NCBI GenBank assembly: GCA_050290185.1
Contig: JBNKHE010000004.1
Span: forward strand, 32,001 to 96,000
Length of the DNA stretch: 64,000 bases
Reading direction: 5' to 3'
Source of the DNA: Pontiella sp.
GTDB lineage: Bacteria > Verrucomicrobiota > Kiritimatiellia > Kiritimatiellales > Pontiellaceae
Shown here: in pieces, positions 1 to 64,000 of the stretch
Layout: each line of letters opens with the position of its first letter
Position numbering within the stretch: the first letter of the stretch is position 1
Notes under the pieces: model-generated
Told to the model about the DNA's origin: nothing
The model's database searches: none
The model's input: the letters and a program-made list of their open reading frames with translations, nothing else
Program-made: the position numbers and the translations under genes

Positions 1-1
1 C

Positions 2-967
2 TGCATTATTGCCAATGGCATTGCCTTTACGGCCGGATATTCAAAGGCCCGCGGTGCTGGCGCATACAACGGCACGTATATCAACTGTACGTTCTCTAAT
101 AATGTAGCGAAATATGCCGGAAGCAGCTACAGCAGCAAGACGGAAGTTAAGGGCGGGGCGGTCTACAGTGGCATACTGGAGAATTGCGCTGTTGTTAACA
201 ACAGCGCAACCCGTCCAAATAATTTTGGCCCCCCTACTTATGGTGGTGGAGTTTTCAGCAGCGAAGCAACAAGGTGCATCCTTCAGGGAAACTACGCCCG
301 AGCGGGTGGCGGCGCCTATAGCAGTACGCTGAAGAACTGCCTTGTTGTGGAAAACGAAACGCACAGCGGGGGCGCGGGGGCAGGTGTGAAAAACTCCACG
401 CTGGAGAGTTGCACGGTCGCGGACAACATCGGGCAAGGCATGAGTGCCGGTTCGGCCACAAACTGTATCATCTATGGCAATACCGTAAGTAACTGGGCGG
501 GGACAGTCGATATTGCGTACTCATGTACAACACCCGATCCAGGCGGCACAGGGAACATCCTCTCCTTTGAGGGCTTTGACTCGGACTACTATCCCCAGCA
601 GGGATCCGTAGTGCTCAATGCAGCGCTCGAAATGTCGTGGATGGCAGGTGGCACGGACTTGCTCGGGTTCCCCAGAGTGATTGATTCCGGTCCAGACATG
701 GGCTGTCAGGAGTACTTCGGTACCAGGGGGATTGACAGCATCGAGGTACAGGGGAATGACGCCATCCTAACGTTCGATCTTTTTGATGGAGTGAATGGTA
801 TGCTGCAGGCAACGGATGATCTCACCAACGCCTGGACAGATGTAACGTCCTTTTCAGGAGCCGGGACGATCTCGGTCACCAATGATGCAAGTGGTAGTCC
901 CTGCAAATTCTTCCGTCTGAAGTACGTTAGTCCCTACACAGTCGGCGTTGGCGTTGCGTCCCCGTAG
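2..967 (+). CDS. Secreted parallel beta-helix-repeat protein (5'-truncated by window edge) with choice-of-anchor-Q-like segment and C-terminal FFRL-type domain
   Basis: Frame of ORF 347..967 stays open back to position 2 (CIIANG...GGAVYSGILENCAVVNNSA...GGGAYSSTLKNCLVVEN); repeated GG-A-Y...NC..xN motifs; GFPRVIDSGPDMGCQEY segment; ends LQATDDLTNAW...KFFRL. Confidence 0.7.
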   Translation, partial: CIIANGIAFTAGYSKARGAGAYNGTYINCTFSNNVAKYAGSSYSSKTEVKGGAVYSGILENCAVVNNSATRPNNFGPPTYGGGVFSSEATRCILQGNYARAGGGAYSSTLKNCLVVENETHSGGAGAGVKNSTLESCTVADNIGQGMSAGSATNCIIYGNTVSNWAGTVDIAYSCTTPDPGGTGNILSFEGFDSDYYPQQGSVVLNAALEMSWMAGGTDLLGFPRVIDSGPDMGCQEYFGTRGIDSIEVQGNDAILTFDLFDGVNGMLQATDDLTNAWTDVTSFSGAGTISVTNDASGSPCKFFRLKYVSPYTVGVGVASP

Positions 968-1244
968 AAAAGGGTCCGCCGACCAAAACCTGAACCAGGC
1001 CCTTCCGGCCCATACGGAATTAAAGCCGGTGTGGAAACCGAAAATGCTGAATGGCATCGTGGCCATCGAGGGTAAATGGGCCGACGGCTCAGACCTGCTG
1101 GCCATCCCCTACTACGCCCGTTGCAACCGCATCGGCGGCAGCAAGGGCCATGGCGGTTTCGGAGGACCGGGTGCCGAAGGCGGTGGTGACGGAAACCGTT
1201 CCAGCAACGGCCCATCATCCAAGGTATGGGTAGAGGAAAAGTAA
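948..1244 (+). pseudogene. Remnant 3' end of a GH127-like (beta-L-arabinofuranosidase) gene
   Basis: LNGIVAIEG...LLAIPYYARCNR...SKVWV resembles the GH127 C-terminal signature (IPYYAWxNR...VW); no upstream catalytic domain; overlaps previous stop. Confidence 0.5.
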
Positions 1245-1296
1245 TACCGATTAGAAGGAAAATGGCCGTGACGCGAAGCGAGGCCGCCGACCAGGA

Positions 1297-1351
1297 AGCA
1301 ACGACCATCGTGAGTTGCCATGCTTCTGACAACTGGAAAACAGAATCGTCC
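1297..1351. repeat. Short dispersed repeat, second copy at 19286-19345
   Basis: TGCTTCTGACAACTGGAAAACAGAATCGTCC (1321-1351) vs TGCTTCTGACAACAGGAAAATAGAATCGTCC (19315-19345), 29/31 identical, with similar upstream AGCAACGA.CA.CG.GAGT.GC. Confidence 0.8.
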
Positions 1352-1423
1352 AAAAGTCGCCAATCCTGAAATAATCAGCTCACAGGACCGCCGCAACAAA
1401 CAGACTAAACCATGAGAAACACT

Positions 1424-1906
1424 TTAGTAATAGATTATTTCCTCGTCTCGATATCTCCATTGACGAAAACAACCAAAGAGTGGTTCGCTGAATACTCTCC
1501 AGCCCCTAAGTTCATCAAACTTTCCTAAACCACCTATAATTAGCATTATCGGAGAGTCGATGAAGTTTTCCTCATAACGTGCTATATTTCGTAATGCTCG
1601 CTTATCTCGCCAGCTAAGATAGCTTGAGTTGTTGGGATGTGAGTGCCAATCACCTATGTAAGTGATTTCCCCATTGAATTGATTAAAATAATCCCCGACG
1701 CGGCTTTCGTCCGACACATAATCTGGCACGAAACCTAACCTGCCATGGATGGCATTTGGTCCAGGACCAAGAACATGTGTTATGACGACATCCGACTCAT
1801 CAGTCGCTAGGTATCCCATTAGTACCCCGCCACTTTCCTTAGGGGTTTTTACACAGGCATATTGGATCATTTTTTCATACTCAGATTTCGGGATCCATAT
1901 GCTCAT
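1424..1906 (-). CDS. JAB/MPN (Mov34) metallo-isopeptidase, CBASS Cap3-like
   Basis: ESGGVLMG, GPGPNA and YIGDWHSHP...LSWRD (JAMM E...HxH...S..D motif); likely ATG at 1906 (MSIWIPK) overlapping the end of the upstream E1 gene. Confidence 0.92.
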   Translation of the reverse strand: MSIWIPKSEYEKMIQYACVKTPKESGGVLMGYLATDESDVVITHVLGPGPNAIHGRLGFVPDYVSDESRVGDYFNQFNGEITYIGDWHSHPNNSSYLSWRDKRALRNIARYEENFIDSPIMLIIGGLGKFDELRGWRVFSEPLFGCFRQWRYRDEEIIYY

Positions 1907-3668
1907 AGGGTGCACAACTTTTGCATTTTTTAATCTTATCAAATGAATATCCGTTCCACTTTGGGAATAACCCGATTCCACTAGAGCGAAGGGATAAAAT
2001 ACCTATGTCATCAACGAGCGGGGGATATGCTCCAGCAATGCCCTCGCAGAGGGTAGAAACAGCCATACGAACTCCAGCCAATGACACTTCTTCAACGTCA
2101 AAGCTTGCTGCATGGAACGTAATATCGCCACAGCCCACGGGTTGTAATTTATCGCCGTTAGGATCAAAGGCTGGAAGCTCAATGTTATCCTCATTTTCAG
2201 GCTCATTCTCAGCTTTCTCCAGAGCTTGCCAAAAGCATAATAAACAACCTGTTTGAGCTGGTAGAACTCTTACTACATGCCCTCCCCAGCCCCCAGGACG
2301 AGAAGCAACCGTCACATAAGGTACCGATAACTCTTTGGCATAAAGAGATAGCATTTGATTAATTCCTCGTTCAGCCGTGGCGTCGAATACTAGATCCACA
2401 CCGTCAAGCATCCTAAAGAGACTTTCTTTTTGTCCAACCTCAGGAGTACCGAGCATAACTCTATCATCTTCTGTCCCAGATAAATGATGATCAATGCTTA
2501 CGTTCGTTAATGGGTAATTACTAGTAATATAATCAATAAGAGCCTTCACCTTACCCTTGCCCATTGCTTGAAGGCCAATTGGCCAGCGACAGATCGTACC
2601 AGCACTTATGAAATCCCCATCTAAGAGTCGAATCTCTCCTATTCCAGCCCTAGCAAAAGCAATGGCACTAGGTGCTCCAACACATCCCAAACCTATAACG
2701 GCTATCTTTTTTCCCCGCAGTGGATTTAGCTCTGGGATACGCTCAAAGATGTCGCACTCTCCAGCGTATTCAACTTTGATAGGGTTGATGATCAAATCCT
2801 GTTTGTTGATCTGAGCCACATAATAAAACAACCATCCATCACGTATCCCTCCTCTTGGGTTCTCCTCTGGAACACAAACAGCAAAAAGCGCATGCTTTTT
2901 CTTTTTGATCTCCAGTTGGAGCCACGAAAAAAGATCTGCGGACATAGCTCTGATACTTTCAACAAAAGCCTCAGAAGATGGCAGGCTAGGAAGACGGAAC
3001 CATGGACATTGCACACGTTTATACTCTTGGGATTTTATCCATTGGTGAATCATCGGGTTAATCGACACTCCATCAATGGGAACGTTTCCATTATCAAAAG
3101 CCACAAGAAGCCATCCCACGAAGGGGCGACCTTTTTGAATATGTTTATAATCACCGGCCACCGATAAGTGCAGAAGCCCTCTGTTTGTCGAATCTGGAAA
3201 TACCCAAGAGCTATCAAACATAATTTGCTGTCTGGCTCCCCTGTAAAACTCGGTCCATGGTTCTGCTTGATGATCTTCGCCTTGCAACCGTTCGTCTTCA
3301 TACTTTCGCGTAGCGACCCGCTCCCATTTTCCAAGCTGCTTAGTGATCAATCCCGCTGCTGTGTCGTTGGGTTGCCAGTGGTCAGTACCCCTTGCCAAAA
3401 GACATAACTCTCCCCCAGGACTATAGTGCCTGAGATCTTCGCCCAACCCTGGAACAATAACTGTGGGGCGTAAATATGGATATAAGTCAGGATACAGCAC
3501 GCTTCCAACACGCTCTTTGCCGAAAATGCTAACGCGAATATTTACCTTTAGCTTTCCTCTCTTTTTTTCAGCCTCATCGATTTCGGGATGAAGTCCGGCG
3601 CTCCGGAGAGCGCCGATCTCTTCTTCCTCGATCGCGGGGTATTCCATCCACCACGGACACGCCTTCAT
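1881..3668 (-). CDS. E2-E1 (ThiF/UBA) fusion protein, CBASS Cap2-like conjugating enzyme
   Basis: N-terminal E2-like YPDLYPYLRP...RH...GELCLL; C-terminal ThiF motifs KIAVIGLGCVG, RAGIGEIRLLDGD, DLVFDATA; Zn-type CLLC...CKSC pair; candidate catalytic Cys in PVGCGDITF. Confidence 0.9.
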   Translation of the reverse strand: MKACPWWMEYPAIEEEEIGALRSAGLHPEIDEAEKKRGKLKVNIRVSIFGKERVGSVLYPDLYPYLRPTVIVPGLGEDLRHYSPGGELCLLARGTDHWQPNDTAAGLITKQLGKWERVATRKYEDERLQGEDHQAEPWTEFYRGARQQIMFDSSWVFPDSTNRGLLHLSVAGDYKHIQKGRPFVGWLLVAFDNGNVPIDGVSINPMIHQWIKSQEYKRVQCPWFRLPSLPSSEAFVESIRAMSADLFSWLQLEIKKKKHALFAVCVPEENPRGGIRDGWLFYYVAQINKQDLIINPIKVEYAGECDIFERIPELNPLRGKKIAVIGLGCVGAPSAIAFARAGIGEIRLLDGDFISAGTICRWPIGLQAMGKGKVKALIDYITSNYPLTNVSIDHHLSGTEDDRVMLGTPEVGQKESLFRMLDGVDLVFDATAERGINQMLSLYAKELSVPYVTVASRPGGWGGHVVRVLPAQTGCLLCFWQALEKAENEPENEDNIELPAFDPNGDKLQPVGCGDITFHAASFDVEEVSLAGVRMAVSTLCEGIAGAYPPLVDDIGILSLRSSGIGLFPKWNGYSFDKIKKCKSCAPYEHMDPEI

Positions 3669-3821
3669 CTATCCCACATCTCTTCCACCACCGGGTCTTG
3701 GAGGTCTATTTGGTGGACGGTGTGGATTGGGTGGCGGTGTTGCCGGAGTCGCGGGATTACCCGGACCATTGGGATTTGCCGGTGTTGCCGGATTCCCTTT
3801 GCCTTTACCGTTATCATTCAT
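3669..3821 (-). CDS. 50-aa Pro/Gly/Asn-rich peptide ending in Gly (candidate conjugatable modifier)
   Basis: MNDNGKGKGNPATPANPNGPGNPATPATPPPNPHRPPNRPPRPGGGRDVG; AAGG upstream of ATG 3821; its TAG abuts the ATG of the E2-E1 gene (TAGATG); internal GNPATPA repeat. Confidence 0.7.
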   Translation of the reverse strand: MNDNGKGKGNPATPANPNGPGNPATPATPPPNPHRPPNRPPRPGGGRDVG

Positions 3822-3909
3822 AACTACTGTACCTTGCCGGGTTTTGGTTAACCCTGTTTTCCCCTCGGCCAGAAAACAGATCCTTGCGGTATTCGCAAAA
3901 CTGCACAGA

Positions 3910-4323
3910 CTATCCCGAAAGAGTAAATGATCTAAGACCCATGGCTTTATCCAGTATAGGATGAATCCATGGAAGACCTCGTGGCGTTTGGGCATCCAGA
4001 AAAAGATGAGAACCATGTGCGGCAGCCAACACCTTGATCATTCGGCCTTTTTTTGAGGATTTAAGCGATGAGTGGTGAGAGGCAATCAAACAAGCCATCC
4101 CCATTCCCAAACTATGGCATCCCTTCCGGTGCCACGAGCTGGTTGCTGGTTCCATTAGGTCGGCAGCCATGCCGCCTAATCCACCGACGACCACTGCGCA
4201 TATCAGTTCGCCTACATTCAATTCCTGTTGATCGCCATTTCGGATGCTCTGTAGCTGAATAGCCGCATCCAGCATGCCACCGATGGCCATTGCCCAGCCA
4301 ACATGTGTTTTTTTATTTGCCAT
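3910..4323 (-). CDS. YdjM-like membrane-associated metal-dependent hydrolase
   Basis: MANKKTH...ADLMEP...HRKGCHSL...SHLFLDAQTPRGLPW matches the family pattern (TH...PD...HRxxTHS...SHLLLD..T..G.P); GAAAGG RBS before ATG 4323. Confidence 0.82.
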   Translation of the reverse strand: MANKKTHVGWAMAIGGMLDAAIQLQSIRNGDQQELNVGELICAVVVGGLGGMAADLMEPATSSWHRKGCHSLGMGMACLIASHHSSLKSSKKGRMIKVLAAAHGSHLFLDAQTPRGLPWIHPILDKAMGLRSFTLSG

Positions 4324-4364
4324 TTCTAACCTTTCAAGTTGGATTTCTTCACAATAACGGGCGA

Positions 4365-4398
4365 AATCTAACAAAGGCGAAGTGACATATGGTGTCCC
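4365..4398 (-). promoter_or_regulatory. Putative WYL-regulator operator plus extended -10 promoter for the hydrolase-peptide-E2E1-JAB operon
   Basis: Inverted repeat GACA-N5-TGTC at 4384-4396; on the minus strand TGTCAC-N11-TAGATT with a TGn extension, ~40 nt before ATG 4323. Confidence 0.55.
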
Positions 4399-4432
4399 TA
4401 TGAAAAAAAGTTTGCCAAAAAATCAGAACGAT

Positions 4433-5425
4433 TTACCGGCAGGAGAGCTCAGCCATGGCGTGGATTTCCTCCGCAACCAGCTGTTTTAGCTTTGCAGGCC
4501 GGATCACACGGGCGTGTTTGCCCATACCCAATACCCACTGAATGACATTGAAATACGGACGTTGTCCGCTGGCACTTACCCGGAAAGTTACTTCGATATC
4601 GCCGTTCTTCAACTCTCGAATCTTTTGCTTTGCATGCCACTGGCGGTCTTTCACTTCCAGAGACCATTGGTTACTGATACGAATACATACTTCTTTCATA
4701 TCGTCCATCGATGCGAATCCGCCGAAAGAGGATTCTACCAATTCCACCGGATCAAAATCATGCGGACGACGGAATGTTTCTCCGGTTTCGGTTACCTCAA
4801 GTATACGACCGATAGCGAACTGGCGAATTGCTTTATAATGGTGGTTGTAAGCAAAAACGTACCAATCACCATGGATGTTGGCGATGTGGTAAGGATCGAT
4901 GCGGTGGGTTCGCTTACCTGTAGCCCTCTTGCTTTGATAGCCCATTTCGATGGTGCGGCGTTGGAGAACGCTCTGGCATACCGATTCCCACAGTAAAGGA
5001 TCTACCGGAATCGCTGGAGGAGCTACGAAACTGAATTCACTTAGGATTTCTTCAGGATCAATACTGGTTTGTTCTCCGAGGGCTTCCGTCAGGTGAGTAT
5101 ATACCTGTTCCAGCTTATTGGTTATCGGCAGGTCTTTGTATTGGGCCAAGGCATGGCGAGCGATGAGAAGCGAAAATAAGTCGCCTTGTTTCAATGGAAT
5201 AGAGGGGATTGCCCAAGAGGGTTCTGTGTAGTAATAGCCTTTTTTGTTGCGGTCATATTCAAGAGGCGCGTTCCATCGGTCTTTCAGGAATGCAATGTCC
5301 CGTTTAATGGTTCTCTCCGCTACTTCCCAAGCGTGGGATAACTCAGAAATGGAGGGAAACTCTTTCGAACGGATGCGTCGGTCAATATCATACAGCCGTT
5401 CCATTTGTGTTTTACAACGACTCAC
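4433..5425 (-). CDS. WYL-domain transcriptional regulator (wHTH-WYL-WCX)
   Basis: wHTH ELSHAWEVAERTIKRDIAFL...GYYY; WYL region YQS...HRIDPYHI...WYVFAY...RQFAIGRI; C-terminal WVLGMG...VIRP; likely GTG start 5425 after GGAGA. Confidence 0.93.
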   Translation of the reverse strand: MSRCKTQMERLYDIDRRIRSKEFPSISELSHAWEVAERTIKRDIAFLKDRWNAPLEYDRNKKGYYYTEPSWAIPSIPLKQGDLFSLLIARHALAQYKDLPITNKLEQVYTHLTEALGEQTSIDPEEILSEFSFVAPPAIPVDPLLWESVCQSVLQRRTIEMGYQSKRATGKRTHRIDPYHIANIHGDWYVFAYNHHYKAIRQFAIGRILEVTETGETFRRPHDFDPVELVESSFGGFASMDDMKEVCIRISNQWSLEVKDRQWHAKQKIRELKNGDIEVTFRVSASGQRPYFNVIQWVLGMGKHARVIRPAKLKQLVAEEIHAMAELSCR

Positions 5426-5505
5426 CAGGGATTCTCCAGCAAACTTCAACCAAGTTCGTGTAAGTGACAGTTTTCCAGCCACACATCAAAGCAACAGGGT
5501 CACTC

Positions 5506-5748
5506 CTATGAAATGATGTTTTCATTCAATCACCCCTGTAGCTTACCAACAGCAAACTCTTGAATAGTTTGAGACTTTACCTGCTTGCCTAAAATGACAC
5601 AAAGCAATTCCCACCTTCGCTTAAAGCTTCGGCGGACGAGCAGGAGCAATGGTATGCGGGGGATATCCCCACACCCATGAGGATCAATCGGTTATAAAAC
5701 GAGGATACCCCTCCGCGCCCCTCAGGACCCTCTGTGGTGAACTTTTTG
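5506..5748. repeat. Dispersed intergenic scaffold, copy 1 (contains minus-strand sigma70-like promoter)
   Basis: Near-identical to ~7005-7285, 16561-16675 and ~36283-36387; minus strand TTGTGT(5602-5597)-N17-TAAAGT(5579-5574). Confidence 0.85.
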
Positions 5749-5900
5749 CACTGACTTGCGCCAACGAAGCAACGCCCTCCATTCCAGCGCTTATCGATCG
5801 ATTCAAAATCGGGAAAAGCATTGGGGTCAGCCAGAGCTTCAACACGTCTCGCGCAAATAATTGATGGCAGGAAAATCCCCCATACGCATCCTCTGCTGGT

Positions 5901-6836
5901 CTACTCGTCGAAAGGAATCAGCAGTTTCTGACCGGGAGACACCGTGGCATCACCCAAACCGTTCAGTTCGCGAATCTCCTTCTCCGTCACCCCGTATTGT
6001 CGGGCGATGTCTTCGAGGGTTTCTCCGGGGTATACGACCCGCACTTCCGGGCCGGAGCACTCGCTAACCTGTTCGGGTACACGATCCATCATCACAGGAA
6101 CCGGTTCCACCGCCGGAGGTTCCTCTACATACGACTCATCCTTCCAGATGAACAGCTTCTTTACGACCCAGGCGGTACCTTTGAAGACGTATCCCAGCGG
6201 ACCAAGCACCTGTTCCTGTTTTTGTGCATTGAGCGTTACCTCCAGCGATGCGTAGTCCACCTTGCCCTTCATGGACTTCAGCCGGGCCGTCATCGAATCG
6301 ATATCACCCTGCAGCCGGGTCAATTCCTTCTCTATCGCCAGGATATCCTTCACATCCGCTGCCTTCTCAAGCAAGGCTTGAAGCCGATCCCGCAGTTTGA
6401 TCTTGGTTTCCAGACGGGCCTGGGTGTCGATATAGCGTTCCGTGACATCCTCCGAAGACAGGCTTTTAGCAATGACCTCACCCATGCCCTCAAGGCCGCC
6501 CACGACCTGCTGAAGCTTTTCCGATGGAACACGCAGGGTCAACGTCACGGAGGGCCGATCCTGATATTTCCGCTGGTGGCTGGACTCCACATAGCCTCCC
6601 ACCGCCTTGGCACATGCCGTTACATCCTCCTGGGTTTCAGCCACACCGGCGACTTCCAGCGTAATGGCCCCCCGCCAGATGAGCATCCGGTCCGACTGCA
6701 CTTCGTCCGCCGCAACGTTCAGGGCGGAATTTCCCGAAAGTGGAGCCCCGTACATGGCTATATCGGAACTGCTGTTTTTAGACATGCATCCTGAAAGCGC
6801 CAGCCCTGCCAGCAAAACGATTGCTGAGTATTTCAT
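5901..6836 (-). CDS. DUF4349-type lipoprotein with C-terminal LysM domain
   Basis: Lipobox LSGC; DRMLIWRGAITLEV...GGYVESS...LRVP...EDVTERYID...IEKELTRLQ; C-terminal VYPGETLEDIARQYGVT...LNGL...PGQKLLIP. Confidence 0.85.
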   Translation of the reverse strand: MKYSAIVLLAGLALSGCMSKNSSSDIAMYGAPLSGNSALNVAADEVQSDRMLIWRGAITLEVAGVAETQEDVTACAKAVGGYVESSHQRKYQDRPSVTLTLRVPSEKLQQVVGGLEGMGEVIAKSLSSEDVTERYIDTQARLETKIKLRDRLQALLEKAADVKDILAIEKELTRLQGDIDSMTARLKSMKGKVDYASLEVTLNAQKQEQVLGPLGYVFKGTAWVVKKLFIWKDESYVEEPPAVEPVPVMMDRVPEQVSECSGPEVRVVYPGETLEDIARQYGVTEKEIRELNGLGDATVSPGQKLLIPFDE

Positions 6837-6926
6837 TCAGTTTCCCCTTGTGATTGCTGTCGGCCAAATCACCGGCATTGTATTTTGACACATTACGGTT
6901 TCGAATCACCTTCATCAATAACGGCA

Positions 6927-7432
6927 ACTGGATCAGTCCAATGACCTGAGCCTCTTGGCGAAAGAGGCAGGCGTACTATGCCGGCAACGAGCTTTGCGAA
7001 GTGGCAAATGATGTTTTCATCCAATCACCCCTGTAGCTTGCCAACAGCAAACTCTTGAAGAGTTTGAGACTTTACCTTCTTGCCCAAGATGAAACAAAGC
7101 ATTTCCCACCTTCGCTTAAAGCTGCGGCGGACGAGCAGGAGCAATGGCTTGCGGGGGATTCCCCCCACACGCATGAGGATCAATCGATTTGAAACGAGGC
7201 TTCTCCTCCGTGGTTGCCGCTTCGCTGCCGCCGCTCTGCTCCGGCCTCACTTCGTGTCTCAGTGCCCTCTGTGGTGAACCTTTTTTGACTATGCCATTCG
7301 GCTTGGTCGCCACCTCAGCCCAAGGATTCATTAGGCCCAGGTCGCCCCTTCGGGGGTGCGGCACCAGGCTGCTCAGTTCCGTAACAGCCCCCTACTGTTT
7401 TTATCTCCCAGAGACGCAGAGGTCACAGAGTA
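6927..7432. repeat. Dispersed intergenic scaffold, copy 2 (longest; includes carboxylesterase 3' remnant)
   Basis: Collinear with ~36200-36580; 7349-7430 also matches 19139-19220; minus strand ~7330-7370 reads AWCRTPEGATWA*. Confidence 0.85.
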
Positions 7433-7536
7433 CGGAATTCCAGGAAAGAACAACCTGCCGTCCGAGGTGTACGACAGGCTGCCGTGACCGCGCTACGCAA
7501 TCCCGAAGGATCGCGTGCGGGTCGGATGAAGCGGGT

Positions 7537-9867
7537 TTATTGCGCTTCGAGGCGGAAGAATTCCGCGTTGTATGCCCCGGCCGCCACGTTGGTCACGATG
7601 GTCAAACCATTGCCGTAAACGGTCGCATTCGTCGTCCAGGAACCGGATGCCAGATTCGGCTTGCTCAGAACGTGGTAGGTTATCCCGGACTCGGAAACCC
7701 ACATCAGGTTTGCGGTTCCCGCACCTACCCCGATCAGTTGGAGCACCGGTGCGACGGAAGGACCTGCTCCAAATCGGAGCTGCACCTTGTCGACATGCGC
7801 TTCTGTAATGCTGGTATCGTTGGTCGGACTGTTCCCATTCTCCTGGATCATCAAACCAAGCGTGGAGCCGATCGCCGGACTGCCGTTCGTAAACGTATAG
7901 GAGCCGGACCATTCACCGATCGCCCATGAGACATCGGGGACCGTCACTGCGGAATCAATGATGTTCGTGACGCCATCCACGGCATTGCTGTAGCACAGCG
8001 AAACGATAACGCCTGCGGGCCGGTCGGCAAGCACCCATTTGAAGTCGAACCGGTCGCCTTCCGCAATGACATGGTCCGTCAGGTTGACGATCTTCATATA
8101 CCTCTGCGTATTCAGATAACGCGTTCCCTCGGGCGAGGACGTGCCGTAGCGGGTGCTGGCTGTAGCGCCTGCCAGCTTTGTCCAGTTGTCGATCTGGGAG
8201 AAGTCGGAGACGGTGGTCGTATTGCTGGGACTGCCGTTCACCAGCTCGAAACCACCGTTTCGGATTCCGGGGGCAATCAGGTACTGGCCGGAATAGTAGT
8301 CCGGAATCGTTGTAAACGAAAAGTCCACGATGTTGGTCACGCCATCCGTGCGAATGACTTTGAGCTGAACCGTGTAATCCGTGTCGTAGGCCAGGGTGTT
8401 GGCATAGGTGAAGGTCGTGGTCCCGGTGGAGGGGACAGCTTTCGTAGCCGCTACCACGTTCGAGTTGACCAGCATTTCGTAGCTGCTAATCAGCGAGTTG
8501 AAATCCACCTGGATATCCGTAGCAGTCACCACAATGCCCGCATCCACGGCAACGTCGATTACGCCGTCGGACGGAGACGACGAGAAGATCACATCGTCAA
8601 CATCGTTTGTGGTAAGAAACTTAATTTCAGCCACGTTACCATACGCCGCCCCGTAGCAACGGAAGTAGCGGTATGCGGTAGAGCTTCCCGTATACACCCG
8701 GTTCCAGACAGTAGGAGGAGTCCCCGAAACAGTGGCCAGGGTATCCCAGCTGAAACCGTCAACAGAGCCTTGGAACTGGGCCCCATTCATCCGTGGCGCA
8801 TTGCCCGAACGCGGATAGAAATCGACCGCCGGACAGGCCCGTTCGTTGCCCGCTCCCACATCGATGCCAACCCAGGCACCACTCGAGGCGCCGTCGTAGG
8901 CCGTGTCCGGATTGCCGTCAAATACGGCTTCGGGAAGCGTATAGATGCTGTTTTGATACGTTCCTCCGCCATCGGATATGACGGAGAAGTTTGTCACGGT
9001 TCCGGACAGTTCCGTGGATCGATCGCCTTCACCGTTTTCATTCTCGCCCGCAATGGCGAAATAGTAGGTCGTTCCTTCCACCAGGTTGGTGACCCAGTAT
9101 TCCAGCGCATTCGTGGCCGCCACGGCGACATAGTTCGTACCCGAGGTTTCGGACTGGTAGACTGTGTAGTTCGTAGCTACAGCGGCCTCGTTCCAAAACA
9201 GCTTGGCGGTAGTGCCGTTCATCCAGATCTTCCGAACGGTCGGTGCCAGCGGAACCGCGGGTGGCTCTGCGACAAACCGAATCTCGGAGAATCCCGCTCT
9301 AGTGGAGTTGGGATCGAAGGTTTCGATCACCGTGTAGCGCACATCGGTAACGCCAGTAAGCGTGCTACCGAAGGAATACTCTTCGCCGGTGTAGCTTGAT
9401 GAACTCGATGCCTGGGTAAAGCTCATATCTCCGTAGAAAGTCCAGTTGGTCCCATTATCGGTGGAATACTCCACCGTGGCATCCGAGATACCGCGCTGAG
9501 CTTCGACGTAGGAATCCCCTGTCCAGACCTCGTTGTAATTCCAGAGATGGAATCCGGTCAGGTTATACGCGCCGCCAAGCGTGTAGGTGATCGACGCGAC
9601 GCCGCTCGGATCGCCATCGGTAGGGTTGGTACACCATGTACTTCCGGCACCGGTATCGTGGGATGGATAGACCGAAGGGATGGCATCACCGGTTTGCACG
9701 ATGGTGGCATCGGATAGGCCGGCCCCGTTTACCGAGTTAATCGCAGCGCGTTGGGCCGATGTGGCTACCGCACCGGTTGGGTCTACAATAATGTTGGTTT
9801 GGGCACTGGCACTGATGGCCAGCATCAGCGTAGCAAAACCGCCCGCTATCATCTTCATTGTTTTCAT
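7537..9867 (-). CDS. Secreted modular protein (discoidin-like N-domain, FN3, F5/8-type domain, C-terminal FFRL domain)
   Basis: Signal peptide MKTMK...ASA; YNLTGFHLWNYNE...SEIRF domain; FN3 LFWN...YTVY...NLVEGTTYYFAI; AVFDG...WVGID...YPRSG...GAQFQGS; ends EFFRLEAQ. Confidence 0.8.
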   Translation of the reverse strand: MKTMKMIAGGFATLMLAISASAQTNIIVDPTGAVATSAQRAAINSVNGAGLSDATIVQTGDAIPSVYPSHDTGAGSTWCTNPTDGDPSGVASITYTLGGAYNLTGFHLWNYNEVWTGDSYVEAQRGISDATVEYSTDNGTNWTFYGDMSFTQASSSSSYTGEEYSFGSTLTGVTDVRYTVIETFDPNSTRAGFSEIRFVAEPPAVPLAPTVRKIWMNGTTAKLFWNEAAVATNYTVYQSETSGTNYVAVAATNALEYWVTNLVEGTTYYFAIAGENENGEGDRSTELSGTVTNFSVISDGGGTYQNSIYTLPEAVFDGNPDTAYDGASSGAWVGIDVGAGNERACPAVDFYPRSGNAPRMNGAQFQGSVDGFSWDTLATVSGTPPTVWNRVYTGSSTAYRYFRCYGAAYGNVAEIKFLTTNDVDDVIFSSSPSDGVIDVAVDAGIVVTATDIQVDFNSLISSYEMLVNSNVVAATKAVPSTGTTTFTYANTLAYDTDYTVQLKVIRTDGVTNIVDFSFTTIPDYYSGQYLIAPGIRNGGFELVNGSPSNTTTVSDFSQIDNWTKLAGATASTRYGTSSPEGTRYLNTQRYMKIVNLTDHVIAEGDRFDFKWVLADRPAGVIVSLCYSNAVDGVTNIIDSAVTVPDVSWAIGEWSGSYTFTNGSPAIGSTLGLMIQENGNSPTNDTSITEAHVDKVQLRFGAGPSVAPVLQLIGVGAGTANLMWVSESGITYHVLSKPNLASGSWTTNATVYGNGLTIVTNVAAGAYNAEFFRLEAQ

Positions 9868-9999
9868 GCTTCCTCCGCTAATTGTCCTTATCGGACGTTC
9901 CCCTTTTCACGTCCTGCAATCCCGTACCGCAGGAGGTATCCTTTTCTTGGATTGTCGAGTTCTAGCATGCGGCAAGGAGTGGCGCGACCCGCATTCATA

Positions 10000-10097
10000 T
10001 TACCAAGTTTAGTTCGTTTGCTGATCGCGGATCTGCCAGATATAAACAATACGAAAAACATGGAGATCTACGAGCTTCCGACACCTAAACTTGGTAA
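10000..10097. promoter_or_regulatory. Two CTAAACTTGGTAA boxes in a divergent promoter region (candidate LacI-family operators)
   Basis: Exact 13-mer at 10000-10012 (minus) and 10085-10097 (plus); third exact copy at 15611-15623. Confidence 0.6.
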
Positions 10098-10186
10098 ATG
10101 AAGCCACGCTCAACAAAGCGGTAGAGCTAATGTTTAGATAGGGCATTTCGCGGAGGGTTTGAAATGGTCAAGCGAGGGGATTCACC

Positions 10187-13102
10187 ATGAGGAAATTGGC
10201 GTTCTTATTCATCGTCGTCGCGGGCATTGCCCATCCGGCAAAAGCGGCATTCACGCATCCGGGCATTCCGTTGACGACGAACGACCTGAATGCCGTCAAG
10301 GCCAAGGTCGAGGCCGGCGCATTCCCGTGGAAGCAGGGCTACGACGCACTGGCCGCTGACAGCCATTCACAACTCGACTACACCATGCAGGGGCCGTTCG
10401 CCGAGGTGGGCCGCAACGTAGATGGAACCGGATACAACCCGAACCGTTATGAGTGGATCAATGACATGACGGCGGTCTTCAACCTGTCGCGCATGTGGTA
10501 TTTCACCGGCAACACCAACTATGCCTCAAAAGCCCGCGACATCCTCGTGGCATGGGCGAATACGCAGACCAATTTCTACGGATACGAATCCAACCTCGAC
10601 CTCGGCGACCAGGCCTACCGCTATGCCGGCGGCGCGGACATCCTGCGCGGCACCTGGTCCGGCTGGACACAGGCCGATACGGAAGCGGTGTCGAACCTCT
10701 TCGCCACGGTCTACTGGAACGGAGCCTTCAACGATGGCGACGCCCTCGGCCCTGCCAACAAGGGGGCGCTGTCCATGGTGGCCGGCCTGTCCATCGCCAC
10801 CTTCTGCGACGACCAGCAACGGTTCGACCACTGCCTGCACCTGCTTCGCACTGCGGGACCGTCCGGGTTCCAGAACACGCTGCCCACCGGACAGATCGGC
10901 GAATCCCTGCGCGATCAGGGGCACGCCTACGGAGAATGGCTCTCCTTCGCGACCATGGCGGAAATCTTCTGGAAGCAGGGCATTGATGTCTACTCGGAAC
11001 TCGACAACCGACTGCTGGCGGTCGGGGAATACCACGCACGCTTCAACCTCGGACTTGAAACCCCGTACCTCCCCTATGGCACCACCGACCGCTATTATCT
11101 TTCCAACACCTACACCAACACCTGGCCGAATGGGCAACGGGGCTACAGCCTAATCCTGGGCGCCTATCAAACGCGCCTTGGCCTGAGTGCCCCCTACGTC
11201 GAAGAACGTCTGAACCAGCTTCCCGTGAATGCGGACAGTTTCACCTTTCTCAAGGCGTCCGACCACTCCACCGCATCGCCGCCGCCCGCCTCGTCGGTCC
11301 CGGTTCCAGTTCCGGTCAGCACGGGCTTGTCCAATGCCGATATCGGGGGTTCCACCCCGGCGGGAAGCGGTGTATACGGCAACGGTATCTGGACGGTAAA
11401 GGGAGCCGGGAGCACGATCTACACCGATGGTGCCGACAGCTTCCACTTTGTCTATCTGCCGGTTACCAACAATTGCTCCGTCGTTGCCAAGGTGTTGTCG
11501 CTGGACACCAACCTGCCGAACGCCAAGGCCGCGGTCATGATCCGCGAAACCCTCGATGCCGACACGACCAAGGCGTGGGTCGGCATCAAAGCCAACCACA
11601 GTGCGGAATTCTACATCAGCAGCGACTGGACCGCGTTGCGCGGCGGCTCGAACTATGCCAAGGGAAGCCGCACCATTCCGTCGTTTCCCTACTGGATCAA
11701 GGCCGAGCGCATTGATGACACGGTGGCCCTTTACATCTCGCCCGACGGAACCAGCTGGGCCTGCATCGGCAACGCGGTTTTCGGAAACATGGGCGACACG
11801 GCCTACATTGGACTGGCCGTTAGCTCGGGCAGCAACGGAGCCCTCAACACCTCGGCCTTCAGCCATGTACGCATGACCGGCGGCGATGGCGGCGGCGCGG
11901 TCACCGTTCCCGAGGCACCATACTATGCCCTGGCCACGCCGGACACGCAGAAAGCAATCCTGCGCTGGATCGAATCGGCCGATGCCGATAGCTACAACGT
12001 CAAGCGTTCCATCGTCTCCGGTGGGCCCTACACCACCGTGGCCACCGGCATCACCAACGCCAGCTATGTCGACACCGGCCTGCTGGGCGGAACGAACTAC
12101 TACTACGTGGTGTCCGCGGTAAACAGCGCCGGCGAAAGCGCCGACTCTCCCGAAGCCGCCACAACGCCCGAATCCATCCCCGATCCGAAACTGGCCGGAA
12201 CGGTCATTGGAACCACGGGGACATGGAGTGGCCTTCCGAACTATCGGGAAAACGCGCTGGACGGCGATATCGACACCGCCTTCGACTCCAACCTGAGCTA
12301 CGGCGGCTGGGTGGGCCTCGATCTCGGCGAGCCATATTTCATCAGCCGGATTCGCTACGTTCCGCGTGCCTCGCACCCGCAGCGCATGATTGGCGGCGTG
12401 TTCCAAGGTTCCAACAACGGCAGTTCCTGGACGACCTTGTTCACCGTGACCATCCAGCCGACCGTGGGCGTCTATACCGAACAAGCGATTGCGGATACCA
12501 ACACCTATCGCTACGTGCGCTACTACGGGCCGTCCGGCGGCAACTGCAACGTGGCTGAAATCGAGTTCTACGGCGGCCAGTACATCATTCCGGCCCCACC
12601 AACCGGACTGGTGCCCGCTAGCGGAGACCAACAGGTTTCCCTCTCGTGGAACCCCATTGCCGATGCGAGCAGCTACAAACTCAAGACATCGCTGAACAGC
12701 GGCGGTCCATTCAGCCTGATCGCCCACACCTCGAACACCAACTTCGTGGATCTGGGGCTAACCAACGGCACCACCTACCACTATGTCGTCAGTGCGGTCG
12801 GCAGCGGCGGAGACAGCAACAACTCCGCCGAGACCAACGCCATACCCTCCTCCTCAATCATTCCGGGCGAATACATCATTGCGGCGAATGCCGTCACGGC
12901 GGGAAACCATATCGAACTGACCCTCTCCAACTCCGTACCGGGTCATCGGTATCAGGTACTTGCCAGCGATTCGCTCACACCAACCGATTGGCAACCCACG
13001 GGCGTTTCGGAAGCCGGCAACGGAAGCAACGTGGTGCTGACGCTCCCGATTTCGGGCATGGATTCCAACCGCTTCTTCAAGCTCGATGTCCAGCGGCTAT
13101 AG
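10187..13102 (+). CDS. Secreted alginate-lyase-like (PF05426-type) domain protein with FN3 and F5/8 modules
   Basis: Signal peptide; FTHPGI...GQIGESLRDQGHA...DNRLLAVGEY; FN3 repeats (SYNVKRS...YYYVVSAVN); LDGD...WVGLDLG...YVPR; ends RFFKLDVQRL. Confidence 0.78.
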   Translation: MRKLAFLFIVVAGIAHPAKAAFTHPGIPLTTNDLNAVKAKVEAGAFPWKQGYDALAADSHSQLDYTMQGPFAEVGRNVDGTGYNPNRYEWINDMTAVFNLSRMWYFTGNTNYASKARDILVAWANTQTNFYGYESNLDLGDQAYRYAGGADILRGTWSGWTQADTEAVSNLFATVYWNGAFNDGDALGPANKGALSMVAGLSIATFCDDQQRFDHCLHLLRTAGPSGFQNTLPTGQIGESLRDQGHAYGEWLSFATMAEIFWKQGIDVYSELDNRLLAVGEYHARFNLGLETPYLPYGTTDRYYLSNTYTNTWPNGQRGYSLILGAYQTRLGLSAPYVEERLNQLPVNADSFTFLKASDHSTASPPPASSVPVPVPVSTGLSNADIGGSTPAGSGVYGNGIWTVKGAGSTIYTDGADSFHFVYLPVTNNCSVVAKVLSLDTNLPNAKAAVMIRETLDADTTKAWVGIKANHSAEFYISSDWTALRGGSNYAKGSRTIPSFPYWIKAERIDDTVALYISPDGTSWACIGNAVFGNMGDTAYIGLAVSSGSNGALNTSAFSHVRMTGGDGGGAVTVPEAPYYALATPDTQKAILRWIESADADSYNVKRSIVSGGPYTTVATGITNASYVDTGLLGGTNYYYVVSAVNSAGESADSPEAATTPESIPDPKLAGTVIGTTGTWSGLPNYRENALDGDIDTAFDSNLSYGGWVGLDLGEPYFISRIRYVPRASHPQRMIGGVFQGSNNGSSWTTLFTVTIQPTVGVYTEQAIADTNTYRYVRYYGPSGGNCNVAEIEFYGGQYIIPAPPTGLVPASGDQQVSLSWNPIADASSYKLKTSLNSGGPFSLIAHTSNTNFVDLGLTNGTTYHYVVSAVGSGGDSNNSAETNAIPSSSIIPGEYIIAANAVTAGNHIELTLSNSVPGHRYQVLASDSLTPTDWQPTGVSEAGNGSNVVLTLPISGMDSNRFFKLDVQRL

Positions 13103-13245
13103 GGAAAGCGCAGAACCTCCAAGGAATTGTTACGATCGCAACGTGTAGGGAGGGGTCTGCGGCCCCGCCGCCGCGATCATGGACCGAGTCTACATTGTTC
13201 TAAACCTAAATGCGGGTATAGGCCACGAATGGTTATGAAACCACT

Positions 13246-13381
13246 GGTGTAGAGAACGCTGAACCACGAAGTGGACAGCGTTGCCGCGCGCCACGGTCAA
13301 CGTTTGCCGTTTCACTGCCGTCGCGTTGCGCCAGCCTCACTTCGTGTCACTCGCTGCACTCGCGTAAACGTTCTCTACACC
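13246..13381. repeat. 136-bp nested inverted-repeat element between convergent genes
   Basis: Outer 13-bp IR GGTGTAGAGAACG/CGTTCTCTACACC; inner CACGAAGTG/CACTTCGTG; 13307-13350 resembles 7216-7260 and 36439-36481. Confidence 0.7.
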
Positions 13382-13403
13382 CGGGGCTCTGGCCCACGAG
13401 TGA

Positions 13404-15560
13404 TCATAACCGCGACGGCATCATGGAACCATCGATCCAGGTACCGCCTACCTGGATTTTGCTTTGTATCCGAGGGCTCTCCCTGCGAGGATCATTCATG
13501 TGGGAAATCAGGGAAAAAATGCCCATGCGTCCGACCTCCCTGGAGTTGTGGTCGATCCCGGCATCAATAGGTGTATCGAACATCGTGGTCGTGGCCAATG
13601 CGATCTCGTCGGGAACACGGATTCCCAACTCCTCCAGCATCGCGGGCAATTCGCCATTGTCGGTAATAATGGCATCCGGCCTTTCCTTCTGGATCCATGC
13701 CGCCAGCTTTTTCCGGTGCTGGGCCGGATTTTTAAGCGGCAGAAAAAACTCGGGGATCTGGACGGATTGCATGCGTTGAGCCCAGTAAAAACCCGCGCCC
13801 AAGGTTCTCTGTATAGCGCGATCGCCGACAAATGCTATTCGCCTATACCCTCTGTTCAGCATGTTTTGCAGCGCCAATACACCGTTGGCCATATCATCGC
13901 AGGTCACCGTATAGGGCAGATCAACGGGATACGAAACCCCGAGTCGAACCGTAACGTAGTCCTGCCATGGAAAGCCATCCAGATCGTCCGCCACCGGCAC
14001 GGAACAGGGAGGGACGAGTATGCCCCGGATGTTGCGGGTCTTGAATATCCTGTCGAGCCGTTGCAGGGGAATGTCCTTCGCGGCAAACTTCTCGAGGTGA
14101 TAGCCATGCCGTCGTGCGCCATCGACAGCTCCCTCCCAGTATTGTTGAAATTCTCGGTAGGAATACAACTTTTCAGGATCCGCCCACAAATTCAGCCAGG
14201 CCAGTTCGCCATGGACTGGATTTTCCTGGGTAATCCGGCATTGCTGTCCCATGGCCACAAGCATGGGATCGGGCACATACCCCATCGCCTCCGCCTTCTT
14301 CTGGATGCGCTTGCGCATGGCCTCGGAAATTTGCGGACGGTCGCGCATGGCCAGCGAAACCGTCACGTGCGACACCCCGACCTCCCTGGCGATATCCCGA
14401 TAGGTTACGCGCTTGCCGGAAGTGCCCTTCTTCGTTTTTTGCGATTTCAGCTTGGGCCGCCCCTTGGGCACGGTCCAGTTGCCCTGCCTCTCCGGCCCGC
14501 GCCTTCCGGTCCGGTCCGGCAACATGTCGCCATCGACCCATTGCCCCGTGACCACGCTCTGCTTGCAGATTTTTGAAATACCCCGCCCTACCTCGTTCAA
14601 CAAGAAAATCAGGATCAGCGCGGCAATCCGTCCGATTTCCTCGGGGTGTTGGTCAATGCCGGCATCGATGGGCGTATCGTACACTGATGTAGTCGCCAAG
14701 GCGATGTCTTCAGGAACACGGTAGCCCAGATCCATCAGGTTTTTCCGCAGGGGGACGAGATTCGTGATGATCGCGTCCGGGCGTTCCTTTTCGAGCCAGC
14801 TCTTCAAGGCGGGGAGATGCTCTTTGGTTTCCACGGGATGAACCAACAGCAACGGCACCCGCATGGATTTGGGAATCTCCTTCTGCGCCCAAAACACCCC
14901 GGCGCCGAAGGGGAGTTTCTGATCCTTCTCCGTAACAAAACCGATCCGCCGATATCCCCGCTCCCGCACCCTCTCGAACGCCAGGATGCCGTTGCCCACC
15001 TGGTCGGCCGTCACCGAATGCATGAACGGCTTCTCCGACTCCAGGCCAAAGCGGACCATCGCGAATTCATTGACAGGAAACCGCGTCATGTCCAGAACCG
15101 GTTTCGAACTCTGCATTACCAGAAGACCCTGAACATTCCGTTCCCTCAACCTAGCTAGCAGTTGGTCCATCGACAGCCCCCTGGCAACTACCTCCTCGAA
15201 GGCATAGCCCAGCTTGGCCGCGGCTTCGGCCGCCCCCTTGTAGTACAAAGCGAGTTCACCAAACTCATACAACTCATCGGGATCCTGCCACAGGTTGAGC
15301 CATGCCAGCCGGATCGGTGGCCGTTCGGAATTATCGACCCGGCTGTAATCCGAAAGCGCCGCCATTTTCCCATCGCGCACATAGCCCATCTCCTGCGCTT
15401 TCTGCCGGATACGCCTGCCCAGCTCTTCCGAAACCATCGAACTGCCACGCATCCCATGGGATACCGAAGCGAGCGAAACGCCCAGTGCATCGGCAACTTC
15501 CCGCAAGGTAACCCTGCGACCGACCCCGGCATGTTTCCCATTCCCCTCTCGATTTCCCAT
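13404..15560 (-). CDS. Tandem (double) LacI-family transcriptional regulator
   Basis: Two HTHs (VTLREVADALGVSLASVS; VTYRDIAREVGVSHVTVSLA), each followed by a ligand-binding domain (LAWLNLW.DP..LY...ERPDAIIT...DTPIDAGID); likely ATG 15560. Confidence 0.9.
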   Translation of the reverse strand: MGNREGNGKHAGVGRRVTLREVADALGVSLASVSHGMRGSSMVSEELGRRIRQKAQEMGYVRDGKMAALSDYSRVDNSERPPIRLAWLNLWQDPDELYEFGELALYYKGAAEAAAKLGYAFEEVVARGLSMDQLLARLRERNVQGLLVMQSSKPVLDMTRFPVNEFAMVRFGLESEKPFMHSVTADQVGNGILAFERVRERGYRRIGFVTEKDQKLPFGAGVFWAQKEIPKSMRVPLLLVHPVETKEHLPALKSWLEKERPDAIITNLVPLRKNLMDLGYRVPEDIALATTSVYDTPIDAGIDQHPEEIGRIAALILIFLLNEVGRGISKICKQSVVTGQWVDGDMLPDRTGRRGPERQGNWTVPKGRPKLKSQKTKKGTSGKRVTYRDIAREVGVSHVTVSLAMRDRPQISEAMRKRIQKKAEAMGYVPDPMLVAMGQQCRITQENPVHGELAWLNLWADPEKLYSYREFQQYWEGAVDGARRHGYHLEKFAAKDIPLQRLDRIFKTRNIRGILVPPCSVPVADDLDGFPWQDYVTVRLGVSYPVDLPYTVTCDDMANGVLALQNMLNRGYRRIAFVGDRAIQRTLGAGFYWAQRMQSVQIPEFFLPLKNPAQHRKKLAAWIQKERPDAIITDNGELPAMLEELGIRVPDEIALATTTMFDTPIDAGIDHNSREVGRMGIFSLISHMNDPRRESPRIQSKIQVGGTWIDGSMMPSRL

Positions 15561-15610
15561 AGACAACCCCCAAGCCCCTGAATAGGAAAAAACCCAGGCC
15601 GACGCAACAA

Positions 15611-15687
15611 CTAAACTTGGTAAATCCAAAGTTGATGGACGCTGGTGAACCAACGGAGTAGAAATCGACAATTCCTAGCTTAGGAAT
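15611..15687. promoter_or_regulatory. Candidate operators between the divergent LacI and PEP-CTERM genes
   Basis: CTAAACTTGGTAA at 15611-15623; perfect IR ATTCCTA-GCT-TAGGAAT at 15671-15687. Confidence 0.55.
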
Positions 15688-15745
15688 CTCGTTGGGGAAT
15701 GGTCCATGACGGGTTGAAGAGGTGAAACAGATGGAAAGGAAAAAC

Positions 15746-16408
15746 ATGAAAATGAAAGCAGTATTAACGGTCGGGCTGCTCGCGACTCTGGCTCAGTATG
15801 CCAGTGCCAGCGTCATCGTCCAACCGATCAGCGCGACCAGCCCGAACCTAGCGGCTCGACCTATCGAAAGCTCGTACGACGGATCCGGGTTGACCGACAC
15901 TACCATTGTCGAGACCGGTGACGCGATTCCTGTCTCCTATCCCGGGCATGACAAGGACAATGCCGCCAGCGAGTGGCAGACGAGTGCCCAGGCCAATACT
16001 GTACAAATTACCTTTGATTTGGGCGGTCCATACGACATCACAGGCATCCACCTCTGGAATTGCAACGAATACTGGTCCGGTGGAGGAGATGAAACGGATA
16101 AGGGGATTCGGGATGCGACCGTATCGTTCTCGACGGACAACGGAATAAACTGGACCTCGCTGGGCACCATGACCTTTACACGCGGCGTCGCCAACGACGC
16201 CTACGCGGGCGAGGATTACGCGGCTGTTATGAACGGCGCAACGCAAGTCCGTTTCGATGTACAGAGCAACTGGTCTGCCGATGGCCAAAGCGGCCAAACC
16301 GGCATTTCGGAAATCCGTTTCGTTGCCATTCCGGAACCCGCCACGCTGGGTTTGATCGGTGTATTCGGAGTCGGCACGATCTTCATCCGCCGCCGTCTAA
16401 TGATGTAG
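15746..16408 (+). CDS. PEP-CTERM protein with discoidin-like domain
   Basis: Signal peptide; C-terminal IPEPATLGLIGVFGVGTIFIRRR; GAAAGG RBS before ATG 15746. Confidence 0.9.
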   Translation: MKMKAVLTVGLLATLAQYASASVIVQPISATSPNLAARPIESSYDGSGLTDTTIVETGDAIPVSYPGHDKDNAASEWQTSAQANTVQITFDLGGPYDITGIHLWNCNEYWSGGGDETDKGIRDATVSFSTDNGINWTSLGTMTFTRGVANDAYAGEDYAAVMNGATQVRFDVQSNWSADGQSGQTGISEIRFVAIPEPATLGLIGVFGVGTIFIRRRLMM

Positions 16409-16554
16409 GACCTGCCGAAAAAAGAATGCTTAAGCGTTCCGAAGCGCCGCGGTGGACAAACCTGCCCATCGCGGCTTCTTAACGAAAGTCGAATCCGTAC
16501 ATAGCGTCACAAAAACCAGACCGTATCATGACCTATCAGGAATTCAGAACAGGG

Positions 16555-16840
16555 GCAGTTCTATGAAACGATGTTTTCTTCGTCATCCAATCACCCCTGT
16601 AGCTTACCAACAGCAAACTCTTGAATAGTTTTGAGACCTTACCCACTTGCCTAAGATGAAACAAAGCAATTCCTACAGAACGAATGTGAGGGAATGGCCG
16701 CTCCATAAGTCGCTTCTCTTAGACCATGCTAAAAGCACTTTCACTGTAGCTCAGGTCCCCATATGAATAAGGATCAGTCGGTTTTAAAACGAGTATCCCC
16801 TCCTCCGTGATGCTCAGTGACCTCTGTGGTGAACTCTTTT
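16555..16840. repeat. Dispersed intergenic scaffold, copy 3 (interrupted)
   Basis: 16561-16675 matches copies 1/2/4; 16770-16840 matches the AGGATCA.TCGGTT..AAAACGAG...CTCTGTGGTGAAC tail. Confidence 0.8.
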
Positions 16841-17234
16841 TTTACTGAGGGGCTCGAGAACAAAGCAGCGCCTGCATTTACTGTAGAGGGTTTCTCACAC
16901 AAAGCCACAAAGGCTGTATTGTTTCCTGGGATCTCCGCGCCTTTGCGTCTTGGCGCGAGGATATGACAGTTCAATTGAGAACTCCCGTCCTGCCGACCGG
17001 CAACAGTGACAAAGACAGGATTATTGGGTGACAAGATCATTCCATTCATGGTTGTAAAATCATCCTGCCATTCAATCATTCTGTCCTAACCATTCACACC
17101 GGCTGGTTGGTTCGTGTGTTTTGTCCAACGAGTCGTACTTGCTTCCAATGGTGTGATTCATCTCGGTTTTAGGTTATAGGCTCAGGTCATAGGACCGCCC
17201 CCTGCCAGGTTCACTCGCCCCTTGCCTGCGGGTT

Positions 17235-18542
17235 CTATTCAAAGGGATCCAGTCTGAGGGATGCCTGTATTTTCTCGCGGTGCTCCGGCAATACACGGGC
17301 CTCGTCGGCGTAGTCCCGCCAGTTGCGTACAACGCGCCGGACTTCATCAATGATCGTTTGGGCGCGACCCCGCTTCATTGAAGCACCTTCTGCACAGCGC
17401 TTGAAATCCTCCAGGACAAACCCGTCTTGCTTGCCGTTCAATGTCATTTGATGGGATGATGTCCATCTTCCGGCGGGCTGGTAGCTGTAGGTCATATCGA
17501 AGGCCGGTGAAAGCGACCACTGCCCGGATTTATCCATCAGAAATGCGATATTCTTCACATGGTCGTCCTGGTTGCGGCCAATCATGTTGAAGACCATTCG
17601 ACGAAACTGTTCTTCGACCGCACTCATGGGCTGGCCCAACTGCCGGATCACCTGCAAAGCCTGCTCATAGCCGTATGCCCCGGCGGCATTGAAGTCGAAA
17701 TGCGCCATGCCGCACAGCGACTGCATGTGCAGTTTTTCGCCACCATCCAGACGATCGAAACGCTTCGCCATGAAATGACGCCGGCCATTCTCCTCGAACA
17801 GGCGGCACGGGCCCATCTGGATCCCGGCGGCGACCGCCATGTTGTAATAGGCATACTCGATCGCACCGTAGCCCTTCGGGTCCTCCATTTCCTTGTCCTT
17901 GTTGCCGCTCACCCCGTCAAACTTCATCAGCCAATATTCAAATCCCTTGCCGGCCTTCACCTGACCCGAGCAGACTTCGTTTGTCTGCGGATTCCAGGCG
18001 ATGACCGCCTTCGCCCGCGCCCCGCCCGCGGAGGTGCCGACGCGCAGAATATCCCTCAACGCCCGCTCCTTGCTTTCGTCATGAAAAGAAACCTGAAGAT
18101 GGTCGCGGTGCGTCAACACCTCCGAAGCCAGCTCAACCAGCTTGCCGACTTCAACGTGCGAACTTTCGCGCACCGCCGGCCCGGTCACCGGCGCATACTC
18201 CAGCGCGCCCATACCGCGCGAACCGGTATAGCACAAGCGCTCTACCGCGTTGAACGACTCAGGCGTGCGACCTTGCCGCGCCAGCCAGGCATTGATCAGT
18301 GCATTGCCGAACCGGTCCGGCAACGAGTCCGCCAACAGCCCCGGAAGCCCGTGGAAGGTTTCCCGGCGAAGCGTGGGGAACGAATAAAGCCGCGTGGAAA
18401 GAGGCATCATCAGCGGAGCCACCTCGATCCCGCTTCCGGCAAAGGCGGAATCATATTCAAACGTTGCCGTCCCGGCATCGTCCTCCACGGCCACCGCACC
18501 GATCGTACGGCCCCACAACCTGACCTCGGCAACCGTGCTCAC
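17235..18542 (-). CDS. hipA: HipA-family Ser/Thr kinase toxin (type II TA)
   Basis: HipA N-domain (VRLWGRTIG...LADSLPDRFG), GTSAGGARAKA, IEYAY, RFDR, NQDDHVKN, LSPAFD. Confidence 0.93.
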   Translation of the reverse strand: MSTVAEVRLWGRTIGAVAVEDDAGTATFEYDSAFAGSGIEVAPLMMPLSTRLYSFPTLRRETFHGLPGLLADSLPDRFGNALINAWLARQGRTPESFNAVERLCYTGSRGMGALEYAPVTGPAVRESSHVEVGKLVELASEVLTHRDHLQVSFHDESKERALRDILRVGTSAGGARAKAVIAWNPQTNEVCSGQVKAGKGFEYWLMKFDGVSGNKDKEMEDPKGYGAIEYAYYNMAVAAGIQMGPCRLFEENGRRHFMAKRFDRLDGGEKLHMQSLCGMAHFDFNAAGAYGYEQALQVIRQLGQPMSAVEEQFRRMVFNMIGRNQDDHVKNIAFLMDKSGQWSLSPAFDMTYSYQPAGRWTSSHQMTLNGKQDGFVLEDFKRCAEGASMKRGRAQTIIDEVRRVVRNWRDYADEARVLPEHREKIQASLRLDPFE

Positions 18543-18886
18543 GATTCATCCCCCCACGTCCAGGGCCCATCATCCGAGGACTTCCTTTTACCGCTGGCCC
18601 GTTTCCGCGCCTTGCCCTTTAGGTTAATCAGATCCATGGGCCGCGGTCCGACTTCCGGTACCAATGTTTCCAGCCGGTCCAAAAGCTCCAAAACCCGCAA
18701 GATCCGGATAAACGTCGACAGCTGCGTCGTGGCCCCCGCTTCGATCCGCTCCACGGTCCGCTTGGAAACACCGGCCTGCTCCGCCAAGTCCGCCTGGGTA
18801 AATTGGAGCTCGATCCGCCGCTGTGCCAACCGGCGGCCCAGCTCCTCTAAAATCACCTCATCGATCAATAATCCTTCAATCTTCAT
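18539..18886 (-). CDS. XRE-family HTH antitoxin (HipB-like)
   Basis: LGRRLAQRRIELQFTQADLAEQAGVSKRTVERIEAG; 4-bp overlap with hipA; AAGGAGG RBS before ATG 18886; C-terminal Trp residues. Confidence 0.88.
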   Translation of the reverse strand: MKIEGLLIDEVILEELGRRLAQRRIELQFTQADLAEQAGVSKRTVERIEAGATTQLSTFIRILRVLELLDRLETLVPEVGPRPMDLINLKGKARKRASGKRKSSDDGPWTWGDES

Positions 18887-18916
18887 CGGAAACCCTCCTT
18901 CGCATGGATTATGTAT

Positions 18917-18974
18917 ATCGTAATATCTGACGATTAAAAGCATTTAATAGGTATATTTCGTCATATATTACGAT
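18917..18974. promoter_or_regulatory. Two palindromic operators upstream of hipBA
   Basis: ATCGT-N8-ACGAT (18917-18934) and TTCGT-N8-ACGAT (18957-18974) in an AT-rich stretch; same N8 geometry as E. coli HipB operators (TATCC-N8-GGATA). Confidence 0.7.
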
Positions 18975-19114
18975 TTCTGTTCGTTTGATATTTCGTCGCG
19001 CAAAACAAACGTCCAAAACCGATCAAGGAACGTGAAAACGTCATTGGTGCGGTCGCACCGGTTTAGAGGAAAAGGCCGGGACGCGTAAGCGATCTCTACC
19101 GCTTTGAAACAGCG

Positions 19115-19345
19115 GCATTTGGCCCAGCTCGCCCATTCGGGGGTGCGGCACCAGGCTGCTCAGTTCCGTAACGCCCCCCTACTGGTTTTATATCGCAGAG
19201 ACGCAGAGATCGCAGAGTAAAAACCCCAGGATGCAATGTTTTGCCCCTTTGAGCTGAAAGGGCCGGGACAGGCGATCGAACGGGCAGCAACGATCAGCGG
19301 GAGTGGCAAAACCCTGCTTCTGACAACAGGAAAATAGAATCGTCC
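19115..19345. repeat. Scaffold fragment: esterase 3' remnant plus segments shared with 7349-7430 and 1297-1351
   Basis: Minus strand reads AWCRTPEWASWAK; GGGGGTGCGGCACCAGGCTGCTCAGTTCCGTAAC is identical to the copy near 7353-7386. Confidence 0.8.
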
Positions 19346-19432
19346 CAAATCTGCCCATCTGTTGCCACTACGCCAAGCTCGTTGCCGGCATCGTAACGCC
19401 AGCCTCTTTCGCCTATAGGCTCATTTACGAAA

Positions 19433-21235
19433 CTACTGGAAGGATATCCTGAAGCCCACCGCGGTCGCGAACGGCATCTTGTAGGGACATTGGATGACCA
19501 GTGCATCATCCAACTGCTTCCATTTGACCTGCCCCCTGTATCCGAGGAGTTTCACCTTCCTGACACGTCCTTCGAGGAGGTTGGCGTTTTTGCCCAACGA
19601 AGTGATCCGGAGTTCGTCCTTGGCTTCGGGGACCGTCATGCACCACGCATACAGATCTCCGTTTTTCCCGACGGTGAAGCGGAAATCCGAATTGGAGAAG
19701 CGGTGATTGGCCTGGCGACCGCCGATCTTGCCGCCGGGCAGGACGTTGAGCTTGCCGTCGGCGCCTTCGCCCAGCACCTTCCAGGCATGGCTTCCGTAGA
19801 TGCCTTCGCCGTTGATGCGCATCCACTCGCCGATTTCCTTGAGCATTTTTTCGCTACCGTTGTCGAGCGATCCGTCGGGAAGCAGCGAGACGCACAAGCC
19901 GACGTTGCCGTCGCGCGAAACCTCTTCGAGGAGGTAGCGAATGACGGCATCGGCGCTGTAGGTGAATCCGGGACCGTAGAACCAGTCGCCCACCGGGGTT
20001 TCCGCAATCCAGTCCTGATCCGTCTTGATGCCACGGGGAATCCCCCCTTCCTGGGTGTTGACGGTGCCGTTCGTCTTGCGGCGGAACTTGACGATGCTGA
20101 ACACATCGGCCTTGCCGCGACGCGCCAAAGTCTTGTTGTAGAAGTCGGCGATCACGTGCTGCATGGCGTCGCACTTGTAGCCGGTACCGGTGCCCCGTCC
20201 GCTAAATGGTTGCTGGTCGGTGCCGTCGGTATAGATGAAATCGGGCTGGTATTTATCAACCGCATCCATCATGCGCAGGGCCCACCATTTGGCGTACCAT
20301 TCGTCGTAGGCGAGATGGTTCTGAAAAATCCCGGCCGGCGGTGGTGCCCAAGCCGAGTAGGCAGCCCCGGTGACGCCCTTGTATTCGCGCAGGTTGATTC
20401 CGTAGAGCAGGCGGGGATCGAGGCCTTCCCACCATTTTCCTTTGCCATCGGCGAGCGTGAGATTGCCGTCGTAGGGATTCCCGTCCTCGTCATGTCCGAA
20501 TGCGGTCTGCCACCACCACCACGAATATTCATGATGGAAGGTGACGCCAAAACGCATTCCTTCAGCCCGACAGGCTTTCGTCCATTCGCCGAGCAGGTCG
20601 CGCTTGGGGCCCATGCGCGTGGCGTTCCACGGCTGGTATTTCGAATTCCACATATCGAACTGGTCGTGGTGAACGCCTTGGATGATCAGGTAGCGTGCGC
20701 CAGCATCCTTGTAGATTTCAACGAGCTTGCCTGGATCGAGCTTTTTCGGATTCCATTCGCGCAACACATCCTTGTAGCCAACTTTGGTCGGATCTCCGTA
20801 GTTTTTACGGTGGTTGTTGTAGGCCGGTGTTCCTGGAATGTAGAGCCTGCGGGCATACCAGTCGCCGCTCTCCCCGGCCGCCTGCGGGCCGAAATGGACC
20901 CAGATTCCGAACTTGGCCTCGCGCAGCCAGTCCGGTGTGCCGGGATAGTTTTTCTCGATGGATTCCCAGGTCGGTTCGAAGGGCCCCGGGGTAACGGGCA
21001 GATCGAGCTTCACCTCCTCGAACGAACCCGAGTCCGCCATCGGAACCGAATCCTCGGCAAGCGGAGCAGGCACATCGGGAATGGGCGGAAGTTCGTAGGT
21101 CAAGGATGACGCCGCAAACGATACGTTCCCATAGGCCCCGGCACAAATGAGTGCGACACCGTAAAAGCGCGCGAGCCGTGATTTCGCGAAAGCAACCGTA
21201 TTGCCCGTTCCAGCAGTTTGTTCAATCAAAACCAT
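19433..21235 (-). CDS. Alpha-L-fucosidase (GH29)
   Basis: WLREAKFGIWVHFGP, GARY...HHDQFDMWNS, PDFIYTDG (nucleophile region), EIGEWMRINGEGIYG, DFRFT. Confidence 0.9.
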   Translation of the reverse strand: MVLIEQTAGTGNTVAFAKSRLARFYGVALICAGAYGNVSFAASSLTYELPPIPDVPAPLAEDSVPMADSGSFEEVKLDLPVTPGPFEPTWESIEKNYPGTPDWLREAKFGIWVHFGPQAAGESGDWYARRLYIPGTPAYNNHRKNYGDPTKVGYKDVLREWNPKKLDPGKLVEIYKDAGARYLIIQGVHHDQFDMWNSKYQPWNATRMGPKRDLLGEWTKACRAEGMRFGVTFHHEYSWWWWQTAFGHDEDGNPYDGNLTLADGKGKWWEGLDPRLLYGINLREYKGVTGAAYSAWAPPPAGIFQNHLAYDEWYAKWWALRMMDAVDKYQPDFIYTDGTDQQPFSGRGTGTGYKCDAMQHVIADFYNKTLARRGKADVFSIVKFRRKTNGTVNTQEGGIPRGIKTDQDWIAETPVGDWFYGPGFTYSADAVIRYLLEEVSRDGNVGLCVSLLPDGSLDNGSEKMLKEIGEWMRINGEGIYGSHAWKVLGEGADGKLNVLPGGKIGGRQANHRFSNSDFRFTVGKNGDLYAWCMTVPEAKDELRITSLGKNANLLEGRVRKVKLLGYRGQVKWKQLDDALVIQCPYKMPFATAVGFRISFQ

Positions 21236-21255
21236 GCCTGTTTCCTCTATTCAAG

Positions 21256-24200
21256 TTAGGGGTAGACGAGTCTATAGAAGACGCTGGAATCCGACGAGCT
21301 TATATCCAGCAGCATCTGGTTTGTGGTATCCGAGCCGGGCACCGTATACCACTCGTTAGAGGCCGTGAGACCGACGGAGTTCGATTCCAAGCGCCAGCCC
21401 GTGTGACCGGCTGGCCACGCGAAATCAAGTACGCCACCGCCGGCAACGGAAAACATCACGTTGGTCGGATTCGTATCCGGCCCGGAAGCGAGCTGGAGCA
21501 CATAGGCGTTGAGCGCAACCGGATAGTTTGCCCCACCGGAATAGTTCTGGATGTAAACATCCTGGTAGCCATTGCCGCCCGCCGTAAACGTTCCGACGGC
21601 GGCGGTGCTGTCCCCCGCAACGGCCACCGCACTAGGGGAGTAGCCCGAGGTGTTGTCGTGATAGACCTGGCTACGGGTGGGATAGCGGTCGTCGGAATAG
21701 AAGAGCTGGATCTGGTAGCGCGCGCCTTCGACCAGCGGATCGCCATTGGCGCCAGCCAACCGTAGAATCATGTCTGTGGCGCCCGGAGCAGGGCCGGGGT
21801 CGCCGTTTTCCCAGGCGGAACCATCCAGCACCGACTCAAAGTTGACATCAACGCTCGTGCCGGCTGCATCGAACAGTCCGCTGTTCACCTGGCGACCGCC
21901 CGCTCCCTGAATGAGCCGGGCTTCTTCTCCCGCCGAAAGATCCCCGAGGGAGTTCTGGGCCTGGCGGTTTTCGAACAGCACCGTCCCCGAACCCACCGAA
22001 ACGGAAACCGACTGATTGTCGCTGCGGAAGTTGCCGGCATGCACGAGCGTGCCGGAATGCAGGATGTCCAGGTTGTTCGTAACGGTCACTGGAGATTCCC
22101 AAGTGATTTTGGAGTTTACCGGAACCGATATGGTTTCGTTGGTGAAGCTGACATGATCGAAAATAGATTCGTTGAGCGTACCGTCGTTATGGCTGCTCAC
22201 CGCCAGCCCCACGTAGTATTGGCTGGACATGGCCACAGAGGTCGATCCCAGCAACGACCAGTCCGCACCGTTGTCCGAACGGTAGGCGGTGAACACGTTG
22301 CCCGCGCGCTCGAGCCGGATCCAGTATGGCGCGGCTACGCCGCCCGAATCCGTCACACCCGAAGCGGAACCACCTGTCGAGGACCTTTGCTGCAGTGCAA
22401 CACCGTTAACAGGAGACAGGAAATGGATAACGTACTTGGAGTCGGGGCTGAGCGTATCGCGCATCATGATGCCGGCCTTGGCCCACCCATCCGTGTTGTC
22501 CATACTCAAAACCCGTGCGGTAAGCGATTGATCACCTTGCAAGGCCTGAAAGACATAGCGAAACTCGTCGGCATTGCCCCAGATATCCGCCCCCGATCCG
22601 TTGATCGTAAACGTACCGCCGGACTCGCTGAAGGAACCGGTGGCGCCCACATCGCCGATGTCCTGCGTAAGCCAGACGTTCGAGGGAGCCGCAGCCAGTG
22701 CGGCTGAGACGGGCGTTGAGTCGGCCGATTCACCTGCCCCGTCCGTCGCGCTCACCACATAAGAGTAGAGCGTTCCCGCCGAGACGGCGGTATCAACATA
22801 GGCCATGTCCACGAGGTTCGATGCGATGGTCGTGTAGGTTGCACCGCCGTCGGTCGAGCGCTTTACGTTGTAGGTCGCGGCGGCGGTTGGACAGTACCAC
22901 GAAAGCCTCATCTGGTTGGTGGACGGCGTGACGGTCAAGCCCGTAGGAATGGGACCTCCGACGACCGAAGCAGGGCCGATCTTGAAGGCAATCGCGGTTC
23001 CCGAGGGGATCGTCGGCATGGCGGACGGGCAGGTGACCTCCAAACCACTGGCCGTTTGCGACCATGAGAGCGTTTCGGCGCTGCCCAGCATGGAAACCGA
23101 ACTGATGTCGCCGAGCAGATATCCGGCACTGGTGGCAAGCGAACTGATGTTCAACGTCGTGCCGGCCGAAGGGACGTTGAGATAATAGGCATAGAGACAG
23201 CCGTTTGAACCCACGGTAAATCGGAAATCGCCTTCCGTCGCGACGGCCCAGGCGCGGCTTCCGTAGATGCCTTCCCCATTCATGGCCATCCATTGCCCAA
23301 CATCTTCGAGCATGCTGATCGCCCCGTTCTCCAACGAACCGTCGGGACGGTTGGGGATGTTGACCATCATGGCGCCATCACGCGACACGGCTTCAAGCAG
23401 GCGGTGAACAACGGTACCGCCCGTGTCGTAGTTAATGTTGGGCTCGTAGAACCAGGGGCCGTACGACAGCTCTGCGAACCACGGCTGGTCCGACTTGATC
23501 GACGAGGAGTAGTTGCCTTCGTAGGTCGTGCCGATGTTGTCTCCGTTGTGGAACTTCACGACCGCCAGCGTGTCGAGCTGGCCGTGGCGTTCCAGGGTGC
23601 GGTTGTAATAGTGGGCAATGACACGCTGCATGGCGTCGCACTTGTAGCCAGTACTGGTCATGTAGCCATCGAACGGCTGGGTCGAATTCCCATCGGTATA
23701 AATGAAGTCGGGATCATACTGCTCCACCACATCGATCATGCGCAGCGCCCATTGTGTGGCATACCAGTGGCAGTAGTCGAGGTCGTTGGTGAAGATGCCC
23801 GAAGTCGGATTCCAGTAGCCCTGATTCGGCGTGCTTATGCCCTGGTACTTGTGGACATCCTGATTGTAGAGCATACGCGTATCGAAGTTTTCCCACCAGG
23901 TTCCGGCGCTGTTAGTTGCGGTGACGGCGTCGTAGGGAACGCCGGCCAGCGGCCCCGAACTGTCGCTGAGAAAATCAGGTTGCGTGAACCACCAGCTGTA
24001 TTCGTGGTGGAACGCCACGCCCATGTGCATGTTGAGATTGGTGAGGGCGCTTTTCCATTCGGTCATGGTATCGCGCTGGGCGCCGAAGTTGACAATGTTC
24101 CAGGGATTGTAGGTCGAATTCCAGTTGTCGAAATTGTCGTGGTGCACGCCCTGCACGAGCACAAAACGCGCGCCGGCATCGTGGAAGAGCTGGGCCAGCG

Positions 24201-24678
24201 CGGCCGGATCGTACTGGTTCGGATCCCATGCGTTGATCACGTCCTTGTAGCCGTTCGTCGTAGGATGGCCGAAATTGGCTAGGTGATTGTTGTAGACCCA
24301 GGAACCCTGCTGGTACATGTGCTGTGCAGACCAGTCAGCGCTTTCGAGGTTCGCCTGCGGGCCAAAGTGGAACCAGATGCCGAACTTCGCCTCGCGCAAC
24401 CAGGCCGGCGTGCCGTTGCCGGGAACATTGGAGGAAATGGAATTCCAGTCCGGCTCAAACGGGCCGTTGGTTTCGATGTTGAAATCCATCTGCACTTCCG
24501 GAAAATCCGCCGGATCGCCCATGGGCATCGAATTGGCCGGCGCGGAAGAAACCGTCGGTATGGGCGGTAGCACGGGTAAATCATACGCCCATGTTTCAGA
24601 CAACCCCGACATCAAGAACGCTCCTGCAAGGAGAAAGCTCTTTATCAACTTGTTTTTTACATTATTACACTTTTTCAT
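21256..24678 (-). CDS. Modular secreted alpha-L-fucosidase (GH29 + FN3 + beta-sandwich + uncharacterised domain + C-terminal FYRL domain)
   Basis: Same GH29 motifs as the neighbour (WLREAKFGIWFHFGP, HHDNFD, PDFIYTDG); FN3 TYNVKRS; GSGADIWG...WAKAGIMMR module; ends SVFYRLVYP; start 24678 inferred (ORF track 24759). Confidence 0.88.
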   Translation of the reverse strand: MKKCNNVKNKLIKSFLLAGAFLMSGLSETWAYDLPVLPPIPTVSSAPANSMPMGDPADFPEVQMDFNIETNGPFEPDWNSISSNVPGNGTPAWLREAKFGIWFHFGPQANLESADWSAQHMYQQGSWVYNNHLANFGHPTTNGYKDVINAWDPNQYDPAALAQLFHDAGARFVLVQGVHHDNFDNWNSTYNPWNIVNFGAQRDTMTEWKSALTNLNMHMGVAFHHEYSWWFTQPDFLSDSSGPLAGVPYDAVTATNSAGTWWENFDTRMLYNQDVHKYQGISTPNQGYWNPTSGIFTNDLDYCHWYATQWALRMIDVVEQYDPDFIYTDGNSTQPFDGYMTSTGYKCDAMQRVIAHYYNRTLERHGQLDTLAVVKFHNGDNIGTTYEGNYSSSIKSDQPWFAELSYGPWFYEPNINYDTGGTVVHRLLEAVSRDGAMMVNIPNRPDGSLENGAISMLEDVGQWMAMNGEGIYGSRAWAVATEGDFRFTVGSNGCLYAYYLNVPSAGTTLNISSLATSAGYLLGDISSVSMLGSAETLSWSQTASGLEVTCPSAMPTIPSGTAIAFKIGPASVVGGPIPTGLTVTPSTNQMRLSWYCPTAAATYNVKRSTDGGATYTTIASNLVDMAYVDTAVSAGTLYSYVVSATDGAGESADSTPVSAALAAAPSNVWLTQDIGDVGATGSFSESGGTFTINGSGADIWGNADEFRYVFQALQGDQSLTARVLSMDNTDGWAKAGIMMRDTLSPDSKYVIHFLSPVNGVALQQRSSTGGSASGVTDSGGVAAPYWIRLERAGNVFTAYRSDNGADWSLLGSTSVAMSSQYYVGLAVSSHNDGTLNESIFDHVSFTNETISVPVNSKITWESPVTVTNNLDILHSGTLVHAGNFRSDNQSVSVSVGSGTVLFENRQAQNSLGDLSAGEEARLIQGAGGRQVNSGLFDAAGTSVDVNFESVLDGSAWENGDPGPAPGATDMILRLAGANGDPLVEGARYQIQLFYSDDRYPTRSQVYHDNTSGYSPSAVAVAGDSTAAVGTFTAGGNGYQDVYIQNYSGGANYPVALNAYVLQLASGPDTNPTNVMFSVAGGGVLDFAWPAGHTGWRLESNSVGLTASNEWYTVPGSDTTNQMLLDISSSDSSVFYRLVYP

Positions 24679-24822
24679 CAAAATCTTCCCTGGATGATCC
24701 CAAGCCTGTTGCGGGATTCCCCCTGTTCCCTGGACCGTTGGTTCCGGTCCTTGCTTCATTGAGCGGAAAGGCTTGCAATGCCATATCGCACTGCAAGCCT
24801 CCTGATATTTCCCCGTTTCGAT

Positions 24823-25590
24823 TTATAGCATCAAGCGGCGGCGCACAAACAACACACCAACACCGAACACGCCGATCAGACTGATCGTGGCCGGCTCCGG
24901 AATCGCATACAGCGAATAGGCTGCCAGCGAGGTGTCGGCATTGCCGACCGCATCCGTTGCCTGGACGAAAATGTCCTGATAGCCCGCATCAGCCGTGAAA
25001 GTTCCCATCACCATGACGGCATTGGTTGTACTGAACGAGACCGAGGAACCGCCGGAGAAGCCACTTGAGAAGTCGCTCCAATAGGCCTGGGTACGGGTTT
25101 GCGAGTCACCGGAACGTTGGTCGACCGCAAACAGCGACACCGAATATTCCTGCCCGATGGTCAGGTTGCCGAGACGAAGCGTGAGTGGACGGGTAGCGTC
25201 GCTCCCATTATTGTGCCATGTATTGCCGCGCAGAGTGTCATCCCATTGCGAATCACCGCTGGTGCCAGGGAAAATACTGACGTTCCACTGGCTGCCGCCG
25301 TTGTAGAATCCGCTGGTGGAACTTGCCGCTGCCGGCATGTCCGCATCACCCAGGGATGAAGCCATTCCGGCAAACACGATGCTTTGCCCTCCTGCCGTGG
25401 CCACCGTATGCGAAGAACCATCGCCGATGTTGCCCGCCTCAACCAATGAGCCACCCGCATTGTACTGGATATCCAGATTCGCTTTATCGGTGGCGTCATA
25501 CGTCGACGAGAACGTTATGACTGCTGCATGGGTCGATGCAACCATCGCAGCGCATGCTACCAGCCATGCTGTTTTTTTCACTGTTTTCAT
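24823..25590 (-). CDS. PEP-CTERM protein
   Basis: Signal peptide MKTVKK...THA; C-terminal IPEPATISLIGVFGVGVLFVRRR; GAAAGG RBS before ATG 25590. Confidence 0.9.
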   Translation of the reverse strand: MKTVKKTAWLVACAAMVASTHAAVITFSSTYDATDKANLDIQYNAGGSLVEAGNIGDGSSHTVATAGGQSIVFAGMASSLGDADMPAAASSTSGFYNGGSQWNVSIFPGTSGDSQWDDTLRGNTWHNNGSDATRPLTLRLGNLTIGQEYSVSLFAVDQRSGDSQTRTQAYWSDFSSGFSGGSSVSFSTTNAVMVMGTFTADAGYQDIFVQATDAVGNADTSLAAYSLYAIPEPATISLIGVFGVGVLFVRRRLML

Positions 25591-25750
25591 GCTTTTTCCT
25601 TTCATTCTTACACGCCGGACGGTTTTTATTTTCAACCAAACAAGCCGGCCCTTGTTCGGAAAATCGTGTTGTTCTTTTGCCAAATTTCGATCGCCCCGCT
25701 GAAACCGATGCCAAGATCTGCGGCTCAAGCAATCCTTCCCCTACTTATGA

Positions 25751-25875
25751 TCAACGCAAACCGGCCCGTCGTTCCGACAGATACTTTGAGAAAAATGACA
25801 CTGGATTTCCGCGCGTGGTCCAGAAGGATGGAAAAACGCCCCGCAATACAAGCGGAACGACGTTGATAGAGCTAC
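25751..25875 (-). promoter_or_regulatory. Duplicated upstream block A with putative ECF promoter
   Basis: Matches 28302-28435 and 32950-33075; minus strand TATCTGTCGGAAC-N14-CGTT. Confidence 0.65.
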
Positions 25876-26075
25876 TCAGCCGCAATGCCCTCTTCACTGT
25901 CGGCTCCAAACTCTCTTCGCTTTATTACTTGTTGCGCATACCGGGCGCTTTGCGTTGAGACCGAATGAGCCAGCCCCGTCCGATTCAGGTTATTCTGTTC
26001 CTAACAGCGAAATTCGATTGAGCGTTTTATCGGCAGGCGGCGATGGAATGCGCCGCCTGCCGGTATCCATAACGC

Positions 26076-28142
26076 TTAATTGCCCTCGATTTTGAAGAAT
26101 GCCTGGCTTGATCCCGCAGGTACCGTCGCCATGGAGGACGCGCCCGCCCCCGGGACATTGGTCACCGCAGTCCATGTGCCGCCGGAAAGATTCGGCTTGC
26201 CCAGAATGCTGTAGTTCACGCCGAGTTCGGATTCCCACGTCAATGTGGCCGAACCGCCTGCAACGGCGAACGATATGATATTGGGAGTAACCACCGAGCC
26301 CGTCGCACGAAGGACATAGGCGTTGATACCGACCGGAAAGTTCGCTCCGCCGGACGTGTTTTGGATGTAGACATCCTGATAGCCTTTACTGCCGGCGGTG
26401 AATGTTCCGACGATGTACGTGCTGTTCTCCGCCGCCACGGCATCGCTGGGAATATACCCCACCGTATTGTCATGATAGACTTGGCTGCGGCCGGCGCTCG
26501 CGGGACGGTCATCGGAATAGAAGATCTGGATCTGGTATTGCCGACCTTCTTCCAGCGGCGCACCGTCAACTCCGGTAAATCGAAGAACCATGTCCGAGGC
26601 ACCGGGAGCCGGGCCGGGATCTCCGTCTTCCCAGGCAGAGCCGTCCAGCACCGCCTCGAACGCGGCGGAGACCGTGGCGCTCGAAGAGTCGAACAACCCG
26701 GCATTGACCTGCCGTCCGCCGGATCCGGCAATCACCCGGGCCTCTTCGCCCGCCAAAAGATCCCCCATGGCATCCTGCGACTGGCGGTTCTCGAATACGA
26801 TGACTTCGGCTCCGTTGGTCACGGAGATAGTCGCGTTGTCGGACCGGAAGTTTCCGGCGTGAAGAAGCGATCCCGACTGCAGAATATCCGCATCGTTCGT
26901 AACGCTTACCGGAGTCGACCACGTGATTTGAACCTGCGAATAGGGATCGTTCGGGTCGGTCGGGTCCGTGTCGTTCAGGAACTCGTCGATATCGAGGACG
27001 GTGTCGTTATCAAAATCCTCCGATCCGCTGCCTGCGGTGAAGGTAATGTTGGTGAAGAAATGGATCTCCCAGGCATCGACGATGCTGTCTGAATCGGCAT
27101 CCGGCCCCAACAGGCGATCGGTTGGATCCGTATCTGCGGTTTCTTCTTCCTCGTTGGTGGCATAGTCGCCATCATAGTCGCCGTCTCCGGTTTGGACGAG
27201 ATTACCGAAGTGGTTTGTTTCCCAGCTGTCCAGCAGACCGTCTGCATCCGTATCAATCGGAGTCGAAAGGTTGTTCGTCGGATTCGATCCTCCATTGAAT
27301 TCCGCCAGGTTGTCGTAGGTATCGTTGTCCGGATCGCCTGAAGCCCCGTTGTCGGGATTAATCGTCCCGTTGTCGTTGTCATCCAGTCCATACTGCAACT
27401 CCCAAGCTCCCGGCAACCCATCGCCGTCATTGTCCGCTGCGGAACCAATCCTGAAAAGGGCATAGGCGGCCAGGGTGGTGTCGTCGTTGCCGATTCCGTC
27501 GGTTTCCTTGATGAAGATGTCCTGATAGGTGGCATCCGCCGTAAAGGTCCCGATCACCATGATCGCATTGGTTGTACTGAATGAATCCGAGATTCCATTG
27601 GTGAAGGTTCCACCTGAAAAACCGCCCGAATACGCCTGGGCACGGGTTTGCGAATCGCCACTTCTCTGGTCGACCGCAAACAACGAAATCGAATAGGGCT
27701 GCCCGATGGTGAGATTGGCGACACGAAGCGTCAGGGGGCGAGTTGCATCGCTCGGGTTGTTATGCCACGCGTTTCCGCGCAAGGTGTCGCCCCACTCCAC
27801 GGCATCCGTTGCGTTTGTAAAGATGCTGGCGTTCCACTGGGAACCGCCGTTATAGAATCCGCTCGTGGAACTTGCGGCTGTAGGCATATCCAGATCGCCA
27901 AGGGACGAGGGCATCGCTGCGAACGTGATGTTGCTGCCACCCGCCGTGGTAAACGTTTTCGCAGAGCCGTCTCCTACGTTCCCGGCCTCAACGAAGATGG
28001 CCGTCGGGGTGTTGAATTGAATATCCAGCACCGAGGTGTTTGTCGCCACAACCGGCGTATCAAACGTTACCGTTGCTGCCTGGAGCGACACCGATAGCAT
28101 TACCGGTGCTGCCAGCCATATGGTTTTCCAGCATCTTTTCAT
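26076..28142 (-). CDS. Secreted protein with two related uncharacterised domains and TSP3-like Asp-rich repeats
   Basis: Signal peptide; N-domain highly similar to the PEP-CTERM protein 24823-25590; DNDGDGLP/DTDADGLLD/DADSDSIVD repeats; second domain shared with GH29 21256-24678; ends AFFKIEGN. Confidence 0.82.
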   Translation of the reverse strand: MKRCWKTIWLAAPVMLSVSLQAATVTFDTPVVATNTSVLDIQFNTPTAIFVEAGNVGDGSAKTFTTAGGSNITFAAMPSSLGDLDMPTAASSTSGFYNGGSQWNASIFTNATDAVEWGDTLRGNAWHNNPSDATRPLTLRVANLTIGQPYSISLFAVDQRSGDSQTRAQAYSGGFSGGTFTNGISDSFSTTNAIMVIGTFTADATYQDIFIKETDGIGNDDTTLAAYALFRIGSAADNDGDGLPGAWELQYGLDDNDNGTINPDNGASGDPDNDTYDNLAEFNGGSNPTNNLSTPIDTDADGLLDSWETNHFGNLVQTGDGDYDGDYATNEEEETADTDPTDRLLGPDADSDSIVDAWEIHFFTNITFTAGSGSEDFDNDTVLDIDEFLNDTDPTDPNDPYSQVQITWSTPVSVTNDADILQSGSLLHAGNFRSDNATISVTNGAEVIVFENRQSQDAMGDLLAGEEARVIAGSGGRQVNAGLFDSSSATVSAAFEAVLDGSAWEDGDPGPAPGASDMVLRFTGVDGAPLEEGRQYQIQIFYSDDRPASAGRSQVYHDNTVGYIPSDAVAAENSTYIVGTFTAGSKGYQDVYIQNTSGGANFPVGINAYVLRATGSVVTPNIISFAVAGGSATLTWESELGVNYSILGKPNLSGGTWTAVTNVPGAGASSMATVPAGSSQAFFKIEGN

Positions 28143-28194
28143 TCCACTCTCTCCTCTTCAGCATTCGATTATTTCGACTCGCCCGCCCATCGGG

Positions 28195-28525
28195 AAAGAC
28201 CGATTCTGTTTGGTAAAACCAACCCCAATGCCACACAGCAAAACCCCACACCACCCCGATGCGAACATGAACACGTGAATACCTGGAAACTTCTCCCTCT
28301 ATTAACGCAAACGGAAACCGGCCCGTTGTTCCGACAGATATTTCTAAAAAAATGACACGGGATTTTCGCGCGAGGTCCAGAAGGAAGAAAAAATGCCCCG
28401 CAATACAAGCGGAACGACGGTGATAGAGCTACGCATCCGTTGCTACTTCCGTTTCTACAGGTATTTAGGAAATAGATGCAGCATTTCCAAAAGCGACGAC
28501 CCGACCGAAGGATAAATTCAGGCGG
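28195..28525 (-). promoter_or_regulatory. Duplicated upstream block B with putative ECF promoter
   Basis: Collinear with ~32840-33170; TGTCGG at 28336-28331 followed by CCGTTTGCGTT. Confidence 0.65.
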
Positions 28526-28870
28526 CTATTCCTGAATCAGGGATGTGGCTTCATTGAGCAAAAGGTAGACCAGAACCCAATCGATCCAGACTCCCGCTGC
28601 GTAGTTCGAAACCTCGATTTGCCCCAATCCATCTAGAAACTGGGCTTTGACCAACGCCCGGCCTTGGGACAAATGGGCTTGGGCTTCGGCAGGTTGATCA
28701 AGCTGGGCGCAAGCCATCGCGAGCATGATATGGCTTATCGCAATCCGAGTTCGGGAAGACTCCAAATAATTCAGGCTTTTCCGAGCCCAGACTTCCGCAT
28801 CACGGAAATCGCCCCGCCTATATTCGTAGCTGGGCAAGGACAACATCCACCAGGAGGTGCCGACCTCCAT
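28526..28870 (-). pseudogene. 3' stub of a duplicated Ser/Thr kinase gene
   Basis: WWMLSLPSYEYRRGDF...SSRTRIAISH.MLAMACAQL...YLLLNEATSLIQE nearly matches the C-terminus of 33171-35384; kinase domain absent. Confidence 0.9.
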
Positions 28871-28902
28871 GGGGATGTGTCCTCAATCACAAATCATTCC
28901 AA

Positions 28903-31900
28903 TCAGGGTCCGGCCGGGCGCGACACCTGCAGCCGCATAAAGCCGGATGTGCTCGTCGACAGGGAGTTGGTATCCTCAACCGTAACCGATCCCGGAATGT
29001 TTTCCGCACCGGTACTGCTCCAGATCCGGCTCCATGTGTTTGTCAGGTCGGAGGTGCAATCGACCCCATAGAACAGGGAAGGATCGCCAATTCGATCAAA
29101 GGTGATGGTGAATTTCAGTGCATTCGAACTGGTACCTGTGGCACAGAACGGAAGGGAGTCGGCATTTAGCGGATCCCGGCCCGTCGCGTATTCCAAAAGG
29201 TTATCGCCACCGTCATGATCGGGATCGGCGGAATCGGCGGCGGAATCCACCGCCTGCGAGGTTCCGAAATTCGCCAGTCGCCAGACTTCGATCAGCGTAT
29301 GGGCCGTGGCGCTTGCGATGGCGGAGTCGCGGCTGTTTCCATAGGTATTCACCGCACGAACGGTGTAGAAGGAAGTTTCCCCGGGAGCGGCGTTGGTATC
29401 GGTATATCCGGAACCGCTGATTCCTGATGCGACAAGACTGAATATCCCGGTGACGGAATCCGACCGCCAGATCTCATAGGTGTCGGCCGATTGGACCGCA
29501 GTCCAGTTCAACTGTATGCCGCCGCCGGCAGCCGCAGTCGCGGAAAGGTCGACCGGCGTAAGCGAAGCAGCCGAAACCACAACATTGCTGAAGACCGCAT
29601 CGCAGAGGCTGCCGTCGTCATGGCTCGACACGGCCAAACCTACAAAGACCCCGGCCGACATGGGGATCTCGACACTGCCGAATGCAGTCCACGGTCCGGC
29701 GGCGGAATCCCCATAGTAGGAGGTAAAGGTGTTGCCCGATCGGTTCAGGCGCAACCAGCGCGGTGTCGCGGCACCGCCGGCAGTCCCGTCATAGTTCGTG
29801 CTCACACTTCCTGTCGCCGTCCGGGATTGCATCAGATTCACGCCGTTCGTCGTCATGAGATTCATCGCGAAACTGCTGTTGGGATTAATCCCTTCTCGAA
29901 TCATGAGGCCCGCCTTGGCAGCGCTATTGGTGGGGTTCATGCCGACCAGTTGTGCAACAATATCGCAATCGCCGAACACGCCCTGCCAAGCGAAACGGAA
30001 CGCATCGCTGGATTCTTCGATACCAGTCCCGGATCCGCCAAGCGTGATGGTATCGACCGAATTGGAAAAACTTCCTGGTATGGCGACATCGCCGATGTCT
30101 TCGCTTTGCCATCCCGAAAGGTAGGCGGACGACAGCGGCTGCAGGATGCCCGCGAATCCCCCGGTCGCGTTCATCGGCACGGTATACACATCGTCGGCTC
30201 TCACGAGGCGGGTTCCGACGAGAAGATCGGTGGCCGCCGCTCCCGGTAGCGGACTGTCGGCATACTCGAGCAACGCCCACTCGCCGCTTCCAAGAAAATC
30301 AAAGGGCAGGTCCAGACTTCCCTCCACCGACTTTCCGATCACCCCTACCCTCCAGGAATTTCCGGATCTTCTCGCAACGGCTACGTTGCCTTCGAACGAA
30401 GCCGAAAGCACGGCGGAATCGTCCCAGACCGTCGGGAACGAACGATAGAAATCAAGGCCGGGTTGTCCGTAATAATTCCCAGGGCTGTCGCAAAAGACTG
30501 TGAGCGGACTGGGGTAAACCACGGGCAAGGCCAGCTCTCTTGCACGGGTATTCATCACCTGCGCCGGCCAGGTCGCGGAAAAGTCCGCGGGATGGCGGTT
30601 CAAAAAGCCGCCTGGCGTGTAATCCATCGGCCCGAGGGTTGCCCGGGTCAATGCCAGACTGGCCTGATGGTCGGACGTGATCGATCCATCAAGCTTGTTG
30701 TACTCGTTGCCGCGGATCCCTTCCTGCGTGATGAAGTTCGGCCACGTGCGGGCCAGACCGGTGGGATGGTAGACCCCGTGGCAGTCGACCAGCAGCTGGC
30801 GCGCCGCCGCCTCTTCCACCAGCGTATTTACATATTGGACGGTCTCCTGGGACTGGCTATCGAAGAAGTCCACTTTGACGCCTGCAAAGCCGTAGTTCTG
30901 GATGAGGTCGAGCGTGCTTACGACACCACGGTTTTTGACATCGGTGGAGTGCAGCCAGATAATAAGCTTCACGCCCTTGGAGTTGGCATAGGAAATCAGT
31001 TCAGGAATGTCGACGAAAGGCGAGACCTGGTCAAAGTCCCCATTCAAATACCAGTCCCAATCCATCACCTGATACTTCCAGCCCATCTCCGCTGCCAAAT
31101 CGATATAATCCTTGTGTGACTGAGTAGTGCCCCGGGCCTGAGTCCCGGTGTAGGTCGGATCGTAAGGATTCACGCCGGTCCACCAGACATCCCACGCCGA
31201 AGCACCGGGCTCGATCCACGAGGTATCCGCGATCTCCGAAGGCGCGGCCAGCGTTGCCACGAGATCGTTTTCCATCAGATCCGCCGGCTTCCGTGCCAGC
31301 ATAAGCACGCGCCAGGGGCTGTTGCGCGGCGCCGTCGACACCACCTGGCCGTTGCCATCGGAGCGTTTCGACACATTCGCCTGAGCCCACGTGCTGCCGC
31401 TTCCCTGAAGGCACATGCCGCTCCAGTCCCGCAGGTCCGATTCGGTCACGGAAACAATCGCGTTGGACGGCCCCGCTTCGACGAGAAGAGGCACCACCCC
31501 ATTGTAGCCCGATGGCAGATCGCTCAGCACCTGCGGGTTGTAGACACTTTCATCGGTGATGTGGGGGCTGCCAATCCGGCAGTCCCAATCGGAAGCGAAA
31601 TGGAACTGGGAGAGTTCGTTGACGACCGTGAAGGTCCCCATTCCGGACGCTTCCGGAATCTCGTAGCGGAAGGCCACCCCGTTGTTGTAGGCGCGAACAT
31701 AGAGTCCGAAGGTTTTCCCATCGAACGACGAGAGAACAAAGTGCCCCTCGGTACATCCTCCCGACACCTCGCGGCGCGGCCCAAAGAGATTCTCCCACGA
31801 GTCGTCGATGTTGGTGTACGTTGCATCCATGATGGTCGTTCCCGGCCCGAGCAGCGTCCCGTTGCCGAATGCGAGTCCCAGCGCCGAACGTGCAACCACC

Positions 31901-32745
31901 GTATTCCCATCCATGGCCACTTCATACGAGAGCCTACCCTCGTCCGACAGGGTGACGGCCACCTGTCCATCGGGTGAGGTCAGATACCCGGTCGTGCCCG
32001 TTCCGCCGGAGGAGTTCTGGATAATCTGAATCCCGCCCAACGGCGCCCGGTTGATCGAATCGCTTGAAACGCTTGCGGCGGCGGTCAGCGTAAAAGAGGC
32101 GCTCGTGAGGTTGGTGAACTCGACATAGTTCCCGGCTGGAATCTCGAGGGCGCCAGCCACATTCCCGTCCATGCCTCCGGTAGGCGCTGTAGTCGTCTGG
32201 GCCTTTTCATAGAGCCCGGAGAAAACGCTGTTGGCGGCGTCCCGCCCGTACAGGGTGACGCCGTTCAGGGTATAGGCCCCGACGCGCTGGTTTCCACCGT
32301 TCTCCCCGTCGTAGTAGGCAATCACCCGATATCCCGTCGTCAGAAAACTGGCTGGAATCCCGGAAACCGTGACGGTAGTCACGCTCGAATCCGAGGTATC
32401 CAGATATCCGTTCATCATGCGGGCATCGCCGGCAACGCCGTTCATTTTTGAATTGACGCTGGTGTCCCAAATCGCACTGCAGGACCACGTCACGGTCGCT
32501 CCGCTGGACGTTCCGTCGTCGAGATTGAGTGCCTGCGGGGAAGCCTGGCTATTCCCGGAAAACGAATTCCAGTTTACCTGAGGGACCATTCCCGCCACCT
32601 CGTCCACCGACATGGCGCTCGGGTCCGGATCCGAGCTGGTGTTCGATCCCGCCCCAAAATCGATACCGATCGATGCCGCATGCGCCGAAATCGAAACCAT
32701 CAGCAACGATGCTGCCATACCTACCGTTTTCCATGTTGCCTTCAT
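28903..32745 (-). CDS. Modular secreted glycoside hydrolase family 97
   Basis: LTSPDG, RAYNNGVAFRY, SPWRV, DTSWIEPG, YIDLAAEMG, GVKVDFF, PTGLARTWPN..TQEGIRGNE, GPMDYTPG, PTVWDD; extra N-domain, FN3 and C-terminal FMRL domain. Confidence 0.9.
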   Translation of the reverse strand: MKATWKTVGMAASLLMVSISAHAASIGIDFGAGSNTSSDPDPSAMSVDEVAGMVPQVNWNSFSGNSQASPQALNLDDGTSSGATVTWSCSAIWDTSVNSKMNGVAGDARMMNGYLDTSDSSVTTVTVSGIPASFLTTGYRVIAYYDGENGGNQRVGAYTLNGVTLYGRDAANSVFSGLYEKAQTTTAPTGGMDGNVAGALEIPAGNYVEFTNLTSASFTLTAAASVSSDSINRAPLGGIQIIQNSSGGTGTTGYLTSPDGQVAVTLSDEGRLSYEVAMDGNTVVARSALGLAFGNGTLLGPGTTIMDATYTNIDDSWENLFGPRREVSGGCTEGHFVLSSFDGKTFGLYVRAYNNGVAFRYEIPEASGMGTFTVVNELSQFHFASDWDCRIGSPHITDESVYNPQVLSDLPSGYNGVVPLLVEAGPSNAIVSVTESDLRDWSGMCLQGSGSTWAQANVSKRSDGNGQVVSTAPRNSPWRVLMLARKPADLMENDLVATLAAPSEIADTSWIEPGASAWDVWWTGVNPYDPTYTGTQARGTTQSHKDYIDLAAEMGWKYQVMDWDWYLNGDFDQVSPFVDIPELISYANSKGVKLIIWLHSTDVKNRGVVSTLDLIQNYGFAGVKVDFFDSQSQETVQYVNTLVEEAAARQLLVDCHGVYHPTGLARTWPNFITQEGIRGNEYNKLDGSITSDHQASLALTRATLGPMDYTPGGFLNRHPADFSATWPAQVMNTRARELALPVVYPSPLTVFCDSPGNYYGQPGLDFYRSFPTVWDDSAVLSASFEGNVAVARRSGNSWRVGVIGKSVEGSLDLPFDFLGSGEWALLEYADSPLPGAAATDLLVGTRLVRADDVYTVPMNATGGFAGILQPLSSAYLSGWQSEDIGDVAIPGSFSNSVDTITLGGSGTGIEESSDAFRFAWQGVFGDCDIVAQLVGMNPTNSAAKAGLMIREGINPNSSFAMNLMTTNGVNLMQSRTATGSVSTNYDGTAGGAATPRWLRLNRSGNTFTSYYGDSAAGPWTAFGSVEIPMSAGVFVGLAVSSHDDGSLCDAVFSNVVVSAASLTPVDLSATAAAGGGIQLNWTAVQSADTYEIWRSDSVTGIFSLVASGISGSGYTDTNAAPGETSFYTVRAVNTYGNSRDSAIASATAHTLIEVWRLANFGTSQAVDSAADSADPDHDGGDNLLEYATGRDPLNADSLPFCATGTSSNALKFTITFDRIGDPSLFYGVDCTSDLTNTWSRIWSSTGAENIPGSVTVEDTNSLSTSTSGFMRLQVSRPAGP

Positions 32746-32839
32746 CTCAACCTCTCCCGTTTCCTTCGATACACAGCTGCATCGCAAGCCCCTTTTCAAT
32801 CAAAATGCCAACCGAACAAGCCGGCTCCCGTCCAATCCA

Positions 32840-33170
32840 AATGATTCTATTCCTAATCGGCAAAACCAAATCCAATGCCATACAACAAAACCCCGCACCA
32901 CCCCGATGCGAACATGAGCGCCGGGATGCCCGAAAATTACTCCCTATGCTTACGCAAACGCAAACCGGCCCGTTGATCCGACAGATATTTAAAAAAAATG
33001 GCACAGGATTTTCGCGCGTGGTCCGGAAGGATGGAAAACGCCCCGCAATACAAGCGGAACGACGTTGACAGAGCCGCGCATCCGCTGCTACTGCCGTTTC
33101 GATAAGGGTTTGCGGAATGGATACAGCATTCCCAAAAGCATCGACTCGTCCGAAGGATACATTCCGGCGG
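32840..33170 (-). promoter_or_regulatory. Upstream block C (kinase-GH97 intergenic) with putative ECF promoter
   Basis: TGTCGG at 32983-32978 followed by GCGTTTGCGT; homologous to blocks A and B. Confidence 0.65.
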
Positions 33171-35384
33171 CTATTCCTGAATCAGGGATGTTGCCTCATT
33201 GAGCAAAAGATAGGCCAGAACCCAATCGTTCCATACTCCCGATGCGTTGTACGAAACCTCGATTTCCCCCAATCCATCAGGAAATCTGGCCCTGACCAAT
33301 GTCCGACCTTGGGCCAAATTGGCCCGGGCTTCTTCAAGTTGATGAAGCTGGGCGCAAGCCATGGCAAGCATGGTATGGCTCATCGCGATGCGCGTACGTG
33401 AAGAATCCTGATATGCAAGGCTTTTTCGGGCCCAGCCAGCAGCTTGATTGAAATCGCCCCGCCTATATTCGTAGCTGGCCAAGGCCAACGTCCACCATGC
33501 CGCATCGCCCCTCGATGGAGATTCATTCTCATGGATCGATTGCTTCAACAGGTCGGCCAACGGCTCCAGTGCCTCCAGATCCTGCTGATCGAGTGGTATG
33601 ATTGTGCTGCTTTTGACCACCTGTTCGGCAGCACGCGGATCCGAGGTTCCCGCGAAATGCGTGATATTGCGTTGAATAAACCGATGGTAGTTCTCGAAAT
33701 CTTTTGTTGCGATCAAAACCGGCGCGACCTTGAGCAAATCCCGCGTAGCATCTTCAGTCATATCCGACTTGTCTACCTGGATGGCCCGGGCGAGTTTTAA
33801 AAAGCGATCCTCCGCCTCCGGCCACCGGCCCTGCGTGACATTCCACTCCCCGAGTTGCCGGAACACATCCATTGCTTCCAGGGAAGGCTTGATCACCGGA
33901 ACTTCGCACTCCCCCACCAATTTATCGGCTTCGGCCGGCTGGTTGCGCCTCAATAAGACAGCCGCCTGCGTAATCTTTTCCCGAACCTCGGCTTCCGCCC
34001 TCAGGCGGGACTCGCTTTGACGGGCCTCGCGCTCCTTGACAAACAACCAGCTGGAGGTGCCGAATCCCGCAAACAGGGTCAAGCTGATCGCCGCTATGGA
34101 GGCAAAAACGCCCTTGTTCCGGCGCACCAGCTTCCGGAAACGGTACCGGCGGCTCGGCGGACGAGCCAGCACCGGTTCATGGTCCAGATATCGCTGGACA
34201 TCTTCGGCAAATCCGTCCGCCGTCCGGTAGCGACGATCCCGATCTTTCTCCAGGGCTTTCATCACGATCCAATCCAGATCGCCTTTCAACAAAGTGATCA
34301 ATCGTTGCGGCTCGACGTCGTGGCACCGTGCAATGTGCTCCAACTCCCCACTGGGCAATCCGGAGAGCTTTACCGACGGACGGGGCGGCTCGACTTCCCG
34401 CACGATCCGACGCATTTCACTCAATCCGGATTTGATCAATTCGCTTTGATCAAAGGGGGTCATACTGGTGAGAAGTTCGTAGAGAAGAACTCCAAGACTG
34501 TAGATATCGCTCCCGATATCGATATCCAACTCGGCCAAATCCGCCTGCTCGGGACTCATGTAGGCCGGAGTTCCGATGAACTGTTCACAGGCCGTGAAGA
34601 TCGTATCGTCCGACAACCGCTGTCCATCCGTCGCCTTCGCCACCCCGAAATCGATCACTCTGGGCTCCGGTACCCCATCCCGGTTTTCTATCAGAATGTT
34701 CGACGGCTTGATGTCGCGATGGATGATTCCCTTCCGATGGGCGTGCTGGATGGCATGGCATATTTGGACGAACAGTTCCAGCCGCTGGCTGATGTCCAGG
34801 CCGTGCTCATCGCAATAGGTGGTTACCTTGGTGCCGTGCACCAGCTCCATGACAAAGTAGGGCCGCCCCTTCTCCGTCGTTCCGGCATTGAACACCTTCG
34901 CAATATGCGGGTGCTCCATCATCGCGAGTACCTGGCGTTCCGCCTCGAAGCGGGCTATCACGCTCTTGGTATCCATGCCCAGCTTGATGATCTTGAAGGC
35001 GACCTGCCGGCGGATCGGGGTACTCTGCTCGGCGAGATAGATGCTGCCACCGCCGCCCTCCCCGATTTTTTCGATCAACCTGTACGGACCGATTTGCTTG
35101 CCGATTTCCTCGTCGTCAGGAGGAACCATATCCTCCACCTGAAGAACCTCCGGATGTTCAGCAAGCGTCTGCGAAAACTCGTCCGCTGAAATCGAAGTCG
35201 GGCATCCCTCTTGAAAAAAACCCTCGCCGTCCGCCTGCACGGCCAGCAACTGTTGAACGGCGGCGCAGAGTCCATCGTCTCCCGCGCAGGCCTCCGTCAC
35301 AAAGGCATCGCGCTCTTCCCCGGGCTCGATTTCGCAGGCGGCACAAAAAATGTCCACCTCTCTGTCAGCCGCATCGTCCTTCAT
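33171..35384 (-). CDS. Membrane Ser/Thr protein kinase associated with ECF sigma factor
   Basis: IGEGGGG, VAFKIIK, HRDIKPSN, DFG, GTPAYMSPEQ, SDIYSLG; TM segment GVFASIAAISLTLFAGF; helical/TPR-like C-terminus. Confidence 0.95.
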   Translation of the reverse strand: MKDDAADREVDIFCAACEIEPGEERDAFVTEACAGDDGLCAAVQQLLAVQADGEGFFQEGCPTSISADEFSQTLAEHPEVLQVEDMVPPDDEEIGKQIGPYRLIEKIGEGGGGSIYLAEQSTPIRRQVAFKIIKLGMDTKSVIARFEAERQVLAMMEHPHIAKVFNAGTTEKGRPYFVMELVHGTKVTTYCDEHGLDISQRLELFVQICHAIQHAHRKGIIHRDIKPSNILIENRDGVPEPRVIDFGVAKATDGQRLSDDTIFTACEQFIGTPAYMSPEQADLAELDIDIGSDIYSLGVLLYELLTSMTPFDQSELIKSGLSEMRRIVREVEPPRPSVKLSGLPSGELEHIARCHDVEPQRLITLLKGDLDWIVMKALEKDRDRRYRTADGFAEDVQRYLDHEPVLARPPSRRYRFRKLVRRNKGVFASIAAISLTLFAGFGTSSWLFVKEREARQSESRLRAEAEVREKITQAAVLLRRNQPAEADKLVGECEVPVIKPSLEAMDVFRQLGEWNVTQGRWPEAEDRFLKLARAIQVDKSDMTEDATRDLLKVAPVLIATKDFENYHRFIQRNITHFAGTSDPRAAEQVVKSSTIIPLDQQDLEALEPLADLLKQSIHENESPSRGDAAWWTLALASYEYRRGDFNQAAGWARKSLAYQDSSRTRIAMSHTMLAMACAQLHQLEEARANLAQGRTLVRARFPDGLGEIEVSYNASGVWNDWVLAYLLLNEATSLIQE

Positions 35385-35441
35385 CCGGTTCCCATCCTTG
35401 ATTGGTCCTGCGTGGCGGAATCCCTACTCATTACCGCTTCA

Positions 35442-35999
35442 TTACATCTCGGCGCTAATGTGCTTAAACAACCATGATTTCGCATAAAGCCAGCGCCGGT
35501 CCACGGAACGCTCGCTGATGCCAAGCGCGTCCGAGACCTCCTTATTCGTCAAACCGCCAAAATATTTGAGCGTTACAATCTGCGCCTCTTGCGGGTGAAC
35601 CTTTTCAAAATGGTTGAGGGCATCGTCGACCTGAAGAATCTTCTCCTCGGGCTCGATCTCGGCCAAATCAAGCATATCAATATCGAGCCGTTTCCGGTCG
35701 CCGCCGCGTTTCAATGCATGTTTCTTCCTTGCATGCTCGACCAGAATGCAACGCATCGCCATCGAAGCCGCCGAATAGAAGCATGACCGGTTTTCCCAGT
35801 TCTGCGCCTTGGCATCAACCATCCGAAGCCACACTTCATGCACCAGCGCCGTCGGTTGCAGTGTGTGGTCGGCGGGCTGACGTGCCATCTGCATCCTGGC
35901 CAGTTTGTGCAATTCCGCGTACACCAAGGGGAACAACGCCTTGACCTTCTGGTTGTCGCCCTCTTCGCCGGATTGTAGGATTTCAGTAATATCGTCCAT
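35442..35999 (-). CDS. ECF sigma factor (TIGR02999-type, kinase-associated)
   Basis: LFPLVYAELHKLA...HTLQPTALVHE...MRCILVEHAR...KRGG...LKYFGGLT.KEV...LGISERSV.RRW. Confidence 0.93.
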   Translation of the reverse strand: MDDITEILQSGEEGDNQKVKALFPLVYAELHKLARMQMARQPADHTLQPTALVHEVWLRMVDAKAQNWENRSCFYSAASMAMRCILVEHARKKHALKRGGDRKRLDIDMLDLAEIEPEEKILQVDDALNHFEKVHPQEAQIVTLKYFGGLTNKEVSDALGISERSVDRRWLYAKSWLFKHISAEM

Positions 36000-36199
36000 G
36001 TCGTTGTCTCGAAATCATTACCGAGGAACCATGCCTGTTATTCCGCATAAAATATCACTCGACCGACAAACCGCAATTGTTCATCGGAAAAATAAGTCCG
36101 AAATCATCGCCGACCTGAGCAACAACGTTAACAGGTCGCTCCCGTTCGCCGGAGAGGGCTGTTTGACAACCCTATCCCCATTCTCGTTTCGTTTTCTGG

Positions 36200-36537
36200 A
36201 AACGGGATCAGTTCTATGACCTGCGCCTTTAGGCGGAATAGGCTGGCATTACTGCGCCTGCAACAAGCCTGGCGAAGTGGTAAACGATGTTTTCTTCGCC
36301 AGCCCATCCCCTGGGAACTTACCAACAGCACATTCTTGAATAGTTCGAGACTGTACCTACTTGCCCAAGATGAAACAAAGCAATTCCCCCCTTTGCTCAG
36401 GGATTAATAGGTTTAAAACGCCCCCTCCTCCTTGATTGCCGCTTCGCTGCCGTCGCTCTGCACCGGCCTCACTTCGTGTCTCAGCATCCTCTGTGATGAA
36501 CCTTTTGTGATTATGGTCGCAGCCTCGGTGCATGGAT
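36200..36537. repeat. Dispersed intergenic scaffold, copy 4 (next to intact esterase gene)
   Basis: Collinear with ~6927-7330; minus strand TTGTTT-N17-TACAGT. Confidence 0.85.
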
Positions 36538-38088
36538 TTATTTCGCCCAGGCCGCTCCTTCGGGAGTGCGGCGCCAGGCGAAGTATTCATCCATCACCTT
36601 GAGCGATGCCAGATCGGGAACCGGCCCGACATGCGGCGTTTGGCTGAAGTACATGACGGAGGGTGATTTTTCGCTGAACACCGGCCATTTTGAAACGCCT
36701 TTGCCGTTGGGATCGCCCCGCTTCGCGAAGTTGGTCCAGTAGGTGGCCATGGCCTCCGAAATCTTCAGGTCGGATTTTGTGGTGCGCGGATCCGAGGGGT
36801 TGAGATCCTGGAAGACAAAGCCCACGTCCATGCCGTGCGGAGACCCCTGCCCTGCTTGCGGAGAATCCTTGGGATAGTCGGGGTGCTGGTCAAAGTAATA
36901 GAGATAGACCTTTGATTTTCCGGTACGGGTCTGCAGGCGCGCCCACGACCAGGTATGCCAACCGAACACGGCATCGCGCATCAGGTCGCGCGTACTTTTC
37001 GGCAGCCGGCCCTTCCCGTCGCCGGCGGAATAGGCTGCGATCAGTTTATCCGCGAAGGGGCCGTAGCGCCTTTTGACATCGCCCATGTATTGCCCGGACG
37101 TATTGGGCGGCCAGAAACTCAAGCCTTCGTCGGAGTTGTAGCCGACCAGAACGTCCACATCGTTATAGTTGCCCGCGGCATACAGCTTGTATTGATCGTC
37201 GGGAATCACCCACCCATCAATCACGGGCCAGGAGGTGTCGTAGCCACGGCTGATAATTTTTTCAGCAGGAAGTTGCCGCATCTCGGCGAGAGAGGATGTG
37301 CCTAGACGTTTTTGGTAGGCCAGTCCATCCTGCTCGGCATCCTTCAGAAGCTTCATGTTTTCCCCCGGATACGTCGTGGGATAACGGTACGGGCCGAAGG
37401 AGCCGCCGCTCTGCGAGATGGCGCCACGAAACAGCCCTTTTGCCTGTGGCGAAGCACACAGCATGCTCACCGCAATACCTCCGGCCGACTCGCCGAAGAT
37501 GGTGACCTTTTTCGGATCGCCGCCAAACGCCGCGATGTTTTCCTGGATCCACTGCAGCCCGGCCATCATGTCGAGCAAACCATAGTTGCCCGAGACCTGA
37601 TGCGGGCTCTCGGCGCTGAGCTCCGGATGGGCAAGGAATCCCAGTTCGCCGACGCGATATCCAATACTCACTAGAACGACGCCCTTTTTTGCGAGATTTC
37701 CACCGCTGCATGCTGACGATCCCATGCTGAAAGCACCCCCGTGTATCCACACAAGCACGGGAAGCTTCTCCCTCGCGGATTTTGCCGGACTCCAGACATT
37801 GAGATAGAGGCAGTCCTCGCTCATTCCGGAACCCTTCCGGTCGCCCTGGATCGGCGCGGGGCCAAAGTGATCCGTCCGCCGCACGCCGTCCCACGGTTTT
37901 ACCGGCCGGGGCGCTTTCCAGCGGAGGTCGCCGACCGGCGGTGCGGCATAGGGAATGCCAAGATAGACCGCCAGCCTGTTTTCGAACGTACCCTGAACCC
38001 TGCCACCGGTTACCTTGACCGGCTCAGGTTTTTCCCCGGCATATACCGAGCACGAGATGAACAATGCCGCCAGTATGATTTGTTTCAT
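36538..38088 (-). CDS. Secreted carboxylesterase type B
   Basis: YLGIPYAAPPVGDLRW, SEDCLYLNVW, WIHGG, FGESAGG catalytic motif, HGMDV; ATG 38088 with signal peptide. Confidence 0.95.
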   Translation of the reverse strand: MKQIILAALFISCSVYAGEKPEPVKVTGGRVQGTFENRLAVYLGIPYAAPPVGDLRWKAPRPVKPWDGVRRTDHFGPAPIQGDRKGSGMSEDCLYLNVWSPAKSAREKLPVLVWIHGGAFSMGSSACSGGNLAKKGVVLVSIGYRVGELGFLAHPELSAESPHQVSGNYGLLDMMAGLQWIQENIAAFGGDPKKVTIFGESAGGIAVSMLCASPQAKGLFRGAISQSGGSFGPYRYPTTYPGENMKLLKDAEQDGLAYQKRLGTSSLAEMRQLPAEKIISRGYDTSWPVIDGWVIPDDQYKLYAAGNYNDVDVLVGYNSDEGLSFWPPNTSGQYMGDVKRRYGPFADKLIAAYSAGDGKGRLPKSTRDLMRDAVFGWHTWSWARLQTRTGKSKVYLYYFDQHPDYPKDSPQAGQGSPHGMDVGFVFQDLNPSDPRTTKSDLKISEAMATYWTNFAKRGDPNGKGVSKWPVFSEKSPSVMYFSQTPHVGPVPDLASLKVMDEYFAWRRTPEGAAWAK

Positions 38089-38141
38089 ATTCTTCCTCTG
38101 TTTGTACCCCTGAAGAGTCATTTTACCCTTATTCCCGATGT

Positions 38142-38582
38142 TCATTCCGGATTGCCCTCCCACCGACGCATGGAATCCGCGAGGCGGCCAAGATAGTCCT
38201 CCAGGTTCCGGGCCTCTGTTTCTTCGAAAGGGCTCATCAATGCGTCCTGCAACGGGATAAGTTGATTCGATAATCGATCCTGCATCCGGCGGCCTTCATC
38301 GGTCAGCGATACCTGCCGGGCCCGCCGGTCTTCCCCATGGGGTTTGCGGATCACCAGATTCCGGGCTTCAAGCAATCGTACCATGGCACTGATCGTATTG
38401 GCGTCAGACGTGGCCCGCTTCGTGAGTTCCTTCTGGGTAATCCCGTCTTCCTCGTTCAAAATGACCAGAAGCACATATTGATCGGCGGTGACCCCCGACC
38501 GACCCAGAACGGCCTGCGTGTGACGGTGCATCAGCATGTAGGCCGCGCGAAGTCCATGGGCTATCTCTCTACCGGTAGTCAT
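38142..38582 (-). CDS. MarR-family transcriptional regulator
   Basis: GVTADQY.LL...GITQKEL...LEARNLVIR...EDRRARQVSLTDEG. Confidence 0.92.
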   Translation of the reverse strand: MTTGREIAHGLRAAYMLMHRHTQAVLGRSGVTADQYVLLVILNEEDGITQKELTKRATSDANTISAMVRLLEARNLVIRKPHGEDRRARQVSLTDEGRRMQDRLSNQLIPLQDALMSPFEETEARNLEDYLGRLADSMRRWEGNPE

Positions 38583-38598
38583 CGTCTGAAACCCTTTA

Positions 38599-38614
38599 AT
38601 TACGTATACGTAAT
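38599..38614. promoter_or_regulatory. Perfect 16-bp palindrome, likely MarR operator
   Basis: ATTACGTATACGTAAT, 16 nt upstream of the marR ATG; TTGACG on the minus strand at 38640-38635. Confidence 0.7.
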
Positions 38615-38880
38615 AAATAGGTAACTACACAGCTCGTCAACAACTTTTAGGAATTCTTCCATCTGGAAGCGGACGTTTTATGCGAGGACCGATACTGCGA
38701 AGCCAGCACCTGAAGCTATGCCTCAATTCCGCACCTGCCCATGCGGACTTCCAGCCTGGAAAGCTGGCATTCTACCACTTGATTACTCCTGCTCAATGGA
38801 AGGTTTGATGCTGTATCCATAAATCCACCACGATTCAACTTTCTCTTTCATAAAACAGCATTGTGTGTACCCTTTTAAAC

Positions 38881-40851
<1,971 letters not shown>

Positions 40852-40905
40852 TGGAGGGATAGCGTCTCCGCTGTCCGTGGACGATGAGAACATCGTCCCT
40901 CCGGT

Positions 40906-41706
40906 TTATCCACGGGTGGCGCGTTTGAGCAGGTCGCGCTCGCGGGGCGTCAAAGCCCCCATCCCTTCCTTGCCGATCTTGTCGAGAATACGGTCGATCT
41001 CCTCCCTGGAAAGCGTTTCCTTACGCGGCGCGGATTGCGTGGAACCGACCTTCGGGCTGGATTGCTTGATCCTCAGCTTTCTCTTTACTTCGGTCATCAG
41101 GTGAGGATGTTTGAGGGCCATGGCATAGGAGAAGCCAGCGAGACCGCCGACAAGGTGTGCTGCGTTGGCAATGTGCCCATGAACGGGATTTGCCACGGTT
41201 TGGATCAGTTCCCAGCACGCGAATCCCAACACCAGTTTCCACGCCTTGATTGGAAAAAACGGCAGAAAAATCAGCACCACTTCCACCGTGGGATACAGCA
41301 CGGCAAAGGCGGCCAGGATTCCAAAAATGGCTCCGGAAGCACCGACGCACGCGGTTCCGGACGGCGACAACAGAGACCATCCCAGTCCACCGAGAATTCC
41401 GCTGAGATAGTACAGGATAAAGAAGCGGTAGCCACCGATGGTGCGCTCCACGGTTGGCCCGATAAAATACAGGCCCAGCATGTTCATCAGCAGGTGGCCG
41501 GCGTTGGCGTGCACGAACATATAGGTAAACAGATTTCCGATTGAATAGGTTTCCCACCACTTCGCCGGAAGCGCAAACCATTCTCTGAGCGGAACACCAA
41601 ACAAGACTTCGATCAGGAATACGGCAACGTTCACGATTAGCAGATATTTGACCGACGGTGTGATGGCCGCCATGCTGCCGATGTTTCTGGGCTGATGATT
41701 AAACAT
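40906..41706 (-). CDS. Rhomboid-family intramembrane serine protease
   Basis: TYMFVH...HLLMNM, VGASGAIFG, AHLVGG; C-terminal IDRILDKI...LT..ER tail; start 41706 inferred. Confidence 0.92.
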   Translation of the reverse strand: MFNHQPRNIGSMAAITPSVKYLLIVNVAVFLIEVLFGVPLREWFALPAKWWETYSIGNLFTYMFVHANAGHLLMNMLGLYFIGPTVERTIGGYRFFILYYLSGILGGLGWSLLSPSGTACVGASGAIFGILAAFAVLYPTVEVVLIFLPFFPIKAWKLVLGFACWELIQTVANPVHGHIANAAHLVGGLAGFSYAMALKHPHLMTEVKRKLRIKQSSPKVGSTQSAPRKETLSREEIDRILDKIGKEGMGALTPRERDLLKRATRG

Positions 41707-41874
41707 GCTTTCCTTTGGTTCTATGCAGGTATCTTCTTCGAACTTCGCGGGCCCTGTCGAGCAACCACTGGCGGAATTTCTGCAGCGATCCAAACAAGAA
41801 CCGCGCCATTCCCGCATAACAAGACCCAGGGACGGTGCGGTTCGTTGAAAAAATACGGCGCTTCTTTCCGGCGG

Positions 41875-44800
41875 CTAGAGACTGAGCAGTTCCTGCACAT
41901 CTTGCCAGGTCAGCTTCTGCATGACCTGCTCGTCGGTGGTCAGAGTGGCATCAATGATGTCTTTTTTGCGCGCCTGCATTGCGACCACCTTTTCCTCGAC
42001 CGTGCCCTTGGAAATCAGCTTGACGCTGTAGACGGTACGCTTCTGGCCAATCCGGTGCGCGCGGTCCGTAGCCTGGTCCTCGACAGCCGGGTTCCACCAC
42101 GGATCAAAATGGATAACCATGTCCGCACCGGTCAGATTCAGCCCCGTTCCACCGGCCTTCAGGCTCATGAGGAACACCGGAATAGTATGGTCCTTGTTGA
42201 ACTTGCGGACCACATCCTGACGATCCTTGGTACTGCCGTCGAGATAGCAGTATTTCAACGAGCGCTCTTCCATCTCCTTCCGCAGAATGCCCAGCATGGA
42301 GGTGAACTGGCTGAAGACCAGCACCCGGTGTTTACTGTCCAGGGCCTCGTTGAGGAGTTCGAAGAACAGCTCCATCTTGGCGGAAGGATGCTTGCTTTTG
42401 ATCCCTTCGAGCTTGAGCAGATCGATATGGTTGCAGGTCTGCCTCAGGCGCAGCAGGGTCTTGAGAATTTCCATGCGGCTCTTGTTGAAGCCTTCCTTCT
42501 CAACCATGTCGGCGATTCGCTGCTTCGAATCTTCCAACAGCTGGGTATAGACCTTGTGCTGGTCCTGCGTGAGCTTGCAGGGCGCAATGCGTTCGATCTT
42601 GGGCGGCAAATCCTTGGCAACCTGTTTCTTGAGACGGCGCAAAAGGAAGGGATGGAGCTTGCGACGCAGGTTCAACTGGGCATGCTCGCCATCCGGTCCC
42701 CCGTTCACAATCGGCAGTTCGTAGTATTCGTGGAAATTCTTGTGGTGGCCGAGATAGCCCGGCATCAGGAAGTCCATGATCGACCAAAGATCGGTCACAC
42801 CGTTTTCAATGGGCGTGCCGGTAAGTACCAGCCGATGGTCCGCCTTGAGCTTCTTGGCCGACAGCGCGTTTTGCGTGGCGCGGTTCTTGATGTGCTGTGC
42901 TTCGTCCAGAATCGCAATCGAATACGTATATTCCAGATGCTTCTCGATATCGCGGCGCATCAGCGCGTAGGACGTGATGACGAGATCGGCTTTATCAACA
43001 TTCTTCCACCGGCGACCCCGTTCGGGGCCATGCAGAATCAGCACCTTCAGATTTGGGGTAAACTTATTCGCCTCTTCTTTCCAGTTTTCGACGAGACTGG
43101 TCGGGCAGACGATAAGTGCGGGCTTGCCGCGGTGATCTTCATCAGAACGGCCCAACTGAATCCAGGCCAGCGTCTGCAGAGTTTTTCCCAACCCCATTTC
43201 GTCGGCAAGAATACCGCAGAGCCCCCGGTTCTCCAGAAAGCGCAACCAGTTCACGCCCTCGTGCTGATACGACCGCAGGGTTCCTTTAAGATCTTTGCTG
43301 AGCTCGACCGGAACAACCGATTCCTGACTGTTCGGTTGCTTTGCACGCTCCAGCCAGTCCGGCGTCGCAGCCACATCGACCCCATCCAACGCATCGATGG
43401 ATGACTGCACATAGCTGCTGTATATCGAACTTACGCGGAACGATCCGGGCTCTTCACCCGTTCCTACCGAACACTCTTCGAAAACCTTCTGTGCCTGCAA
43501 AATGGCATCGCCGTCCAGCAGGATGGTGCGCCCGTTGCGCTCAATAAACGACTCCCCTTTCATCAGGGCCTGTTGCACATCGCTATCGGAGATGCTGCCC
43601 GTTCCTACATCGTACTCGTAGCTGACATCGAAATAGTTGCCGGTTTCGGGCTCGTTGACCCGTACGATGGGGGTCACATACTCGGCTTTTTCCGCAAAAG
43701 GTCTAACACGCCCTTCCAGCTCCACGTCATAGCCCATGCGTCGCAGCTTCGGCACTCCGCTCCCCAGAAAGTTGAGCACTTCGCGTGGACCCACAATGTT
43801 GCGCAAGGTATCGCCAGCCCGGCCGACAAAACCGACCGCTTCGAGTTTTTCAACCCCCGCCTTCTCGTAGGCCATGTTGCGGATGCGGTAGCGCAGCAGA
43901 TCCTTCGGATCGGGAATCGCAAAATTTCCGCGCATATCGGCACGGCCGGCCACCAGTTCAATCTCGTCCGTGTAGCGGGCATACAGCGTCGCCGCCAGCG
44001 AAGCCGGACTCCCCCGGACGACCAGACGGAAATATACTTTTGCCGGCTTCATGTGGAACAGATCGGGCGTGATCGCGGTGCGAACCCGCATAATCTTTTC
44101 GATCTGCGGTAGCTCCGTCATGATGAAGGCCGGAACCGTCTCGCGGGGTATCCGTACTTCACCCCGGTAAACATCCTGGAATTTCTTTGGCACGATGGAG
44201 CTAAGCGGCCAGAACTGGTTGGCGGTGAATATCCAGCCGACCTCCCCTGCAACGGCATAGAAGGCAAAAAGTTCCGTCTGCTTGTCCGGAAGTTCCGTGG
44301 AAACCTTGAGCAGCAATTCGCCGGTTTCGCGGTCGAGATCCATCTCAAGAGCCGAGTCGAGCATGCCACCGTTGACCGCATACCCTTTTGCCTGTCCCTT
44401 TTGAAAAATGGATTTGCTGGAAAGCACCCGCAGTATGTTGAGGAAATTGGGTATGGAGAGTTGGATATCACTGGCGACCGGTCCGCCACTGATATCCTCC
44501 AAGACAGAAAGCATAATTTCGTCTTCGCGGGGAAAGGTAAACGGTACGTCGGTGGGGACGTCGGAGGCCGGCTTCCGGGTCTTCTCGTACTCGACCGAAA
44601 TATGCAATCCGACCCGCTCGGCCAACACCTGTTCCTGCCAGTTTTCAGCCAGTTCGACCACCAGATTGGCCTTAACCGCATTCTCGTCGGTTTTCTTGGC
44701 GCGTTTAATGAAGGTCTTGTCCGAGCCGCGTGCGATACGTTCTACGCGCTTCATATCCGCGATTGCCTGTTTATCGCGTGCAGGTTTTGACTGCTGACGC

Positions 44801-45078
44801 AACACTTCGAGGCCCATAGCCACCAGATGAGAGCAGATCAGCCCACGTTCCTGATTGTCGCGACACGGACAGTGATTCTCAACCAGACCGTTTTTAAGAA
44901 TTTCAAACTTACTGCGCATCCCACGCGGACCAAGGCTCAATTGGCCGGTTACAAATGGATGCTCATACGTCACTTTGTCAACGACACCGCGCTCAAACAA
45001 CGCCCGGCCGTCGCGAAACGCGCGCCACCCCGCCCAATCTTTGAGCTTTTTCTCGGTATATGGAATTCTTTCGCCCAT
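41875..45078 (-). CDS. SWIM-zinc-finger SNF2-family helicase
   Basis: CPC...ICSH; LRSYQHEG, LADEMGLGKT, LDEAQHIKN, LTGTPIEN, LVFSQF, GLNLT.AD, QATDRAHRIGQ. Confidence 0.95.
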   Translation of the reverse strand: MGERIPYTEKKLKDWAGWRAFRDGRALFERGVVDKVTYEHPFVTGQLSLGPRGMRSKFEILKNGLVENHCPCRDNQERGLICSHLVAMGLEVLRQQSKPARDKQAIADMKRVERIARGSDKTFIKRAKKTDENAVKANLVVELAENWQEQVLAERVGLHISVEYEKTRKPASDVPTDVPFTFPREDEIMLSVLEDISGGPVASDIQLSIPNFLNILRVLSSKSIFQKGQAKGYAVNGGMLDSALEMDLDRETGELLLKVSTELPDKQTELFAFYAVAGEVGWIFTANQFWPLSSIVPKKFQDVYRGEVRIPRETVPAFIMTELPQIEKIMRVRTAITPDLFHMKPAKVYFRLVVRGSPASLAATLYARYTDEIELVAGRADMRGNFAIPDPKDLLRYRIRNMAYEKAGVEKLEAVGFVGRAGDTLRNIVGPREVLNFLGSGVPKLRRMGYDVELEGRVRPFAEKAEYVTPIVRVNEPETGNYFDVSYEYDVGTGSISDSDVQQALMKGESFIERNGRTILLDGDAILQAQKVFEECSVGTGEEPGSFRVSSIYSSYVQSSIDALDGVDVAATPDWLERAKQPNSQESVVPVELSKDLKGTLRSYQHEGVNWLRFLENRGLCGILADEMGLGKTLQTLAWIQLGRSDEDHRGKPALIVCPTSLVENWKEEANKFTPNLKVLILHGPERGRRWKNVDKADLVITSYALMRRDIEKHLEYTYSIAILDEAQHIKNRATQNALSAKKLKADHRLVLTGTPIENGVTDLWSIMDFLMPGYLGHHKNFHEYYELPIVNGGPDGEHAQLNLRRKLHPFLLRRLKKQVAKDLPPKIERIAPCKLTQDQHKVYTQLLEDSKQRIADMVEKEGFNKSRMEILKTLLRLRQTCNHIDLLKLEGIKSKHPSAKMELFFELLNEALDSKHRVLVFSQFTSMLGILRKEMEERSLKYCYLDGSTKDRQDVVRKFNKDHTIPVFLMSLKAGGTGLNLTGADMVIHFDPWWNPAVEDQATDRAHRIGQKRTVYSVKLISKGTVEEKVVAMQARKKDIIDATLTTDEQVMQKLTWQDVQELLSL

Positions 45079-45293
45079 TTGTTGTCTTTATCCTGCCTAA
45101 TCGAAAATAGGCTCCATTCTCCCCAAATCAGCGACGAAAGCTACAAAAAATTAGGTGTATTACCATCATTTTCATCGAAAAACCTGCTTTATGCATAAAT
45201 CATTCAGCTTTCCTGACAAAATTGGTTCTAACTTGATATTGACGGAGAGAAAGGCCGGGCACATTATGCGCGCCTTTCAATCGAGGAAGACCC

Positions 45294-45647
45294 ATGCAGC
45301 GGATCATGAAAAAATCGAAAATACACACAGCAACCATCACGGGGCTGGAGTTGTATTACGAAGGTAGCGTCACGATTGATCGTGACCTGCTTGAAATGGC
45401 CGATATGCTGCCGGGCGAACAGGTTCAGATCGTCAACCTCAACAATGGCCAGCGGTTTGTCACCTATACGATTCCCGGCGAACGCGGAACCGGTGCCATT
45501 GAGCTCAACGGCCCCGCTGCCCGGCTCGCCGCCGTCGGCGACAAGGTCATCATCATTTCCTACGGCAACTATGAAGACGCCGAAGCCAAGGTGCTTGAAC
45601 CGATTGTTGTCTTCGTTGACGAAAACAACCGGCCTGTCCGGAAATGA
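45294..45647 (+). CDS. panD: Aspartate 1-decarboxylase
   Basis: KSKIH.ATIT...YEGSVTID (G-S cleavage site), [14 protein letters not shown]...GD.VII. Confidence 0.96.
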
Positions 45648-46789
45648 CCGAATACCTGTACCAAAAGACCAACCAGTACTTCGGACAGCTCGCCTCCGGT
45701 GCGGAAAAATGCGGCGAAGCCGAACTCAGGGAACTCGGGGCAACCCAGATCAAGGCCGGCTATCTCGGCTGCTACTTCTGCGCCGACCCACGAACCATCT
45801 ACAACATTGTCTACCGCACCCGCATCTTTTCCCGCATCCTTGCTCCGCTGATCGCCTTCGACTGCCATTCGGAAAAATACCTATACAAAACCGCACAGCA
45901 GATCGACTGGTCCGGTTTCCTCACGCTCACCAAAACATTTGCCATCACTTCGAATGTGGCCGACAGCAACATCCGTAACTCCCAGTATGCCGGGCAGATT
46001 CTCAAGGATGCCATCGTCGACCAGTTCCGCGACAAAACCGGCGCACGCCCGAACGTCGACACCCGCAACCCGGATCTGCAGCTCAACCTCTATATCCACC
46101 AGAACAAGGCGCGCATCAGCGTCGATCTCGGCGGCGGATCGCTGCATAAGCGCGGCTATCGCGAACAGTCCGTCGAGGCACCCATGCAGGAAACCCTCGC
46201 CGCCGCCATCATTCGCCTCACCGGCTGGAACGGCGAACGCCCGCTCTATGATCCCTTCTGCGGCTCCGGCACCCTGCTATGCGAAGCCTTCATGAAAGCC
46301 GGCAACATTCCCGCCGCCTATCTGCGCCATAAATTCGGATTCCTGCGCCTGCCCGATTTCGACGCAACCGTTTGGAACCAGATCAAGACCCAGGCCAACA
46401 ACGAAACCGTCAACATACCGGACGGTTTGATCAAGGGAAGCGATATCAGCGCCGATGCCGTGAAGTCCGTTCGCGCCAACCGCGACACCCTGCCGGAGAT
46501 TGGAACCATCAAAGTCCGGCGCTCCGACTTTCATGATCTGGAAGGATTCAGCAATACCACCCTCGTCACCAACCCGCCCTACGGCATCCGGCTCGGCGAC
46601 TCCGAAGGCGTTGCGATTCTGCTGAAAGAGTTCGGCGACTTCCTCAAACAGAAATGCACCGGCTCCACCGCATTCATTTACTACGGCGACCAGGCATTGG
46701 CGAAAAAACTCGGCCTTAAACCCGAATGGAAGCAACTCCTCCGCGCCGGCGGCCTCGACGGCATACTCTGCAAATATGAGTTGTATTAA
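45644..46789 (+). CDS. rlmL: THUMP-domain rRNA m2G methyltransferase (RlmL-like)
   Basis: THUMP region, SLHKRGYR...[24 protein letters not shown]. Confidence 0.85.
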
Positions 46790-47400
46790 GGAAGCTTGGT
46801 CGCCCCTCCTTCAGGCGGCCAGCTCTTAGGACACGAAATAATCAGAACTTCTCTGCCCATGTGCGCACGCCCCGCGATCTCGATACACTGCTGCACCAAC
46901 CGTTCACGGCGCGGCAACACAAAGTCGTGAAGCACTTTCAACAACACCATGATCAGGATGTAGACAACGACCGCGAGCAGCACAGACGCACAAGCTATTT
47001 CAGGACTACTTCGCTTCCCGAGGATAACGCTGGCATTGATCGTTCCCGGTCCGATGAGCCCAGGTATCGCAATGGCGCCGGTCAACTGATCCGATTCGCC
47101 CCGTAAAATCTCGATGGCCGTTGGTCCATGGAAAACAAACTGGATACCGATCAGCAGAAAGACAATTCCGCCAAAAATCTGGAACGAGGCAAACTCGGCC
47201 CGGACCAGATCGGAAAAGATCGCATCGCCCGCCACCGCAAACACACAGAAAACACCGGCGGAAATTCCACCGGCGCCCACCATTACACATAAAAACTTTC
47301 GCCGGTCGAGTTTTTGCACCACGTCGATCAAGTAGATGATCACCAAAAAAGGATTGAGCAGAACCAGCAGCAAGGCGGATGATGTAAGGAATTCGGTCAT
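46786..47400 (-). CDS. MarC-family membrane protein, possibly C-terminally truncated
   Basis: LLNPF...FQIFGGIVFLLIG...AIP..IGPG; after IEIAGR the expected last hydrophobic helix is replaced by hydrophilic sequence. Confidence 0.75.
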   Translation of the reverse strand: MTEFLTSSALLLVLLNPFLVIIYLIDVVQKLDRRKFLCVMVGAGGISAGVFCVFAVAGDAIFSDLVRAEFASFQIFGGIVFLLIGIQFVFHGPTAIEILRGESDQLTGAIAIPGLIGPGTINASVILGKRSSPEIACASVLLAVVVYILIMVLLKVLHDFVLPRRERLVQQCIEIAGRAHMGREVLIISCPKSWPPEGGATKLP

Positions 47401-47796
47401 AGTCTTCGTTTCAGGGTTCCGGTTGCACTGCAATCTTAGTAACCCGATCCAATAGTTCGATCAAGGAACCATCCCAAAAAGCCGGAACGCAAGAACGGAG
47501 AATAATAACTGCCGTCATCTACACCAGCGACCAATTCGCGGATAAAAACCCCGGATTGAAACACTCTGGGAAACCACCATTTCACGTCATCAGACTCAAT
47601 GGCCAGCTCTGCATATACGAACTATGACAACAGATCGCACCCACCAAATTCTCAAAAACGGCAATCTAGTTAACTACTTTATAATATTCTCAATACGCAA
47701 TATTTATTATTACATCGATCAATATATATACAGATATATAGGCATTTTAATCATTGGACTGGCACAAAGTTATTTCAGCTCAACATTCTATTGCTA

Positions 47797-47812
47797 TGGT
47801 ACACATTTTGCT
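47797..47812 (+). promoter_or_regulatory. Sigma54 (RpoN) -24/-12 promoter
   Basis: TGGTAC-ACATT-TTGCT (GG-N10-GC) ~50 nt upstream of ATG 47861, preceded by a very AT-rich tract. Confidence 0.7.
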
Positions 47813-47860
47813 AACATCTATTGCTTTGTCACCTTTTAACTTATTAATTCTGTTTTTATT

Positions 47861-48280
47861 ATGCATGTTTTTAATTTTCTTTTTGCGGCGAATAAAAAAG
47901 GCTCGACCATCGTCGAAGCTATGGTTGGCATTACGATTCTTGCCATTGGTATTGCTGGAGCGAGCCGGTTAGCGGTATCAACCTCCCGTCTCGCCGACTT
48001 GGCGAATGCCCGGCAGACCGCTGTTCAATTGGCAAAAAACAGGATCGAGCGGATGTCCATGGCCAGCTTTGATGACCTTTCGCAATGGGCCGTTGACGAC
48101 ATGGTGATCGATCCTTCTGGACAGCCCGATGACAACGGGGGCTTCAAACTGTCGACCACCATCACCTACCCGGCAACCAATCTAGCGGAGATTGCCATCG
48201 ACGTCTGGGTCCGGAACCGGAACACCCTCTCATTCGATCTTCCCCCGGAACAGGTCACTACCTTTCTAACCACGATGTAG
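47861..48280 (+). CDS. Prepilin-type N-terminal protein (PilV-like minor pilin)
   Basis: KKG|STIVEAMVGITILAIG class III signal with Glu5. Confidence 0.8.
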   Translation: MHVFNFLFAANKKGSTIVEAMVGITILAIGIAGASRLAVSTSRLADLANARQTAVQLAKNRIERMSMASFDDLSQWAVDDMVIDPSGQPDDNGGFKLSTTITYPATNLAEIAIDVWVRNRNTLSFDLPPEQVTTFLTTM

Positions 48281-48289
48281 ACTATCGCC

Positions 48290-50329
48290 ATGAAACCATC
48301 ACTCCGAAAAAACGGGTTTACCCTTATCGAAGCCATGACGGCTTTGTCGATTACCGTTGTTGCCATCACCCTGGCTATCGGCAGCTACATCACTCTACAG
48401 AAAGAACAAAACCGCCAGATAGCCCAAGATAAAACCGATACCGACATTCGTCTGGTTGCCGGTCGAATGCAAAAGGAGATGCGACTTAGTTCCCTTTCCG
48501 AAATGGCATTCTTTCCTGAAGCCCAACCACGTCACACTGGCATCAGCTTCCCCCTGTGCACCGATAGCACCATCACCACAAACAGCCAAGGTGGTATTAA
48601 CTGGGACACGACCGTAATCTATCATGTCTCCACCGACGGCAAGCGCCTCTTGCGCACCGCCTTCCATCCCCGCGACAACTCCCTGAACATCACAGAACGG
48701 CAAATACAATTGAGCCGTGTTTGCTCCGATGAAAACGGGGCACGTGCCGCCAATGGTGAACATGCGTCAACGACCGGACTTTTGGATAATGTATGCGACT
48801 GGAAAATCGTATCGCAGGGCAATGTGTATGACGGCTACAATAGCGAGAGGAAACTGGATCGCGAAGTCAATCTGGGCTCGTGCATCCTGACGCCCGGCAA
48901 GCACACCCTGAAGCTGACCGTAACAGGGAAAAAAAGCCAAAGTTCCGGCTATGCACTGGGAGTCGACACGCTCCATGTTTCCAGTTCCCAAATCGAACGC
49001 GAAGCAGAAGCCCAGCCGGTTTCCGGATCGCCCACTCCGCTTCAGGAATACAACGCCTCCGGCACGTGGAGTGGGTACCACCAGCTGACACTCCCCGCCA
49101 CCCAGATTGGCGACTCCATGGAGATTGATTTCTATAACGATAGATGGGAAGACACCAACTTCGAGCTCAATGGCTGCGTCAAATCGAACACCACCGTAGG
49201 CGCGCTGGATTTCAGCTACAACCCGCCCGATTTAGCCCTGCGCCTTGATGGTAATTCGACCAACTGGACCGCAGCCGCCCAGACGGGCGATTCAACGGGC
49301 AGAGATGGGGATGGCAACTTTTTCGCCGGAAGCATCATTCGCACACTGATCCGTGGAGAGGATATGCCCTGGGGGGCATCGCTGGAAAACGATGGTTTGT
49401 CATGCCGCATCGCCTTTAGCGCTTCCGGTAGTCAGAATTTATCCATCACGGAAGCCTACATCGACGAGTGCGTTTCCAGCACCAACATCACCCCCGATAC
49501 AATCGGCCATCCTTTTCGGATCACCTTTGGAAACACTAACAATATCACCATTCCCCAAGGAGGAACGGCCTGGTCCGACTATCTTGACTATCCGGTCGAG
49601 AGCGAAAAAAGCTACGCAGTTACATTCAGAATTGATTCTGCACCGGCAAACGCCTGTCCCCGGATATGGAATGAAATATTCCCTGGAGCCACCGGAACCT
49701 TCATGATTCCTCTATCGCAAGCTCCAGACCATGATGATCTTGTCCGACCCGTGTGGGCATCCCGCACCGGCATATCCGACCTTCCCCAAGTCGTAGGCGT
49801 AACCATGCTTCATACCACGTATCCCGCCAGCGGCACTTTCATTTCGCCGGTTATGGACACCCACATGGAACAACCGAACTACGACTCCATTGATTGGTCG
49901 GAAGACTGTCCGCGCGGAACCCGGATCCATATCAAAGTGCGCACCGGCAGCTCCTCAAACCTCTCGGATGCTCCGAGCTGGAACAGTGTGTCCACCATAC
50001 CCTCCCCCGGATCGATCATGGTACCCTATGAACGCTATGTACAATACCACGTCACCTTGTTTGCCAGTAGTGATGGACTCGCTACCCCGAAATTAAAAGA
50101 CATCGCCATCCAATGGCCGGGGAATACTGCAATCACCGATATAGGAGGAAGCTTTGTTAATTCGCCGGAGTACGGCCAATTCGAGGCCCTGATCGACAAC
50201 CAGCCGCTGTCCTCTCCCCTGCGGATTTCCATTGGAGCCCAGGAGACCGTCAGAGGTCAAAACAACACCATGAAAACACAGAAAACACTCTGCAACTTCG
50301 AACTAACACCACGAAATACTGGAAACTAG
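48290..50329 (+). CDS. Large prepilin-type protein (PilW-like position)
   Basis: KNG|FTLIEAMTALSITVV class III signal; long beta-rich C-terminal region. Confidence 0.8.
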   Translation: MKPSLRKNGFTLIEAMTALSITVVAITLAIGSYITLQKEQNRQIAQDKTDTDIRLVAGRMQKEMRLSSLSEMAFFPEAQPRHTGISFPLCTDSTITTNSQGGINWDTTVIYHVSTDGKRLLRTAFHPRDNSLNITERQIQLSRVCSDENGARAANGEHASTTGLLDNVCDWKIVSQGNVYDGYNSERKLDREVNLGSCILTPGKHTLKLTVTGKKSQSSGYALGVDTLHVSSSQIEREAEAQPVSGSPTPLQEYNASGTWSGYHQLTLPATQIGDSMEIDFYNDRWEDTNFELNGCVKSNTTVGALDFSYNPPDLALRLDGNSTNWTAAAQTGDSTGRDGDGNFFAGSIIRTLIRGEDMPWGASLENDGLSCRIAFSASGSQNLSITEAYIDECVSSTNITPDTIGHPFRITFGNTNNITIPQGGTAWSDYLDYPVESEKSYAVTFRIDSAPANACPRIWNEIFPGATGTFMIPLSQAPDHDDLVRPVWASRTGISDLPQVVGVTMLHTTYPASGTFISPVMDTHMEQPNYDSIDWSEDCPRGTRIHIKVRTGSSSNLSDAPSWNSVSTIPSPGSIMVPYERYVQYHVTLFASSDGLATPKLKDIAIQWPGNTAITDIGGSFVNSPEYGQFEALIDNQPLSSPLRISIGAQETVRGQNNTMKTQKTLCNFELTPRNTGN

Positions 50330-50331
50330 AC

Positions 50332-51642
50332 ATGGAATACCGCACAAAAAAATCCGAAAAAAAGAAAGGCTATACTCTTCTGCTATGCCTGATCTTCATC
50401 GGTCTTCTTGCGATGGGATCAACCCTTCTAATCAAAACCGCGATGCAGAAAACATATGCAACGCGAAAGAGCATTGCCCGTCTCAAGGCTCAAATCATTG
50501 CAGAAGCAGGCGTCTACAAAACCTTCGCCATGATCAAGGAGGACACCGGCTTCCTGACCCAGACATGCCCCGACGTGGTACTGGACAATGGATCTGCATC
50601 CATCTCGATCACACCCCATAACGCAGAAACCGCCCTGTTATCAACGGACGACGACACGGACGAATATCTGCTCACCTCGACGGGTTCCTGCGACGGTCAA
50701 ATCGTCAGTTCGGCTGTAGTCATCCATTTCGGAGGCACGGGAGGCGAAGCGGTTTCCCAGGAAGTGCTGCAACTCTTCGACGGGGCCCTGTTCTGTGGAG
50801 GCGACGCCGGCATGACGGGGGCGTCGTACATTGATCTGGCAGGCGCAACAGCTCATGTAAACGGAACCCTTTCCATGAAAGGAAGTGCAAACTTCCAGAA
50901 TGGTGGATCAGTCTCCTCCAGCACATCGATTGACATGTCCGGAGGCAATGCAAAAATCAATGGCGATGCCGCAGCTCCGACAATCCCATTGCCCTCCTGG
51001 GCAAAATGGCAGGCACCGGATTACTTTATTACCGGGACAAAAACCGAAATGCCTGTTCCCAGGCAAATGATCGAAATCGATCTTGAACCGTTCCGGGTTT
51101 TCGCAGCAGCAACCGATACGACCGGGCAGGATTATTCCCACAAGCAGTGGAACGACCTCATCACCGATACCTATATTTCCGAGGACGAAATGCCGAATAA
51201 CGGCACGCTGGTGATCGGCGCCTTGCAGGTTGTCCGACCCTCCCACGGCATCCTGTGGGTGGAAGGCAGCATCAAGTTTGCAGGAAGCAGCACCGTTGAA
51301 GGATGCGTCATCGCTACCGGTGACATCGAAGTGCTCGGAGGCATGACGCACAAAAACTCAAATGGTCTTCCATCATTCATGAGCATAAATGGTGATTTGG
51401 TCGTTGGATCCGGATGTATCGCCTATGGCCTGATATACGCCCACAACGGAGATATCAAGATTGCAGGGGATGCTGAAGTCAACGGAGCATTCATCTGTCC
51501 TCGCGGAGACTTCACCCATTGTGGCAGCGGCAAGGTCAAGTACGACAATTCGCGCCCATATGGACCCAACGGCGAAATCGTGATGCTTCCCCAAAACAGC
51601 GCCGGAGGAGGAGCCCCCACGGTGGTGGGATGGGTGGAATAG
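50332..51642 (+). CDS. PilX-like N-terminal protein with beta-helix-like body
   Basis: KKG|YTLLLCLIFIGLL (no Glu5), AQIIAEAG motif; repetitive G.I.A.GDI; ends VVGWVE. Confidence 0.75.
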   Translation: MEYRTKKSEKKKGYTLLLCLIFIGLLAMGSTLLIKTAMQKTYATRKSIARLKAQIIAEAGVYKTFAMIKEDTGFLTQTCPDVVLDNGSASISITPHNAETALLSTDDDTDEYLLTSTGSCDGQIVSSAVVIHFGGTGGEAVSQEVLQLFDGALFCGGDAGMTGASYIDLAGATAHVNGTLSMKGSANFQNGGSVSSSTSIDMSGGNAKINGDAAAPTIPLPSWAKWQAPDYFITGTKTEMPVPRQMIEIDLEPFRVFAAATDTTGQDYSHKQWNDLITDTYISEDEMPNNGTLVIGALQVVRPSHGILWVEGSIKFAGSSTVEGCVIATGDIEVLGGMTHKNSNGLPSFMSINGDLVVGSGCIAYGLIYAHNGDIKIAGDAEVNGAFICPRGDFTHCGSGKVKYDNSRPYGPNGEIVMLPQNSAGGGAPTVVGWVE

Positions 51643-51790
51643 CGCATCCTGCCAATTCCACCATCGATAAGAAACGCACGGACATCAAACAGGCACTGAT
51701 TCCACACCGCAAGACCATTGCCGTGCCTCGAAATACGCGCATTACTTCCGGAAAAATTTGTTCCGCACAACCGATACCATTCGGCAAATT

Positions 51791-51820
51791 AAAGGCTGGA
51801 TCGCGGATCCAGCCCTTTTT
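51791..51820. terminator. Probable bidirectional intrinsic terminator
   Basis: AAA-GGCTGGATC-GCG-GATCCAGCC-CTTTTT between convergent genes. Confidence 0.7.
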
Positions 51821-51844
51821 CATCCAGCTTTCCGAACCTAGAAC

Positions 51845-53659
51845 CTAGGCCCGCAGATCGGGCTCGGATTCATCAACGGCTTCCTTTTCCACCTTCTTTG
51901 GGAGATGGAGCTTGAGATGCAGATCGCGTATCTGATTGAACTCGACCTCACCGGGTGCACCCATCAAAAGATCCTGCGCCTTCTGGTTCATCGGGAACGC
52001 GATAACCTCGCGAATGTTGGGCTCGTTTGCCAGCAACATGATGATGCGGTCAACACCGGGGGCGATACCTGCGTGCGGCGGCGCACCGTACTGGAACGCG
52101 CGGTACAGCGCCGGGAACTTGGATTCGACCACGGACTGGTCGTAGCCGGCAATCGCGAACGCCTTGACCATCATTTCCGGACTATGGTTTCGAACCGCGC
52201 CGGATGAAAGCTCGGTGCCGTTGCATACAATGTCGTACTGGTAGGCTAGAATGTCCAGTGGATCCTTGTTCAGCAAGTCATCCATTCCGCCCTGCGGCAT
52301 TGAGAACGGGTTGTGCGAAAACTCCACCTTGCCTTCGTCGTCGAGTTCATACATCGGGAAGTCGACAATCCAGCAAAACTTAAAGACGTCAGGATCGATG
52401 AGTTCGAGACGATGGCCAAGTTCTTCGCGGACGCATGCACCGATGTGGGTGGCTTCCTTTTCCTTGTCGGCGATGAAGAACATCACGTCGCCGTCGCCCA
52501 CCCCGCCGAGCTCCTTGAGCTGGTTCATGGTTTCTTCGGAAAGGAACTTGGCGATCGGGCTCTGTACCTCCCCGTCAATCCAGCGCAGGTAGCCGAGGCC
52601 CTTGGAGCCGACGCCCTGGGCAAACTTGATCATGTCGTCGAAAAATTTGCGCGATTTGTCGGCGCAACCCTTGGCGGCGATGGTCTTGACAACCCCGCCG
52701 GAAGCAACCACGCCGGCGAATGCCTTGAAGTCGCAGTTACGGAAGAGCTCCGACGCATCCTGGAGGATCAGCGGATTGCGCAGATCCGGCTTGTCCGTGC
52801 CATACTTATCCATCGCTTCCTTATAAGGAATGCGCTGGAACGGGATGTCGTCGACGGTCTTTTCGGAAAACTCGGTGAAGATTTTGTGGAGTACTTTTTC
52901 GTTCACTTCGAACACATCGTCCTGGGTGGCAAAAGCCATTTCCATATCGAGCTGATAAAACTCGCCCGGCGAACGGTCGGCGCGGGCGTCTTCGTCGCGG
53001 AAGCACGGGGCAATCTGAAAGTAGCGGTCGAAACCGGAGGTCATCAGCAGCTGTTTGAACTGCTGGGGGGCCTGCGGCAAAGCGTAGAACTTACCGGGAT
53101 GAACGCGGCTCGGAACGAGGTAGTCGCGCGCACCTTCGGGCGAGCTGTTGGTAAGAATCGGCGTCTGGATTTCCATAAAGCCTTCGCCGGTCATCAACTC
53201 GCGCATACGGGAAATCACCTTGGAACGCAGAACAATGTTGTTGTGCAGGCTTTCGCGGCGCAGATCGAGGAAACGGTATTCGAGCCGCATCGTTTCATTG
53301 CACTCTTCCTCCTTGGAAACCTGAAAAGGAATCACCTTGGATTCACCGAGGGTTTCCATCTCTTTGGCAACCACTTCGATATCGCCGGTAGGCAGCTTCG
53401 GGTTGATGGCCTCGGGAATACGGTCAACCACCTGGCCGGTGAAGCAAATCGTGGACTCAACACGCCAATGCTCAACCCCTTTATAGAAAGGCTGCGAAGG
53501 ATCGATCACGATCTGGGTCAGTCCATAGTGGTCGCGCAGGTCGATAAAAATGATTCCGCCATGGTCGCGCACGCTGTGTACCCAGCCGGAAAGCTTAACG
53601 ATTTGATGAACGTCTTCTTTTCTGAGTTCGCCGCAATTGTGTGTTCTATATCGATGCAT
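51845..53659 (-). CDS. aspS: Aspartate-tRNA ligase (likely non-discriminating)
   Basis: YRTHNCGEL, RDHGG, SPEGARDY, YALPQAPQ, CFRDED.RADR, GAPPHAG. Confidence 0.97.
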   Translation of the reverse strand: MHRYRTHNCGELRKEDVHQIVKLSGWVHSVRDHGGIIFIDLRDHYGLTQIVIDPSQPFYKGVEHWRVESTICFTGQVVDRIPEAINPKLPTGDIEVVAKEMETLGESKVIPFQVSKEEECNETMRLEYRFLDLRRESLHNNIVLRSKVISRMRELMTGEGFMEIQTPILTNSSPEGARDYLVPSRVHPGKFYALPQAPQQFKQLLMTSGFDRYFQIAPCFRDEDARADRSPGEFYQLDMEMAFATQDDVFEVNEKVLHKIFTEFSEKTVDDIPFQRIPYKEAMDKYGTDKPDLRNPLILQDASELFRNCDFKAFAGVVASGGVVKTIAAKGCADKSRKFFDDMIKFAQGVGSKGLGYLRWIDGEVQSPIAKFLSEETMNQLKELGGVGDGDVMFFIADKEKEATHIGACVREELGHRLELIDPDVFKFCWIVDFPMYELDDEGKVEFSHNPFSMPQGGMDDLLNKDPLDILAYQYDIVCNGTELSSGAVRNHSPEMMVKAFAIAGYDQSVVESKFPALYRAFQYGAPPHAGIAPGVDRIIMLLANEPNIREVIAFPMNQKAQDLLMGAPGEVEFNQIRDLHLKLHLPKKVEKEAVDESEPDLRA

Positions 53660-53724
53660 GGTATTCTCCTTGGCGTGACGAGTGAGGCGTGACGATCGGT
53701 TGATCGGCAATCACGGCTCACGTT

Positions 53725-54966
53725 TCACGCATCACGTATTACTTCCTCTAAATTCAATTCCTGTTGCGAACCTTCCTTCATGTCCTTAACAACAGCGGTT
53801 CCCCTGGCGAGCTCGTCGTCGCCGCGAATGATTACTTTGGCGGCCTTGGCGCGGTCGGCCTTGCGCATCTGCGCCTTCATGCTTTTGGCGGAAAGCTCCA
53901 GGCCGCACCGAATCCCTTTGGATCGAAGTTCGGTGGCCAGTTTCATGTTTTCCGCCAAAGCGGCCTCGCCCAGCGACACCAGCCAAACGCCGCCGTCCGG
54001 AGCAAACTGTTCTGCCGTGATTCCGCAGGCTTCGAGCGCCATGATGGCCCGCTCAAAGCCGACCGCGAAACCGACACCCGGAATGGCTTTCTTGCCCAGC
54101 GCGATTTCGTAGCGGCCACCGCCGGCCAACGCATCCTGCGCACCGAGTGCGGAATGGCTTATTTCCCAAACGGTGTGCACGTAATAGTCGAGTCCGCGGA
54201 TCAACTTTGGATTGACCACCACTTCGATTCCCATGGTGTTCAGCGCATCCACAACCTGATCGAGGTAGGCACGCGACGCATCGCTCATGAATTCAATGGC
54301 AGAAGGGATCTGATCGACAATCTTGCCGCAGTTTTCGTTCTTGCAGTCGATCACGCGCAACACGTTTTCATCAATACGACGCTGGCAATCTTCACACAAA
54401 TCCGTCAGGTGCGGCTGCAGCGCCGCGCGCAGTCCATCGGCCACGGGTTTGCGATCCGAGGGCTCGCCACGGGTACTGATCTGGATTTTAGAGCCGGTTA
54501 AGCCCCATGAGTCGAGCAACCCTTTTTGCAGTGCAATACACTCTGCATCAGCCAGCGGATTCGGATCGCCTGTCGCTTCAACACCGACCTGATGGAACTG
54601 GCGCTTGCGTCCGGCTTGCGGGCGCTCGTACCGAAACATCGGGGCGATGTAGAAAACCCGGGCGTTTAGCCCCTCTTCGCCCCTACCCGCCAAATGGCGG
54701 ATGGTTCCCGCCGTGCCTTCCGGGCGCATAGCCAGCTCGTGCTTGCTCGGCTTGAAGGAATACATTTCTTTTTTGACCACATCGGTGGTATCGCCGAGCG
54801 AGCGCTGGAAGACGGAAAGTTTTTCAAGCACAGGGGTGCGGAGCTCTTCGTAACCATAACTCGTGAAGAGCGCACGCGCCCGTTCCTCCATCATGCGCCA
54901 GATATAGATTTCCGGCGCTTGAATGTCGGACATGCCTTGAAGAGGCTGGAATTCGTTTGAAGCCAT
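53725..54966 (-). CDS. hisS: Histidine-tRNA ligase
   Basis: RTPVLE, KEMY, RPEGTA, FRYERPQAGR.RQFHQ, RGLDYY, GGGRY. Confidence 0.97.
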   Translation of the reverse strand: MASNEFQPLQGMSDIQAPEIYIWRMMEERARALFTSYGYEELRTPVLEKLSVFQRSLGDTTDVVKKEMYSFKPSKHELAMRPEGTAGTIRHLAGRGEEGLNARVFYIAPMFRYERPQAGRKRQFHQVGVEATGDPNPLADAECIALQKGLLDSWGLTGSKIQISTRGEPSDRKPVADGLRAALQPHLTDLCEDCQRRIDENVLRVIDCKNENCGKIVDQIPSAIEFMSDASRAYLDQVVDALNTMGIEVVVNPKLIRGLDYYVHTVWEISHSALGAQDALAGGGRYEIALGKKAIPGVGFAVGFERAIMALEACGITAEQFAPDGGVWLVSLGEAALAENMKLATELRSKGIRCGLELSAKSMKAQMRKADRAKAAKVIIRGDDELARGTAVVKDMKEGSQQELNLEEVIRDA

Positions 54967-55076
54967 TAACTTATTTCCGATTGATGATTTCCGATTGGGG
55001 ATTTACAGACCGACTATGCCGCAGACGGGCAACGCCAATTCGATCGTCAATCAACCATTTCAAACCGGCAATGGGG

Positions 55077-55358
55077 TTACTCGCCCGTGATCTTCTGGCG
55101 CATGATTTTTCCCGGCTTGAATTTAACCACCTTGCGCGCAGGAATGGTCACAACGTTTTCGGGCTTGTTGGGATTACGGCCGATGCGCTGCTTGCGCTCG
55201 CGTACTTCAAATACACCAAAATTACGAAATTCAACGGTATCGTTCTGTTCGAGGGCTTCAACAATGTAGTCCAGACTCTTCTGGATTACTGCATAGACGT
55301 CCTGCTGGATCAATCCGGTTTCATCTGCAATGCGCATCACCAAATCTCGTTTCGTCAT
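55077..55358 (-). CDS. HU/IHF-family DNA-binding protein
   Basis: MTKRDLV...VEFRNFGVF...GRNP...IPARKVVKFKPGK. Confidence 0.95.
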   Translation of the reverse strand: MTKRDLVMRIADETGLIQQDVYAVIQKSLDYIVEALEQNDTVEFRNFGVFEVRERKQRIGRNPNKPENVVTIPARKVVKFKPGKIMRQKITGE

Positions 55359-55493
55359 CTTTCATATCTCCTTGATTTTTAAATAGTTCAACAAAACGGA
55401 AGCCCGTTATGTAAAAATTGAACCCCGGATCTTATTCAGACCACATAAACGGTCAAGTTAATCCGGTCAATATTAATGAATTAGCGCGAAAAA

Positions 55494-56138
55494 CTAACGC
55501 GCAAGGATGTGGACTGCCAGGAAGACCCAGAAGAGAATGAAACTGAACACGGTCAAACTCTTGTTGAAGGTGTAAAAATGGTCCTTCGGATTAATAATGA
55601 AAGCCGTCTGCTCGGCCGCCACCATGGTATGAGGGGCAATCAGCACCTTCTGGACGGTACCTTTGGAGGGGGCCTTGAGCTCCGAGGAATCCAATACGTT
55701 TCTCAGCTCTTCCACGTTGGCCAGTGCCTCATCCATGGTCTGCTGCGACGTTTCCAAACGGGTTTGGAGATCCGGGGCCGCGTCACTCGAGCCCGCACTG
55801 CCGGAGCCTTGAGCCAACTCCTTTTCCAGTTCCATATGCTTATTCTTGGCTTCGGTGTAGGCCTCCTTGGCCTTGTCATATTCCACGGCAACGCGATCGC
55901 TGCGCAATTCGGCGAGCAGTTCGTTTTCCCCAACGGGATCGCCCACGCCAACCTTGACATCCTTCACCGTACCGGACACGGCAAACACCACATCCACCTT
56001 CAAGGGGTGTTTCTTCAGGACCTTTTCGGAAGGGAACCACGCATCCTTGACGGCCCATAGGCACAGGAAAAAGAAAATAGCTGCAAGTATCAGAAAATCG
56101 TTTGTCCCCTTGACGTTGTACTCTCGTTTAGCCGGCAT
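55494..56138 (-). CDS. HlyD/biotinyl-lipoyl-like membrane protein
   Basis: N-terminal TM; VSGTV..V.V.VGD.V...LL; coiled coil; LKAP.KGTV; second TM at the C-terminus. Confidence 0.7.
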   Translation of the reverse strand: MPAKREYNVKGTNDFLILAAIFFFLCLWAVKDAWFPSEKVLKKHPLKVDVVFAVSGTVKDVKVGVGDPVGENELLAELRSDRVAVEYDKAKEAYTEAKNKHMELEKELAQGSGSAGSSDAAPDLQTRLETSQQTMDEALANVEELRNVLDSSELKAPSKGTVQKVLIAPHTMVAAEQTAFIINPKDHFYTFNKSLTVFSFILFWVFLAVHILAR

Positions 56139-56311
56139 GAATCGAAACTCCTTCAGTTGAACACAAAAGAGATTGTCAAACAGCCCTAGGCTTGTCGACC
56201 TTCAAATCCTTCTCTTGCGATGACTTTTGCCCTACTTTCAGCGGAAATTCGGTTTTAATCCCGCCTACGGTTTGTGCTACCTTCCTCTATCTTTTTTTGG
56301 AGGAGGCACAG

Positions 56312-59300
56312 GTGTACCTGAAAACGCTGGAAATTATTGGTTTCAAGAGCTTCGCGAACAAAACCAAGCTGGAATTCGAACCGGGCATGACGGCCATCGT
56401 CGGCCCGAACGGCTGCGGCAAGAGCAACGTTTCCGACGCCGTACGCTGGGTGCTGGGCGAACAGCGTGCCCGCGCCTTGCGCGGCGCGAAGATGGAAGAT
56501 GTTATTTTTAACGGCACCGACTCCGCCAAGGCGCTCGGCATGGCCGAAGTGAGCATTACACTGGCCGACTGCACCGACGCGTTGGGCATCGAATACGACG
56601 AAGTATGCATCACCCGCCGCGTGTTCCGCTCCGGCGAAAGCGGTTATTTTCTTAACCGCAAGGCCTGCCGCCTGAAGGATATCCAACGGCTGTTCATGGA
56701 TACCGGCGTCGGCACCGATTCCTACTCCGTACTCGAACAGGGTAAGATCGACCAGATTCTCTCGGCGCGTCCGGAAGATCGCCGCGGCGTTTTTGAAGAA
56801 GCCAGCGGCATCACCAAATACAAAGCCGACAAGAAAGAGGCGCTGCGCAAACTTGAACATACCGAAGCCAACCTGCTTCGACTCGCCGACGTCATCCGCG
56901 AAGTCAAGCGGCAGATTATCTCTCTCCAGCGTCAGGCCGGCAAAGCCAAGCGCTACAAGGATCTTTCCGAAGAAATGCGCAGCCTCGACATCTATGTCAC
57001 GCGCGAACGACTCAAGGAATACGCATTAAAGATCAACGAGCTGACCGGGGAACTACAGGTGCTCGAACAAAAGGTCGGCGAACTGCATGGTCAGGTGGAA
57101 GCGGCGGAAACCGAAGCGGAATCCTCCCGGCAGGCGCTCTCGCAACTGGAGCAGACCATTTCCGAAGCGATGGAACAGGCCTCAGCCGCACGCAGCGACC
57201 TGGAGCGCACCCGCAACCTGATCGCCATGAACACCGATCGTATTGCGGAACTGTCCACCCTGGCCCAGCGCAACTCGCAGGAAACCGAAGAGGCCCGCAT
57301 CCGCCTCGAGGCCCACCGCAACGAGCTGGATAAAATCATTGCCGACATGGCGGTTGCCGAAACTGAAAAAGGGGCCGCCCAGGCGGAACTCGAAAAGGCT
57401 ACCGCCGCACAAAAAGAAGTCGAAGACCAGATGAATGCAACCCGAGCAAAGGTGAACGACCTGCGCAATGAATCGGTGGCGCTCGACAGCACGGCCTCCA
57501 AGATGCAGAACGAACTGAACGAGTTGGATGCACGCGACCGGTCCGCCATGCTCAAGAAGGAACGGCTCGCCACGGAAAAATCGGAACTGGAACGTTCGCT
57601 CAAGCAATTTCTTGAACATCGCGGGGAAATGGACGCCAAGGTGGAAACCCTGTCTTCCAAAGTGGCGGAACAGGCCGAGATGCTCACCCAGCTCAACAGT
57701 GAACGCGGAACTCGCAAGGATCTGATCGTCGACAACGAAAAGGAACTGAACGAAAAACAGAAGACCGCAGCCGCAAAGCGCGCCCAGCTGGAAATGCTAT
57801 CCGGCGGCGAAGCCCGTCAGGCCGGCTTTCCGCCCGGTGCCCAGCTCCTGCTGGATCCGCCTGCCGATTTCACGCCCGACCGGGCCGGCATTATTGGACC
57901 GCTGGCCGAACAGCTCAAAACGACCCCGGAATACCAGACCGCGCTCGAAGCGATCCTGCGCCCCTGCCTCGATGCCATCGTGATCCGCGACGAAGCCTAT
58001 GCCCGCGAAGCCCTCGCATGGCTGCGCGACCAGGACGCCGGCAGCGCCCGCTTGCTCAGCGTAAACTCAAGCATGGAAGAGGCATCCTTCGACACCTCCT
58101 CGCCCGTCGGCAAGGGCCTATTGGACTGCGTCACCTTTGGCGATGAAGTCGCGCCGCTGGTCCGCCGGCTTTTCTGGAATGTCCGCGTGGTTGGATCCGA
58201 ATCCGAGATCCCTCATGTTCTTTCGTCCGACACAGTCGTGGTATCGCAGAATGGAACCATCATCTCAGGCGATGGCTCTTCGGAACTCTGGATGCCGGGC
58301 ACGGAAGACAAGAGTCCGCTGGCACGCCATCAGATGCGCGAACAGCTACAGGATGAAATCGAAAAGCTGAATGCAGACATCGAAAAACTGGAAGCAACCG
58401 TAACCACACTCCGCACCGAAGAATCCGACATGGCAACCACCATCGACGGGGCCCGCCAGCAGTTGGAGGAATATCGACGCGAACTCGCCCTGCAGGAAGG
58501 CGAGCGGCAGGTCATTGTGCGCGAAACCGCATCGGCACAGGAGCGGGTTGAAACCGTTACCTTTGAATTCAACAATCTCACGGAAACCGAAAGCAAAGGG
58601 GTCGAGCTGCGCTCGCGGCTCGCCAACGAAGTGCAGGAAACGCGCAACCGGCAGGCCCATGTACGCACGCAGATCGCCGAGCAGACCAAGGCCCTGAACG
58701 AGATCGAGGAGCGCCGTTCCGATGCCCTGTCGGTCACCTCCGAGCATCGTATCGTATTCTCGCAAAAAACCTCTGCACTGGAGCATCTGAACAACCGCAA
58801 GCAACCGATGGAAGCCCGCATCCGCGAACTGGAAGAGCTGATCCACGACCGCACGGGCGGAATCGATTCCTACAACCGGCGCATTGACGACCTGAAGAAT
58901 TCGATCGAAGAGGAAAGCGGCAAAATCGAACCGCTGGAAGCACGCCTGCTGGAAACCTCGCAGACCCTTGAAAGCGAGCGGGCGCGGCGCGAGGAAACCA
59001 TCCGCATACTCACGACGGCTGAAAACCGGCTGCGCGGCCTGCGTGATACGCTCGAAAGCGAACTGAACAAAAAATCCCGGATCGAGGTTGAGCGTGCCGA
59101 ATTCAAGATGCGGCACGACAACGCCCTCGAACGGGTGACAGGCACCTACCATATCACGAAGGAAGAGCTTGCGGAGGCGGAGGCCCCGCACTGGGAAAAC
59201 GACGAGGTTCCCGATCGAGACGAGATCGAAACCCGCGTGGCCGAACTTAAGGCCAAGATCGATTCCATGGGCCCGGTCAATCTGGTAGCCATCGATGAAC

Positions 59301-59890
59301 ATGCCGAATACGAAGAGCGTTTTGCCTTCCTCAACAAGCAGCAGGATGACCTGATTGCCGCCAAGCAGCAGTTGCTCGATATGATCAAGACGATCAACTC
59401 GACCACCACCGAAATGTTCAAGGAAACCTTCGACAAGGTGAACGCGAATTTTGAAGGCATGTTCAAGCAGCTTTTCGGCGGAGGCTCCGCCAAGCTCGTG
59501 TTGACCGACGACGAGGACATACTGGAAGCTGGCATCGAAATCATTGCCCGCCCGCCCGGCAAGAAGCTGCAAACGATTTCCCTGCTTTCCGGCGGCGAGC
59601 GCACCATGACCGCCGTCGCCCTGCTCTTCTCACTCTTTAAGGTCAAGCCCAGCCCGTTCTGCGTGCTGGACGAATTAGATGCCGCACTCGACGACGCAAA
59701 CATCAATCGTTTCGTCGATGCGCTGAAGGACTTCCTATCGATGTCCCAGTTTGTCATCATCACCCACAGTCGGCAGACGATTGCCGCCGCCAGCGTCATA
59801 TACGGAGTCACCATGCAGACCCGCGGAATCTCCAAAGTGGTCTCGATGAAATTCGCCGACTACGAGAAAAATGAAACCACGCTGAAGTAA
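56312..59890 (+). CDS. smc: Chromosome segregation protein SMC
   Basis: GFKSFA, GPNGCGKSN, long coiled coils with hinge, LLSGGE, LDELDAALD; GTG start after GGAGG. Confidence 0.97.
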   Translation: MYLKTLEIIGFKSFANKTKLEFEPGMTAIVGPNGCGKSNVSDAVRWVLGEQRARALRGAKMEDVIFNGTDSAKALGMAEVSITLADCTDALGIEYDEVCITRRVFRSGESGYFLNRKACRLKDIQRLFMDTGVGTDSYSVLEQGKIDQILSARPEDRRGVFEEASGITKYKADKKEALRKLEHTEANLLRLADVIREVKRQIISLQRQAGKAKRYKDLSEEMRSLDIYVTRERLKEYALKINELTGELQVLEQKVGELHGQVEAAETEAESSRQALSQLEQTISEAMEQASAARSDLERTRNLIAMNTDRIAELSTLAQRNSQETEEARIRLEAHRNELDKIIADMAVAETEKGAAQAELEKATAAQKEVEDQMNATRAKVNDLRNESVALDSTASKMQNELNELDARDRSAMLKKERLATEKSELERSLKQFLEHRGEMDAKVETLSSKVAEQAEMLTQLNSERGTRKDLIVDNEKELNEKQKTAAAKRAQLEMLSGGEARQAGFPPGAQLLLDPPADFTPDRAGIIGPLAEQLKTTPEYQTALEAILRPCLDAIVIRDEAYAREALAWLRDQDAGSARLLSVNSSMEEASFDTSSPVGKGLLDCVTFGDEVAPLVRRLFWNVRVVGSESEIPHVLSSDTVVVSQNGTIISGDGSSELWMPGTEDKSPLARHQMREQLQDEIEKLNADIEKLEATVTTLRTEESDMATTIDGARQQLEEYRRELALQEGERQVIVRETASAQERVETVTFEFNNLTETESKGVELRSRLANEVQETRNRQAHVRTQIAEQTKALNEIEERRSDALSVTSEHRIVFSQKTSALEHLNNRKQPMEARIRELEELIHDRTGGIDSYNRRIDDLKNSIEEESGKIEPLEARLLETSQTLESERARREETIRILTTAENRLRGLRDTLESELNKKSRIEVERAEFKMRHDNALERVTGTYHITKEELAEAEAPHWENDEVPDRDEIETRVAELKAKIDSMGPVNLVAIDEHAEYEERFAFLNKQQDDLIAAKQQLLDMIKTINSTTTEMFKETFDKVNANFEGMFKQLFGGGSAKLVLTDDEDILEAGIEIIARPPGKKLQTISLLSGGERTMTAVALLFSLFKVKPSPFCVLDELDAALDDANINRFVDALKDFLSMSQFVIITHSRQTIAAASVIYGVTMQTRGISKVVSMKFADYEKNETTLK

Positions 59891-59945
59891 GCCCGCGACG
59901 TATTGCGTTTTACTTATTGACCCACACCAACGGTCCCCCGAGAAT

Positions 59946-60022
59946 CAATACGCAATACGCAATACGCAATACGCAATACGCAATACGCAATACGCAATAC
60001 GCAATACGCAATACGCAATACG
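59946..60022 (+). repeat. Perfect heptanucleotide tandem repeat (CAATACG)x11
   Basis: 11 exact units counted; complementary CGTATTGCGT at 59899-59908. Confidence 0.95.
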
Positions 60023-60029
60023 ACGACCT

Positions 60030-60716
60030 ATGGATAAAAAAAACCAATTCAATTTCTGGTACGCGGTAAACAACACCGAACTGGTCAGTGCGCCCACCAG
60101 CCGGCTGGAGACGTTTGGCGATACGATCGTCAATTACTATCTGGTCAGCGAGCTGATGGACAGCATCGATAAGGTGCGTGTGCGCGAAGGCCATCTGAAG
60201 GCGCTGAAGCCCGAAATCATAACCCCCCAGGGCCTCGGCCAGATGGATCTCGATGATTTCGGCCCGGAAGCACGCCAGTATGCCGAATGGCTCTCGGAAC
60301 ATGCCGGCGAACTTCGCATTCTCCAGTATGGGTTCCGCCTCCAGAAACGGGAACTCAAGGAATATGTCGTCAGCGACCATCTTGACAATGTTCTCGACCG
60401 GGTGAAGCAGGAGGTCAAAATGCAGAATGACCCGCTAAGCGCCATTCTGCTCGGCGTTGACGATCCGTGGGAAGTCTGCCTGCTCAAGCTGATGGTCGAG
60501 CTGGTTCAAAACTCGGCACAGGGAAATATCCAGGACATCCGGAATCAGGTTTTTGCCCAGGAAAACAGTCTTGCCCAGCGCATCGACCAAGCCTTCCTCG
60601 ATGCCTCGCGGGACCCGTCGCTCATCAATGGCCTCGCCGATTTCCTTAAGCAAAACGGACTGTGGGAGCAATACGAAGATCGCTTCTTCGCCCTCGTCAA
60701 GTCATCCGGTCAGTAG
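60030..60716 (+). CDS. Hypothetical protein
   Basis: 228-aa ORF with host-like codon usage (FWYAVNNT...LETFG.T...YYLVSELMD...W.VCLLK); no function recognised. Confidence 0.75.
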   Translation: MDKKNQFNFWYAVNNTELVSAPTSRLETFGDTIVNYYLVSELMDSIDKVRVREGHLKALKPEIITPQGLGQMDLDDFGPEARQYAEWLSEHAGELRILQYGFRLQKRELKEYVVSDHLDNVLDRVKQEVKMQNDPLSAILLGVDDPWEVCLLKLMVELVQNSAQGNIQDIRNQVFAQENSLAQRIDQAFLDASRDPSLINGLADFLKQNGLWEQYEDRFFALVKSSGQ

Positions 60717-60892
60717 CGGTGCCGCCCGCCGATTACGCCGACTGGTATTGACGCCGATCAGGAGTCGAAGCCCCTCCCTATCCCCTTTTCAAGCAAGACG
60801 GAGCCGTTTCAAGCCTCAACCGTCACGATTCAGGTGAGTGAGAATACGAAATACGCGGCAGGCAATACTTCTCAATTTTTTCTTCGAGCTGG

Positions 60893-60921
60893 TTGACACG
60901 ACTCAGGCCGATCCGTATATT
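60893..60921 (+). promoter_or_regulatory. Sigma70 promoter of tRNA-Val
   Basis: TTGACA-N17-TATATT, 15 nt upstream of the tRNA. Confidence 0.85.
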
Positions 60922-60936
60922 CCGTCTTCTTTTTGA

Positions 60937-61013
60937 GGGCGATTAGCTCAGTTGGTTAGAGCACTACCTTGACATGGTAGGGGTCGGAGGTTCGAATCCT
61001 CTATCGCCCACCA
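60937..61013 (+). tRNA. tRNA-Val(GAC)
   Basis: GGGCGAT/ATCGCCC acceptor stem, D-arm AGCTCAGTTGGTTAGAGC, anticodon GAC at 60971-60973, GGTTCGAATCC, encoded CCA. Confidence 0.97.
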
Positions 61014-61020
61014 CTTTATA

Positions 61021-61047
61021 ACCCGTTCAAACCGAACGGGTTTTTTT
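61021..61047 (+). terminator. Intrinsic terminator after tRNA-Val
   Basis: CCCGTTC-AAACC-GAACGGG followed by T7. Confidence 0.88.
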
Positions 61048-61067
61048 ATCTTGACGGCATAGCGCTC

Positions 61068-61985
61068 ATGTTTTCCCCGACCCTTAAGAATAACCTACTG
61101 GCGATTCTGGCATGCCTGCTGTGGTCGTCGGCCTTTGTGACGGTGAAGCATGCGCTGGAATACCAGACACCGCTGACACTGGCGGGGATGCGTTTCATAC
61201 TGGCCGGACTCATCCAGATCCCCCTGTGCGGAAGCCTGATGGCTCCCTGGCGTTTGTTGAAAAAGGAATTCCCTACGGTGCTGCTGGTAAGCCTGTTCCA
61301 TACGATCTTCCTTTATGCGACTTTTTTCATCGGCATGTCGTGGGTTCGCGGTGCCGAAGGGGCCATCATGATCGGCGCCGGCCCCCTCTGTTCGGCGCTG
61401 GTGGCGCACCTTCTGATGCATGACGACAAGCTCCAACGCCAAACGGTGGTCAGCATCATTTTCGGCATGGCCGGCGTCGCATCCATCAGTCTGGCGGCCA
61501 AGCCATGGAGTTCGGTTGGCATGAAGGAGTTTTTCGGTCTGATGCTTCTGTTGAGCGGTTCGGTGGTATCGGCCGTTGGGAATGTGGTGGTAGCCAAGCG
61601 GAAAGGCGGGTTGCCACCCGTAGCGCTGAACAGTATCCAGATGTTGATCGGCGGCGTTGCATTGCTACTGGTTGCCCGGCCATTCGAAGGTGCTCCGCAA
61701 CTGGATCTGCCCGCGGTCTTTTATGGTCAGCTGCTTTGGCTTGCCGTTATTTCAGCCACGGCCTTCGCCATCTGGTTCCATCTGCTCGGAAGAATGAAAG
61801 TTTCCCGACTCAATCTCTGGAAATTCCTGATTCCCTTAAGCGGTGCCCTGCTTAGTTGGATGTTTCTCCCGAACGAATCGCCATCCCTGCCCTCGCTGAT
61901 CGGGATGGCCCTGATCATGATCGGTATTGTAATCGGAAACCGCGAAAGCAGACCGCGGACGCACTGTTCCGGGAGCTCGGATTAG
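61068..61985 (+). CDS. DMT/EamA-family transporter
   Basis: ~10 TM segments; LWSSAF..VK...P..LAGMRF..AG; two-repeat architecture. Confidence 0.9.
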   Translation: MFSPTLKNNLLAILACLLWSSAFVTVKHALEYQTPLTLAGMRFILAGLIQIPLCGSLMAPWRLLKKEFPTVLLVSLFHTIFLYATFFIGMSWVRGAEGAIMIGAGPLCSALVAHLLMHDDKLQRQTVVSIIFGMAGVASISLAAKPWSSVGMKEFFGLMLLLSGSVVSAVGNVVVAKRKGGLPPVALNSIQMLIGGVALLLVARPFEGAPQLDLPAVFYGQLLWLAVISATAFAIWFHLLGRMKVSRLNLWKFLIPLSGALLSWMFLPNESPSLPSLIGMALIMIGIVIGNRESRPRTHCSGSSD

Positions 61986-62680
61986 TCTGAGGACGATCCT
62001 GCCGGGTCGGAGGATTTTTTTTGAGCAACATCAGGCAAACCGTAGGGCGAAGGCTCAGTCCCGTTAAGAATCCGGGAGGCCCTGGATGTTGCGGCTGCCA
62101 TCTGCTCGCGGGTCACATGCCCTCTAAGCGCCTGAAGCAAGGAGTCGTTGCCGTTTCCGGCAGCAAGGAGAGCCCAGGTATAGGCCTGTTCATAATCCTG
62201 CTCTGCATCCTCACCCCTCATGTAAATCAGACCCAGATTATGTTGCGCAGCCACGTGCCCCTGCATGGCGGCAAGGGTATACCATCGAAGAGCGGCATCC
62301 ATGTCTTTCTTCACCGGGGTTCCCGAATGGTAGCAGTATGCCAGGCAATATTGTGCTTCTGCATCGCCCGCATTGGCTTTAGCCAGCATACTCTGCATCG
62401 TCGGAGCAGCGGAATCCTCTTGCGTCTTTGCTTTTGCTGGAGCGGAGGAATCACTTCGTTCCTTGATGGACACAACAACGCCATCCTTGGAGGTAATGAC
62501 ACAGTAGCCATAATCCTGAATCAGTTGGCCGTGCAGCGGAAACTCGATATTGGGCTCCCCCAAATGACTCCGGACGGTAGCAGTCGAGTCCCCCACATGT
62601 ACGAGCAATTCCCCGGCGGATTCGTTGACGCCGGAGAAAAAAGCCATGAATAACAGAACGATGACTGACACTAATCTCAT
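61982..62680 (-). CDS. Secreted Sel1-repeat protein
   Basis: Signal peptide; GDAEAQYCLAYCY..G...A..WY..AAMQGH..AQHNLG.IY..G. Confidence 0.88.
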   Translation of the reverse strand: MRLVSVIVLLFMAFFSGVNESAGELLVHVGDSTATVRSHLGEPNIEFPLHGQLIQDYGYCVITSKDGVVVSIKERSDSSAPAKAKTQEDSAAPTMQSMLAKANAGDAEAQYCLAYCYHSGTPVKKDMDAALRWYTLAAMQGHVAAQHNLGLIYMRGEDAEQDYEQAYTWALLAAGNGNDSLLQALRGHVTREQMAAATSRASRILNGTEPSPYGLPDVAQKKSSDPAGSSSD

Positions 62681-62782
62681 GTACGTAATGGTACGTCACT
62701 GGAGCATTTTTCACCACTCCAAAAAAACATGAAACAGGTCCCGCTTATTAAGAGTTTTCGTAAAAACCAAGAAGATAGCAGT

Positions 62783-63787
62783 TTAGCGGCGCGAGACCGG
62801 CGAGGCTCCGTTTTCGAGTACTTTGTCGATAAATTCCATGTCATCCTCGCTGAGCTGCCTGGCAGTACCTCCGAGATTGCACGCGACCTGGCCCTCATTG
62901 CGAAACCCCGGAATTACGCAGGCCACCCGCGGGTAGTTCAGAACATACCGCAAGGCCACCGCCGCCAAGGCCTCGACCGTCGATCCGAACCGGAACTTGA
63001 GCTGCTCCATTCCAGGTTTGAGCATACGGAGGTTTTCCGCACTGAAACGGGCATCATCACTGCGGACATCGCCCGACTCAAACCGGGGCGGGTTTTCCGG
63101 ATCGAATTTATCGAGCAACAGTCCTTGCTGCAACGGGCTGAAGGCCACGAACGACATATGGTGCTGCTCCAACAACCTGCCGACGACGCTGTCCTTCCGG
63201 ATAAAATTCGGACGCAAGGCGTTTCCCCACGACTGAAGCACAGCGGGCTTCACCACCGGCACGGCGCGCTCGAAATCCGCATCGCTGTATGCGGACTGTC
63301 CTTTGAGCCGCACCTTCCCCTCCTTCACCAAAGCATCCAGCGTCTCCGCCGCGCCGTCCAGCCACTCGCCGTCCAGCCCGAAATCGCCATGGTGAAGATA
63401 GTAGATATCAATGTATTCGCGCCCGAGATTCTTCAACGATTGCTCACACTGGTGACGGATGTGCAACGGATCGTAGGCATGTTCCGCCGTGCCCCGAAAA
63501 TGCCCCACCTTGGAGGAAATGATGAAATTCTCCGACTTGAGACCCAACCGCTTGAGCACGCGGCCCAGCATTTGTTCGGCACGGCCGTTGCCATAGACAT
63601 CGGCGTTGTCAAAATGGTTCACACCGGCATCCAGAGCGCACTTAATAGCCGCCGCGACCTCATCCTCGTCGACGTTGGCCCAGCCCACGGAATTTCCTTC
63701 GCTCCAGTTCAGCCCGCCCAGAGTCCAGCACCCCAGACTGATTTCAGAAACGGCAACATCAGTGCTCCCCAGTGTGCGATAGTTCAT
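62783..63787 (-). CDS. Aldo/keto reductase
   Basis: YRTLG...VSEISLGCW, FDNADVYG.G.AE, SSKVG, SLKNL...YIDIYYLH, FSPL..GLL. Confidence 0.93.
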   Translation of the reverse strand: MNYRTLGSTDVAVSEISLGCWTLGGLNWSEGNSVGWANVDEDEVAAAIKCALDAGVNHFDNADVYGNGRAEQMLGRVLKRLGLKSENFIISSKVGHFRGTAEHAYDPLHIRHQCEQSLKNLGREYIDIYYLHHGDFGLDGEWLDGAAETLDALVKEGKVRLKGQSAYSDADFERAVPVVKPAVLQSWGNALRPNFIRKDSVVGRLLEQHHMSFVAFSPLQQGLLLDKFDPENPPRFESGDVRSDDARFSAENLRMLKPGMEQLKFRFGSTVEALAAVALRYVLNYPRVACVIPGFRNEGQVACNLGGTARQLSEDDMEFIDKVLENGASPVSRR

Positions 63788-63958
63788 ATCAAATTCCTTA
63801 TGGCGGCTTAAAATCACAACTCAATAGCATACTCTCGTACCCGATTCCATCAGCGATTCACCTATCACGGCATAACATAAGCGGGTGCGAGGCATTGACA
63901 AGGCATGACGTCTCAAGGAAACTGAACGCTTATTTTTGACAAAAAAGGAGTGCATACC

Positions 63959-64000
63959 ATGGCATATGACAAGATTATCGTGCCCACAGCGGGCGAGAAG
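63959..64000 (+). CDS. icd: 5' start of probable NADP-dependent isocitrate dehydrogenase (cut by window edge)
   Basis: AAGGAG RBS then MAYDKIIVPTAGEK, resembling bacterial IDH N-termini; only 14 codons visible. Confidence 0.55.
   Translation, partial: MAYDKIIVPTAGEK

Follow-up and report, generated by a model that had tools for sequence, protein, structure and literature searches.

Five co-oriented ORFs occupy positions 1424-5425 on the minus strand of the analysed window, a stretch of 64,000 nucleotides from Pontiella sp. (GCA_050290185.1 JBNKHE010000004.1:32001-96000), as listed in a first-pass annotation of this DNA (Table 1). The last three genes are tightly packed, as had been pointed out there: the stop codon of a Pro-rich peptide abuts the ATG of an E2-E1 fusion, and the JAB gene overlaps the end of the latter by 26 nt. 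The same annotation described the cassette as AT-richer than its flanks and bounded by unrelated sequence, and both statements held (GC was 0.469 over 1424-5425, below both flanks at 0.555 and 0.564 and the genome at 0.544; the neighbours were a fragment weakly matching GH127-C, E 0.099, and a DUF4349-LysM gene). It had also noted the absence of a CD-NTase and of a ubiquitin-fold protein, and neither a CD-NTase nor a beta-grasp protein was found among the cassette ORFs. Domain and defence-profile searches of these five ORFs returned no nucleotide-activated effector gene, and no ORF of the window matched DUF6527 (BubE). Full ORF extents were 4433-5482 for the WYL gene and 3910-4374 for the YdjM gene, the likely starts of WYL (5404), YdjM (4323) and JAB (1906) being judged from the sequence. 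A single contig of sequencing run X1, which is possibly the source of the assembly, covered 300-5570, and contigs from two runs of another study matched short pieces only. Rfam gave no match within 900-7600, and promoter and terminator scans yielded counts at shuffle level.

Table 1. Features of the cassette (window coordinates).
Feature	Coordinates	Strand	Description
JAB/JAMM metalloprotease, Cap3-like	1424..1906	-	PF14464 (Prok-JAB) E 2.7e-11; predicted maturase and deconjugase
Cap2-like E2-linker-E1 fusion	1881..3668	-	595 aa; ThiF E 1.9e-16 and weak Prok-E2_B
Pro-rich peptide	3669..3821	-	50 aa, unfolded, ends R47-D48-V49-G50; predicted modifier, substrate of E1-E2
YdjM-family membrane protein	3910..4323	-	PF04307 E 3.7e-8; local passenger outside the conserved core
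Imperfect palindrome GTGACA-N5-TGTCCC	4382..4398	.	lies between WYL and ydjM; possible operator of the WYL factor
HTH-WYL-WCX transcription factor	4433..5404	-	Pfam HTH_11-WYL-WCX; probable local regulator, replaceable

The E2-E1 fusion (AF2 pLDDT 94) had as its closest PDB fold Cap2 over its full length (7TO3; E 2.5e-23, TM 0.60, 15% identity), and its sequence and fold matches included MccB, PaaA, and Atg7. PADLOC E1-E2 models aligned to the E1 half alone, and NF058523 scored 45.7 and 60.4 bits, far below its cut-off of 320. Residues assigned were H81 and C89 in the E2, G326/G328/G331, D352, R361, and K373 in the E1, a putative crossover-loop C513 and a Zn site formed by C475/C478/C582. C89 was kept in 110/110 distinct rows and C513 in 125/125, and this invariance, together with the analogy to C109/C548 of Cap2, suggests that both are catalytic. 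In the JAB protein (E49, H113, H115, S123, and D126, counting from the GTG at 1981) the strict HxH..S..D pattern appeared in 103/120 distinct rows, most exceptions being truncated or WHV/WHN variants.

The peptide of the window had no match in Pfam, PADLOC or NCBIfam, and no usable one in the ESM Atlas. Differences with respect to 10 close homologues were distributed as 23%/22%/67% over the three codon positions, with indels in frame and with ATG and stop in common; on this codon pattern the ORF is coding and under purifying selection, and a non-coding repeat or RNA was rejected. AF2 gave a pTM of 0.21, and neither helix nor strand was reported. Peptides contained a median of 37% Pro and 7% hydrophobic residues; His amounted to 8.9%, many peptides being His-Pro-rich, whereas the clade of the window was His-poor. 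The R, V, and G of the terminal motif R-x-V-G were each kept in 94/95 distinct tails. Between one and four residues beyond the Gly were present in 18/95 tails, and one locus (L048) encoded a head-to-tail precursor of two units; both forms would need a JAB. The peptide stop lay within about 40 nt of the E2-E1 start in 93/95 cases, reflecting translational coupling. The 50-residue peptide is probably a tag attached to other proteins by the adjoining ligase/protease pair.

Related loci were gathered through E2-E1 homology alone, the peptide not being used for selection; an alignment query succeeded, and a single-sequence scan gave 113 pattern matches with 0 confirmed. The conserved core consists of three genes (peptide, E2-E1 fusion, and JAB) and not of five. 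A Gly-terminated Pro-rich ORF upstream of E2-E1, whose recurrence the first-pass annotation had suggested looking for, was present in 119/122 loci with upstream sequence, with a Pro-rich stretch and then R-x-V-G, or a near variant of it, at its end. In the other three the frame was broken at the junction (L011 and L049) or the ending was RTHG (L136). By chance this tail was rare: a scan of the 28,895 frames of the loci turned up two other matches in addition to the copy in the window. In 102/119 tailed loci it stood alone, as a peptide of about 30-65 aa, apart from the two-unit precursor of 93 aa, and the 80 distinct stand-alone peptides came from at least 11 phyla or candidate phyla. JAB followed E2-E1 in 141/145 loci, and in the four exceptions only 0-208 nt of contig remained. 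The five-gene unit that had been put forward did not hold up as a conserved feature in this survey: a YdjM homologue occurred in 1/132 related loci, on the opposite strand, and WYL genes in 11/145, 10 of them divergent and only one co-oriented as in the window, so both were rejected as core genes because of their rarity.

Distribution was sporadic and mobile (2/401 genomes of the phylum). Neighbouring genes comprised transposases and recombinases as well as some restriction-modification, HipA, and metal-resistance genes, and three plasmid copies lay in copper or cadmium resistance regions; since these neighbours are mixed, a defence role is only suggested by them. No protease, receptor, exporter, immunity or tailoring gene recurred beside the core in the neighbourhoods of stand-alone loci, nor did any gene for a nucleotide-activated effector. 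Viral contigs gave 66 pattern matches with no E2-E1 relative among them, and annotated phages a single weak match to E1 only; a loose tail pattern found 22 stretches in viral contigs, in chance-like frames and with neither E2-E1 nor JAB close by.

In the remaining 17/119 tailed loci the tail was fused to a CD-NTase, a TIR, a DUF3892 or a helical domain. Three CD-NTases carried it in complete operons with patatin or SAVED effectors (L016, L024, and L073), and these members of the clade are true CBASS. The tail on these enzymes sits where Cap2 substrates bear theirs. The tree required five changes for the fusions. AU tests rejected neither the constraint of fused forms to one clade (p-AU 0.128), so that several independent fusions are not established, nor that of tailed CD-NTases with canonical CBASS (p-AU 0.093); the direction of evolution is therefore not fixed, and the tailed signalling enzymes of the clade could have arisen from the free peptide as their ground state.

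The WYL regulator of the window displayed the PafBC/SiwR/DriD architecture (as presented in the available part of PMC10693628), and its control of the cassette is plausible. The palindrome between WYL and ydjM may be its operator, a weak candidate: GTGACA-N5-TGTCCC matched once in the genome, the pattern being derived from that very site, and a looser pattern matched twice in the window (0.46 expected), a count reached in 6/100 shuffles. Of the stand-alone loci with at least 1.7 kb of upstream sequence, 63 were distinct; as raw frequencies, 25 of these had an M78, WYL or S24 regulator within 2.6 kb, and no damage regulator was detected in 38. Relatives more often had a divergent CapH/CapP-type pair than a WYL gene (20/63 for CapH+CapP and 4/63 for CapW), rates similar to the 31 and 8% given for Bub operons in the accessible sections of PMC11601596.

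The model of the peptide in complex with E1 scored 0.72 vs. 0.01 for the best of three controls (the mark was reached by 116/157 solved complexes and 2/215 mismatched pairs in the calibration), a score that may come from solved Cap2-CdnD or MoeB/ThiF-type complexes already familiar to the model and that was obtained, unlike the calibration, with our own alignments and with ATP included. Runs agreed in at least 41% of contacts, with a partner pLDDT of at least 42, and confident contacts involved only peptide residues 45-50, facing the E1 GxGxxG loop, R361, 430-432, and 454-458.

We consider, with a probability of about 0.7, that the three genes form an effector-less protein-tagging system ligating an unfolded peptide to proteins. 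The proposal of the first-pass annotation, a distinct conjugation system related to Cap2/Cap3 that has neither a CD-NTase nor a Ubl, gains support from the recurring peptide; the peptide as predicted modifier and its tail as a portable module go beyond that proposal. Conjugation, targets, and defence role are what we infer, as follows. DNA damage or infection would switch the operon on. The mediator would be the WYL factor in this case, and in other loci it would often be a divergent HTH plus IrrE/CapP pair, a CapW-like WYL protein or LexA. An E1 dimer is strongly predicted to adenylate the C-terminal Gly of the peptide, reading R-x-V-G and the Pro-rich lead-in, and the transfer of the activated peptide by thioester from C513 to C89 of the E2 is predicted just as strongly. 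By analogy with Cap2 chemistry, the E2 would move the peptide to a target lysine or N-terminal amine with no E3, and the JAB would trim precursors after the Gly and take the tag off. Because no effector gene is present, the chances are about even that the tag is itself the output: a stiff, charged polyproline rod, possibly forming chains, that sterically hinders proteins of phages or mobile elements from assembling or functioning, as Bil does with a folded Ubl. The tail would in addition be a portable conjugation signal, one that CD-NTases, TIR proteins, DUF3892, and a small helical domain have acquired. In E. coli, related Bub operons did not protect against phage, according to the portion of PMC11601596 available.

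Alternatively, the tagged proteins could be those of the host, marked so as to be degraded, sequestered or relocated during a general stress response, whether Pup-like or against metals; we regard this as unlikely. Pup is a small, intrinsically disordered modifier, attached by its C-terminus and tied to a WYL regulator in actinobacteria, and its enzymes are the glutamine-synthetase-like PafA and Dop, plus the proteasome. The window holds a small unfolded modifier, predicted to be attached by its C-terminus, beside a WYL regulator of PafBC/SiwR/DriD architecture; the plasmid copies in metal-resistance regions and the many His-Pro-rich peptides would also fit, as would the conjugation by a Bacillus Cap2 to host PspA (in the accessible part of PMC11153139). 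However, the enzymes here are E1, E2, and JAB, proteasome genes are absent, neither a protease nor a receptor gene recurs beside the core, the passengers of the tail are immune proteins, occurrence is sporadic, and the window's own clade lacks the His richness. A short peptide with a ThiF-family enzyme and a peptidase also has the anatomy of a RiPP pathway, and the MccB, PaaA, and Atg7 matches would suit an E1 that activates the peptide C-terminus to yield a modified product, in the way MccB acts on microcin C, or to join it to a lipid or small amine, in the manner of ATG7/ATG3 with ATG8. The E2 domain with its invariant Cys, full-length Cap2 as the top fold, the lack of recurrent exporter, immunity, and tailoring genes, and the tail's occurrence on enzymes of 200-340 aa make this reading improbable.

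Polyproline stretches stall ribosomes, and given its Pro content and its coupling to E2-E1 the ORF might regulate the ligase, as a stalling leader or as a decoy in the E1 site, the real substrate being encoded elsewhere. An invariant R-x-V-G, processing extensions or a tandem precursor would serve no need of a leader, and a genome-wide scan for a second tailed ORF found just 10 weak, motif-poor frames among 79,455, so that we hold this to be very improbable. Least probable of all, and largely refuted, is a decayed type II CBASS whose peptide is a leftover CD-NTase tail, or a Cap2/Cap3 pair serving a CD-NTase in trans. The three tailed CD-NTases in intact operons, and an origin from a tailed CD-NTase that the AU test did not reject, speak for it; against it stand the many distinct stand-alone peptides, which begin at start codons of their own and are under purifying selection. 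The first-pass annotation had considered that the closest homologues might all carry a CD-NTase or Ubl at the position of the peptide, whereas most tailed loci have the free form, and a CD-NTase-like gene lay in the available flank of only 2/102 stand-alone loci (the CD-NTase profile is not fully sensitive, since it missed one at outgroup locus L147); CD-NTases downstream at L071 were untailed. It had also considered a cognate CD-NTase elsewhere in the genome, whose single SMODS protein belongs to a cyclase + SLATT_4 pair and ends without the tail. SMODS matches occurred in 8/37 peptide-bearing genomes, many of them incomplete, and 0/11 ended in the tail; a PF21654 genome search carries no weight here, since its control returned nothing. 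With no tailed SMODS protein in the genome and CD-NTases rare near the loci, a CD-NTase substrate in cis or trans was rejected.

Type II CBASS Cap2/Cap3 (Iyer-Aravind operon type 6b) shares with the tagging system an E2-linker-E1 fusion of one fold, a downstream JAB, and, as predicted here, recognition of the substrate through an unstructured C-terminal tail with a small last residue. It differs in that most tailed loci here have neither a cyclase nor a recurrent effector, the putative substrate being the tail only; in the Pro-rich R-x-V-G ending, in contrast with SASA, SQGA, SESA, and TPQG in outgroup loci; and in the low identity of E2-E1 to Cap2 and the half coverage by PADLOC models. Row 6b of Table 1 of Iyer 2006 lists RhNGR234a and Arthrobacter as nucleotidyltransferase operons, whereas the loci fetched from NGR234a and Arthrobacter FB24, presumably the same ones, contained the peptide only. 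In Thoeris + Cap2/Cap3 operons, TIR proteins with a C-terminal Gly tail adjoin Cap2 and Cap3 (bioRxiv 10.64898/2025.12.03.692087), and our TIR-tail loci (L009, L020, and L104) are probably of this kind; the tail there lies on a signalling enzyme with an effector, and the available part of that preprint makes no mention of a stand-alone peptide. Bil (type I/II) and Bub, as predicted for the present system, conjugate a modifier without an effector and with a JAB, but their modifier is a beta-grasp Ubl instead of a foldless peptide; in Bil the E1, of IAD-AAD-CYS layout, is separate from the E2 in place of a fusion, and Bub uses Tyr/Ser oxyesters and BubE, whereas both Cys are invariant here. 6A-MBL / Pycsar-associated Cap2-like systems share the E2-E1 plus JAB chemistry, in a triple E2-E1-JAB fusion with a metallo-beta-lactamase; in the cassette JAB is a separate ORF and no metallo-beta-lactamase is present.

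In the literature surveyed, E1-E2 substrates either had a beta-grasp fold or were tails borne by large signalling enzymes, and no description of the stand-alone form was found in the literature searched; outside that search, the Nature version and supplements of Ledvina 2023, the supplements of Iyer 2006 and Fig. S10A of the TIR preprint could list such loci. It is about as likely as not, in our view, that these unfolded polyproline peptides (30-65 aa) represent a further class of post-translational protein modifier. They would be activated by an E1-E2 of ATG7/Cap2 type, matured by JAB, from poly-tag precursors as well, and removed by it, and would act alone as an immune or stress effector; their 16-residue end would be a portable conjugation signal later grafted onto CD-NTases, TIR proteins, and other domains. 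If true, protein tagging in bacteria can be simpler than described so far: a free unfolded peptide would show that fold and passenger are dispensable and that tagging alone is functional, and the conjugation role and targets in type II CBASS would become separable from cyclase signalling, testable through a simple trypsin remnant. Protein ligation is another possible use, since the ligase is a single chain and its tag short. Exact look-up of five peptides in a collection of 15 billion proteins found 0, and the peptide was annotated in 1/7 plasmid gene tables; because of these omissions, an overlooked peptide may explain 'orphan' ThiF/Mov34 pairs. Cultured, non-pathogenic hosts of the system were Sinorhizobium fredii NGR234, Arthrobacter FB24, Sphingobium, Hymenobacter, Geotalea, and Blastococcus.

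The peptide, E2-E1 and JAB genes of the window belong to a real, widespread but rare variant of Cap2-type conjugation (Cap2 and Cap3 are the E2-E1 and JAB proteins of type II CBASS) whose predicted modifier is an unfolded peptide, a variant apparently not previously described. It would work as Cap2/Cap3 do and is a member of neither CBASS, Bil, Bub nor 6A-MBL, in agreement with the first-pass annotation, which had proposed a distinct Cap2/Cap3-like conjugation system. ORF reading also placed the five minus-strand ORFs where that annotation had them. GC content was 47% in the cassette vs. 54% in the genome; the E2-E1 start codon directly adjoined the stop of the peptide ORF, and the JAB ORF overlapped the end of E2-E1.

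Features of the cassette, its surroundings and related loci (L, locus handles)
Feature	Location	Strand	Remarks
HTH-WYL-WCX factor	window 4433..5404	minus	family match
YdjM-family protein	window 3910..4323	minus	family match
50-aa peptide	window 3669..3821	minus	no family match
595-aa ThiF protein (E2-E1)	window 1881..3668	minus	weak Prok-E2_B match besides ThiF
Prok-JAB protein	window 1424..1906	minus	family match
Imperfect palindrome	window 4382-4398		candidate operator
Second copy of the 8-mer that ends the candidate operator	window 5459-5466		recurrence upstream of WYL start, similar ATG distance
GH127-like remnant	window 948-1244		92% identical copy elsewhere on same contig
Intergenic repeat (~160-260 nt, 92% identical)	window 5511-5670 and 7006-7165		both sides of DUF4349-LysM gene; more copies in genome; no Rfam match
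SMODS cyclase + SLATT_4 effector	L134:6722-8159 (G000 contig C7)		CBASS-like two-gene pair of window genome
Two untailed CD-NTases + second E1-like gene	L071:8311-10467		downstream of stand-alone-peptide cassette
RES + Xre/MbcA toxin-antitoxin pair	L140:2465-3552 (Sphingobium); L141:2591-3676 (S. fredii NGR234)		divergent regulator position
Tailed helical domain	L006:5631-5981		also L010, L021, L115
phrog_419 protein	L160:2734-3048 (viral contig)		C-terminus a polyproline tract + RMVG
JAB-like ORF	L160:2946-3503		next ORF, overlapping; Prok-JAB E 2.6e-4 (under cut-off); HxH..S..D motif

Loci were gathered through E2-E1 homology only and totalled 145: 52 loci from species genomes, the best 80 of 210 from metagenomes, one locus from the phylum search and 12 plasmid loci chosen by us from 167 plasmid records. 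Five distant plasmid loci were set apart as a canonical-CBASS outgroup, four having an annotated nucleotidyltransferase and L147 being assigned by our reading of its upstream ORF; 18 loci without upstream sequence were left out, leaving 122 scored. The Gly-terminated Pro-rich ORF expected upstream of E2-E1 homologues did recur: a tail ORF (Pro-rich tract plus R-x-V-G or a one-residue variant) was present in 119/122, ending at the E2-E1 start except for two that ended further upstream, against a background of 2/28,895 other frames of these loci, the window's own copy aside. L011 and L049 carried the same tail sequence with the frame broken at the junction, and the upstream ORF of L136, the most distant locus, ended in RTHG. 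The consensus of 95 distinct tails was P-G-P-P-x-P-P-[RK]-P-P-x-x-R-x-V-G; 94 tails had the R, 94 the V and 94 the G.

A stand-alone peptide was encoded at 102 loci (80 distinct); the 37 genome loci represented 11 or more phyla or candidate phyla. With starts picked by script, these peptides had a median of 49 aa, 37% Pro and 7% hydrophobic residues, and 71/77 contained Lys; many showed His-Pro repeats. The window peptide and 10 close homologues differed by 23, 22, and 67% at codon positions 1, 2, and 3, with in-frame indels and a common start and stop; AF2 gave a pTM of 0.21 with no helix or strand reported. The peptide ORF is a gene, and its product has no fold. Gene callers seem to overlook it: exact look-up in a 15-billion-protein collection found 0/5 peptides (a differing start codon would also miss), and 1/7 plasmid gene tables, themselves incomplete, listed it. 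Three plasmid copies (L137, L138, L140) lay inside regions for resistance to copper or cadmium.

A larger domain carried the tail at 17 loci (15 distinct), namely SMODS CD-NTases (3 loci, each a complete CBASS operon whose effector was patatin or SAVED, the best PADLOC model differing for each), ThsB-type TIR (5), DUF3892 (5) and a helical domain (4). The latter, unnamed, of ~85 aa and from Bacteroidota, was weakly similar in structure to DUF2853; look-alikes of 83-85 aa aligned to residues 1-84, that is, without the tail. Residues past the Gly (1-4) occurred in 18/95 distinct tails and the L048 peptide was a precursor of two head-to-tail units, both reminiscent of ubiquitin precursors and pointing to a maturation role for JAB.

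The AF2 model of E2-E1 (pLDDT 94, 80-sequence alignment) best matched Enterobacter Cap2 (7TO3), along the full length and with 15% identity; profile search connected UBE2L3 with the N-terminal region, and ThiF, MoeB, UBA5, and Cap2 with the C-terminal one. E2 C89 was kept in 110/110 distinct homologues and H81 in 109/110, while the E1 glycines, D352, R361, K373, C475, C478, and C513 were kept in 125/125. JAB followed E2-E1 in 141/145 loci, the exceptions being contig ends. This machinery is intact and selected. E2-E1 was spread over more than one frame in 23 loci (L007, L013, L023, L025, L038, L045, L047, L092, L100, L103, L106, L109, L116, L117, L126, L128, L130, and others), mostly with a clean break near residue 285-295, where the linker meets E1; these fell into several groups of the tree, one of Planctomycetota, and a few look like frameshift errors.

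A modelled complex of an E1 dimer, ATP and two peptide copies placed the tail in the E1 adenylation site. The score was 0.72 vs. 0.01 for the best control, the mark used being met by 116/157 solved complexes and 2/215 mismatched pairs; contact agreement between runs was at least 41% and partner pLDDT at least 42. Confident contacts were restricted to peptide residues 45-50, which touched R361, 430-432, 454-458 and the nucleotide loop. Since solved structures exist for Cap2-CdnD and similar complexes, the docking speaks of likeness, not binding.

Gene anatomy, selection, conserved chemistry and the modular tail were all observed. By extension from Cap2/Cap3 work (10.1101/2022.03.31.486616 and PMC11153139), E1 would adenylate the tail, which would pass through two thioesters in sequence to an amine, and JAB would reverse the conjugation. 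Most speculatively, the tag would obstruct invader proteins, as described for the Bil Ubl on tail fibres in PMC11601603 and PMC13434031.

A decayed CBASS, or a CD-NTase substrate encoded elsewhere, was ruled against. The window genome (95.5% complete) held one SMODS protein, ending without a tail, and among its 79,455 frames no other convincing tail-bearing one was found (10 weak matches). The cognate CD-NTase elsewhere in the genome that would have counted against the first-pass proposal was not found. SMODS occurred in 8/37 peptide-bearing genomes, many of them incomplete, with the tail at the end of 0/11 matches, and a CD-NTase-like gene in the available flank of 2/102 stand-alone loci. In E1-domain trees, the tailed clade stood apart from five rows of canonical Cap2, with support of 86-91 and long branches, and fused forms were nested among free ones (5 changes); the 82-row tree omitted near-duplicates and rows without upstream sequence. 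AU tests rejected neither a single clade of fused forms (p 0.128) nor a grouping of tailed cyclases with canonical CBASS (p 0.093), so the trees are compatible with either direction of change between free and fused forms.

The system was rare and patchy, being present in 2/401 genomes of the phylum, the window genome included; the E2-E1 profile reached 1,052 clusters (50% identity, E<=1e-30). Full-text searches over the main text of mostly open-access papers turned up no account of a free-standing Pro-rich peptide beside Cap2/Cap3. The preprint 10.64898/2025.12.03.692087 already reports tailed TIR proteins beside Cap2/Cap3, Iyer 2006 (PMC1779556) classes NGR234a and Arthrobacter E2-E1 + JAB operons as type 6b, and Chambers et al. 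(10.1101/2023.09.26.559546) mention four further operon families.

The proposed five-gene cassette did not hold as a unit: YdjM occurred in 1/132 loci and a co-oriented WYL gene in one, a rarity indicating that neither is core. In raw counts over 63 distinct stand-alone loci with at least 1.7 kb upstream, an IrrE/M78 peptidase gene occurred at 20 (19 divergent), divergent WYL at 4, LexA at 1 and a co-oriented DUF2188 gene at 8; no regulator was detected in the upstream sequence of 38. Lau et al. (10.1101/2022.04.27.489752) describe this divergent CapH/CapP layout for CBASS, DUF2188, DUF3892, 6a, and 6e operons, and Ye et al. (PMC11601596) report similar regulator rates for Bub operons. The palindrome is a weak operator candidate, by analogy with SiwR as presented in PMC10693628. 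The tail/JAB-like pair of the viral contig lies close to a terminase small subunit and may serve a phage as decoy and deconjugase, but it is a single case possibly due to chance.

Follow-up and report, generated by a model that had tools for sequence, protein, structure and literature searches.

The window analyzed here, a 64,000-nucleotide stretch of a Pontiella sp. contig, carries on its minus strand genes for a WYL-domain regulator, a YdjM-like membrane protein, a small peptide, a Cap2-like E2–E1 fusion protein and a Cap3-like JAB peptidase (Table 1). The small peptide ORF comprises 50 codons, from the ATG at 3821–3819 to the TAG at 3671–3669, and its product, MNDNGKGKGNPATPANPNGPGNPATPATPPPNPHRPPNRPPRPGGGRDVG, is Pro-rich with ...GGGRDVG at the C-terminus. 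Its stop codon is followed immediately by the ATG (3668) of the E2–E1 gene (...GTG GGA TAG ATG AAG...), and the two ORFs share the same frame with only that single TAG between them. An earlier note made from the DNA letters had described this minus-strand ORF with its stop abutting the E2–E1 start (TAGATG), and our reading of the sequence confirmed it, along with the other features that the note had listed for the product: a duplicated GNPATPA (residues 9–15 and 21–27), a tail rich in Pro and Arg, and Gly as the last residue. The ribosome-binding site that had also been claimed was found as an AAGG 10 nt before the ATG, but it is only weakly Shine–Dalgarno-like.

Table 1. Features of the peptide–E2–E1–JAB module and its neighbors in the window.
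Feature	Position	Strand	Basis
Small peptide ORF, candidate modifier/substrate of the E2–E1	3669..3821	minus	sequence, homologous loci, pN/pS, C-terminal logo, complex model
Weak Shine–Dalgarno-like AAGG, 10 nt before the peptide ATG	3832..3835 (3835-3832)	minus	sequence reading
Cap2-like E2–E1 fusion, 595 aa	1881..3668	minus	Pfam, PADLOC, alignment, AF2, Foldseek
C89 codon, candidate E2 catalytic Cys	3402..3404	minus	invariant in 19/19; predicted peptide contacts 94, 96, 99-101 nearby
C513 codon, candidate E1 catalytic Cys by inference	2130..2132	minus	at least 90% conserved, in GCGD
Cap3-like JAB/JAMM peptidase, start uncertain	1424..1981	minus	Prok-JAB 2.7e-11; PADLOC JAB 9.8e-27
YdjM-like membrane metal-hydrolase-family protein, 154 aa, between regulator and peptide	3910..4374	minus	PF04307, 3.7e-8
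HTH-WYL-WCX regulator, CapW/BrxR type	4433..5482	minus	WYL 4.6e-15, WCX 9.2e-10, PADLOC WYL 2.2e-31

A 115-aa form of the ORF (start 4016) was rejected as the true product because it overlaps the 3' end of the YdjM-like gene in another frame and because relatives have stop codons just before the Met of the short ORF (at locus L002, for instance, the peptide ORF spans 53 codons from stop to stop); the earlier note had likewise called the longer form spurious. No exact match to the 50-aa or the 115-aa product turned up in a collection of 15 billion proteins, which fits the expectation, also voiced in that note, that gene callers would miss the peptide ORF. Searching a set of 5.8 billion proteins with a profile of the peptide gave only six matches, either unnamed or annotated as "hypothetical protein", in a search whose power is low for a 50-aa, low-complexity query and which tells no more than that such peptides are seldom called and have not been given a name there.

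The E2–E1 fusion was assigned on several grounds. Pfam matched ThiF at 1.9e-16 and Prok-E2_B at 0.015, the latter below the cut-off, and the PADLOC E1–E2 models matched at 2e-31. The AF2 model of the protein had a pLDDT of 83, and its top Foldseek match was the Cap2 chain 7to3_A (E 6.5e-21, 602 columns). YPDLYPY, H81, C89 and W98 are found in the E2 domain and GLGCVGAPS in the E1 Rossmann domain, and the alignment showed H81, C89, W98 and D429 to be invariant. C513 adjoins a flexible loop, residues 506–512 having a pLDDT of <50 in the AF2 model. The JAMM motif of the JAB protein (E...HSHP...S..D) is intact in the translation; its GTG start overlaps the E2–E1 ORF by 101 nt and the PADLOC JAB match begins at residue 26.

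Relatives of the module were found in genome contigs by a profile scan, a single-sequence scan having given none. The 94 loci that were fetched were analyzed together with the window; 79 loci have upstream DNA, and 68 remain after 10 duplicates were removed. A JAB gene follows the E2–E1 gene in 65 of the 68, and the other three are cut off at that point. In other loci HTH+M78 (CapH/CapP-type) regulators occur in place of the WYL (CapW-type) regulator of the window; the neighbor clusters were formed by single-linkage BLAST, which merged the WYL regulator of the window with HTH+M78 proteins. Among the flanking ORFs in the window, Pfam and PADLOC identified just the YdjM-like protein, the WYL regulator and a DUF4349/LysM protein, and neither a CD-NTase nor a nucleotide-activated effector. 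Likewise, no conserved effector was present among the recurrent neighbors in the 68 loci, nor did any exporter, immunity or tailoring gene recur there. Two proteins were considered as obligatory partners of the module and rejected: YdjM, which is not among the recurrent neighbor clusters, and DUF2188, which occurs in just 13 of the 68 loci. The YdjM-like gene, although another YdjM match lies near locus L078, is by this comparison an accessory gene and does not belong to the conserved module.

In 78 of the 79 loci with upstream DNA, a Pro-rich ORF runs up to the E2–E1 start; only at L046 was no peptide found. The earlier note had made its reading depend on whether a Gly-terminated small ORF is conserved in homologous loci, and in 75 of the 79, drawn from at least eight phyla, the ORF abutting the E2–E1 start has R-x-V-G at its end or 1–4 residues before it. 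Because of this recurrence and of the coding-type substitution described below, the peptide ORF is confirmed as real and conserved, far beyond chance. The Gly of the motif is the last residue in 57 loci and is followed by one residue in two, by two in 13 and by four in three, so that 1–4 residues lie beyond it in 18 of the 79; together with locus L014, in which two tandem peptide units each end in ...VG-R, these extra residues hint that the peptide may be processed. Deviating ends were seen at L010 (...RRDVA), L025 (...DRPAG) and L093 (...DGQVGAR). The peptide was present in all five plasmid loci examined (Hymenobacter, Arthrobacter FB24, Indioceanicola, Sphingobium and S. fredii NGR234), with E2–E1 identities of 25–34%, and in a Geotalea genome (L004); cultured carriers include Hymenobacter sp. 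NBH84, Arthrobacter sp. FB24, Sinorhizobium fredii NGR234 and Sphingobium fuliginis. E2–E1 homologues were also matched, genomic context apart, in Geomonas and Syntrophotalea species. A pattern scan of viral_contigs matched no relative, from which absence from phages does not follow.

Among 11 peptides of the clade to which the window belongs (47 gap-free codons), the minimum changes at the three codon positions were 29/19/109, with a pN of 0.18, a pS of 0.71 and a ratio of 0.25; in this clade the ORF evolves as a coding sequence under purifying selection. The 57 distinct tail-only peptides have clean Met starts, a narrow length range of 31–60 aa, 36% Pro (35.9%) and hardly any hydrophobic residues. 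In a logo of 56 C-terminal tails the counts were P(-13) 54, P(-9) 56, P(-7) 55, R(-3) 55, V(-1) 56 and G(0) 55, and the N-terminal part of the peptides is variable, of low complexity and poorly conserved. N-terminal lysines occur in 48 of the 57 peptides, and two short peptides have no lysine, which argues against obligatory formation of chains by the peptide itself.

The E2–E1 start lies between -8 and +14 nt from the peptide stop in 61 of the 68 loci, the commonest gaps being -1 (18 loci) and -4 (14 loci). A read-through fusion, which the shared frame in the window would allow, was rejected as the general mechanism because most loci have out-of-frame gaps of -1, -4, +2 or +4 nt. The overlapping or abutting arrangement in those 61 loci would also suit a translational leader, that is, a polyproline upstream ORF which, through stalling and dependence on EF-P, gates the coupled E2–E1 gene and whose peptide is never conjugated. 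PPP/PPG-type motifs stall ribosomes without EF-P, and PPP or PPG occurs in 51 of the 57 peptides, which have a median of six PP dipeptides; the poorly conserved N-terminal part would be compatible with such a role as well. We nevertheless consider it unlikely that the ORF is a leader only, as stalling needs no invariant terminal R-x-V-G, nor would it tolerate 1–4 dispensable residues past that motif. A leader role and a modifier role are not mutually exclusive.

Although most loci encode the tail only, several sister loci encode it as the end of a larger protein. ThsB_TIR proteins at L055, L056 and L087 carry the tail motif of the peptide directly before their own E2–E1; at L094 a SMODS/CD-NTase ends in the motif directly before the E2–E1, with a SAVED-HNH gene upstream; and at L078 the motif forms the C-terminus of a DUF3892 protein, again directly before the E2–E1. 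In Cap2 systems, the place directly before the E2–E1 is documented as that of the substrate gene. Because the same tail ends the CD-NTase, ThsB-TIR and DUF3892 proteins of these loci, sequence comparison indicates that the Pro-rich tail is a substrate handle of the ligase. The earlier note had drawn an analogy to CBASS, which places its CD-NTase gene where the peptide ORF lies, and this analogy turns out to hold literally, the tail being the C-terminus of a CD-NTase at L094 and of the ThsB-TIR and DUF3892 proteins elsewhere. The occurrence of the tail on full-size proteins is a further point against a leader that acts only through its translation.

In the E2–E1 tree the tail-only state occupied 48 of 56 rows, on long branches, and the TIR and DUF3892 forms each made up a single small clade. 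The 56 rows exclude duplicates and loci with an E2–E1 ORF of <520 aa (split or truncated), and the tree, obtained by a quick search with SH-aLRT only and a midpoint root, gives no direction between loss and gain of cargo. It could therefore be asked whether the peptide is a pseudo-substrate, regulator or remnant, a tail left after loss of its enzyme cargo that would control the E2–E1, if at all, by plugging it competitively or priming it as a substrate, while the true substrate of this enzyme lies elsewhere. The same E2–E1 family does include tail-bearing enzymes, the midpoint-rooted tree is compatible with cargo loss, and Iyer et al. 2006 (PMC1779556) speculated that operons without a Ubl of their own use endogenous ThiS/MoaD. 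A remnant would, however, hardly be expected to be under purifying selection, to recur as 57 distinct peptides with clean Met starts and 31–60 aa, or to persist as the tail-only state in 48 of 56 tree rows over long branches. The rest of this genome (95.5% complete) offered no other tail-bearing candidate: the peptide profile matched this ORF alone, the sole SMODS gene, on another contig, has no tail, and ThsB_TIR had no match. Given these observations we regard the remnant explanation as improbable.

When modeled alone by AF2 (36-row alignment), the peptide showed no helix or strand and had a pTM of 0.24, and it had no Pfam match, in agreement with its earlier description as fold-less and disordered; it is probably of the extended polyproline type. 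Modeled with the E2–E1, it gave an ipSAE of 0.61 (runs 0.61, 0.60 and 0.61), the best of three controls reaching 0.00. The ipSAE mark is one that 116 of 157 solved complexes and 2 of 215 mismatched pairs reached, counts that are only roughly valid here because our own alignments were used and ATP was included. The runs agreed in at least 96% of contacts, with a partner pLDDT of at least 53, and the predicted interface joins peptide residues 32–39, 42 and 47 to residues 10, 12–13, 16, 64–65, 94, 96 and 99–101 of the E2 domain, so that the conserved Pro motif is docked beside C89, the candidate catalytic Cys. G50 was not confidently placed in the E1 adenylation site of the model. Co-folding with the E2–E1, which the earlier note had suggested as a check, predicted binding to the ligase but at the E2 domain, not in the E1 adenylation pocket. 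Since a Cap2–CD-NTase complex has been solved (7to3), part of this score could reflect likeness to a structure that the predictor had learned, against which counts the sequence identity of only 15% between the E2–E1 and the Cap2 chain of 7to3. The predicted binding, with controls at 0.00, is also not what a leader would call for.

The earlier note had offered a RiPP-like precursor as an alternative. More broadly, the E1 domain might activate the C-terminus of the peptide for cyclization, for nucleotide addition (as MccB does on MccA) or for attachment to a lipid or small molecule (as when ATG8 is joined to PE). The pairs MccA/MccB and PaaP/PaaA combine, as here, a ThiF-type adenylating domain with a short ribosomal peptide, and both MccB and PaaA were among the sequence or fold matches of the E1 domain. 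These pairs have no E2 domain or JAB, a different terminal residue and product, and export and immunity genes, and enzymes of the MccB type have an N-terminal peptide-clamp domain and act on a peptide with a terminal Asn. By contrast, the N-terminal domain of our protein resembles an E2 and has an invariant Cys and an invariant His, the peptide ends in Gly, the best full-length fold match was Cap2 and not MccB, and 65 of the 68 loci have a JAB of isopeptidase type. The resemblance of Cap2 to ATG7/ATG3, which attach ATG8 to lipid (Ledvina preprint), speaks for non-protein conjugation. Because the candidate catalytic Cys of the E2 and the JAB are conserved, and exporter or tailoring genes are not conserved beside them, this alternative is weaker than the modifier reading and there is little likelihood that it is correct.

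Among the closest known counterparts is type II CBASS. The Cap2 (E2–E1) and Cap3 (JAB) enzyme pair and gene order are alike, the substrate gene lies directly upstream of the E2–E1 with stop and start overlapping or abutting, the substrate has a flexible tail with Gly or Ala as its last residue, and the regulators belong to the CapW or CapH/CapP type; a canonical Klebsiella plasmid operon has the layout of the module in the window, and the family includes a true CBASS at L094 (SAVED-HNH and tailed CD-NTase). Unlike in CBASS, the substrate in the window has no enzyme domain and the operon no CD-NTase or effector, and the Klebsiella CD-NTase ends in ...AGVVGTSQGA, as opposed to the conserved Pro-rich motif of the peptide family. 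At the sequence level the solved Cap2 is only weakly similar (E 3.7e-8, confined to the Rossmann part), and the E2 domain here keeps H81, YPxxYP and W98, canonical features that Cap2 lacks according to the Ledvina preprint. The Thoeris systems with Cap2/Cap3 (bioRxiv 10.64898/2025.12.03.692087) have a tailed ThsB-TIR with a conserved Gly beside Cap2/Cap3, comparable to L055, L056 and L087; as far as the accessible text goes, their substrates all bear TIR domains, whereas the window and 56 other distinct peptides consist of the tail alone.

The orphan "6a/6b" operons (Iyer, Burroughs and Aravind 2006, PMC1779556) are similarly mobile, patchy modules of E2, E1 and JAB without a beta-grasp Ubl, and the parts of the 6a/6b papers that are accessible name no modifier beyond the guess of endogenous ThiS/MoaD by Iyer et al. 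The 6a operon of Lau et al. 2022 (preprint) is given as CapP, CapH, a hypothetical protein, a metallohydrolase and an E2–E1–JAB protein; a Methylobacterium oxalidis locus is among the triple-fusion examples of these authors. In 6a the E2, E1 and JAB form one polypeptide, whereas in the window the E2–E1 stops at 1881 and the JAB is a separate ORF (1424–1981); 6a adjoins a metallo-beta-lactamase-type hydrolase ("predicted metallohydrolase" in the accessible wording of Lau et al.), and the neighbor in the window, YdjM (PF04307), belongs to a different metal-hydrolase family. The Bil/Bub systems, in the accessible accounts, are self-contained sets of modifier, E1, E2 and peptidase without a separate effector, the peptidase both pre-processing the modifier and cleaving conjugates; in these respects they resemble our module, but the peptide here has no fold and is 36% Pro. 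Beta-grasp Ubl modifiers share with it a C-terminal Gly that is exposed or exposable (55 of 56 tails) and a gene beside those for E1, E2 and a DUB, and differ in their fold, the peptide lacking any predicted helix or strand. Pup, a small and intrinsically disordered modifier, has GGQ/GGE at its terminus, and its ligation by the glutamine-synthetase-like PafA/Dop uses a side-chain carboxylate. The peptide is likewise small and disordered; unlike Pup it ends in R-x-V-G (RDVG in the window) and has a ThiF-type E1, an E2 and a JAB as partners. Our search of the main texts of papers and preprints found no description of a tail-only or peptide substrate for Cap2-like enzymes, and the module is best read as a variant of Cap2/Cap3-type conjugation for which we found no earlier description.

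We conclude, with a probability of about 0.65, that the 50-aa peptide, which lacks a globular fold, serves the neighboring Cap2-like E2–E1 as its cognate substrate ("modifier"), that this enzyme would activate and transfer it, and that the JAB would trim and remove it. The earlier note had proposed such a fold-less tag, and the conserved Gly-terminated ORF, the tail on sister-locus enzymes, the lack of secondary structure and the predicted ligase binding support that proposal. By analogy to Cap2/CD-NTase and ubiquitin-type cascades, the C-terminal module P-P-x-P-P-[KR]-P-P-x-x-R-x-V-G would be a docking and activation handle: the Pro motif would dock on the E2 domain near C89, the terminal Gly would be adenylated by the E1 domain, and the peptide, as a thioester, would be handed on by the E1 Cys, for which C513 is the candidate, to C89 of the E2. 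From there it would be joined to target proteins at their amino groups, or to further copies of the peptide at their N-terminal lysines. Where the Gly is not the last residue, the JAB would expose it; the JAB would also reverse conjugates. In the window the peptide, E2–E1 and JAB genes would be translationally coupled and under control of the WYL (CapW-type) regulator. As the regulators are of DNA-damage type (WYL here, HTH+M78 elsewhere), the tag would be made upon DNA damage or phage attack. The module comes with no conserved effector, so that, like Bil systems, it would act through the modification as such.

More tentatively, at somewhat less than even odds, we suggest that these peptides form a widespread, unrecognized class of fold-less polyproline tags of 31–60 residues, ligated by E1/E2 and removed by JAB, that would be the missing modifier of the orphan E2–E1–JAB operons, which have been on record since 2006. 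The module may then be a damage- or phage-induced effector that decorates phage or host proteins or builds chains via N-terminal lysines, with the R-x-V-G handle borrowed or shed by CD-NTase, TIR and DUF3892 enzymes. Ubiquitin-type conjugation is generally taken to depend on a modifier with a beta-grasp fold or, in the case of CBASS, on an entire enzyme. The idea of a peptide modifier is directly testable, and cultured carriers exist. If it is true, a bare Pro-rich tail of 50 residues would be enough, so that the minimal requirement for E1/E2 recognition would be a short linear motif, which could provide a compact, genetically encodable ligation tag. It could also answer what Ubl-less E2–E1–JAB operons act on, a question raised in 2006 by Iyer et al. 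about operons that, in the accessible literature, are still called uncharacterized, and it would link CBASS, Thoeris and the orphan modules through one common substrate handle.

The small ORF is third in a run of five consecutive ORFs on the minus strand of the window, in the order regulator, YdjM-like gene, small ORF, E2-E1 and JAB (see table). It starts with an ATG at 3821, runs for 50 codons and ends with a TAG at 3671-3669 that abuts the ATG of E2-E1; an AAGG is situated 10 nt upstream of the start, and the product, MNDNGKGKGNPATPANPNGPGNPATPATPPPNPHRPPNRPPRPGGGRDVG, contains GNPATPA two times. The elements described in the earlier note, namely the ORF, a ribosome-binding site (albeit a weak one), the GNPATPA duplication, the basic Pro/Arg tail, the terminal Gly and the stop abutting the E2-E1 ATG, are all borne out by the sequence, as is its view that a longer, 115-aa ORF is spurious, given that this overlaps the YdjM-like gene and that stops interrupt the extension in relatives.

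ORFs of the minus-strand operon that contains the small ORF
Feature	Coordinates	Strand	Remarks
HTH-WYL-WCX regulator	4433-5482	-	
YdjM-family membrane protein	3910-4374	-	154 aa; immediately upstream of peptide ORF
Small ORF (peptide)	3669-3821	-	
ThiF-type protein (E2-E1)	1881-3668	-	595 aa; N-terminal region E2-like
JAB peptidase	1424-1981	-	

Three points of detail concern this operon. A YdjM match also occurs near one homologous locus (L078) and YdjM is not recurrent in the family; the type 6a example of Lau et al. contains a 'predicted metallohydrolase'. The peptide and E2-E1 ORFs share a frame with one TAG between them (3666-3674, minus strand), so read-through would fuse both, but since most relatives are out of frame the shared frame is probably incidental. 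The JAB ORF, taken from its GTG start, overlaps the E2-E1 ORF by 101 nt (1881-1981, minus strand), but PADLOC matches to the JAB models begin no earlier than residue 26, and translation therefore probably starts at the ATG at 1906 or further downstream.

The protein collection held 89 E2-E1 homologues, and profile-guided scans fetched 14 genome loci and 80 metagenome loci; with the window included, 150 nt or more of sequence ahead of the E2-E1 start was available for 79 loci and lacking for 16. A Pro-rich ORF ended at the E2-E1 start in 78 of these 79, with nothing in the peptide position at the remaining one (L046); two loci, L014 and L055, fell below the proline threshold, yet the motif was present. 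Conservation of a Gly-terminated small ORF, on which the modifier proposal depended, was confirmed by a match to R-x-V-G at 75 of the 79 loci. The Gly was the last residue at 57 loci and was followed by one residue at 2, two at 13 and four at 3, while three loci had variant tails (RRDVA, DRPAG and DGQVGAR). Ten loci were duplicates and 68 were distinct, and there were 57 distinct peptides of 31-60 aa, the window's among them. By record title the carriers were Thermodesulfobacteriota, Lentisphaerota, Kiritimatiellae, Acidobacteriota, Planctomycetota, Bacteroidota and Pseudomonadota. The peptide was present in all five plasmid loci examined (Hymenobacter, Arthrobacter FB24, Indioceanicola, Sphingobium fuliginis and S. 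fredii NGR234) despite E2-E1 identities of just 25-34%; one of the peptides has an entry, as a hypothetical protein of 58 aa, and the others are absent from the (incomplete) gene tables of the plasmids. On Sphingobium fuliginis p1 (L098) the deposited ThiF CDS begins ~300 nt upstream of the homology and crosses the peptide ORF out of frame, an annotation artefact masking the small gene. The E2-E1 start lay -8 to +14 nt from the peptide stop in 61 of the 68 loci, the commonest gaps being -1 (18 loci) and -4 (14 loci) and the window's being 0. E2-E1 recurred in 68/68 loci and JAB in 65/68, the remaining three loci ending there.

Eleven sequences from the window's clade, compared over 47 gap-free codons, required a minimum of 29, 19 and 109 changes at codon positions 1, 2 and 3, and the all-pairs pN and pS were 0.18 and 0.71, a ratio of 0.25; the peptide ORF is coding and constrained. 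A logo of the last 14 residues, scored for 56 of the 57 short peptides, gave P(-13) in 54, P(-9) in 56, P(-7) in 55, R(-3) in 55, V(-1) in 56 and G(0) in 55. The N-terminal part is of variable low complexity, with GNPATPA-type repeats in the window and HPEHPEHP-type repeats elsewhere, and the 57 peptides consist of 35.9% Pro, 10% Gly and 9% His, with hydrophobic residues nearly absent. In agreement with the proposal of a fold-less tag, an AlphaFold2 model built with 36 relatives predicted neither helix nor strand (pTM 0.24).

The enzymes themselves are a Cap2/Cap3-like pair, based on fold, conserved residues and JAB motif and models. For the 595-aa protein, modelled with AlphaFold2 from a 19-row alignment (pLDDT 83, pTM 0.72), the best solved fold match was E. 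cloacae Cap2 (7to3_A; E 6.5e-21, 602 columns, 15% identity), followed by BubCD, UBA5, ATG7, ThiF and MccB; by sequence alone the Cap2 match was weak (3.7e-8) and confined to the Rossmann part. Across the 19-member alignment H81, C89 and W98 of the E2 region and D429 were invariant, the E1 motif GLGCVGAPS was invariant save for three positions that were at least 90% conserved, and C513, which adjoins a loop of low model confidence, was likewise at least 90% conserved. The JAB translation shows E...HSHP...S..D and is matched by PADLOC CBASS JAB models at 9.8e-27. Classical E2 features, namely YPxxYP, a His eight positions N-terminal to the Cys and a Trp on the C-terminal side of it, are retained in the window E2-E1, in contrast to canonical Cap2, which section 8 of the Ledvina preprint describes as being without them. 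At five loci that are either Planctomycetota-type or metagenomic (L009, L010, L012, L034 and L051), E2-E1 reads as two ORFs of ~275-310 aa each with short overlaps, which may be separate genes for E2 plus linker and E1, or contig frameshifts.

Complex prediction with ATP and with alignments of both E2-E1 and the peptide gave a peptide/E2-E1 ipSAE of 0.61 (runs 0.61, 0.60 and 0.61), versus 0.00 for the best of three controls. The ipSAE mark was reached in 116 of 157 solved complexes and 2 of 215 mismatched pairs, counts that are only rough here because custom alignments were used and a ligand was included. At least 96% of contacts agreed between runs, with a partner pLDDT of at least 53. Residues 32-39, 42 and 47 of the peptide made confident contacts with residues 10, 12-13, 16, 64-65, 94, 96 and 99-101 of the enzyme, that is, with the YPDLYPY segment and the stretch just past C89, so the model lends support to an E2-domain docking site for the conserved Pro motif. 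Of the co-fold that the earlier note had called for, the docking is predicted, but the complex model did not place G50 in the adenylation site. Since a Cap2-CD-NTase complex has already been solved, a memory effect may contribute to the prediction.

At a minority of loci the peptide position is occupied by a long ORF whose N-terminal part is recognised by Pfam: ThsB_TIR at L055, L056 and L087; DUF3892 at L078, with a like sequence pattern at L067 and L084; and SMODS/CD-NTase at L094, where a SAVED-HNH effector lies upstream, which makes this locus a complete type II CBASS. Every one finishes in the common P-P-x-P-P-[KR]...R-x-V-G tail. The CD-NTase C-terminus is the known conjugation site of Cap2, and TIR proteins of Thoeris operons with Cap2/Cap3 are reported to bear a Gly-containing tail (December 2025 preprint, bioRxiv 10.64898/2025.12.03.692087). 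In a canonical Klebsiella plasmid CBASS the CD-NTase sits in the same position as the peptide, with a 4-nt overlap, although its tail, ...AGVVGTSQGA, is not Pro-rich. From the tail common to TIR, CD-NTase and DUF3892 proteins and from the Cap2 substrate position, we infer that the Pro-rich tail is the recognition element of this E2-E1 clade, most members of which encode the tail alone. A quick ML tree was built from 56 E2-E1 proteins: 48 rows were tail-only, the TIR and DUF3892 forms (three rows each) each formed one clade, and the CD-NTase and tandem forms were one row each, implying four state changes under a provisional midpoint root.

The best-supported reading, to which we give a probability of roughly two in three, is that the small ORF encodes the ligase's own modifier. 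The Pro motif of a fold-less tag would dock on the E2 domain, the E1 domain would adenylate its terminal Gly, and the tag would be handed through two cysteines and ligated to amines, with JAB trimming the tag and reversing conjugates. The analysis establishes that the ORF exists, where it lies, that it is under selection and that its tail is shared, and it predicts binding; the chemical steps and the biological role are proposals built on these. Consistent with a processing step, as reported for ubiquitin and BilA, are the 18 loci with 1-4 residues past the Gly and an ORF of a Cyclobacteriaceae MAG (L014:368-676, plus strand) with two tandem units, ...PPQTPDRPVG-R and ...PPRTPDREVG-R, before E2-E1; this single example resembles a polyubiquitin-style precursor and would need a cut after each Gly. 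The small ORF could instead be a pure stalling leader, the peptide could undergo RiPP-like or non-protein ligation, or it could be a pseudo-substrate or remnant, but all three account less well for an invariant, extendable R-x-V-G tail common to known Cap2-type substrates.

The window's genome has one copy of the module, which was not found in the 40 relatives searched (24 of the same genus; many incomplete), so it is accessory, like defence islands. Neighbours at other loci included GmrSD, HipA, RES-Xre, Schlafen/AlbA_2, integrases and transposases, and no effector gene recurred across the 68 loci. An opposite-strand HTH_3-type regulator was found at 22 loci and DUF2188 at 13/68; a Pfam scan of 30 loci found HTH_3 + Peptidase_M78 (CapH/CapP type) in eight, WYL in one, like the window, and LexA in one. 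According to Lau et al., CapH/CapP-type regulators respond to DNA damage and occur beside DUF2188, DUF3892 and '6a' ubiquitin-related operons. DUF2188, a putative defence component in Lau et al. and the 2025 Thoeris preprint, lies between regulator and peptide (e.g., L022:3535-3810 and L001:3547-3804), often ending a few bases from the peptide ORF. The plasmid copies of Hymenobacter (L095) and Arthrobacter FB24 plasmid 1 (L096) sit amid metal-resistance genes (copper-binding proteins, DUF305, HMA domain, cadmium transporter), and His-rich repeats of the HPEHPEHP kind stand at the N-terminus of many peptides; metal binding may connect the two, or this may be coincidence on resistance plasmids. 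At one tail-only locus (L060, 6311-7252, plus strand) a SMODS gene follows the E2-E1 ORF at a distance of ~560 nt. The window's genome also has, on a different contig, a separate SMODS/CD-NTase gene (L104, G000:C7:125661-126158) that, together with an overlapping downstream ORF, resembles a small type I CBASS; the CD-NTase ends in ...YGVRFPS, without a Pro-rich tail.

Table 1 of Iyer et al. 2006 (PMC1779556) includes Ubl-less E2+E1+JAB operons, types 6a and 6b, for which that paper guessed that ThiS/MoaD is borrowed, and such families are still called uncharacterised in the later literature sampled. The window module was rejected as a CBASS member because tests for a CD-NTase and an effector were negative, and as a type 6a member because its JAB is not fused to E2-E1. 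A literature search covering article text returned nothing on a peptide or tail-only substrate. We regard the peptide system as a probable variant of Cap2/Cap3-type conjugation.
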